Origin: Candidatus Nanopelagicales bacterium
GTDB taxonomy: Bacteria; Actinomycetota; Actinomycetes; JBEVHX01
Direction of reading: 5' to 3'
Assembly (NCBI GenBank): GCA_040510995.1
Contig: JBEVHX010000122.1
Location: 1 to 37,892, forward strand
DNA length: 37,892 bases
Positions 1 through 37,892 of this stretch are shown piece by piece. The notes below the pieces were generated by a model. It was given only the letters and a program-made list of their open reading frames with translations, was not told the DNA's origin and ran no database searches. Made by a program: the position numbers and the translations under genes. The stretch's first letter is position 1, and each line of letters begins with the position of its first letter.

Positions 1-303
1 CCGGCAGGTGAGGATCGCGTCCTCCGACGGGCGACCCTCCCGTCGAAAGAAGGAGCCGGGGATGCGGCCGAGGGCATACATGCGCTCCTCGACGTCGACG
101 GTCAGCGGGAAGAAGTCGAACTGCTCCTTCGGATGCTTGCTCGCCGTTGTCGCGGCGAGCAGCGAGGTCTCGCCGTCGAGCTGCACGAAGGCGGAGCCGG
201 CGGCCTGGCGAGCAAGCCGGCCGGTCTCAAAGGTGATGGTCCGGGTGCCGAAGGCACCGTTGTCGAGGATGGCCTTGCTGGTGTTGATCTGAGTCCCGGT
301 CAC
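1..303 (-). CDS. pnp: Polyribonucleotide nucleotidyltransferase (PNPase), 5' part; continues beyond the window
   Basis: Minus-strand translation from GTG at 303 (SD AGGAGG upstream): ...[24 protein letters not shown]...[40 protein letters not shown]; lies downstream of rpsO. Not in the ORF track because it is truncated. Confidence 0.97.
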
Positions 304-361
304 GGGACCTCCTGTTCGCGTACGCGGGGCGGCGCGATGCGCGGCAGGCGACCAATCCGGA

Positions 362-425
362 GGTGCCGGTCTTCGATCGAGGTCCTCGGGGTGTCCCCCG
401 GGGGCCACTACCGGAGACCGACGTC
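362..425 (-). ncRNA. Actino-pnp-like cis-regulatory RNA in the pnp 5' region
   Basis: Minus strand GTCGGTCTCCGGTAGTGGCCCCCGGG...GAGGACCTCGATCGAAGACCGGC forms a closed stem with the GGTAGTGGC and TCGATCGAAGACCGGC elements I recall from the Actino-pnp motif; position upstream of pnp fits. Confidence 0.75.
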
Positions 426-497
426 CTGCGCGCATGGACGCTGCTCGTGCTCCTGCCCCTACCAAGTGGATCTGGGTGAGTTCTGAAGATATGGCAA

Positions 498-526
498 GGG
501 AGCGGTCCCTCGCGGGGACCGCTCCC
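498..526 (-). terminator. Hairpin downstream of rpsO (probable intrinsic terminator/processing stem)
   Basis: Perfect 12-bp inverted repeat GGGAGCGGTCCC-tcgcg-GGGACCGCTCCC, 12 nt after the rpsO stop; only a weak U tail (TTGCCATAT). Confidence 0.7.
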
Positions 527-538
527 CGTGGTGCTGCG

Positions 539-808
539 CTACCGCCGCAAACCGAGGCGCTCGATCAGCGGGCGGTATCGGGTGATGTCCGTCTTCGCCA
601 GGTACTGCAGCAGCCGGCGGCGTCGGCCGACCAGCAGGAGCAGACCCCGACGGGAGTGGTGGTCGTGCTTGTGTGTCTTGAGGTGCTCGGTGAGCTCCTG
701 GATGCGCTTGGTCAGGATCGCGACCTGGACCTCGGGTGAGCCGGTGTCGCCGTCGACGGTGGCGTACTCGGTCATGATCTGTTTCTTGGTGGCGGTGTCG
801 AGCGACAC
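539..808 (-). CDS. rpsO: 30S ribosomal protein S15
   Basis: 89 aa, [14 protein letters not shown]...[12 protein letters not shown]...LIERLGLRR; GTG start with AAGGAG SD. Confidence 0.99.
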
Positions 809-901
809 TCGTGCTCCTTCTGGGTCGTTTGCGCGGCGCGCCGGGGCTGGTTCACCCGGGCTCTCTCGATCCGCGGCCGATCACACGGCTCGCTCAGGGT
901 A
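809..901 (-). promoter_or_regulatory. rpsO promoter (extended -10 TGGTACCCT) and structured leader, probable actinobacterial S15-binding autoregulatory leader
   Basis: TACCCT at 901-896 preceded by TG; ~80-nt leader with GCCG...CGGC, CGCGG...CCGCG and CCGGG...CCCGG pairings upstream of the SD. Confidence 0.55.
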
Positions 902-1002
902 CCAGCGCCCCGGCCTCCCCCCGAAAACCCGCGAATGTTGACCCTTACGGCGTTGGGACGCGCCCAACCCCGCCGGCCTCCACACCGGGAGTCCGGTTGG
1001 GC

Positions 1003-1839
1003 TCAGTGCTTGCTGGACGCGACGACGTACCGCTGCGGGATGAACGTCTGGCTCTCCATCGGTGGGCGCACGTATGCACGGCGCTGCACCTCCGGCAACT
1101 TGATCTTCGGCTCGGCGACCTGCTCGTACGGGACCATGGACAGCAGGTGCGCGATCAGGTTGAGGCGAGCGCTCCGCTTGTCCTCCGCATCAACCACCCA
1201 CCACGGGCTGTCCTTGGTGTCGGTGAAGGAGAACATGACGTCCTTCGCCTCTGCGTAGTCGACCCAGCGCGACTGCGCCTCGACGTCCATCGGGCTGAGC
1301 TTCCAGCGTCGGGCCGGGTCGTCGATGCGGCCCTTGAACCGTCGACGCTGCTCCTCATCGGAGATGCTCAGCCAGTACTTGATCAAGATGATGCCGTCGC
1401 GGATCAGCAGCCGTTCCACGATCGGGCACTGCCGCATGAACTCGTCGTACTCCGGCTGCTTGACGAAGCCCATCACCTTCTCGACCCCGGCGCGGTTGTA
1501 CCAGGAGCGGTCGAACAGGACGATCTCCCCGGCTGCCGGGAGGTGCGCGAGGTAGCGCTGGAAGTACCACTGCGTCTTCTCCCGGTCGCTGGGCACGCCC
1601 AGCGCGACGATGCGCGCGAACCGCGGGTTCAGCCGCTCCATGATGCGTTTGATCGAGCCGCCCTTCCCTGCGGTGTCCCGGCCTTCGAAGATCAGCAGCA
1701 GCCGTTTCCCGCTCTGCCGGATCCATTCCTGCATGTGGACGAGCTCGGTCTGCAGCCGTTCGAGCTCGCCGTTGTACTCCTTCTTGGTCAGCTGCGCCGG
1801 CTGGCCGTCGGTTGACCGGTCCACGTGTCGTGTAGCCAT
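1003..1839 (-). CDS. ppk2: Polyphosphate kinase 2 (single domain)
   Basis: Walker A FEGRDTAGKGG, FDRSWYNRAGVEKVMGF, WKLSPMD motifs. Confidence 0.95.
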   Translation of the reverse strand: MATRHVDRSTDGQPAQLTKKEYNGELERLQTELVHMQEWIRQSGKRLLLIFEGRDTAGKGGSIKRIMERLNPRFARIVALGVPSDREKTQWYFQRYLAHLPAAGEIVLFDRSWYNRAGVEKVMGFVKQPEYDEFMRQCPIVERLLIRDGIILIKYWLSISDEEQRRRFKGRIDDPARRWKLSPMDVEAQSRWVDYAEAKDVMFSFTDTKDSPWWVVDAEDKRSARLNLIAHLLSMVPYEQVAEPKIKLPEVQRRAYVRPPMESQTFIPQRYVVASSKH

Positions 1840-1857
1840 CCGTTCACCTTGCCAGCA

Positions 1858-3054
1858 TCAGCGCTGGCTCGGAGCCGTTTCCGGGGGCACGCCCACCTTT
1901 CGGGCTGGCTGCGTCGGCAAGCCCTGCTCTCGCCGCAGCGCAAGGTATGCCCTGCGAACGCCGACGACCCGTCCGAGGTCGCTGAGCAGCCCCTTGAGGA
2001 ACTGCTCGCGGTAGTTGCTGTCGGTCAACGCATACACGGTGAAGTAGAGCCCGGCGAAGCCGCCGACGAAAGTGGCCACCCGGAACAGCTCGCGGGTGAC
2101 CCCGTGGTTGGTCCACAACGGCACCAGCTCATCGGGTGGCTGGCCCAGCCATGACTCCTGCACCGACTCCTTGATCGCAACCGCGCCGAAGGCAAGAAAG
2201 AAGCACCAGACTGCGATCCCGACCACGGCGGCCTGGACGAGCTGGGTGAACAACGTCACGAGCATCAGGTTGCGCTCCTGCCTGCGCGCCAGCGGCTGCT
2301 TGACCTCCAGACCCGAGAGCGACATCGCTCGTGAGGCCAACGGGGTGTCCGCGCAGGAGGCGAGCACGAAATCACGCGTTGCCTCGGTCTCCACCTGATC
2401 GAGCTCTTCCGGCAGACGGGCCACCAGGAACGCAATCGCGATGCCGGCAAAGAACGCCACCGCGAGCCAAAGCTCCCATGAGTCGAGAGAGCCGGCGACC
2501 TGCCACACCTCGGTGTTGATGAAAAGAAAAGTGATGAACAGCAGCAGCAGTGGCAGCGCTCTTGTCACGATGCGGTAGACGTCACCGAGCTGGCTCAACA
2601 CCCGTTCGATCGCCCATCCGAGTGCTGCCACGAGCGCGTACCGCGTCACGACGAAGACCACGAGCAACGTGCTGCCGGTGATCACGAGCATCACCAGCGC
2701 GGCTCGCCCGTCCCGCAGCCACCAGACGACCAACGGAGGGACGAGGACGAAGCCGACCAGTTCAACCCGCCCCACGCGGTGCGGTCGAGCGAACGGCCGC
2801 TGGCCGCGAAGCACGTTGCCGAGCACGATGGCAGCGACGAGGACCGCTGCCGCGACCAGCGTGGCGCCAGCCTGCTCCTGGCCGTCGTATCGTGCGCTGA
2901 ACGTGAAAGCCACCGTGCCGAAGAAGACCAAGGCAAGCACCGGGAAGGCCCGAGTGAAGATGTCCTCTGCCGCTGAGTAGTTTTCGACGAACATCGGTAG
3001 GCCGCGGCTGATGAACCAGCGTTCGGTGGCCCGCTCGAGTTCGGCGTCACTCAT
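1858..3054 (-). CDS. Uncharacterised multi-pass membrane protein (actinobacterial ERWF-x-x-RGLP type)
   Basis: About 398 aa from ATG 3054, which overlaps the ribF stop by 8 nt; ~9-10 hydrophobic segments; RALPLLLLFITFLFINTEVWQ motif. Confidence 0.8.
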   Translation of the reverse strand: MSDAELERATERWFISRGLPMFVENYSAAEDIFTRAFPVLALVFFGTVAFTFSARYDGQEQAGATLVAAAVLVAAIVLGNVLRGQRPFARPHRVGRVELVGFVLVPPLVVWWLRDGRAALVMLVITGSTLLVVFVVTRYALVAALGWAIERVLSQLGDVYRIVTRALPLLLLFITFLFINTEVWQVAGSLDSWELWLAVAFFAGIAIAFLVARLPEELDQVETEATRDFVLASCADTPLASRAMSLSGLEVKQPLARRQERNLMLVTLFTQLVQAAVVGIAVWCFFLAFGAVAIKESVQESWLGQPPDELVPLWTNHGVTRELFRVATFVGGFAGLYFTVYALTDSNYREQFLKGLLSDLGRVVGVRRAYLALRREQGLPTQPARKVGVPPETAPSQR

Positions 3055-4003
3055 CGACGTCCAGCTTGTCGCGCGCCCGCGCAACGTCGCTCTTCATCTG
3101 CGCGATCAAGGCTTCGACCGACTCGAAGCGTTCCTGCGCGCGCAGCCGCGCCACGAAGTCGACCGCCACATCCTCCCCGTACAGCTCGAGGTCGTCACGG
3201 TCCAGCGCGTATGCCTCCACCCGCCGCTCGGCACCCTCGAAGGTGGGGTTCGTGCCGACCGAGATGGCGGCCGGGAACCTCGTCGTCCGGTCGGCGCGCT
3301 GCAGCCACCCCGCATACACACCATCGGCCGGGATGGCGGCGGCCACCGGCGTGACCAGGTTCGCGGTCGGAAAGCCGAGCTCGCGCCCCCGATGGTCGCC
3401 ATGGACCACGAGTCCCTCGACCCGATGCGGTCGAGCAAGCACAACTGCCGCGGTCTCGACATCGCCCTCGGCGATGCATTGCCTGATGTAGGAGGACGAC
3501 AGCACAACGCCGCTGTCGTGCACCAGCCCAACGGCGTCGACCGTGAAGCCACGGCTCGGGCCGAGCGCGCGCAGGGTGTCCACGGTGCCGAGGGCGCGAT
3601 GGCCGAACCGGAAGTTGGCTCCGACAACGACGCGCTCGGCGTGCAGGCGGTTGACGAGAACGGCGTCGACGAACTCCTCCGCGGTCAGCCGCGACAGCGC
3701 ATGACTGAAGTGCAAGACGAGCACACCGTCGACGCCGATGCCACGCAACAGCGCCGCCCGATGGCGCAGCGTGGAGAGCATTGCCGGATGCGAGCCCGCC
3801 CGGACCACCTCCGCCGGATGCGGATCGAAGGTGATGACCACGCACGGCAGGCCGGCGGAGCGGGCCGCCTCGACCGCCCGCTCGATCAGCACTCGGTGCC
3901 CGCGGTGCACGCCGTCGAACACCCCGATGGTCACAACTGGTCGGTCGAGGTCGCCGGGGATCTCGTCGACGCCGTGCCACAGCAACGCAAAGTCAGCCTT
4001 CAT
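3047..4003 (-). CDS. ribF: Bifunctional riboflavin kinase / FAD synthetase
   Basis: TIGVFDGVHRGH, GANFRFG, RGRELGFPTAN, ISVGTNPTF motifs. Confidence 0.97.
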   Translation of the reverse strand: MKADFALLWHGVDEIPGDLDRPVVTIGVFDGVHRGHRVLIERAVEAARSAGLPCVVITFDPHPAEVVRAGSHPAMLSTLRHRAALLRGIGVDGVLVLHFSHALSRLTAEEFVDAVLVNRLHAERVVVGANFRFGHRALGTVDTLRALGPSRGFTVDAVGLVHDSGVVLSSSYIRQCIAEGDVETAAVVLARPHRVEGLVVHGDHRGRELGFPTANLVTPVAAAIPADGVYAGWLQRADRTTRFPAAISVGTNPTFEGAERRVEAYALDRDDLELYGEDVAVDFVARLRAQERFESVEALIAQMKSDVARARDKLDVDE

Positions 4004-4085
4004 CGGCGCTCAGGCTACCCACGCTCACGGCACGTTGATCGCGCAATGTTGGCCATGCGGTGCGGGCCACAGACACGAACGGGCA

Positions 4086-5063
4086 TCAGAGCGAGGTGAG
4101 GTATGCGGTGATGCCCTCGGCGAGGCCGTTCGCGATCCGTTGCCGCCCGTCGGGACTGGACAGGGCCCGCGCCTCATCGGGGTCGCGCATGTTGCCGCAC
4201 TCGATCATCACGGTTGGCCGGTCCGCCCAGTTCAGGGTGCCGAGGTCGTCGCGGCTGGTCAGACCGTTCGACCCGGCGTAGTTCGCCGGTCGGTTCCCCG
4301 CGGCGACCATCGCGTCGCGGACGGCCACCCCGAGATGCTGCGACGCCGGCAGGATGTCGTCCGTCCATCCCGGCCGCATTGCCGGCTGGATGACGTGAAA
4401 GCCGCGGTTGCCTGCGTCGCTGCCATCAGCGTGGATCGACAGCATCGCGTCCGCGCCGACCTCGGCGGCGAACCGACCGCGCGTGTCGATACAGGGGCCG
4501 ACCCCGTCGTTGTCGCCGCGGGTCATCTGGACCCTGGCGCCGCGCCTCTCGAGAATCGTCCTGGCTCGCAGCGCCACGTCGAAGTTGAACGCGGCCTCCG
4601 AGTAGCCGGCGTCCGTCGCGGTTCCCGTGGTGTTGCAGGGCTTGCTGAACCCGCCCGCGTCGACCGGTGCGTTGATCACGCCTGGGTTCGCGGCATTGGC
4701 GCCGTTGTGACCGGGATCCAGCGCGACCACCTTGCCGGCCAGCCTGCTGCCGCTCGCGACCGGCTCGGGGGCCGGCGCCGGCAGTGCGGGGGTAGGCGTC
4801 CCAGCCAGCGCTGGAGGCGGGGTCGGCGTCGGACTTGCAGTGGTCGGCGGCGGCTGGGAGGTGTTGTGAGTGGCGGTTGGCTTCATCGTTGGGGTGGCGA
4901 GTGGTGGCGACGCGGAAGGTGACGCGGAAGCCGTCGAGCTCGACACGGTGTCGGGTCGCGCGTTTGGCTCGCCGCACCCGGCGATCGCGACGACCGCAAC
5001 GAGGGCGCCGAACCGGAGCGCTGCCCGGTGGCGCGCACTGCTGCGCCGGCCGCTGCGACTCAT
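4086..5063 (-). CDS. N-acetylmuramoyl-L-alanine amidase (Amidase_3), predicted lipoprotein
   Basis: Signal peptide with lipobox IAGC, Pro/Thr-rich linker, then LDPGHNG...E...SIHADG...MIECGNM amidase motifs; ATG at 5063 chosen. Confidence 0.9.
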   Translation of the reverse strand: MSRSGRRSSARHRAALRFGALVAVVAIAGCGEPNARPDTVSSSTASASPSASPPLATPTMKPTATHNTSQPPPTTASPTPTPPPALAGTPTPALPAPAPEPVASGSRLAGKVVALDPGHNGANAANPGVINAPVDAGGFSKPCNTTGTATDAGYSEAAFNFDVALRARTILERRGARVQMTRGDNDGVGPCIDTRGRFAAEVGADAMLSIHADGSDAGNRGFHVIQPAMRPGWTDDILPASQHLGVAVRDAMVAAGNRPANYAGSNGLTSRDDLGTLNWADRPTVMIECGNMRDPDEARALSSPDGRQRIANGLAEGITAYLTSL

Positions 5064-5101
5064 CAGGCGGCAGCCTCTCACGACTCGCTACCGTGACCGG
5101 C

Positions 5102-6562
5102 GTGGATCGACGCGGGGGGCCGCCACCGCTGGCACGTTCGGTCCTCGTCGTCGCTGCGGCGGTCACCGGCGGCCTGCTGCTGCTTGCCGGTCGTTACGGG
5201 CCGCACCGCGACGAGCTGTACTTCGTGTCCGCCGGCGATCGGCTGGCCTGGGGCTACCCGGATCAGCCGCCGCTGACGCCGGCGATCGCCGCACTTGCCG
5301 ACAGCGTTGCGCCCGGCTCGTTGACCGTGCTGCGGCTGACCAGCGCCGTCATCATCGGCCTCGTCGTCGTCCTCGCGGCGCATACAGCACGAGAGCTTGG
5401 CGGCGGCACTGCGGCGCAGTTCCTGACCGCGGTCGTGGTCGCCTCCGGCGCGGTCTTCCTGGTGCTCGGGCATCTGCTGTCCACGGCAACCTTCGACCTG
5501 CTGGTGTGGTCGACGATCCTGTTCCTCGCGGTGGTGGCGCTGCAGCGCGACCGCCCAAGGCTGTGGCTGCTCGTCGGGGCGGTCGCGGGCGTCGGACTGC
5601 TGAACAAGCACCTGGTGCTGGTGCTGCTGGGCTCGTTGTTCCTCGCCCTGCTGGTCGACCCGCGTGCCCGGCACCATCTGCGTACGCCCTGGCCGTATGC
5701 GGGCGGAGCGGTGGCCCTCGCCCTGTGGCTGCCGAACCTGCTCTGGCAGGCGAAGCACGGCTGGCCACAGCTCGAGCTGGGCGCGGACATCCGCGAGGAG
5801 TACTCGACCGCTGCCGAGCGCATCGGCTACGTCGCACTCCAGCTGCTCCAGGTGAGCCCGCTCGCGACCGCGATCTGGGCGTTCGGCGTCGTCGTGCTCA
5901 TCCGCGACGATCGCTTTCACCGCGTGCGACCATTGGCCTGGACGTATGCAATCGCGCTGGTCGTCTTCGCGGTCAGCGGCGGCAAGGCGTACTACCTGGC
6001 CGGCTTGATGCCGTCGCTGGTCGCCGTCGGCGCCGTGGCGTTGGAGGCGCGTTGGCCGGCGCGGCGGATGACGACTCTGACCATCGCCGCGGCGGCAGTC
6101 GCGTTGGTCGGCGTCCCCATCGCGCTGCCGGTGCTGCCGGCCTCGGCCTTCGCGTCGTCGCCGTATGCGGCCATCGGGGAGGACCAGGCCGAAATGCTGG
6201 GCTGGCCAGAGCTGGCGCAGAGCGTGCGCGAGGTGGCCCGCGACCTGCCGGACGGCACGGTCGCATTCACGGGCAACTACGGCGAGGCCGGTGCGCTCGA
6301 GTGGTACCACGTCGGTCTACCGGTCTACAGCGGACACAACGGTTTTGGCGCGTGGGGCCCGCCACCCGAAGGCGCGGGGCCGGTGGTCGTGCTCGGCTAC
6401 GGGAACGCGGGCGTCGACTTCGACGACTGCGAGCAGGTCGCGACGGTCGACAGCGGGCTGGACCTCGACAACGAGGAGCAGGGCGGCCCGATCTTCGTGT
6501 GCTCGGGACCTCGCGGCGGCTGGGCCGCGGCCTGGCCGCGGCTGACGCACCTGGACGCCTGA
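5102..6562 (+). CDS. PMT_2 / ArnT-like (GT39/GT83-type) membrane glycosyltransferase
   Basis: GRYGPHRDELYF...LAWGYPDQPPLTP, GLLNKH, WLPNLLWQ, GGKAYY, NYGEAGA, YSGHN, DNEEQG; GTG start at 5102 follows TACCGT-N7. Confidence 0.85.
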   Translation: MDRRGGPPPLARSVLVVAAAVTGGLLLLAGRYGPHRDELYFVSAGDRLAWGYPDQPPLTPAIAALADSVAPGSLTVLRLTSAVIIGLVVVLAAHTARELGGGTAAQFLTAVVVASGAVFLVLGHLLSTATFDLLVWSTILFLAVVALQRDRPRLWLLVGAVAGVGLLNKHLVLVLLGSLFLALLVDPRARHHLRTPWPYAGGAVALALWLPNLLWQAKHGWPQLELGADIREEYSTAAERIGYVALQLLQVSPLATAIWAFGVVVLIRDDRFHRVRPLAWTYAIALVVFAVSGGKAYYLAGLMPSLVAVGAVALEARWPARRMTTLTIAAAAVALVGVPIALPVLPASAFASSPYAAIGEDQAEMLGWPELAQSVREVARDLPDGTVAFTGNYGEAGALEWYHVGLPVYSGHNGFGAWGPPPEGAGPVVVLGYGNAGVDFDDCEQVATVDSGLDLDNEEQGGPIFVCSGPRGGWAAAWPRLTHLDA

Positions 6563-6641
6563 TGCTCGCTCGGCGTCGTCCCGCGCCCGGTGCTTGCGCC
6601 GAACATCTCGGTTGCGGCGCGCTCAGGCGATCCTCGTCGGG

Positions 6642-6659
6642 ACATGACATCTGTCATGT
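6642..6659 (+). promoter_or_regulatory. Palindromic operator ACATGACA-tc-TGTCATGT, likely site of the DesR/NarL-family response regulator
   Basis: 8-bp perfect arms about 60 nt upstream of the ABC ATPase start; TGACA-N2-TGTCA resembles DesR-type boxes. Confidence 0.7.
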
Positions 6660-6716
6660 GAGACCAAGGACTGCTTGCACTACGGACTCCGCGCACGCCG
6701 CTGCAGCCTTGATGTC

Positions 6717-7694
6717 ATGACAGCAGTGCAGGAGCTCCCGGCTCCCCGTTCGGTCGGCGGCACCTCGGACGGGGATGCGTCCGGACTTGCCGTCGACCTC
6801 GACGATCTCCACAAGAGCTATGGACCGACAAAGGCCGTCGCCGGCATCGACCTGGTCGTTGCCACGGGAGAGATCGTGGCAATCCTTGGGCCCAATGGTG
6901 CAGGCAAGTCCACAACCATCGACATGTTGCTTGGCCTCACCAAGCCAGACCACGGCCATGCCCGGATCTTCGGTCGCAGCCCGGAGCAGGCGATTGCCAC
7001 CGGGACCGTCGGGGCCATGCTCCAGAGCGGCGGACTCATCGAGTACTTGTCCGTGGTGGAGCTCCTGACGATGATGGCGTCGCTCTACCCGGCGCCAATG
7101 CCCGTTGTCGAGGTGTTGGAGCGCACTGGCTTGACGGACGTCGCGACCAAACCGGCGTCTCGACTGTCGGGCGGCCAGATCCAGCGGGTCCGCTTCGCCG
7201 TGAGCCTCGTGAGCCACCCCGACCTGATGGTCTTGGACGAACCGACTGTGGCCCTCGACGTCGAAGCACGGCACGCGTTCTGGGACACAATGCGCGACTT
7301 CGCGAGGCAGGGGCGCACGGTGGTGTTCGCGACCCACTACCTCGAGGAGGCGGACTCCTTTGCCGACCGGATCGTCCTGATGGCCCGCGGCCTCATCGTC
7401 GCGGACGGCTCGCCGACCGAGATCAAAGGCAAGGTCGGAATCCGCACCATCCACGCCACGCTGGTCGATGCCGATGTGCGGGCCCTGAATGACCTCACGG
7501 GAGTAACCGAGGTCGAACGACACGGAGACACAGTCAGCTTGCGGTGTCATGACTCGGACGACGCGCTGAGAGCGCTGCTGTGGCGCTACCCCGAGGCACA
7601 CGACATCGAGGTGGTCGGGGCAGGCCTGGACGAGGCGTTCCGGGTGCTGACCGGCGATCCAGACGCCGCGAGCAGGACACCGGACATGGCCTAG
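6717..7694 (+). CDS. ABC transporter ATP-binding protein (DrrA/YvfR-like)
   Basis: GPNGAGKST, LSGGQ, VLDEPT, ATHYLEEAD; ATG 6717 follows CAGCCT-N7. Confidence 0.93.
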   Translation: MTAVQELPAPRSVGGTSDGDASGLAVDLDDLHKSYGPTKAVAGIDLVVATGEIVAILGPNGAGKSTTIDMLLGLTKPDHGHARIFGRSPEQAIATGTVGAMLQSGGLIEYLSVVELLTMMASLYPAPMPVVEVLERTGLTDVATKPASRLSGGQIQRVRFAVSLVSHPDLMVLDEPTVALDVEARHAFWDTMRDFARQGRTVVFATHYLEEADSFADRIVLMARGLIVADGSPTEIKGKVGIRTIHATLVDADVRALNDLTGVTEVERHGDTVSLRCHDSDDALRALLWRYPEAHDIEVVGAGLDEAFRVLTGDPDAASRTPDMA

Positions 7695-7705
7695 GAGATG
7701 CGGCG

Positions 7706-8446
7706 ATGAGCTCACTGACCTACACCCGCTACGAGATGCTCCGCACCTTCCGCAACCGGCGCTTCTTCATCTTCTCGCTGATCTTCCCGCTGATCTTGTT
7801 CTATACGGTCGCGGGACCCAACCGGGACGAGCAGGACTTCGCCGGGACGGGCATCTCCTTCCCCGTCTACTCCATGGTTGGCATGGTGTCCTGGGGGACG
7901 ATGGCCGCCGTTGTCGCTGGAGGCGCACGCATCGCGGCGGAGCGCTCCATCGGGTGGAATCGCCAGCTGCGCCTCACACCGCTTCGAACCCGGACCTATC
8001 TCGCCACGAAGGTGCTCGCGGGCTATGCCGTTGCGGTCGTCAGCATCCTCGTGCTGTACGGCGCGGGGCTCACCCTCGGCGTCGACCTTTCCGCGTCTTC
8101 GTGGTTTCGTATGACCGGCCTGATCCTGGTGGGTCTGATTCCCTTCGCCGCCTTGGGGATCCTGCTCGGGCACCTGCTCTCGGTGGACTCGATGGGCCCC
8201 GCGCTCGGCGGGATCACGTCGTTGTTTGCCCTGCTCGGAGGTGCCTGGGGGCCGCTCGGCGGGGGCAGCGGTGTCGTCCACGAGTTGGTCCAGCTGATCC
8301 CGTCGTACTGGTTGGTCCAAGCAGGGCAGTCCGCGATCACCTCCGACGCGTGGCCTGTGAAGGGCTGGATCGTGGTTGCCGTCTGGACTGTGGTCCTCGC
8401 GCTCCTGGCCATGCGCGCTTACCAGCGCGACACGTCCCGTGTCTGA
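7706..8446 (+). CDS. ABC-2 type transporter permease
   Basis: RTFRNRRFFIFSL, AAERSIGWNRQLRLTPL, ~6 TM segments; SD AGGAG. Confidence 0.9.
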   Translation: MSSLTYTRYEMLRTFRNRRFFIFSLIFPLILFYTVAGPNRDEQDFAGTGISFPVYSMVGMVSWGTMAAVVAGGARIAAERSIGWNRQLRLTPLRTRTYLATKVLAGYAVAVVSILVLYGAGLTLGVDLSASSWFRMTGLILVGLIPFAALGILLGHLLSVDSMGPALGGITSLFALLGGAWGPLGGGSGVVHELVQLIPSYWLVQAGQSAITSDAWPVKGWIVVAVWTVVLALLAMRAYQRDTSRV

Positions 8447-8490
8447 GCGCTCGACGCCGCGTCACTCCTCGCCGGGGTAGCGTCGTTCCT

Positions 8491-9648
8491 GTGGCGACGA
8501 GCCGCGTCTGGGTCATAGCGCCGCGGCTTTCGTCGAGCAACGGAGCCGGAGCAGAGCCCATTGCGGTGCTGCGGCGATGGACGATCTGGGCGTCGCCCTG
8601 GCTCGTCTTCCTCATCGGCGCCTTTCAGCACGCCGCGAGCGCCGACTCGGTGACGAAGCGAGTCGTCGGAGCCGCCGGGCTCATCCTCTTCTGCCTGTTG
8701 TACGCGATCGGCCCTCCTCGGGTGTTGAACCGCTCGGTGCGCGACCCGCTGCGGTGGGGGTTGCCGGTCGCCATGCTCGCGCTGGCCTGCGCGATCCTCC
8801 CCATGACGGGGGACCAGGGGCTCACGACGTTCGTGTTCGTGGGCGTAGTCCTCATGATCTGCTGGGTACCGCGGGCAGCCTTGCTCGGGATCATCTCGCT
8901 GCTGGTGCTGGCCCCGTCGCTCGAGCTGCTTGTCCCCGGCTGGGATGGCAATCCATTCGACATCGTCCTCAGCACCGCGTTGGCGTGCCTGGCCGCCTGG
9001 GGGGTCCTCAGCGTCATTCGTCGCGACCGCGAGCTCGCCGAGGCAAGGGAAGAGCTGGCGAGGCTGGCCGTGTCGGAGGAACGGCTGCGCTTTGCGCGCG
9101 ACCTGCACGACATCGTCGGCCATAGCCTCACCGCGCTCAGTGTGAAGGCGGAGCTGGCCGGACGCTTGGTGGGACGCGACGACAAGAAGGCCGCACGGGA
9201 GATCGCCGACGTCGAAGGATTGGCTCGGCAGGCCCTGAAGGATGTTCGCGCGGCGGTCCACGGGTACCGCGACGTCACGTTGGCCGGTGAGTTGGCGAGC
9301 GCACGATCGGTGCTCGAGTCAGCCGGCATCGCAGCCGATCTTCCCGGAACGGTCGACCATGTCGACGGGGCGAATCGCGAGCTCTTCGGGTGGGTTGTCC
9401 GCGAAGCCGTCACGAATGTCGTGCGTCACAGTGGAGCACAGCGGGTGCGCATCTCGGTCACCCCATCGACCATCGACATCGTCGACGACGGCCGGGGGCG
9501 TACGCCCCTGACTCCCGACCGCGCGGAGCCGACGCCGGGGTCGGGGCTGGCCGGCCTGCGTGAGCGGGTCGAGGCGGTCGGCGGCAGCCTCCTGGTCGGA
9601 CCCGAAGACGTCCGGGGCTGGCGTGTCCGAGCGCAGGTGCCGGCGTGA
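8491..9648 (+). CDS. DesK-like membrane sensor histidine kinase (HisKA_3)
   Basis: ERLRFARDLHDIVGHSL H-box, EAVTNVVRHS N-box, DDGRG, GSGLAGLRER; start GTG 8491 inferred from TAGCGT-N7. Confidence 0.9.
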   Translation: MATSRVWVIAPRLSSSNGAGAEPIAVLRRWTIWASPWLVFLIGAFQHAASADSVTKRVVGAAGLILFCLLYAIGPPRVLNRSVRDPLRWGLPVAMLALACAILPMTGDQGLTTFVFVGVVLMICWVPRAALLGIISLLVLAPSLELLVPGWDGNPFDIVLSTALACLAAWGVLSVIRRDRELAEAREELARLAVSEERLRFARDLHDIVGHSLTALSVKAELAGRLVGRDDKKAAREIADVEGLARQALKDVRAAVHGYRDVTLAGELASARSVLESAGIAADLPGTVDHVDGANRELFGWVVREAVTNVVRHSGAQRVRISVTPSTIDIVDDGRGRTPLTPDRAEPTPGSGLAGLRERVEAVGGSLLVGPEDVRGWRVRAQVPA

Positions 9649-10259
9649 CGGAGCCGATCCGCGTGCTCGTCGCCGACGACCAGGCCCTGTTGCGCGGTGC
9701 CATCTCGGCCCTGTTGTCGCTGGAGCCCGACATCGACGTCGTCGCAGAAGTCGGCCGGGGCGACGAGGTATTGCCTGCGGCCCGAACGTCCACTCCCGAC
9801 GTCGCGATCATCGATGTGGAGATGCCCGGGCTGGACGGGCTGGCCGCGGCCGCGGTGCTGCGACGCGAGCTGCCCACCTGCCGGGTACTCGTCGTGACCA
9901 CGTTCGGGCGTCCCGGATACCTGCGTCGGGCCATGGAGTCTGGCGCAAGCGGTTTCATGGTCAAGGACGCGCCAGCGCACCAGCTCGCCGACGCTGTCCG
10001 ACGGGTCCATGCAGGGCTGCGGGTCGTCGACCCGGAGCTGGCGGCTGAGTCGTTGGCGGCTGGAGACAGTCCGCTCACCACGCGTGAGGCGGAGGTGCTC
10101 AAGGAGGCGCACCGCGGGTCCACCGTGGCCGAGATTGCCGCCAGTCTCGTGTTAGGTGAAGGAACGGTGCGCAACTATCTGTCCAGCGCAATCGGCAAGA
10201 CTGGGAGTCGTAACCGGCTCGAGGCGGCCCGCATTGCGGAGCGAAACGGTTGGCTCTGA
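9645..10259 (+). CDS. DesR/NarL-family response regulator
   Basis: VADDQ...DVEMPG...TTFGRPGY...KDAP receiver domain and LuxR HTH (GTVRNYLSSAIGK); GTGA overlap with the kinase. Confidence 0.95.
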   Translation: MTEPIRVLVADDQALLRGAISALLSLEPDIDVVAEVGRGDEVLPAARTSTPDVAIIDVEMPGLDGLAAAAVLRRELPTCRVLVVTTFGRPGYLRRAMESGASGFMVKDAPAHQLADAVRRVHAGLRVVDPELAAESLAAGDSPLTTREAEVLKEAHRGSTVAEIAASLVLGEGTVRNYLSSAIGKTGSRNRLEAARIAERNGWL

Positions 10260-10260
10260 C

Positions 10261-10285
10261 CCCAACGGCCCCAGCCCCCGTTGGG
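10261..10285. terminator. Hairpin between the convergent response regulator and truB
   Basis: CCCAACGG-N9-CCGTTGGG inverted repeat. Confidence 0.45.
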
Positions 10286-10292
10286 CGCTCGC

Positions 10293-11192
10293 CTAGGCTG
10301 GGGCGAAGACGACGAGCGGGCGGAGTTCGGATCCGCGCGGCTCCATGAGCGCGAGAACACGACCTGCCGGGTCGAACACACCGACCGGACCGGACCCGGG
10401 TTGGTCGACGACGACGGCGCCCCCGTGGCGCACCGAACGCGCGGCCTCCTCGTCGACGTCAACGCGTCGGAACGCGTCGGCAACGGCCTGGCCAAGCGGG
10501 ACCACGACCAGGTGCCCGTCGAGCGACTCTAAGGACCACGCTCGATCGAGGCCAAAGGCGCCGACCCGCGTGCGACGCAGCATCGTCAGGTGACCGCCCA
10601 CGCCGAGGGCAGCACCGAGGTCGCGTGCGAGAGCACGCACATAGGTGCCCGACGAGCAGGTCACGTCGACATCGACGTCGACAGCACCCGGCGGCCGAGA
10701 CACCGCAGTCACCGTGAACTGGGAGACGGTGACTGGCCGAGCCGGCAGGTCGACCGCCTCGCCGCCGCGCACTCGCGCATACGACCGAACGCCCCCGACC
10801 TTGATGGCGCTCACGCTCGAAGGAACCTGCAGAATCTCGCCGGTCAGGGCCGCAACGGCGACAACAATCGACTCGTCGCTGACAGTGGATGCGTCGACAG
10901 TCGCGACGACTTCACCCTCGGCGTCGTCCGTGACCGTCGAGACACCCAGCCGGACGGTCGCCGCATACGACTTGTCGTGCAGCGCGAGGTGGCCGAGCAG
11001 CCGGGTGGCCCGCTCGATCCCGAGGACCAGCACGCCGGTGGCCATCGGGTCGAGGGTGCCGGCGTGCCCGACCCGTCGAGTGCCGGCGATGCGCCGCATC
11101 CGCGCGACGACGTCATGCGAAGTCATTCCGGCCGCCTTGTCGACGACGACCACGCCGCCGTCGTCGGGCGGGCTGGCGCTGCGCCGGCTCAT
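10293..11192 (-). CDS. truB: tRNA pseudouridine(55) synthase
   Basis: [41 protein letters not shown]. Confidence 0.97.
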
Positions 11193-11644
11193 CGGGCGTC
11201 GATCTGGTCGCTCTCGTCCTCGTCGGACCGGGGCGCCTTATAGGGGTCTGCGTCGCCCGCATATGTGGCACCGGCGGCAACCGCGGTGACCCGTTCGTCG
11301 GCCCGGCGCGCCTCGACCAGCAGAGCCTCGATGTGCTCCGCGTCCTCGGGCACCGAATCGGCGATGAACTCCAGCGTCGGGGTGAAGCGCACGCCCGTCT
11401 GCCGACCGACCTCGCTGCGCAGCACTCCCTTCGCGGACTCGAGAGCCGCGGCGGACGCGACACGTTCCTCGTCGCTGCCGTACACGGTGTAGAAGATGGT
11501 CGCGTCGTGCAGGTCACCGGTCAGTCGCACGTCGGTGATGGTCACGAAGCCCAGGCGCGGATCCTTGACCCGCGACTCGAGCATCTCCGCCACGATCACG
11601 CGGATCCGGTCCGCCAGCTTCCGCGCCCTATCCGCCGAGCTCAT
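11189..11644 (-). CDS. rbfA: Ribosome-binding factor A
   Basis: RARKLADRI...[19 protein letters not shown]...RFTPTLEF; ATG 11644 overlaps the DUF503 stop (ATGA). Confidence 0.97.
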
Positions 11645-11937
11645 TCGTCCTCCTCTGAGTGATACCGGCGCCGCGCGGACAACAGCTCCAGCTCGGGCCG
11701 ACCAGCGACCAACCGCTCGCACGCGTCCAGTACGTCGACGCAGTGCGATCGGTCCGCCGCTACCACAGCAACGCCGATCAAGCTTCTTCGATGCAGGTCC
11801 ATGTGCCCGGCCTCAGCAGCACTCACTTCGTACTTCCGCCGCAGATCAACAATCACCGGCCGCACCACCGAGCGCTTCTCCTTCAGCGACTGCACATCGC
11901 CGAGCAGGACATCGAGACTCAGAGTGCCCGAAAACAT
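11641..11937 (-). CDS. DUF503 (YlxP) family protein
   Basis: [11 protein letters not shown]...[14 protein letters not shown]; typical position between infB and rbfA. Confidence 0.93.
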
Positions 11938-11958
11938 GAGTGGCTCCAGAAGCTAGGG

Positions 11959-12043
11959 CGCCGACCGAGGGCTGCTCCCGCGGAGTTCGCAGGGAGGGTC
12001 GCTAGACCTGGGTGCAGAACTCGGAGCGAATCCTCGATCGGCG
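11959..12043 (-). other. Long imperfect RNA hairpin between infB and DUF503
   Basis: Nested pairings CGCCGACCGAGG/CCTCGATCGGCG, GCTCC/GGAGC, GAGTTC/GAACTC, GCA/TGC, GGTC/GACC around a GCTA loop. Confidence 0.65.
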
Positions 12044-12051
12044 ACCGGTAA

Positions 12052-14874
12052 TCAAACGCGCGGCTTCTCGCGAAGCTCGTAGGTCTCGATCACGTCATCC
12101 ACCTTGATGTCGTTGTACGAGCCGAGGCCGATGCCGCACTCGAAGCCCTCCCGGACCTCGGTCGCGTCGTCCTTGAACCGCTTGAGCGAGTCGATCGTGA
12201 GGTTCTCGGCCACGACGACGCCGTCGCGGACAAGCCGGGCTTTGGAGTTGCGGCGGATCTCACCGGAGCGCACCAGCGACCCGGCGATGTTGCCGAACTT
12301 CGAGGACCGGAAGACCTCGCGGATCTCGGCGGTGCCGAGCTGGACCTCCTCGTACTCGGGCTTGAGCATGCCCTTGAGCGCGGACTCGACGTCGTCGATC
12401 GCCTGGTAGATGACCGAGTAGAAGCGGACGTCGATGCCCTCGTCGACCGCCAGCTCGCCGACCTTGCCTTCGGGACGAACGTTGAAGCCCAGGATGATCG
12501 CGTCCGAGGCGGCAGCGAGCATCACGTCGTTCTTGGTGATCGCGCCGACGCCACGGCCGATGATCCGCAGCGAGACCTCGTCGGAGACCTCGATGTTGAG
12601 CAGCGCGTCCTCGAGGGCCTCGACCGAACCGGACACGTCGCCCTTGAGGATGAGCTTGAGCTCCTGGACCTCGCCCTTCTCCAGCTGCTTGAAGAAATCC
12701 TCGAGGCTGCGCCGACCGCGCTGCTTCGCGAGCTGGGCGTTGCGCTCGCGCGCAGCCCGACGCTCGGCGATCTGTCGAGCCACCCGGTCCTCGGGGACGA
12801 CGAGGACGTTGTCCCCGGCACCCGGGACCGAGGTCAGGCCGAGGACGAGCACCGGACGCGCCGGACCCGCCTCGTCGATCGGCTCGCCGCTGTCGTCGAG
12901 CAACGCTCGAACACGGCCGAACGCATCGCCGGCGACGATCGAGTCTCCGGGACGCAGCGTGCCACGCTGCACGAGGACGGTCGCGACCGGGCCGCGGCCA
13001 CGGTCGAGGTGCGCCTCGATCGCGACACCTTGGGCGTCCTGGTTCGGGTTTGCCCGCAGGTCCAGCGCGGCGTCAGCAGTGAGGAGGACGGCCTCGAGCA
13101 GGGCATCGATGTTCTGCCCCGCCTTGGCCGAGACATCGACGAACATCGTGTCGCCGCCGTACTCCTCGGCCACCAGTCCATACTCGGTGAGCTGACCGCG
13201 CACCTTGGCCGGGTCGGCCCCCTCCTTGTCGATCTTGTTGACCGCGACCACGATCGGCACATCGGCAGCCTGGGCGTGGTTGAGCGCCTCGATGGTCTGC
13301 GGCTTCACGCCGTCGTCCGCCGCTACCACCAGGATCGCGATGTCGGTGACCTGCGCACCGCGAGCACGCATGGCGGTGAACGCCTCGTGACCGGGCGTGT
13401 CGATGAAGGTGACTTTGCGCTCGTCACCTTCGGCGCTCTTGGCTGTGACCTGGTACGCGCCGATGTGCTGCGTGATGCCCCCGGCCTCGCCGCGAACCAC
13501 ATCGGTGTTGCGGATGGCGTCGAGCAGCTTGGTCTTTCCATGGTCGACGTGGCCCATGACCGTAACGACCGGCGGCCGAGCGACGAGATCGGCCTCGTCG
13601 CCCTCATCGCCGCCGAACTCCAGGCTGAACGAGTCGAGCAGCTCGCGGTCTTCGTCCTCGGGGGACACGACCTGGATCTCGAAGTTCAGCTCCGCACCCA
13701 GAACCTGCAGCGTCTCGTCGTTCACAGACTGGGTGGCGGTCACCATCTCGCCCAGGTTGAAAAGGATCTGGACGAGCGATGCCGGGTTGGCACCAATCTT
13801 GTCCGCGAGGTCGGTGAGCGACGCTCCGCGCGAGAGCCGGACGATCTCTCCGTTCCCGCGAGGCGCGAGGACGCCGCCGATCGACGGGGCCTGCATGTTG
13901 TCGAACTCTTGACGACGCTGCTTCTTGGACTTACGACCGCGGGTCGGGCGTCCGCCCGGTCGGCCGAACGCGCCCGCGGTGCCGCTGCCGCGACCACCGA
14001 AGCCGGGACGACCGCCGCCCGGACGGCCTCCGCCGCCGCCGCCGAAGCCGCCCGCGCCGCCCGGCGCGCCGGGACGACCGCCACTGGGCGCGCCGAACCC
14101 ACCGCCGGGGCGACCGGCACCGGGACGACCGGCACCGGCTCCGACGCCGGGACGACCGGGCGCACCTGCCCGACCTGCGCCGGGCGCACCCGGGCCAGCA
14201 GCGCGGCTGACACCAGGTCGGCCCGGCATCATGCCCGGGTTTGGCCGCGGTCCACCTGGACGCGGCGGCATCATGCCCGGGTTTGGCCGCGGACCGCCTG
14301 GGCGCGGAGCGCCGGGGACGCCGCCCACCGGGCGCGGCGCGCCCGGCACACCGGGGACCGCGCCGGGTCGCGGCGCGGGAGCGCGCCCCATGCCGGTAGC
14401 GGCGCCGGAGGTGAACGGGTTATTGCCCGGCCGCGGTCCCTGCGGACGCGGTGCACTCGGGCGCGGCGCCGTCGGACGCGGGGCCGCCGGTGCGCCGCCG
14501 TTCGGCGGAGTGGGCGCGCCGGTCATCGGTGTGGCCGTTGTCCGCGCCGCAGGCTCGGCCGGCACCACCGAGGGCGTCGGCTGGGCCGGTGCCGCGGGCG
14601 CGGCCGGCAGCGGGGTGACGACGGCTTCAACGGGAGGCTGCGCCCCGACCGGAGCCGCGCTGGGAACGGCCTTCTTCGCTGGCTTCGCCGGCGACGCGGC
14701 TTCCTCCGCCGGCGGGGCAGCCGGGAGCGCTTCCTTGAGCTTGCGGACGACTGGTGGCTCGACTGTCGACGAAGCCGACCGGACGAACTCACCCATCTCC
14801 TGGAGCTTGGTCAGGACGACCTTGCTCTCTAGACCGAGCTCCTTCGCGAGCTCGTAGACCCGAACCTTGGCCAT
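12052..14874 (-). CDS. infB: Translation initiation factor IF-2
   Basis: [14 protein letters not shown], Pro/Gly-rich region, [28 protein letters not shown]. Confidence 0.99.
14224..14307. repeat. 42-bp in-frame tandem duplication within infB ([14 protein letters not shown] x2)
   Basis: CGGCATCATGCCCGGGTTTGGCCGCGG... occurs at 14224 and 14266. Confidence 0.85.
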
Positions 14875-14896
14875 GTGTGACTGGCTCTCCTCTTCT

Positions 14897-14968
14897 CGGT
14901 CCGGGCCGGATGCCGCGGACCGTCAGTGCGTGGGCGTGCTCATCGCTGGGTGCTCATCGAGCGCTCAT
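14897..14968 (-). promoter_or_regulatory. infB leader: three ATGA-coupled mini-ORFs (14968-14954 MSAR*, 14957-14940 MSTQR*, 14943-14923 MSTPTH*) followed by hairpin 14922-14897 abutting the SD
   Basis: Minus strand CG-ATGAGCGCTCG-ATGAGCACCCAGCG-ATGAGCACGCCCACGCAC-TGA-CGGTCCG-N12-CGGACCG-AGAAGAGGAG. Confidence 0.75.
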
Positions 14969-15048
14969 CGGTGTCTGACCCCGCTCCCATGTGCTGGACG
15001 GTGGCTGGCGTGTGCTGCGGGCGGCGCAGCGCCGTCGTGCGTTCGTGT

Positions 15049-15345
15049 TCAGGTCCGGGCCGCATACGTCTCGAACCAGGACCGAAGCGCGGTTGCGTCA
15101 AGCGGCCCCGGATACCGCAAGGCCCGTGGGAACGCTCGCCGCCGCTCGGCATGCTCGAGGCAGTCCGGCACGGGATGCACGTACGCACCCCGACCGGGCA
15201 GCCGGCCGCGGTGATCAGGGACCAACGCCCCGTCAACCACAACGACCCGCAGCAGGTCGGACTTGTCCACCCGGATTCTGCACCCCACGCAGGTGCGCTG
15301 TGGGCGCTCCTTCGGGCGTGCGTCATGGCCGGGACGACCGGACAC
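15049..15345 (-). CDS. ylxR: YlxR (DUF448) family RNA-binding protein
   Basis: PQRTCVGCR...LLRVV...RLPGRGAYVHP...RRRAFPRALR; GTG start at 15345 (VSGR) inferred. Confidence 0.92.
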   Translation of the reverse strand: MSGRPGHDARPKERPQRTCVGCRIRVDKSDLLRVVVVDGALVPDHRGRLPGRGAYVHPVPDCLEHAERRRAFPRALRYPGPLDATALRSWFETYAART

Positions 15346-15352
15346 AAAGAGT

Positions 15353-16402
15353 CTACCCCTCGGCCGGGGCTGCCGGCGCCTCGTGCCCTTCGACCGGGGA
15401 CGCGGTCGAGCTGGTCGCGTCGTCCGAGCGGGGATCACCCCCGCCGTCGCCGCGGATGTCGATGCGCCAGCCGGTCAGACGGGCGGCGAGCCGAGCGTTT
15501 TGCCCTTCCCGTCCGATGGCCAGCGACAACTGGTAGTCCGGCACGATCACCCGCGCGGCCTTGGCCGCCAGGTCGACGATCTCGACCGAGTTCACCGACG
15601 CCGGCTGCAGCGCGTGCGCGACGAAGTCGGCGGGGTCGTCGGCGTAGTCGACGATGTCGATCTTCTCGCCGTGCAGCTCGGCCATGATCGCCCGCGCCCG
15701 CGCTCCCATCGGCCCGATGCACGCGCCTTTGGCGTTGATCCCGGACCGGGTGGCCAGGACCGCGATCTTGGTGCGGTGCCCGGCCTCCCGGGCGATGGCC
15801 TTGATCTCGACGGTGCCGTCCGCGATCTCCGGGACCTCGAGCGCAAACAGCTTGCGAACCAGGTTCGGGTGAGAGCGGCTCAGCGTGATCTGCGGGCCGC
15901 GCAGCCCCTTGCGGACCGACACCACATAGCAGCGCAGCCGTTCGCCGTGCTCGTACCGCTCGCCCGGCACCTGCTCCTGCGTGGGCAGCACCGCCTCGAC
16001 CTTGCCGAGGTTCACCAGCACGTCCCGCGGGTTGGAGCCCTGCTGGATCACGCCGGCAACGAGGTCGCCCTCCTTGCCGAGGTACTCACCAAAGGTGATC
16101 TCGTCCTCGGCGTCCCTCAGCCGCTGCAGGATGACCTGCTTGGCGGTGGTCGCGGCTATCCGACCAAACCCTTCCGGCGTGTCGTCGTATTCCCGCAGTA
16201 TGGCTCCGTCGTCGTCGGTCTCCGCCGCCCACACGGTCACGTGGCCGGTGGCCTTGTCGAGCACGACACGGGACCGCTCGACCGCGCCGGGCGTGTGGTG
16301 GTAAGCGACCAGGAGCGCCTGTTCGATCGCCTCGACGACCAGGTCGAAGGAGATCTCCTTCTCGCGGACGAGCCCCCGGAGCGCGCTCATGTCGATATCC
16401 AC
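15353..16402 (-). CDS. nusA: Transcription termination/antitermination factor NusA
   Basis: [56 protein letters not shown]. Confidence 0.98.
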
Positions 16403-16890
16403 GGCTCCCCCTCCTCGCCATCGGGCTGCGAGCCGGGGCGGCTGAACTCGACCTGGACGCGGCCGTCGCGAACTGCCGCATATGGCAGTCGGGTGCCCCC
16501 CTCCCCGGCGTCGAGCTCGATCGCGTCGGGGTTCGCGGCGAGCACCCGACCGGTCATCTCGCGGCCGTTGACCAGCCGGACCTTGACCAGTCGGCCGGCG
16601 GCGCGCCGCCAGTGCCGCGGCTCGGTCAGCGGACGGTCCACGCCCGGTGACGTCACTTCGAGGGTGTACGCGGTGCCGCCCATCACGTCCGTGTCATCGA
16701 GGACCCGGGACACGGAATGGCTGACCATGGCGATGTCATCGAGGGTGACACCGCCGTCTTTGTCCACGACGACGCGCAGCATGCGACGCCTGCCTGCCGG
16801 GCTGAGGTGGACCTCGTCGAGCTCCAGGCCGTGCTTCTCGACGACCGAAACGAACATCTCGAAGAGACGGTCCGTGCTGGGTGCACTCAT
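16387..16890 (-). CDS. rimP: Ribosome maturation factor RimP
   Basis: [23 protein letters not shown]; ATG 16890 with GGGGAGG SD. Confidence 0.95.
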
Positions 16891-16966
16891 GCGGACCTCC
16901 CCGACGACCATGCTGTTGTGGTTGTGGCTGCCTCCTCTTCGTCAGCGTAGTGCGCCGGTTGCTGCG

Positions 16967-17494
16967 ATGGCTCGTGAGAAGGTCGGCCGCGTGCCGTCCA
17001 TAGCCCGGTCCGAGGTCAGCCGTCGCAAGCTGCTCGTCGGTCTGCTGGGTGCCCCGGCGCTCGGTCTGCTCGCCGCGTGCACGAACGGCAACGACGGCGT
17101 GCCGTCCCCGACCGCCACGCCGGAGCCGGATGTCGACCCCGCGGTGATCGCGGCGGCGCTGGCGCGGGAGCGGAACCTGATCTCGTTGTATGCGGCCGCG
17201 CCGGCCGAAGCCGCGCCCGCCTTGCAACCGTTCGTCGATCGGCACCGGGCACACGCAGCGGTGCTGGAGCAGGCCGCCGGGGGTGGTGCCACGGTCGGCT
17301 CATCGCCGGCCGCACCGTCCGCCGGCCTACCCCCGGACCTGCCGGCGGCGCGCGCCGCGCTGGCGCTCGCCGAGACGGCTGCGGCCGACGCGGGCATCGC
17401 GGCGCTCGCCCCGGTGTCGGCGCAGCTGGCTCGGACGCTCGCCGCAATCGCGTCCTGTGAGTCAGCGCACGCGGCGCTGTTGCGGTCGGCATGA
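16967..17494 (+). CDS. Tat-exported lipoprotein with ferritin-like helical domain (Rv2843-like)
   Basis: SRRKLL twin-arginine motif, hydrophobic stretch, LAAC lipobox, HRAHAAVL and IASCESAHAALL; start is 16967 (ATG) or 16991 (GTG). Confidence 0.75.
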   Translation: MAREKVGRVPSIARSEVSRRKLLVGLLGAPALGLLAACTNGNDGVPSPTATPEPDVDPAVIAAALARERNLISLYAAAPAEAAPALQPFVDRHRAHAAVLEQAAGGGATVGSSPAAPSAGLPPDLPAARAALALAETAAADAGIAALAPVSAQLARTLAAIASCESAHAALLRSA

Positions 17495-17512
17495 CGGCGT
17501 GACGAGCCCCAG

Positions 17513-17959
17513 ATGAGCACCGAGCAGCTGCAGGCCGCGCTCGCCGGCGAGCACGCCGCGGTCTACGCCTACGGCGTGGTCGGCGCGTGGACCTCGGGAG
17601 GTGACCGCGACGCCGCGACGGCCGCGTTCGACGTTCACCGGGCCCGCCGCGACCGCATCACCGCGCTGCTGACCGACATCGGCGAGGACCCGGTCGGGCC
17701 GGCCGGCGGCTACTTGCTGCCGGTCGCGGTGGACGGGCCGGAGACCGCGCGAGCCCTGGCGGCCACGGTCGAGAGCGCCGCGAGCGCGGTGTACGCCGAT
17801 GTCGTCCTCGCGGCCGACGGGGACGCAGACCTCCGCACCACGGCGGCCCGCTGGCAGGTCGATGCGGCCGTGCGGGCAGCGTTGTGGAGCGCCACGACCG
17901 TCGCGTTCCCCGGCGCGCCCGAGCTCGCTGCGCCGCTCCCCAGCCCCTCGCGATCTTGA
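17513..17959 (+). CDS. DUF4439 ferritin-like domain protein (Rv2844-like)
   Basis: LQAALAGEHAAVYAYGVVGA...HRARRD...W...AFPG. Confidence 0.9.
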   Translation: MSTEQLQAALAGEHAAVYAYGVVGAWTSGGDRDAATAAFDVHRARRDRITALLTDIGEDPVGPAGGYLLPVAVDGPETARALAATVESAASAVYADVVLAADGDADLRTTAARWQVDAAVRAALWSATTVAFPGAPELAAPLPSPSRS

Positions 17960-17998
17960 GCCGCGAGATATCGAGAGCAACCAAGGATCGAGATCGCG
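17949..17998. repeat. Inverted repeat between convergent genes
   Basis: CGCGATCTTGA ... TCGAGATCGCG (10/11 match). Confidence 0.5.
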
Positions 17999-18004
17999 GG
18001 TGAT

Positions 18005-18727
18005 TCAACGCCAGGCGTCGACGACGTCGAGCACGTCCCCGAGCGACTGCACGATAGCGTCGGGCTCGCCCTCGATGTGACCCTGCTGGTCCACCGGGAT
18101 ATCGGAGTGCGGGACGAGCACCGCCTTCATCCCCACCGCCTTCGCACCATGGATGTCGTCGAACGGCCGATCGCCGACGAAGACGCAGCGGCTCGCGTCC
18201 TCGACCCCGACCCCGACCGCGGCCATGGCGGCGCGGAACGCGTCCGGATGCGGCTTGGTCCACGGCAGCTCGCTGGAGTAGACGGCGCCGTCGATCAGGT
18301 CGAGCACGCCGTCGCGCTTGAACACGTGCTGGTGGTGTGCGCGCGGCCACAACGTGTTGGACAGCACTCCGACCTTCAGCCCGCGGGTGCGCAGCCCACG
18401 CAGCAGTTCTGGCGCATCCGCGTCGATCCAGGTGTGCGGCGTCCAGGAGTCGAGGTATGCGGCCAGGGCGGCCGCGTGTCGTTCCCCTACCGGTTCGATG
18501 CCGGTATTGCGGAAGACCTCATCAAGTGTGGCGGAGCGTTGATGTTCGCGACCGGCGGCCAAGGACGCCGACTCCTGTTCGAGCAGACGACCCGCCAGCT
18601 CGTCGGCGTGCACCGGGTCGTACGCGTGCGCATACGCGAACCATTGCTCCCTCAGGTCGACCGTGTGCCAGGGCGTGAGCGTGCCGCCCCAGTCGAAGAT
18701 GACCGCGTCGAGTGCGCCCTCAGCCAC
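18005..18727 (-). CDS. HAD-family hydrolase
   Basis: AVIFDWGGTL, GVLSNT, KPHP, FVGDRPFDDIHGA. Confidence 0.92.
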   Translation of the reverse strand: MAEGALDAVIFDWGGTLTPWHTVDLREQWFAYAHAYDPVHADELAGRLLEQESASLAAGREHQRSATLDEVFRNTGIEPVGERHAAALAAYLDSWTPHTWIDADAPELLRGLRTRGLKVGVLSNTLWPRAHHQHVFKRDGVLDLIDGAVYSSELPWTKPHPDAFRAAMAAVGVGVEDASRCVFVGDRPFDDIHGAKAVGMKAVLVPHSDIPVDQQGHIEGEPDAIVQSLGDVLDVVDAWR

Positions 18728-18735
18728 CGAAAGCC

Positions 18736-20496
18736 CTAGCCACGGACGACCGCGGTGATCCGCTCCGCCGCTTCGCCCACCGGCACCAGCTCGCGCTCTC
18801 CGGTGGCCCGGTCCTTGAGCTCGATGTCGCCGTCCGCGAGACCACGGCCCACGACCGCGATCGTCGGCACGCCGATCAGCTCCGAGTCGTTGAACTTGAC
18901 TCCAGGCGAGACGCCTTGCCGGTCGTCGTAGAGCACGCTGACACCCGCCTCGTCAAGCTGGGCGGCCAGCCGGTCGGCGGCCGCATGCACGGCCGGGTCC
19001 TTGCCGGTGGCCACGAGATGGACGTCGGCCGGTGCGACCTCCCGAGGCCAGACCAGACCATGGTCGTCGTACATCGTCTCCGCGATCGCCGCGACGGCGC
19101 GCGACACGCCGATGCCGTACGAACCCATCGTCACCGTCACGAGATCGCCCTTCTCGTCCTGCACCTGCAAGCCGAGCGCCTCTGCGTATTTGCGGCCGAG
19201 CTGGAAGATGTGCCCGATCTCGATGCCACGCGCAATCTCCAAGGCCCCGCCGTCGACCGGGCACGGATCACCGGCCCGAACCTCAGCGGCCTCGATGACT
19301 CCGTCGCCGTTGAAGTCGCGACCGGCCACCAGGTCGATGACGTGCCGGCCGGGCGCGTCGGCACCCGTGACCCACCGAGTGCCTTCCACCACCCGCGGGT
19401 CGAGCAGGTAGCGAATGTCGGCCTGCTTGAGCCCGGCGGGGCCTATGTACCCCTTGATCAAGGACGGGTGCGCGTCGAAGTCGGCATCGTTGAACCCGTC
19501 GACCTCGGCCGGGCCGACCTGAGCCTCGAGCCGCTTGACGTCGATCTCACGATCGCCGGGCACGCCGATGGCGAGTGGCTCCCGGTTGCCGTCGGGATGC
19601 ACGAGCACGACCAGGACGTTCTTCAGCGTGTCGGCGGCGGCCCACGGACGGTCCGCGCGCGCGAGCGCCGGCTGCGCGTTGAGGTGCTCGACCAGCGTGT
19701 CGATCGTGGGCGTATCCGGGGTGTCCTCGGCGTGCGCTGCCGGCGCGTCCGCATACGGGATCGGCTCGGGAACCGGCGTGGTCACCGCCTCGACATTCGC
19801 CGCGTACTCGCAGGTCGTGCAGCGCACGAACGAGTCCTCACCGGACTCGGCCGGTGCGAGGAACTCCTCCGACGCGCTGCCACCCATCGCGCCGGACATC
19901 GCCGAGACGATGACGTAGGGCAGGCCCAACCGGTCGAACGTCTTGATGTATGCGGCGCGGTGCTGCCGGTAGGACTCCTCGAGGCCGGCGTCGTCGACGT
20001 CGAAGGAGTAGCTGTCCTTCATCACGAACTCGCGACCGCGCAGGATGCCGGCCCGTGGCCGCGCCTCGTCCCGGTACTTGGTCTGGATCTGGTAGATCGA
20101 AAGCGGCAAGTCCTTGTAGGAGCTGTACAGGTCCTTGACCTGCAAGGTGAACAGCTCCTCGTGCGTCGGCCCGAGCAGGTAGTCGGCGCCCTTGCGGTCG
20201 CGCAGTCGGAACAACGTGTCGCCGTACTCAGTCCAGCGGTTCGTCGCCTCGTACGGCTCACGTGGCAGCAGCGCCGGGAAGTGCACCTCCTGGAAGCCGG
20301 CGGCGTCCATCTCCTCGCGCACGATGTTCTCGACATTGCGGTAGACCCGGTAGCCCAGCGGCAGCCAGCTGAAGATGCCCGGTGCCACCCGACGCACATA
20401 GCACGCGCGGACCAGCAGCCGGTGCGACGGAACCTCCGCGTCGGCCGGGTCCTCGCGCAGGGTGCGCAGGAACAGCGACGACATGCGCAGGATCAA
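18736..20496 (-). CDS. proS: Proline--tRNA ligase (bacterial type with INS editing domain)
   Basis: [68 protein letters not shown]; TTG start at 20496 with AGAGGAG SD. Confidence 0.98.
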
Positions 20497-20548
20497 CGTG
20501 GCTCCTCTTTCGGGCGTTCGCGAAGTGCGGTGAGGATATCCGTCCTTG

Positions 20549-21793
20549 TTACGAGGGCCGCTCCTGCGCTTCCATGCCGCTGCGAATGGGCGAGGTCCAG
20601 GCCACCACAACCCCGACGACGATGACCAGCGCTCCGGTGAGGATTCCCGCGCTCGGTCCGTATGCCTCCGCGACGGCGCCGCCGACCACCGCACCAAGCG
20701 GCCAGCCCACGCCAAAGGACAGCATCCGACCGGTCGCATTGACCCGGCTCAGCAGCTGTTCGGGCGTGACCTGCTGGCGGAAGGTGACGGAGTTCACCAC
20801 GACCAGCATGTATGCGAAGCCCCATGCACCCAGCAGCACCGTGGCAACCCACAAGGTGCCGGCGAGCGCCGTTGCGACGCCGAGCGCAGCGCTGAGCGGG
20901 AGCGCGAGCAGTACGACCTTGGCGGTGCCAAAACGGCGAACCAGTCGGGGCATCGCGACGCTGGCGAGGACCCCGCCGACCCCCCAGCCGGCGAAGATCA
21001 CGCCGAGCCGGGCGTCACCTTGCTGAACGTCGAGCCGCTGGTCCGCCCAGACCACCCATTGCCCCATGAACGCACCCCCGGCGAAGGACTGGCAGGCGCC
21101 GATGATGGTCATCGTGCGCACCCCCGCGTGCGCAACCAGCCAACGCAGGCCGTCAGCGACCTCGCCGCGCAGCGCTGCCAACCCGGTGTTGGTGGCGGAC
21201 GCGTCGCGCCCGCTCATCGCGCGGCTGATCGAGCGGATGAGCAGCGCCGACGCCAGGAAGGTCAACGCGTCGATGCTGACGACCGTGGGCGCTGTGACCA
21301 CGGCCAGCAGGGCGCCCGCTGCGGCCGGCATCACCACGTCGAGCAGAGAGGCGGTTCCCCAGATCGCGCTGTTGGCGGCGACGATGCGGTCGCGCCCGAC
21401 GAGAACCGGGAGGGCGCCGAGGTTGGCGGTGTCGAAGAACACGAAGACTGCCTGGCTCAGGAACGCGGCGACCAGCACATGCAAAACGGTGAGCGCGTCC
21501 AGCCATGCCGCAACCGGGATCGACCCCAGGATCGCTGCGTTCGCAACATCGGCGACGACCATGACCCGCTTGCGGTCCAGCCGGTCGGCCAGCGCGCCGG
21601 CGACCAATCCGAACAGGAGGTACGGCAGCGCTTCGAACGTGGCCACCAGGCTCGTGACCAGTGGGGACCCGGTGAGGTCGTAGACGATGACCGGCAGCGC
21701 GACGTAGGTGAACACTGCGCCACCAACCGACAGCGTGCGGGCTGTCCAGAACCGCCGGAAGTCGCGGTCGTCCCGCAACCGCTGCGCCGGCAC
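20549..21793 (-). CDS. MFS transporter (MFS_3 / H+ antiporter-like)
   Basis: [20 protein letters not shown] motif A, ~12 TM segments, [13 protein letters not shown]; GTG start at 21793 inferred. Confidence 0.88.
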
Positions 21794-21801
21794 CGGGGAG
21801 C

Positions 21802-22656
21802 TCAGAACAGGACCGTGGCGAACGTGCCGACGTCGCGGAACCCCGTGCGCAGGTATGCGCGCCGCGCTGCCACGTTGTAGTCGTTGACGTACAAGGAGAC
21901 GGTGGACGCGAACTGGTCCTGCGCCCACTGCACGACCGCGGCCATGCACGGCGCGGCCAGACCCTGACCCCGCCGGTTCGGGTCGACCCACACCCCCTGA
22001 ACCTGTACGGCCACGTCGGAGACCGCGCCCAGCTCGGCTTTGAACACGACCGTCCCGTCCTCGATCCAGGCGAACGACCGGCCGCCGTCGATCAGCTCGG
22101 CCACCCGGTTCCGGTACAGACCGCCGCCGTCGCCGACGAGCGGCGATACCCCGACCTCCTCCGTGAACATGGCGATCGACGCGGGCAGCACGACGTCGAG
22201 CTCCTGCGGTCGGACCGGTCGAACCCGCGGGTCGGCCTCGATCACCGGCTCACCGGTAATCGCCATCAGCGGCTGCGACCGCCGGACCTCACGGGCCGGG
22301 CTCCAGGAAATCGCCAGCCCGCCCCAGAGCGCGAGCACGTCACCGGCAGGTCCCACGATCGACGAACAGTGCCTTCCTTGCCGACGACCGCGCTCCACGA
22401 AGGCAGCCAACGCCGCCGGGGTCGCTTCGACCGGCACCAAGTTGGCCCCCGCAAAGCACATCGACCGGAGCTCGCCGTCCTCGACCCACCCCCACAGCTC
22501 GCCGCCGATGCTCCAGCGTGCTGCGCTGGAGCCGTGCAGTATCCGGGAGGCAACGAACACGTGCGCGACCGGGTCGCGGGCCAGCAGCTCGAGCGCGGCG
22601 TCGCGGTCGGCTCGACCGAGGACGCGCAGCGCGTGGAGTGATGGGGTGAGCGTCAT
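21802..22656 (-). CDS. GNAT acetyltransferase (DUF4081-type)
   Basis: GANLVP, QVQGVWVDPNRRGQG, VSLYVNDYN...AY...GF; usual neighbour of ispG in actinobacteria. Confidence 0.9.
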   Translation of the reverse strand: MTLTPSLHALRVLGRADRDAALELLARDPVAHVFVASRILHGSSAARWSIGGELWGWVEDGELRSMCFAGANLVPVEATPAALAAFVERGRRQGRHCSSIVGPAGDVLALWGGLAISWSPAREVRRSQPLMAITGEPVIEADPRVRPVRPQELDVVLPASIAMFTEEVGVSPLVGDGGGLYRNRVAELIDGGRSFAWIEDGTVVFKAELGAVSDVAVQVQGVWVDPNRRGQGLAAPCMAAVVQWAQDQFASTVSLYVNDYNVAARRAYLRTGFRDVGTFATVLF

Positions 22657-22741
22657 CGGGTGCCATCCTCCCCCACGCCCGCGGATGCTGACCTGATCGC
22701 CCTGCGCGAATCTGGACGTCGGCCGGAGTCCTCGCAGGATG

Positions 22742-23896
22742 TCAGGCCGTCGTGACGACAGGCGCGCCGGACTCCGCTCCGTCGGACTGCATCTGCTCGG
22801 CCAGCCGCATGGCCTCATCGATGAGCGTTTCGACGATCAGCGACTCGGGGACCGTCTTGATCACCTCACCCTTGACGAAGATCTGGCCCTTGCCGTTGCC
22901 GGATGCGACGCCGAGGTCCGCCTCGCGCGCCTCACCCGGGCCGTTCACGACGCAGCCCATCACCGCCACCCGCAGCGGGACGTCGATGCCGTCGAGGCCC
23001 GCAGTGACCTGGTCGGCGAGGGTGTACACGTCGACTTGGGCCCGTCCGCAGGACGGGCACGACACGATCTCGAGCCCGCGCTGGCGCAGGTGCAGCGACT
23101 CGAGGATGCCGATGCCGACCTTGACCTCCTCGACCGGCGGCGCCGACAAGGAGACCCGAATGGTGTCGCCGATGCCCTGCGACAGCAAGGCGCCGAACGC
23201 GACCGCCGACTTGACCGTGCCCTGGAACGCGGGGCCGGCCTCGGTAACCCCTAGGTGCAACGGGTAGTCGCACTGCTCGGCCAGCAGCTGGTAGGCACGG
23301 ACCATCACGACCGGGTCGTGGTGCTTCACCGAGATCTTGATGTCACGAAACCCGTGCTCCTCGAACAGCGAGCATTCCCACAGAGCAGACTCGACCAACG
23401 CCTCCGGGGTCGCCTTGCCGTACTTCTCCAGCAGCCGCTTGTCGAGCGAGCCCGCGTTGACGCCGATGCGGATCGGGGTGCCGGCTGCCGAAGCGGCCGC
23501 TGCGATCTCCTTCACCTTGTCGTCGAAAGCCTTGATGTTGCCTGGGTTCACCCGCACCGCCGCGCAGCCAGCGTCGATGGCGGCGAAGACGTAGCGCGGC
23601 TGGAAGTGGATGTCGGCGATGACCGGGATCTGCGACTTCCGGGCGATCGCCGGCAGCGCCTCGACGTCGTCCTGGCTGGGCACGGCAACCCGGACGATTT
23701 CACAGCCAGTGGCGGTCAGCTCGGCGATCTGCTGCAAAGTCGCGTCGACATCGGCGGTCACGGTGGTCGTCATCGACTGCACGGACACCGGAGCGTCTCC
23801 GCCGACGGCCACCGACCCGACCTGAATCTGGCGGGACTTTCGGCGCGGCGCCAGGGTCGGTACCGGCGCGGCCGGCATACCAAGAGACACGGACAT
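22742..23896 (-). CDS. ispG: (E)-4-hydroxy-3-methylbut-2-enyl-diphosphate synthase
   Basis: [48 protein letters not shown]; ATG 23896. Confidence 0.98.
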
Positions 23897-23961
23897 GCTG
23901 TCCAGTATCCCTGCCTCCCGACCTGTCGCCGTTGACAGCGCCCAGGTGCACGCCTTGTCGA

Positions 23962-25257
23962 CTATCCGCCAATGCGGATCGGGTTCACGACGTCCGCATA
24001 CAGCAGCAGGGCCGACATCCCGATGAGGAGGACGGCAACGCTGTATGCCACCGGCAGCATGCGAGCCACGTCGACCGGACCGGGGTCGGGCCGGCCGCGG
24101 ATCCGAGCCACCTGCCGGCGTCCGCCCTCGTACAGCGCGCCAGCAATGTGCCCGCCGTCGAGCGGGAGCAGCGGCAGGAGGTTGAACAGGAACAGCGCCA
24201 TGTTGAGCGACGCCAGCAGGTTCAGAAAGTCCGCGACCTTCCACTTCAGCGGGACCTCGTCGTAGGCCGCGATCTCGCCGCCGATCCGGCTCACGCCAAC
24301 CACGCCAATGGGCCCTTCGGGGTCGCGCTCCGCGCCGCTGAAGGCTGCGTCCCACACACCGGCCATGCGCGAGGGGATCGACACAATCGCTTGCCCGGAG
24401 CGGATCGCGAAGTCCCACATGAAGCCGGGGACCTCGGTGATGGCCGCCTGGTCCAGCGCAAACGTCGGTGTCATCCCGAGGAATCCGACCGGGGTCTGCT
24501 CACCGTCGGGGTCGTCGACCGGCGGCCGGTCGACCTGTGCGAGCGTCACCGGCACGTCGAGCGTCTCGCCGTCACGCAGCACGGTGAGCGTCACGGCCTG
24601 GCCCGGGGCCGACCGGATCCAGCCCTGCAGCTCCTCCCACGACGCCGGCTCGTGGCCGGCGTAGGCGACGATCGTGTCGCCTTCCTGCAGCCCCGCGGCG
24701 GCGGCGGGGGTCGCCTCGTCCGCAGCCGTGCACTCCGGAGTGGTCGTCTGATCCGGTGTCACCTCGACGATGCATGGGCTGACTCGGCCAACGGAGGTCG
24801 TGGGCTCGGGCGTGCCGAAGGCGGTCAGCGTGATCGTGAACAGGACGGCCGCGATGAGCAGGTTCATGGTCGGGCCGCCGAGCATGATCACGACCCGCTT
24901 CGGCACCGACAGCTTCCAGAACACCCGGTCCTCATCACCGGGCCCTACCTCCGCCGCGCTCTGGTGCCGGGCGTCTGCGATCAGTGCCTGCATCCCGGTG
25001 AGCCCAGAACGCGGCGTCCCGTCCTTGCCGGGGGGGAACATGCCGATCATCCGGATGTAGCCGCCGAGCGGGATCCACTTCACGCCGTACTGGGTCTCGC
25101 CACGCCGGGTCGACCACGCTGTCGGGCCGAAGCCGACCATGTACTGGGTGACCTTCACCCCGAACTTCTTCGCCGGGACCATGTGGCCGACCTCGTGCAG
25201 CGCGATCGAGATCAGGATCCCAATCGCGAACAGCACGATGCCGATCGCGAACAGCAC
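23962..25257 (-). CDS. RseP/Rip1-like M50 intramembrane zinc metalloprotease with PDZ domain
   Basis: [32 protein letters not shown]; between dxr and ispG. Confidence 0.95.
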
Positions 25258-26436
25258 TCAAACTCCCGTCATCAGCGACCGCGCGCGCGACCGCGCCCAG
25301 GCATCGGCATTCAGAACGTCCGCCACGGCCGTCACGTTCCCGACCCGCTCGTCGCTGCCCTCGTATGCGTCCACGGCGCGGGCCACGACGTCGACGATGT
25401 CGCGGAAGGGCAGCCGCCGTTCGCGGAAGGCGCCGACCGCGACTTCGTTGGCGGCGTTGAACACAGCAGGATACGCGCCGCCGGCCCGACCCACCGACTT
25501 GGCCAAGCCGACCGCCGGGAACGCGTCATCGTCCATCGGCAGGAACTCCCAGCTCGACGCCGTGGACCAGTCGCACCCGGCGGCCGCACCCGCGACGCGG
25601 TCGGGCCAGGCCAGACCCAGCGCGAGCGGCAGCCGCATGTCCGGCGGGCTCGCCTGCGCCAGCGTGGAGCCGTCGACGAACTCGACCATGGAGTGGACGA
25701 CCGACTGCGGATGAACGACGACGTCGATCCGGTCGTAGGGCAGGTCGAAAAGCAGGTGGGCCTCGATCACCTCGAGTGCCTTGTTCATCAACGTTGCGCT
25801 GTTGATCGTGACCACCGGCCCCATCGACCAGGTCGGATGCGCCAGCGCTTGCTCGACCGTGACGTCGGCCAGCTGTTCGCGGGTCCAGCCACGGAACGGG
25901 CCACCGCTCGCGGTCAGCACCAGCCGCTGCACCTCTGACGGGGCACCCCCGCGCAGACACTGCGCCAGCGCCGAGTGCTCGGAGTCGACCGGCACGATCT
26001 GGCCGGGGGCGGCCGCCGCCTTCACGAGCGGCCCGCCGACGATCAGTGACTCCTTGTTGGCCAGCGCCAGCGTGCGACCGGCCGCGAGCGCGGCGAGCGT
26101 GGGCGCCAGCCCGATCGATCCAGTGATCCCGTTGAGCACGACGTCGCAGGGCCAGCCGGCGACCTCGGTGCCGGCGTCGGGTCCGACCAAGACCTTTGGC
26201 GACACCCCGCGATCGGTGAGGGCCGCCCGCAGCGCTGCCTCCGCCGCCAGGTCGGCGATGGCGACAACGTCGACGGACAGCTCGGCAGCCTGCCGGGCGA
26301 CGACGTCCACCCGACTGCCGCCCGCCGACAGCCCGACGACCCGGAACCGGTCGGGGTTGCGCCGCACGATGTCCTCGGCCTGGGTGCCGATCGACCCGCT
26401 CGAGCCCAAGAGCACGACCTCTCGCGGTGATGTCAC
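25258..26436 (-). CDS. dxr: 1-deoxy-D-xylulose-5-phosphate reductoisomerase
   Basis: [43 protein letters not shown]. Confidence 0.98.
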
Positions 26437-26481
26437 ACCGCCATTGTCCCCCTCTCCTCAGGCAGGCCGGGGCCGGACGGG

Positions 26482-26547
26482 GCCGGCTCCACCGCTTCGG
26501 CAGGTGTTGATGTCTGCGTGCAGGCCGGGCACCGAAGTGGAGCCGGC
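26482..26547. repeat. Long imperfect palindrome between the divergent dxr and ltrA genes
   Basis: GCCGGCTCCA-ccg-CTTCGG ... CCGAAG-TGGAGCCGGC, with inner GGTG/CACC and GTCTGC/GCAGGC pairings. Confidence 0.6.
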
Positions 26548-26563
26548 TGCCACGATCAAGGGC

Positions 26564-27691
26564 ATGCGCCTGACCCCCGACCGGCCGAGCAGCGCCGGCG
26601 CAGTCCGGGTGACCACGCTGGAGCTGTTCTTCGATCTCGTCTTCGTGTTCACGATCACCCAGCTGACCGAGGTGCTGACCGAGCACCCGACCGGTGCCGG
26701 CGTGGCGCAAGCGGCGTTGACGCTCGGCGTCGTGTTCTGGATGTACGGCGGCTACGCCTGGATGACCAACGCGGTGCCGCCGACCGACCCTGCGCTGCGC
26801 GGCCTTCTCCTGGTGGGCATGGCCGGCTTCCTGGTCATGGCGCTCGCCCTGCCTGACGCCTTCGGCGACGACGGCATTGCTTTTGGCGTCGCATACGTCG
26901 TCGTCACGGCCGTGCACACGGCGATGTACACGAAGGCCGGCGGGGTCGAGGCATGGGCCATCCTGCGGCTGGGCCGGTTCAACATCGCCGCCGCGCTGCT
27001 GGTGCTCACGGCGGGCTTCGTCCAGGGCGCAGCGGACTGGTGGCTGTGGGGCGCAGCCGTGGCGGTCCAGGTCTTCGGGCCGTTCGTCAGCCACACCGTC
27101 GGCGGCTTCCGCATCAGACCGGTGCACTTCGTCGAACGGCACGGGCTCCTGCTCATCATCGTGCTCGGCGAGTCGGTCGTCGCGGTGGGCATCGGCGCGG
27201 CTGGCTTGCCGGTCGACTTGGCCCTCTCGACCGGTGCTGTCCTGGCGCTGGCGCTCACCGTGGCGCTGTGGTGGGCGTACTTCGACCACGATGACGAGGC
27301 AGCGGAGCACGCCCTGACCGCACTGCCCGAGGACCAACGCTCTCCGGCCGCGCTGCGCGCATTCGGGTACGCCTTCGCGGCGTTGCTGGCCGGCATCGTG
27401 ACCTTTGCCGCCGGGACCAAGAAGTCGATCGGCCACATCGCCGACCCGGTCGGCGGCGCCGGCGCCTGGTACCTCGGCTCCGGCATCGCGCTGTTCCTGC
27501 TCGGGACGGTTGCGTTCCGGCTGGCGTTGTCGACCGGCGCTGTCGCGCTGCGGATGCTCGCCGCCGCTGCAGTTCTCGCGACAGTGCCGCTCGGCATCTG
27601 GGTGTCCGCCTGGTCGCAGCTGGTCGCTCTGCTCGTCGTGATGGTCGTATGCCTGGCGGCAGAACACCGCCGTTCGCACGCCGAGACGTGA
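26564..27691 (+). CDS. ltrA: Low temperature requirement protein A family membrane protein
   Basis: RVTTLELFFDLVFVFTITQLT, HFVERHGLLLIIVLGESV, LWWAYF; ATG 26564. Confidence 0.9.
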   Translation: MRLTPDRPSSAGAVRVTTLELFFDLVFVFTITQLTEVLTEHPTGAGVAQAALTLGVVFWMYGGYAWMTNAVPPTDPALRGLLLVGMAGFLVMALALPDAFGDDGIAFGVAYVVVTAVHTAMYTKAGGVEAWAILRLGRFNIAAALLVLTAGFVQGAADWWLWGAAVAVQVFGPFVSHTVGGFRIRPVHFVERHGLLLIIVLGESVVAVGIGAAGLPVDLALSTGAVLALALTVALWWAYFDHDDEAAEHALTALPEDQRSPAALRAFGYAFAALLAGIVTFAAGTKKSIGHIADPVGGAGAWYLGSGIALFLLGTVAFRLALSTGAVALRMLAAAAVLATVPLGIWVSAWSQLVALLVVMVVCLAAEHRRSHAET

Positions 27692-27709
27692 GAGGTGGCG
27701 AACGCGGAT

Positions 27710-27746
27710 GTTGGCAGGGTGGGGACCGTGTCCCGACCCTGCCAAC
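27710..27746. repeat. REP-like palindrome / bidirectional terminator between convergent ltrA and mmpL
   Basis: GTTGGCAGGGTGGGGAC-cgt-GTCCCGACCCTGCCAAC, 16/17 arm match. Confidence 0.75.
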
Positions 27747-27770
27747 GACGCCATTCGTGAGAAGTCCGGG

Positions 27771-29987
27771 TCAGACCCCCACGGCCTGAGGCTGCTCCTC
27801 GCGTACCGGCGGCAGCTCGGCGCCCTCGCGGATGCCGTGGCGGTCCCAGAACCGTGCCAGCGGCGCGGGCGCATACCAGTTCCAGCGGCCCAGCAGCTTC
27901 ATCGTGGCCGGCACCAGCAGTGCCCGGACGATCGTCGCATCGACCAGCACGGCGACGATCATGCCCACGCCGATCATCTTGATGAACGTGACACCGCTGG
28001 TGGAGAACGAGCCGATCACGATGACGAAAAGCACAGCAGCACTGGTGATGATGCGCCCGGTGCGCTGCAGGCCACGCGCGACGGCGCGGGTGTTGTCGTG
28101 CGTGGCGTCCCACTCCTCGCGGATGCGGGAGAGCAGGAACACCTCGTAGTCCATCGACAGACCGAACGCGATGGCCAGCATCAGGATCGGCTGGGTCGCC
28201 TCGATCGTCCCGGTGGTGGTGAAGTCGAGCAGCCCGGACAAGTTTCCGTCCTGGAAGACCCACACAACCACGCCGAGCATCGCCGAGAGCGAGAACACGT
28301 TCATGACCAGCGCCTTCAACGGCAGCACCACCGACCCGAAGGCGAGGAACAACAACGCGAACGTCACGAGCACCACGAAGAGCGCAGCCCACGGCAGCCG
28401 GTCGCCGAGCGAGCTGAGCCGGTCGTTGAGCTCGGCCGACTCGCCACCCACCAGCACCTCCGCGCCGTCCGGCGTCGGGAGCGCGCGGACGTCCTCGACG
28501 AGCTGACGGTTGGACTCGTCCAGGGCCTCGCCCTGGAACGCGACCGCGATCTGGGAGGTGTCGCCCGCGGTCCGGGTCACCTGTGCCCCGACCACGTCGG
28601 GCAAGGCGGCGATGTCGTCTGCGTACGCAGTGACCGCCGACTCGCTCGCTCCGATGACCACGACGTCCATGGGGACTGCGCCGCTGGGGAAGCCGTTCTG
28701 CACCGCCTCGGCGGCGACCCTGGACTCCGTGCCCTCGGGCAGCGCACGTGCGTCGACCCCACCGAAGGAGACCCGCAGGAACGGCAGACCGAGCGTGACC
28801 AGCAGCGCGATGGTGCCGACGACGACCAGCACCGGGCGACGCATCACCCCGCGCGCCCAGCGCGCCCACAGGCCGTGCTCGCCGTTGGGGTCGCCCATGC
28901 CGCTGTCCCCGTATGCGGGTTGCTTGCGCCGCCAAGGCAGTCGGATTCTTAGTGAGTCGACCCGCGGACCCATCACCGCGAGCAACGCCGGCAGCACCGT
29001 GAGCGCCGCGACCATCGCCACCACGACCGCGGCGATCCCGCCGAAGCCCATGGAGCGCAGGAAGTTCTGGGGGAAGAACAGCAGGGCGGCGAGTGACACG
29101 GCGACCGTGACACCGGAGAACGCGACCGTGCGCCCCGCAGTTGCCATCGTGCGCCCAAGTGCCTCGTTCACGTGCTCGCGGTCGGGTGACGCACCGCCGA
29201 GCGTCCGTAGCTCTTCGCGGAACCTGCTCACGACGAACAGCGCGTAGTCGATCGCGAGGCCCAGCCCCAGCATCGTCACGATGTTGATCGCGAAGACCGA
29301 GACGTCACCGAAGAGCGTCCCGATCCGGAGCAGGGTGAACGCGCCGAGGATCGCGAGCCCCCCGATCGCCAGCGGCAGGCTGGCCGCGGCCAGCGACCCG
29401 AAGACCACGACGAGCAGCACGAACAGGATCGGCAGCGAGATGGACTCGGCGGCCGCGATGTCCTCGGTGACCTGCTCGTTGACGCCGACGAAGGTGGGCA
29501 CCTGGCCGCCGCGCAGCGTCTCGACCTGTCCAGGCGCGACCAGCTCGTCGGCGATCTCCTCGTATGCGGCCTCGCGGTCCTCCTCCGTGTCCCCGACCAG
29601 CTGCAGCGCGGCATACGTCGACTGGCCGTCGTCGGCCACGAACTGCGGTGCACCGCCGGTCGACCAGTACGACGTCACCGACGCAACCTGGTCCACGGGC
29701 AGCCGGTCGAGCGTGCCTTGGACCGCGGCCTGGAAGGCGGGGTCGTCGACGCCGGAACCAGCCAGGTCGGTGTAGACGACCACGACGTCGGTCGCCTGTC
29801 GGCCGAGCCGGTCCTCGGCGACCGCGAGGGCCCGGCTGGACTCGCTGTTGGGGTCCTCGAACCCACCGCCTGACAGCCGGCCGAACACCCCGGTGCCCCA
29901 GACCAGCGCGATGACAACGAACGCCGCGGCCAGGCCGAGCACGACCCGACGCCGGCGGTACACCAGGTGTCCCAGCGACTCGAACAT
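27771..29987 (-). CDS. MmpL-family RND transporter
   Basis: GLGLAIDYALFVVSRFREEL and FGLSMDYEVFLLSRIRE (twin DY motifs), TGRIITSAA, VDATIVR. Confidence 0.95.
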   Translation of the reverse strand: MFESLGHLVYRRRRVVLGLAAAFVVIALVWGTGVFGRLSGGGFEDPNSESSRALAVAEDRLGRQATDVVVVYTDLAGSGVDDPAFQAAVQGTLDRLPVDQVASVTSYWSTGGAPQFVADDGQSTYAALQLVGDTEEDREAAYEEIADELVAPGQVETLRGGQVPTFVGVNEQVTEDIAAAESISLPILFVLLVVVFGSLAAASLPLAIGGLAILGAFTLLRIGTLFGDVSVFAINIVTMLGLGLAIDYALFVVSRFREELRTLGGASPDREHVNEALGRTMATAGRTVAFSGVTVAVSLAALLFFPQNFLRSMGFGGIAAVVVAMVAALTVLPALLAVMGPRVDSLRIRLPWRRKQPAYGDSGMGDPNGEHGLWARWARGVMRRPVLVVVGTIALLVTLGLPFLRVSFGGVDARALPEGTESRVAAEAVQNGFPSGAVPMDVVVIGASESAVTAYADDIAALPDVVGAQVTRTAGDTSQIAVAFQGEALDESNRQLVEDVRALPTPDGAEVLVGGESAELNDRLSSLGDRLPWAALFVVLVTFALLFLAFGSVVLPLKALVMNVFSLSAMLGVVVWVFQDGNLSGLLDFTTTGTIEATQPILMLAIAFGLSMDYEVFLLSRIREEWDATHDNTRAVARGLQRTGRIITSAAVLFVIVIGSFSTSGVTFIKMIGVGMIVAVLVDATIVRALLVPATMKLLGRWNWYAPAPLARFWDRHGIREGAELPPVREEQPQAVGV

Positions 29988-30047
29988 TCCGATCTCCTTG
30001 TTCCGGGCCGGCCTCGGCGGGCGGTATCGTGACCTGGAGTTATTTCT

Positions 30048-30103
30048 GTGAACGATGTTCGCGAACGCTGTTCACCCTGGCGAAGTCCGTGTACGGTTGT
30101 CAA
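30048..30103 (-). promoter_or_regulatory. mmpL promoter (TTGACA-N18-CAGGGT) overlapped by a double-palindrome TetR operator (30048-30075)
   Basis: TGTCAA at 30098-30103 is TTGACA on the minus strand; ACCCTG at 30074-30079; operator GTGAAC-gat-GTTCGCGAAC-gct-GTTCAC. Confidence 0.7.
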
Positions 30104-30142
30104 GAGGGTTCACGGAAAAATGTCACCTGAGGAGATCCGTCG

Positions 30143-30898
30143 ATGACCGCGCAGTCGGTGGAGCAAGCGGCGCCCACCCGTCGCGAACGCCTACGGGCGC
30201 AGACGGCGACCGAGATCAAGCAGGTCGCCCGGCAGCATCTGGTTGCCGCGGGCAACGTCGCCGGGGTCCAGCTGCGGTCGGTGGCGCGGGACGTCGGCAT
30301 GACCGCCCCCGCGCTCTACCGGTACTTCCCCGGTCTCGACGAGCTGGTTCTGTCGATGACCGTTGACCTGTTCGACGAGCTGATCGGTGAGATGGAGGCG
30401 GCCCGCGACTCGGTCGAGGATGAGGTCGCGTCGCAGCTGCTCGCCGTCAGCCGGGCCTTCCGGTCGTGGTCGGTCGCCCACCCGGCCGAGTTCGCGATGA
30501 TTTTCGGCACGCCGGCCGTCAGCTTCGGCCACGGCCCGGTCAACGAGTGCGAGGAGGCCGGTGCCCGGTTCGGCACGGTGTTCGCGCAGCTGTTCATCCG
30601 GCTTTGGAACGAGCACCCGTTCGCGGCACCGACAGACGGGGACCTCGGGGACACGCTGTCGGCGGAGATCGCGCCGTACCACGAGTGGCTCACGGTCTCG
30701 CTCGCGCCGAGCATGCCCAAGGGCGCTGTCATCGTGTTCCTGGAGGCGTGGGTCAAGCTGTACGGCGTCGTCGCACTTGAGGTGTTCGGCCACCTGCAGT
30801 GGGCGATCCCAGACGGTGAGCCGCTTTTCGAACGGACCCTCAAGACGCTGTCCTCCGACTTCGGCTTCCCCGAGCGGTACCGCCCGCCGAAGGCGTGA
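30143..30898 (+). CDS. TetR/AcrR-family regulator (WHG-type C-terminal domain)
   Basis: TRRERLRA...LRSVARDVGMTAPALYRYF HTH; W..LYGVVALEVFGH C-terminus; divergent from mmpL. Confidence 0.93.
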   Translation: MTAQSVEQAAPTRRERLRAQTATEIKQVARQHLVAAGNVAGVQLRSVARDVGMTAPALYRYFPGLDELVLSMTVDLFDELIGEMEAARDSVEDEVASQLLAVSRAFRSWSVAHPAEFAMIFGTPAVSFGHGPVNECEEAGARFGTVFAQLFIRLWNEHPFAAPTDGDLGDTLSAEIAPYHEWLTVSLAPSMPKGAVIVFLEAWVKLYGVVALEVFGHLQWAIPDGEPLFERTLKTLSSDFGFPERYRPPKA

Positions 30899-31036
30899 CG
30901 GGACCGGTTCGCGAGGCCTCGTCAGACGACCGCGAGCTCGCGACGCGCTGTATCGGTCCAGCGGCTCTCTCGAGATCTCCCTTGATGCGCCGCACGAGCG
31001 CGACAAGGACAGCGTCCGCTTCCAGAAGCGGTTGAC

Positions 31037-32482
31037 TCAGAGGTCGAGCCCCGTGAGCACCAAGACGCGCTCGTAGGTGTAGTCCGCCATCGCGTACCGG
31101 AGTCCCTCACGTCCGTCACCGGACTCCTTGACCCCGCCGTACGGCATCTGTTCGGCGCGGTAGCTCGGTGCGTCGCCGATGATGACGCCGCCCACCTCGA
31201 GCTCACGGTGCATGCGGAACGCGGTTTGCACGTCGTGGGTGAACACCCCGGCCTGCAGCCCGAAGCGGGAGTCGTTCACGGCCGCGATGGCGTCATCGAC
31301 GCCGTCGACCGCCCGCACGACGAGCACCGGGCCGAACACTTCCTCGCAGACGACCTTGGCGTCGACCGGCACGTCGACCAGAACAGTGGGCGCATAGGTC
31401 GCGCCGTCACGGGTGCCACCGGTCAGGACCTTGGCGCCAGCCTGCACGGCTTCATCCACCCAGGCCTCAACGCGCTCGGCGGCGGCCTGCGACACCATCG
31501 GCCCGACGTCGGTCGCCTCGTCGACGGGGTCGCCGGTGACCTGCGCCTCGACCTTCTCGACGATGCGCTCGAGTGCACGGTCGAACACACCTCGGTCCAA
31601 CAAGACGCGCTGAACCGAGATGCACGACTGCCCCGCCTGGTAGTTCGAGAACGCCGCGATCCGGGTCGCCGCCCAGTCGAGGTCGGCGTCGGAGTGGTAG
31701 TCGCCGAGCACCACCGCGGCCGCGTTGCCGCCGAGCTCCAGCGTCACGTGTTTGCGCGGCACCGCGTCGCGGATCGCATACCCGACCGGTGCCGAGCCGG
31801 TGAACGAGACGACCGGTAGCCGGGGATCGGCGACCAGGGCATGCATCCGGTCGTTGGGCACGGGCAGCACCGAGAACATCGGCGCCGGCAGCTCGGTCTC
31901 GGCGAGCAGCTCACCGAGCAGCAGGGCGGACAGCGGCGTCGCGGGGGCAGGCTTCAGCAGGATCGGCGCGCCGACCGCGATCGCGGGTGCCACCTTGTGC
32001 GCCACCAGGTTGAGCGGGAAGTTGAACGGCGCGATCCCGAGCACCGGTCCACGGGGGACCCGTCGAACGAGGGCGAGCCGCCCCCTCGCCGCAGGCTCGG
32101 TGTCGAGCCGCTGCACCTCGCCGTTCCACTGCCTGGTCAGCTCGGCGGCCCAGCGGAAGACGGACACAGCGCGGCCGGCCTCGGCCCGGGCCCACTTCAT
32201 CGGCTTGCCGTTCTCGGCGCTGATCAGCTTGGCGACTTCGTCGCCGCGCTCCCGCAGCCGCCCTGACACGTGCATGAGCACGTCGGCCCGGACCGACAGC
32301 GGCAGCCGCGCCGCCTCGGCCCGTATGCCATCCAGCGCGGCAACGGCCTCCTCGACCTGCTCAGGGCTGGGGACCGCGACGGTCGCGACCAGTCTGCCGT
32401 CGAACGGGTTGTGGACCTCATGCAAGTCGGATCCGAGAGCGGGCCGGCCGGCGAGGAAGAAGGGGCGGACGTCGGGGCTCAT
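31037..32482 (-). CDS. Aldehyde dehydrogenase family protein
   Basis: APFNFPLNL, KPAPATP, SFTGS, LELGGN, GQSCISVQR (catalytic Cys), EEVFGP, PYGGVKESG. Confidence 0.95.
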   Translation of the reverse strand: MSPDVRPFFLAGRPALGSDLHEVHNPFDGRLVATVAVPSPEQVEEAVAALDGIRAEAARLPLSVRADVLMHVSGRLRERGDEVAKLISAENGKPMKWARAEAGRAVSVFRWAAELTRQWNGEVQRLDTEPAARGRLALVRRVPRGPVLGIAPFNFPLNLVAHKVAPAIAVGAPILLKPAPATPLSALLLGELLAETELPAPMFSVLPVPNDRMHALVADPRLPVVSFTGSAPVGYAIRDAVPRKHVTLELGGNAAAVVLGDYHSDADLDWAATRIAAFSNYQAGQSCISVQRVLLDRGVFDRALERIVEKVEAQVTGDPVDEATDVGPMVSQAAAERVEAWVDEAVQAGAKVLTGGTRDGATYAPTVLVDVPVDAKVVCEEVFGPVLVVRAVDGVDDAIAAVNDSRFGLQAGVFTHDVQTAFRMHRELEVGGVIIGDAPSYRAEQMPYGGVKESGDGREGLRYAMADYTYERVLVLTGLDL

Positions 32483-32539
32483 GTCGTCGAGGCTACGGCT
32501 GTCCCGGCGGGCTCAGGCAGGCCACGTACCCTCGGCCGC

Positions 32540-33904
32540 ATGAGTGCGCATGAGAACCAGCCCATCGGTGGCCCCGCCCTTCCGCAAGAACGTCGTCTGG
32601 TGACCGAGATCCCAGGACCTCGCTCACGCGAGCTGTTCGAGCGTCGCAACGCCGCAGTGGCGCGCGGCCTCGGGACAACGCTGCCCGTGTTCATCGAGAA
32701 GGCCGGTGGCGGAGTGCTCGTCGACGTCGACGGGAACTCGCTCATCGACATGGGCGCAGGCATCGCGGTGGTCAGTGTCGGCAATGCTGCTGACCACGTG
32801 GTGAGCGCTGTGCAGGAGCAGGTGGCCGCGTTCACACACACCTGCTTCATGGTGACGCCCTACACCGGCTACGTCGAGGTGTGTGAACAGCTCAACCGGC
32901 TCACGCCGGGCGACCACGCGAAGAAGTCCGCACTCTTCAACTCTGGCGCGGAGGCAGTCGAGAACGCGGTGAAGATCGCGCGCGCACACACCGGCCGGGA
33001 CGCGGTCGTCGTCTTCGAGCACGGCTACCACGGCCGGACCAACCTGACGATGGCGATGACGGCGAAGAACATGCCGTACAAGCACTCCTTCGGGCCGTTC
33101 GCGGGCGAGGTCTACCGGATGCCGTTGGCTTACCCCTTCCGCTGGCCGACCGGGCCCGACAACGCTGGGTCTGAGGCGTTGGCGGCCGCGATCACGAAGA
33201 TCGACAAGGAGATCGGCGCACAGAACGTGGCGGCGATCGTCATCGAGCCGATCGCCGGCGAGGGCGGCTTCATCGTCCCTGGGCGCGGGTTCCTGCCGGG
33301 CCTGGCCGCATACGCACGCGAGAACGAGATCGTGTTTGTCGCGGACGAGATCCAGACCGGGTTCTGCCGCACCGGTCAGTGGTTCGCCTGCGAGGACGAG
33401 GGGGTCGTGCCCGACCTGGTCACTACCGCGAAGGGCATCGCCGGGGGGCTACCCCTCGCTGGCGTGACCGGGCGCGCCGAGGTCATGGACGCCACGCACG
33501 TCGGAGGCCTCGGCGGCACGTATGGCGGCAACCCGGTCGCCTGCGCGGCCGCGCTCGGCGCGATCCGCACGATGGAGGAGCTTGACCTCGCTGGGGCCGC
33601 ACGACGCATCGGCGATGTGATGCTCCCGCGGCTGCACGCGCTCGCCGATGCGCACCCGGTGGTCGGGGACGTGCGGGGCCGCGGGGCGATGATCGCCATC
33701 GAGCTGGTCGAGCCCGGCACGCTGACCCCCCACGCGTCGGCTGCGTCCGAAATGGCGGCGTTCTGCCATCGCGAAGGCGTCCTTGCGCTGACCGCGGGCA
33801 CCTACGGGAACGTGCTCCGCTTCCTGCCCCCGCTCGTAATGCCCGAGCACCTGCTCGACGAGGCGCTCACCGTCATCGAGAAGGCCGCGGCTTCCTTGGA
33901 CTGA
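32540..33904 (+). CDS. gabT: 4-aminobutyrate--2-oxoglutarate transaminase
   Basis: FTHTCFMV, NSGAEAVENAVK, YHGRTNLTM, ADEIQTG, TTAKGIAGG, GGTYGGNP; ATG 32540 follows TACCCT-N7. Confidence 0.93.
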   Translation: MSAHENQPIGGPALPQERRLVTEIPGPRSRELFERRNAAVARGLGTTLPVFIEKAGGGVLVDVDGNSLIDMGAGIAVVSVGNAADHVVSAVQEQVAAFTHTCFMVTPYTGYVEVCEQLNRLTPGDHAKKSALFNSGAEAVENAVKIARAHTGRDAVVVFEHGYHGRTNLTMAMTAKNMPYKHSFGPFAGEVYRMPLAYPFRWPTGPDNAGSEALAAAITKIDKEIGAQNVAAIVIEPIAGEGGFIVPGRGFLPGLAAYARENEIVFVADEIQTGFCRTGQWFACEDEGVVPDLVTTAKGIAGGLPLAGVTGRAEVMDATHVGGLGGTYGGNPVACAAALGAIRTMEELDLAGAARRIGDVMLPRLHALADAHPVVGDVRGRGAMIAIELVEPGTLTPHASAASEMAAFCHREGVLALTAGTYGNVLRFLPPLVMPEHLLDEALTVIEKAAASLD

Positions 33905-33924
33905 CCTCTCGCCCACGTCCCCGG

Positions 33925-33968
33925 GTGTTGACGTTGGCGGGGCTTGACCCAGCTCCGCCCGTGAACAT
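33925..33968. repeat. REP-like palindrome downstream of gabT
   Basis: GTGTTGACGTTGGCGGGGCT ... AGCTCCGCCCGTGAACAT, imperfect arms. Confidence 0.55.
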
Positions 33969-33976
33969 TCGCGGAC

Positions 33977-34744
33977 CTAGTGGCTTGGTCGGGTCGCGCG
34001 CCGGAGGCGGTCACTCAGCTCTCGAAGCGCATCGAGGAGCTCGGCCGGCGCCTCGACAGTGAAGTCCGCTCCCAGGAGGGCGAGCCATCCCGCGAGCATC
34101 ATCGGGTCGTCGGAGCCGACGTCGATGACACAGTTCTCGTCGTCGATCGGCTGCACGTCGATCGTCGAGGGAAGGCGGCCGGCGATGAGCTCGGCCGGCG
34201 CGTGCACGGTCGCTCGCGCGCGGACAGCCCAGGTCGCTGTTGCGATCCCACGCGCCACGTAGGACGCGACGTCGCCGTCCCCCGGGAGTTCGCGTGGGGT
34301 GAACCGCGGCCCATTGGGCGTTCTGACGTTGATCCGGTCGGCGCGCAGCGTGCGCCACTCGTCCACGGTTCGGTCCCACGCCAGCAGGTACCAACGACCG
34401 CGCGCATGAACCAGCCGATGCGGCTCGACGACTCGACGAGATTCCAGGTCGTCGTGCCCCCGGTAGCCGATGCGCAGCGACTCATGGTCCCGGCAGGCGG
34501 CGGCGAGTGCCGTGAGCAGCGTCGGGCTCACGGACGGCGCGCCGTCGGTGGCGTTCACCGTGAAGGCCCGAAGCGAGCGGACCCGATGCCGCAGTCGTGA
34601 CGGCAGTACCTGCTCGAGCTTCACGAGAGCACCGAGCGACGCCTCGTCGACACCGTCCACGCCCGCTCCGGTCGAGACGCCGAGCCCGACAGCGACGGCC
34701 ACTGCCTCGTCGTCGTCGAGCAGGAGGGGAGGCAGGTTTCCCCC
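33977..34744 (-). pseudogene. 5'-truncated YafY/PafC-like WYL transcriptional regulator (HTH domain missing)
   Basis: Homology begins abruptly at GGNLPPLLLDDDEAVAVAVGL; VEPHRLV...RWYLLAWD...WRTLRADR intact; sequence upstream is the antisense of another gene. Confidence 0.85.
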
Positions 34745-35280
34745 GCACGGCGGCGGTCGTCGGTGAGTTCGTTCCGGTGGATCTCGACGCTTTGGCCGAT
34801 GACGACCGCGCACGGTTGCTGGTTTTGCAAGCCGAGGCTGCCGAGGGCATGGGCTACCTCAAGCTGCAGTCGACGCATCCCCAGACCGTCGGGTATGCGC
34901 TCGCCGACTCCCCTGCGTTCCAGCTCGCCTGGATCGCCGAGCCGTTCCACGACTGGACTGAACCGGTCCCAGAGCGACCCCACGGCGTCGACACCGACCG
35001 GTTGCTGACCAATGTCAGCGTCTATTGGTTCACCCGGACCGGGCCGAGCGCCGCGCACGCGTTGGACGAGAACGCGCACAGCCACGAATGGATCCCCTCT
35101 GGCGACGCGCCCTTAGGGTGGGCCGTGTTCGGGGCCGACCCGCTGGTCCGCCAGCTGATGGACCCGGAGCACAGGATCGAGCACTGGTCGGAGTACGAGC
35201 GCGGGGGGCACTTTCCCGCGCTGGAGGTGCCCGACCTGCTGGTCGCCGACCTCCGCGACTTCCTCCGCGGTCGCCGCTGA
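34745..35280 (+). pseudogene. 5'-truncated microsomal-type epoxide hydrolase (C-terminal half only)
   Basis: GYLKLQSTHPQTVGYALADSPAFQLAWIAE...LLTNVSVYWFT...ERGGHFPALEVPDLLVADLRDF; no N-terminal domain, nucleophile motif or plausible start. Confidence 0.85.
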
Positions 35281-35287
35281 CGCCAAC

Positions 35288-35387
35288 TCAACATGCGGGG
35301 GCTCATCAGGCGCCGGACGAGCCCCGATCCCGGATGTTGACGTTCGCGCCCGATGTTGACGCGACATCGGGTGCGAACGTCAACATC
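35288..35387. repeat. Compound palindromic element (two adjacent hairpins) between convergent genes
   Basis: GATGTTGACGTTCGCGCCCGATGT-N7-ACATCGGGTGCGAACGTCAACATC (35333-35387, 23/24 match), preceded by TCAACAT...GGGGCTC...GAGCCCC. Confidence 0.85.
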
Positions 35388-35393
35388 GCGCGC

Positions 35394-36725
35394 TCAGGCG
35401 ATCTGCGCGACCGACGTGATCGCCCGCTCCACCTCGGCCGGCGAGACGACGATGCTCGTGCCGAAGCGCACCAGTTGCTGCCGGTAGGGCATGAGCCCGC
35501 GATCCCGAAGTCGTCGCGCAGCCGGCGGACCGCTGCCTCCAGCGGAAGCCCGTCGAGGTCGCAGCAGACGATGCCCGATGACAGGTCGGGGCTGCGTGGA
35601 GTCGCGAGCCGGACCCCGTCAATGCCCTGTAGTCCGTCCTTGAGCTGAGTGGCCAACTCAGTAGTCCGTGCGGCCACTCGCGCCCGTCCGATGTCCAGAT
35701 GCATCCGGAACGCGTCGGACAGCGCCCAGCGATGCTCGAACGCCGTGTACCCACCGGGCGTGTGCGCCAAGCCGAAGGGACTCGGGTCGTCATTGCCGAA
35801 CAGCCAGTTGCCGACGGTCGGCGCGTAGAAGGCCGGGATCGTCGGAGCGATCCGCTGAGCCACGCCCGGCCTCGCCCAGACCAGGCCGGTGCCGCGCGGA
35901 CCGAACAACCACTTGTGCGTGCCGGTGATGAACACGTCGCAGCCAAGGTCGAGCGGACCCGAGTCCTCCGCGCCGAACCCGTGGACGGCGTCGACGGCGA
36001 GCACGACCTGGTCGCCATACCCAGCCGACGACAAGGCGTCCGCGATCGCGCGCCGGCATCTTCACACCCGTGCTCGAGTGGACCCAGGTGATGGCCAGCA
36101 GACGAGTCGTCGGCCGGACCCTTGCGAGCAGTCGGCTGACGATCTCGTCGATGCTCGCCGTCGCGGGGTCTTCGTTCAGCCGCACTCGCTCGACATCAGC
36201 CAGCGCTCGGGCCGCGGCCAGGCGCAGCGCCTCGTGGGTGGAGTAGAAGTCGTGCTCGGTGGTGAGCACGTGGTCGCCCGCTGCGAGCTGCAGGCCGCCA
36301 TACACCAGCCCCAGGCCGGCGGTCGTGCTCGACGTCAGCGCAACCTGTTCGGCGGGGTGCACGTCCTCAGTGGTCGCGACCCCGAGATAGGTCGCCGCTG
36401 CCGCATACACGGCCTCGTCCAGCTGTTGTTCGTCGAGCAGAGTCGCGACGGCGTCGTTGTCGAGCGCCGTTCGCCAGCGAGCGATCGCGTCCCTGACGAC
36501 GGCCGGATGCCCAGCGAGGACGAAGGCGTCGAAATGCGCCACGTCGGGATCGAAGGGGAACTGCGCCCGGACCCCCTCCCAGGTCCGCAGGTCAGGTTCG
36601 GCCGACGGTGACGCGACCGGCTCGATCCGCGAGCCGGTGCACGAGGTCAGCGCCAGCCCCGACCCACCCGTCAGTGCCAGGCTTCCAGTGAGGAAACCTC
36701 GCCGGCCGATCTGCACCGACGACAC
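35394..36725 (-). pseudogene. Class V aminotransferase-fold PLP enzyme (PvdN-like), Tat lipoprotein, interrupted by two frameshifts (~36050 and ~35494)
   Basis: GRRGFL and LTSC signal; WEGVRAQF, TTEHDFYST, TWVHSSTGVKMP | AIADA...VDAVHGFG...GTHKWLFGPRGTG...PGGYTAFEHRWAL...GIAGS | MPYRQQLVRFG...QIA*. Confidence 0.8.
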
Positions 36726-36775
36726 TTCGTGAGTCACTCCCCGCCCGGGGTCGCGATCTCCTCGGCGCCGCCGCG

Positions 36776-37816
36776 TTACGCCTGCGAGGCTCCCGGCGCC
36801 GGAACGCGGTCCGCCAGCAGCGGTTGCCGGGGATCCCACGTCGAGCCGTCCTGCTCGTCCCGACGACGACGGGCGATCGCTGAGAGCGCCTCCAGACAGA
36901 CCCGGTTCGCCAGCGCGGCGGTGATTTCCGACTGGTCGAACGGCGGGGACACCTCGACGACGTCCATGCCCGCGACGGGCAGCTCGTATGCGATGCGGCG
37001 CACGGCGTCCAGTAGCTGCCGGGCAGACAGCCCGCCGGGCTCGGGAGTGCCGGTACCCGGAGCGTGTCCGGGATCGCACACGTCGATGTCGACGGACAGG
37101 AAGACGCCGTCGCAGTCGTCGGTCGCGATCGCGAACGCCTCGGTCAGGCACTCGTCGAGGCCCCGGGTCACGATCTCGGTCATCTCATACGACCGCATGC
37201 TCTGCTCGGCCATCCACTGCAAGGTCTCCGGCTCTGGCCAGTAGCCGCGCAGTCCGATCTGCAGAAAGCGGTCGCCGCGGACCGCGCCGGACTCGATGAG
37301 CCGGCGCATCGGCTGACCGTGGCCGATCAGCGAGCCGAATGTCACGTCGCCGGTGTCCGCGTGGGCGTCGAAGTGGATCAGCGACACCCGCCCCCAGCCG
37401 ATGTTGCGCGCTACCCCGGTCGCGTCCGGCCACGTGATGGTGTGATCGCCGCCGAGGACCAGCGGGATCGCCCCGTGGGCCGCGGCCTTGGTGACCGCGG
37501 CGTCCAGGTCGTGCACGCTGCGCTCGGCGTCGCCGCTGAACAGCTCGACGTCACCGGCGTCGAGAACCTTGAGGTCCTGCAGCCCGTCGGTCCGCAGCGC
37601 GAGCGACGGGCGCGAGCCGTCGTGCGGCAGGTAGTCCCAACTGCGGATCGCCTGCGGCCCGAACCGTGCCCCCGAGCGGTAGGAAGTGCCGCCGTCGAAG
37701 GGGGCGCCCACGATGACAATGTCGGCGTCGGCATACGTCGACTCGTCGTCCAGGTCGCACCGGTCCACGCCGAGAAATGTGATGTCTGGTCCGAACATCG
37801 GGCCGTACCTGGTCAT
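36776..37816 (-). CDS. speB: Agmatinase / ureohydrolase family protein
   Basis: GAPFDGGTSYRSGARFGP, LGGDHTIT, HFDAHAD, SVDIDVCDPGHAPGTGTPEPGG, VEVSP. Exact guanidino substrate not determinable. Confidence 0.88.
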   Translation of the reverse strand: MTRYGPMFGPDITFLGVDRCDLDDESTYADADIVIVGAPFDGGTSYRSGARFGPQAIRSWDYLPHDGSRPSLALRTDGLQDLKVLDAGDVELFSGDAERSVHDLDAAVTKAAAHGAIPLVLGGDHTITWPDATGVARNIGWGRVSLIHFDAHADTGDVTFGSLIGHGQPMRRLIESGAVRGDRFLQIGLRGYWPEPETLQWMAEQSMRSYEMTEIVTRGLDECLTEAFAIATDDCDGVFLSVDIDVCDPGHAPGTGTPEPGGLSARQLLDAVRRIAYELPVAGMDVVEVSPPFDQSEITAALANRVCLEALSAIARRRRDEQDGSTWDPRQPLLADRVPAPGASQA

Positions 37817-37846
37817 CCCCGCACGCTATTCCTCGCTGCCCCCGCC

Positions 37847-37892
37847 AATGTGGACGTTCGCGAGGTTGGGACGGCCCCGGTCTCGCGAACGT
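37847..37892. repeat. REP-like palindrome upstream of speB, cut by the window edge
   Basis: AATGTGG-ACGTTCGCGAG-gttgggacggccccggt-CTCGCGAACGT; 11-bp perfect arms visible. Confidence 0.7.

Follow-up and report, generated by a model that had tools for sequence, protein, structure and literature searches.

A candidate translational control leader of coupled mini-ORFs and competing RNA helices upstream of infB in Actinomycetes

Organization of the infB leader

The DNA analyzed here (the window, a stretch of 37,892 nucleotides) contains infB, the gene for the essential initiation factor IF2, on its minus strand, with ylxR (PF04296) and then nusA identified by Pfam as its 5' neighbours. The features between ylxR and infB, and those at the infB start, are listed below in the direction of transcription.

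14973..14988, minus strand: purine-rich box GGGAGCGGGGTCAGAC 5' of mini-ORF1, with nearly invariant columns in alignments
14968-14954, minus strand: mini-ORF1, MSAR* (ATG AGC GCT CGA TGA), its stop overlapping the mini-ORF2 start as ATGA
14957-14940, minus strand: mini-ORF2, MSTQR* (ATG AGC ACC CAG CGA TGA), without a Shine-Dalgarno sequence (SD)
14943-14923, minus strand: mini-ORF3, MSTPTH* (ATG AGC ACG CCC ACG CAC TGA), its stop adjoining the hairpin
14922-14897, minus strand: hairpin between the mini-ORF3 stop and the infB SD
14922-14916, minus strand: segment A, the hairpin 5' arm CGGTCCG, from the fold and the conserved A:B pairing
14897..14907, minus strand: segment B, the hairpin 3' arm GGCCCGGACCG, predicted to pair with A or C
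14896-14887, minus strand: infB SD region AGAAGAGGAG, single-stranded in both predicted alternative folds and in the loop of the B:C fold
12052-14874, minus strand: infB ORF (Pfam IF-2, GTP_EFTU, IF2_N)
14874-14872, minus strand: infB start codon ATG, read from the sequence
14866-14857, minus strand: segment C, GGTTCGGGTC, infB codons 3-6 (K V R V), predicted to pair with B

An initial annotation of this DNA had proposed that three ATGA-coupled mini-ORFs in three frames precede infB, and direct reading of the sequence bears this out at the same coordinates. The whole chain (14968-14923, minus strand) contains ORFs of 4, 5, and 6 codons whose three starts occupy the three frames, and the mini-ORF2 stop and mini-ORF3 start also share an ATGA, giving two overlaps of the NUGA/URRUG stop/start type (4 nt or 1 nt). 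The same annotation had assigned an SD-like motif to the first start only. The later two starts do lack one, but the SD of the first, a GGGGT at 14982-14978 (minus strand) separated from ATG1 by 9 nt, is at best weak. In most relatives, the purine-rich box has a CAGGT core ∼11 nt upstream of ATG1. The box may act as a weak SD or, alternatively, as the 5' strand of P0, a small helix formed with the ORF1/ORF2 junction. P0 pairs in 73% of alignment cells, compared with 21-45% for slid partners, and is poorly formed in the window itself.

The mini-ORF chain is well beyond chance. When both strands of the window's 1.76-Mb assembly were scanned for chains of at least three mini-ORFs (up to 8 codons, ATG or GTG starts), 7 distinct loci were found, among which the infB leader is the only all-ATG chain. 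Dinucleotide shuffles of the 170-nt upstream regions contained a chain of at least three ORFs in 0-21% of shuffles per sequence. The base composition predicts 0.26 ATGA per 100-nt window, and at least three are present in 39 of 54 leaders from the same class.

The placement of the stem in the initial annotation, directly after the last stop (gap 0) and ending at AGAAGAGGAG, agrees with the sequence. Its proposed 7 bp (CGGTCCG with CGGACCG, the latter at 14903-14897 on the minus strand, within segment B) are present, but the stem actually extends to 7+3 pairs. The local hairpin fold has a predicted energy of -19.0 kcal/mol (z = -2.83 compared with shuffles), and, folded as a whole, the leader of the window does not exceed shuffles in stability (z = -0.53). 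An intrinsic terminator or attenuator was rejected, as the stem precedes AGAAGAGGAG, there is no U-tract, and a terminator scan was negative at the hairpin. Segment C, being 3' of the hairpin, could not serve as an anti-terminator.

A scan of positions 14780-15480 found no sigma-70-like promoter, using a method that covers Actinomycete promoters poorly. Searches of Rfam returned three chance-level matches far below gathering for positions 14000-16000 of the window (E up to 10) and one unrelated miRNA match below gathering for six other leaders (E up to 1). No description of mini-ORFs or of a switch before infB was found in the open literature searched.

Conservation of the chain and constraint on its reading frames

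A chain of at least three ORFs with overlapping stops and starts lies 5' of infB in 53 of 55 sampled leaders from the same class and in 0 of 20 leaders from other classes of the phylum; the sampled genomes are kin, and these counts overstate the independent support. The initial annotation had mentioned ATGA/GTGA chains before infB in Streptomyces and Mycobacterium, and such chains do occur in Streptomyces as well as other families of this class. A covariance model of the leader (R1) had matches in 140 of 151 genomes of the class, almost always a single match in each. In a sample of the phylum it matched 7 of 12 genomes of the class, and the 2 matches among 139 genomes outside the class were false, both being inside long ORFs and away from infB.

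The leader from the window's own genus (L002) was dropped from the codon, stop-to-stem, ATGA-distance, overlap, opening-cost, and SD counts. Two leaders were left out because one lies at a contig end (L193) and the other stops before the infB start (L194, in which the relay is present by eye). The infB N terminus is at a contig edge in G021 and G031, and infB was not found in the incomplete genomes G032 and G035. Alignment rows L006, L008, L016, and L028 are the unpublished genomes G024, G007, G015, and G029; some tallies include these and other unpublished genomes (among them G031, G035, and G440), and no claim is based on those alone.

The check suggested with the initial annotation, that the overlaps and the stem should be conserved while the peptides drift, passes across the same-class leaders, in which the mini-ORF peptides differ widely. 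Distances between consecutive ATGA motifs, counted in a fixed window and independently of ORF calls, were 11 (45 cases), 14 (34), or 17 (3), and the distance was 2 modulo 3 in 83 of 98 cases. When spacings of 11-19 were allowed in a scan of the collection, each of the 35 infB-linked loci had a spacing of 11 or 14; matches elsewhere were coding Asp-Glu repeats, tandem repeats, and duplicated start regions. The overlaps were ATGA (107), GTGA (9), TAATG (3), TGATG (2), and TTGA (2), and the final stop of the chain was TAG in 23, TAA in 18, and TGA in 12 leaders (n = 53). We read these features as a signature of selection on reading frames and not on a fixed motif.

Conservation of the nucleotides nevertheless exceeds what the ORF architecture needs, and helix P0 explains this only in part. 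At 84 of 118 junctions the final sense codon reads CGA, and at 80 of 118 AGC or AGT occupies the second codon. This strong 8-mer conservation in most families, together with the lack of a canonical SD before ORF1, is what would be expected if the three CGATGAGC units were binding sites for a protein or RNA, with the neighbouring YlxR/RnpM, NusA, or IF2 itself as candidate binders and the ORFs as a by-product. We consider this very improbable, since the spacing varies only in steps of 3, GTG replaces ATG and TAATG replaces ATGA overlaps, and the final stop rotates among all three stop codons. In addition, two families with quite different flanks have lost the 8-mer and keep the three-ORF relay.

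The initiation signals differ along the leader. A canonical SD core precedes the first mini-ORF in 4 of 52 leaders (23 of 52 have an SD-like motif there under relaxed criteria), later mini-ORFs in 3 of 108 cases (positions -16 to -4), and infB in 52 of 52 leaders. Conserved, frame-constrained, coupled mini-ORFs that lack SDs and end at the stem are thus well supported by these comparisons.

The distance from the end of the relay to infB is 21-63 nt across leaders, excluding one in which the relay was mis-called (L154, whose true last stop was set by hand for the pairing, stop-to-stem, and opening-cost analyses). In the window, ORF3 is in frame with infB with no stop between them; read-through of ORF3 into infB was rejected because in most relatives the last stop and the infB start are separated by a distance that 3 does not divide. 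The chain and the hairpin are separable modules. One genome (G020, leader L196) keeps a relay that ends 9 nt before the SD and lacks both the hairpin and the C box, and another (G006, leader L023) keeps the hairpin and C, with one longer uORF ending at the same place.

Alternative helices around the infB start region

The hairpin 3' arm has a second conserved partner. Segments A and C are near-identical in sequence, and the RNAalifold consensus structure of the aligned leaders includes a helix between B and C. This B:C helix (10 bp in the window) pairs in 77.9% of alignment cells, compared with 13-52% for slid partners, and its covariation score exceeds that of all 500 shuffles. The A:B helix is paired in 77% of cells. 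Two-sided changes are present in both conserved helices, as at pair 169/211 of A:B (UA 19, CG 13, UG 5) and pair 205/277 of B:C, which includes the third base of an Arg codon (CG 23, GC 6, UG 3, AU 2, GU 2, UA 1).

Synonymous sites of infB within segment C are also constrained. Codon 4 (Val) is GTC in 34 and GTT in 3 of 37 leaders and never GTG or GTA, whereas other Val codons are GTG or GTA in 23 of 116 cases; codon 5 (Arg) is CGG in 30 of 37. The predicted B:C duplex has a median energy of -19.7 kcal/mol compared with -12.7 kcal/mol for control coding windows, and is the stronger of the two in 40 of 53 leaders. The 13 of 53 leaders without a B:C helix stronger than the controls belong mostly to three families and seem to use other pairings with the SD or start codon; model R1 misses most leaders that lack a strong B:C helix.

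The A:B and B:C helices share segment B and are mutually exclusive, clearly so in about 40 of the 53 leaders. The B:C helix encloses the infB SD and start codon, and in 35 of 53 leaders its stability equals or exceeds that of A:B. Because the 3' arm also pairs with infB codons 3-6, as indicated by covariation and synonymous-site constraint, the stem appears to be one half of a three-segment switch. The pairing with codons 3-6 is new here. The A:B stem itself is predicted not to hide the infB SD. The end of the stem is typically 4-7 nt from it.

The position of the chain relative to these helices is nearly fixed. In 51 of 53 leaders, a gap of 0-6 nt separates the final stop from the first base of the stem that is paired (the gap is 0 nt for the window; L196 has no hairpin in this set). 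Given the size of a ribosome footprint, and judging from the distance between stop and stem, a ribosome ending the leader ORF would overlap one strand of a helix. Opening the infB start region has a median predicted cost of 13.2 kcal/mol with A free and 17.8 kcal/mol with the stop plus 10 nt blocked. This blocking raised the predicted cost by at least 3 kcal/mol in 31 of 53 leaders and lowered it by at least 3 kcal/mol in 2 of 53 (L196 is absent from this set).

These data also bear on another role for the chain, in which the mini-ORFs would only keep ribosomes on the ∼170-nt ylxR-infB spacer as protection against Rho or RNases, with the hairpins being incidental or mRNA-stabilizing. In M. tuberculosis, overlapping stop/start ORFs co-occur less with Rho-dependent termination, according to a preprint (10.1101/2022.06.01.494293), and some relatives of the window have C-rich upstream spacers of the CAGCAC type. 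Such spacers are not general, however, as C exceeds G in 27 of 54 leaders, and the idea of a Rho site was rejected on this ground. An anti-polarity role leaves unexplained both the covariation of B:C with infB codons and the fixed stop-to-stem distance, and we regard it as very improbable.

A proposed two-module switch and its alternatives

We tentatively favour, at a little short of even confidence, the interpretation that these sequences form a class-wide, two-module cis-regulatory leader of infB that exerts homeostatic negative feedback on initiation capacity. The first module would be the relay, three mini-ORFs of 4-6 codons that lack SDs and are linked through their overlapping stops and starts; a ribosome that starts at ORF1 would have to terminate and re-initiate twice to get to the ORF3 stop. 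The second would be the three-segment RNA switch, in which A and C would compete for B. When A is free, the A:B hairpin would form and the infB start region would be easier to open. When a ribosome is at the end of ORF3, A would be inside its mRNA channel and thus covered, B would pair with C, and a GC-rich helix extending into the ribosome-binding window would hold the SD and start codon in its loop, hindering infB initiation. Because throughput of the chain would need three successive initiations and infB only one, repression of IF2 synthesis would grow more steeply than its stimulation as initiation capacity (IF2 with fMet-tRNA) becomes high. The comparisons above establish the architecture and its conservation, the constraint on the frames, and two helices that exclude each other; translation of the mini-ORFs, switching of the fold by a ribosome at the last stop, the sign of the effect, and IF2 as the quantity sensed are inferred.

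The direction of this effect is opposite to that implied in the initial annotation, in which melting of the stem by a ribosome would favour infB expression. That part of the proposal is contradicted by the second conserved partner of the 3' arm, infB codons 3-6, since melting of the 5' arm should then close the infB start region and not open it. The sensitivity to IF2, initiator tRNA, or recycling activity that the same annotation envisaged is likewise conjecture. The sign we propose depends on kinetic assumptions and could be wrong, because the predicted opening cost is large even with A free and because most leaders have a B:C helix no weaker than A:B. Also counting against the model are the rarity of a canonical SD before ORF1, the 13 leaders whose B:C helix does not exceed the controls, the nucleotide conservation beyond the needs of the ORFs, the separability of the two modules, and the unremarkable whole-leader fold.

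With the opposite sign, infB would be translated mainly by ribosomes handed on from the chain. After the ORF3 stop, a subunit or 70S ribosome would stay on the mRNA, the A:B hairpin would bring the stop near the infB SD for re-initiation, and B:C would serve to block independent entry. Several observations fit such a handover: the hairpin bridges stop and SD at short distances (a gap of 0-6 nt before the stem and 4-7 nt after it), the predicted closed state is stable without uORF translation and so calls for an activating route, the relay of G020 stops 9 nt before the SD with no hairpin, and uORF-dependent expression through AUGA has been demonstrated for uPPE2-PPE2 (PMC11260477). On the other hand, a ribosome on A would free B for C and close the start region, and translation would not unwind the sequestering strand B, which is not part of any uORF. 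Moreover, infB has its own strong SD in all 52 leaders analyzed, and handover would mean positive feedback on an abundant essential factor. On balance, we judge this alternative unlikely.

The structural evidence for the negative-feedback switch would equally fit a relay that reports ribosome stalling and not the level of IF2. Ribosomes held short of ORF3 by, for example, translation-targeting antibiotics, shortage of RF2 or peptidyl-tRNA hydrolase, or cold would leave A:B intact, and IF2 synthesis would rise. The first two stops are necessarily UGA, and since most junctions are 4-nt NTGA overlaps, termination at them would depend on RF2. In addition, a WhiB7 ChIP peak is listed 5' of infB in M. 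abscessus in a table of PMC10727445. Set against this are the drifting peptides, with no conserved arrest-peptide sequence, and the lack of a tie to any particular stress, and we think a stress sensor of this kind quite unlikely.

Returning to the negative-feedback switch, a more specific version would make the leader a sensor with ultrasensitive response to initiation capacity, the IF2 homeostat of Actinomycetes. In this model, occupancy of A would vary roughly as the cube of initiation efficiency, whereas SD-driven initiation at infB would be linear. Two of the three fMet-tRNA/IF2-dependent initiations would be SD-less re-initiations in competition with ribosome recycling, and through the A/B/C switch the infB start region would be closed to the extent that A is occupied. 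This version is possible but doubtful.

The proposed switch resembles translational attenuation of ermC and cat, where the position of a ribosome on a short leader ORF picks between mutually exclusive helices, in that one of its exclusive helices involves the start region of the downstream gene. It differs in having three segments and not four, such that the gene should be closed when its leader carries a ribosome, and in having a relay of three mini-ORFs in place of one arrest peptide, without an apparent conserved peptide or inducer. Genes for other translation factors sense their own products: prfB (RF2) through a +1 frameshift at an in-frame UGA and infC (IF3) through an AUU start. If the negative-feedback reading holds, the infB leader would share with them a cis element decoded via the factor's own activity, differing in its proposed use of serial re-initiation and an RNA switch; we know of no self-sensing device for IF2. 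Feedback by NusA on the E. coli metY-nusA-infB operon concerns the same operon neighbourhood (nusA ... infB), but it is mediated by NusA, is transcriptional, and acts at the operon leader and not directly before infB.

Minigenes of the lambda bar type are toxic or tRNA-sequestering elements and not conserved regulators. Minigenes are very short ORFs with an SD of their own whose expression ties up tRNA as peptidyl-tRNA; the mini-ORFs are likewise short (mostly 4-6 codons), but an SD is mostly absent from them. ORFs of this length offer a possible second route from IF2 level to relay throughput. IF1 and IF2 were reportedly found by Karimi et al. in 1998 to promote drop-off of short peptidyl-tRNAs. 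Such drop-off by IF2 would flip the predicted sign, as more IF2 would leave fewer ribosomes at ORF3.

Among described cases of AUGA-type coupling, termination-reinitiation was demonstrated with reporters for uPPE2-PPE2 in M. smegmatis (PMC11260477), and NUGA overlaps were catalogued genome-wide in mycobacteria (10.1101/2022.06.01.494293), a preprint whose main text does not mention infB. The infB mini-ORFs come from the same bacterial class and share with these cases the 4-nt stop/start overlaps and SD-less downstream ORFs. In those cases, the uORF or gene is coupled directly to the next gene, whereas in the infB leader coupling is confined to the mini-ORFs themselves, the last of which stops before the hairpin.

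Based on the above comparisons, the infB leader looks like a switch, so far undescribed, that controls translation of an essential factor, for whose gene no cis-acting self-regulation was found described in the literature searched. Nearly all genomes sampled from a class that includes Streptomyces and families with mycobacterium-like leaders have it before infB, which implies strong selection. If the proposed mechanism is correct, the leader would be a new kind of gauge, reading initiation and re-initiation capacity through serial termination-reinitiation, and a compact natural system in which to study SD-less re-initiation, the fate of ribosomes on ORFs of 4-6 codons, and ribosome-driven RNA switching. 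If the homeostat model is also correct, it would supply the missing counterpart to self-sensing by RF2 (prfB) and IF3 (infC), and would be the first re-initiation cascade in nature to serve as a measuring device. Even with another sign or another signal, a core translation gene would have a class-wide regulatory leader that is missing from present catalogues and merits entry in RNA and uORF annotation resources.

Gene order and distribution of the infB relay

On the minus strand of the window, the order is nusA, ylxR, spacer, infB, DUF503, and rbfA, and the spacer holds a relay of three coupled mini-ORFs (ORF1, ORF2, and ORF3) upstream of infB, the gene of IF2.

Features of the infB region in the window
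15353-16402, minus strand: nusA (gene order with Pfam)
Stop at 15049, minus strand: ylxR, between nusA and infB
174 nt, minus strand: ylxR-infB spacer
14968-14954, minus strand: mini-ORF1, read from the sequence
14957-14940, minus strand: mini-ORF2, read from the sequence
14943-14923, minus strand: mini-ORF3, read from the sequence
14922-14897, minus strand: stem CGGTCCG/CGGACCG, directly after the ORF3 stop and reaching to the purine-rich SD region
ATG at 14874, ORF to 12052, minus strand: infB

Each mini-ORF lies in a different frame, and two ATGA overlaps link all three. The spacer sequence agrees exactly with the initial annotation, which had described these overlaps and a stem reaching from the last stop to the SD. 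In the window's assembly (1.76 Mb, both strands), relays of at least three mini-ORFs (≤8 codons each) occur at 7 distinct loci, among which the infB relay is the sole all-ATG one.

An extra ATG at 14988-14990 (minus strand), in the frame of mini-ORF2, would make a 16-codon ORF that ends at the ORF2 stop; the ATG at 14990 is confined to the window and to L002, from the same genus, and other leaders have CGG there. In the same two leaders, ∼8 extra bases separate the SD from the infB start (14875-14886, minus strand), and their infB ATG lies 12 nt after GGAG; 28 of the 30 compared leaders (L003-L030) have GTG and a shorter spacer. A 135-codon TTG ORF (14940-15347, minus strand) in the ORF2 frame shares the ORF2 stop and crosses ylxR in a different frame; this high-GC ORF is most likely spurious. 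Within ylxR (15243-15262, minus strand), there are two overlapping terminator-like matches with a GC stem and then a T-rich tail (shuffle expectation 0.2).

With the leader and the infB start as the BLAST query, matches were obtained in 33 of 41 genomes (the window's own assembly, one same-genus genome, and 39 other families of the class Actinomycetes). Of the 30 loci retrieved, 26 had a match that continued upstream of infB, roughly as far as the first repeat. In the leader alignment, the three repeats, stop, hairpin, SD, and start are all in register. When infB was located in the BLAST-missed genomes and two weak-match genomes, the relay was present in five (G004, G009, G020, G033, and G038) and a two-ORF version in G013; infB was truncated by a contig end in two and was not found in two others, both incomplete assemblies.

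For sampling independent of the leader, infB was found phylum-wide by its protein N terminus, and upstream regions were taken from 20 same-class and 20 other-class genomes. A mechanical detector (170 nt before infB; ATG, GTG, or TTG starts; ORFs ≤40 codons; 4-nt or 1-nt stop/start overlaps) found relays of at least three ORFs in 53 of 55 same-class leaders versus 0 of 20 from other classes; shuffled upstream regions reached a relay of three in 0-21% of trials per sequence. A covariance model of the leader (R1), built from 29 leaders, had matches in 140 of the 151 genomes drawn from across the class, almost always once per genome. Its 11 misses comprise seven genomes from two families (six and one), in which diverged relays were seen directly, two contig-end cases, and two others. 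In a phylum sample, R1 matched 7 of 12 class genomes and, beyond the class, 2 of 139, both weakly, within long ORFs, and away from infB. Carriers among the collection-scan matches listed are Streptomyces, Streptacidiphilus, Kitasatospora, Yinghuangia, Arthrobacter, Phycicoccus, an Acidothermaceae MAG, and a Mycobacteriales MAG; taxonomy, checked for Phycicoccus and Streptomyces, places both in the class Actinomycetes.

Selection on reading frames and nucleotide motifs

In a fixed interval (-125 to -25 from the infB start, no ORF calls), ATGA occurs at least three times in 39 of 54 leaders (expected, 0.26 per interval), and the distances between successive ATGAs are 11 (45 cases), 14 (34), and 17 (3), with 83 of 98 equal to 2 mod 3. 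A collection scan that permitted spacings of 11-19 yielded at least 35 infB-linked loci, with a spacing always of 11 or 14 among the matches listed; the listed matches elsewhere than infB are coding repeats (12, 15, 18) or tandem repeats. The overlaps are ATGA (107), GTGA (9), TAATG (3), TGATG (2), and TTGA (2). One family uses GTG as the middle start and another has quite unlike overlap flanks, and three coupled ORFs are kept in both. The final relay stop is TAG in 23 leaders, TAA in 18, and TGA in 12. Mini-ORF length is mostly 4-6 codons, the peptides diverge widely, and an SD core precedes 3 of 108 later mini-ORF starts versus 52 of 52 infB starts. Because of this spacing, the variety of overlap types, the rotation of stops, the drift of peptides, and the missing SDs, we consider the mini-ORFs to be conserved, coupled, SD-less ORFs. 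The initial annotation had named retained stop/start overlaps and hairpin with drifting peptides as the pattern to look for across relatives, and the alignment bears this out.

CGA stands directly before the overlap at 84 of 118 junctions, AGC or AGT directly after the start at 80 of 118, and ORF1 has a canonical SD in just 4 of 52 leaders; selection for coupled ORFs alone does not account for the codon bias or for the rarity of this SD. Less probably, the repeats could be protein-binding sites. A small helix of the upstream box with the ORF1/ORF2 junction (P0) has moderate support (73% of cells paired versus 21-45% with slid partners), is poorly formed in the window, and may partly explain the nucleotide conservation.

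In G006 (L023, contig C1), the relay is degenerate, with the third ATG changed to ACG, and a single 29-codon GTG-started uORF reaches the usual stop, followed by a normal hairpin and C box. CAGCAC-like C-rich, G-poor runs lie between ylxR and the relay in L003, L017, L025, and L026; such a spacer is not general, since C exceeds G in 27 of 54 leaders. At three loci of other genomes, not at infB (L065, L083, and L132), 11- or 14-nt tandem duplications of a CGATGAGC-type start region before ordinary genes create short ATGA relays leading into the gene itself, which points to slippage as a possible origin of the infB relay.

The hairpin and an alternative helix with the infB start

The hairpin has a 5' arm (A, 14916-14922) and a 3' arm (B, 14897-14907); folded alone, the window hairpin has 7+3 pairs (-19.0 kcal/mol, z = -2.83). 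RNAalifold on 29 leaders did not return this local hairpin and returned instead a helix of B with infB codons 3-6 (C, 14857-14866). Both helices were tested on a MAFFT alignment of 56 sequences made independently of any structure. For B:C, 77.9% of cells are paired versus 13-52% for slid partners, its covariation score exceeds all 500 shuffles, with two-sided changes at three pairs, and the pair that includes the third position of the Arg codon takes all six standard pair types. For A:B, 77% of cells are paired, and a variable pair reads UA (19), CG (13), or UG (5).

Codon use was tallied in the 37 of 54 leaders whose IF2 starts x-x-K-V-R-V. Val codon 4 is GTC in 34, GTT in 3, and GTG or GTA in none, and GTG or GTA make up 23 of 116 other Val codons of the same stretch; the Arg codon is CGG in 30 of 37, and Lys codon 3 is AAG in 36 of 37 versus 24 of 35 at codon 11.

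The predicted B:C duplex, a 10-bp helix in the window, has a median of -19.7 kcal/mol versus -12.7 for the best control window deeper in infB, and in 40 of 53 leaders the control is the weaker of the two; the median for the local hairpin is -17.9 kcal/mol. The window fold from the ORF3 stop to infB +33 has a predicted energy of -31.9 kcal/mol, or -22.3 when the stop and next 10 nt are held single-stranded. Opening the infB start region (-14 to +16) is predicted to cost a median of 13.2 kcal/mol when A is available and 17.8 when it is blocked, and blocking A raises this cost by at least 3 kcal/mol in 31 of 53 leaders and lowers it by as much in 2 of 53. By sequence comparison, the hairpin is half of a putative switch, as A:B and B:C are conserved and mutually exclusive and B:C would enclose the infB SD and start. 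The interpretation in the initial annotation is supported in part, for the conserved coupled mini-ORFs that end at a stem, and is refined in that the 3' arm of the hairpin also pairs with infB codons 3-6.

Predicted folds of three families have pairings other than B:C. In G020 (L196, contig C27), the relay is kept (three coupled mini-ORFs and a preceding 2-codon ORF), the hairpin and C box are absent, IF2 starts A-K-R-V, and 9 nt separate the last stop from the SD. Two class families (L161-L169 and L159, L160, L165, and L167) are diverged, with a GTG middle start (GTGA overlap) or TAATG overlaps and different hairpin sequences; in their predicted alternative folds, the hairpin region has the SD and start codon as partners, not codons 3-6, and R1 misses most of these leaders.

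A proposed mechanism and its rivals

We propose that ribosomes translate the relay and that one terminating at the end of ORF3 would conceal A. In 51 of 53 leaders, the gap from the last stop to the first paired base is 0-6 nt, so that, at the footprint size of a ribosome, A would sit in the mRNA channel of the terminating ribosome. With A concealed, B would pair with C and infB initiation would be hindered; with no ribosome at the end of ORF3, A:B would form, or could trap the open state. Completing the relay would take three initiations, two of them SD-less and competing with recycling, so its throughput should rise more steeply with initiation capacity than does infB's own initiation, and this steeper response would give negative feedback on IF2. 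The sign of the effect hinges on kinetics, because the predicted stability of B:C equals or exceeds that of A:B in 35 of 53 leaders, and in a rival account the relay hands ribosomes on to infB, with a positive effect. How ribosomes enter ORF1 is not explained by the proposed mechanism. The relay might instead be an anti-polarity device, or a stall or stress sensor; a WhiB7 ChIP peak upstream of infB (MAB_3131c) in Mycobacterium abscessus, listed in a table of PMC10727445, is a hint of promoter or stress input immediately ahead of the gene in that species.

Re-initiation at AUGA is, according to PMC11260477, experimentally established in the class, and the infB relay uses the same kind of termination-reinitiation overlap as described genome-wide in mycobacteria in that paper and in a Term-seq preprint on M. 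tuberculosis (10.1101/2022.06.01.494293), whose main text does not contain infB. No Rfam family matches the leader (window region and six other leaders), and no description of mini-ORFs or a switch before infB was found in the main texts of the open full-text literature; provisionally, the element is not previously described. The leader would work as do leader-ORF controlled RBS switches, and what is distinctive is the serial relay through three frames, the three-segment inverse logic, and infB as the target gene. The negative-feedback, initiation-sensing mechanism in particular is a possibility that we favor only tentatively, and the leader itself is very probably a conserved, selected regulatory leader of infB.
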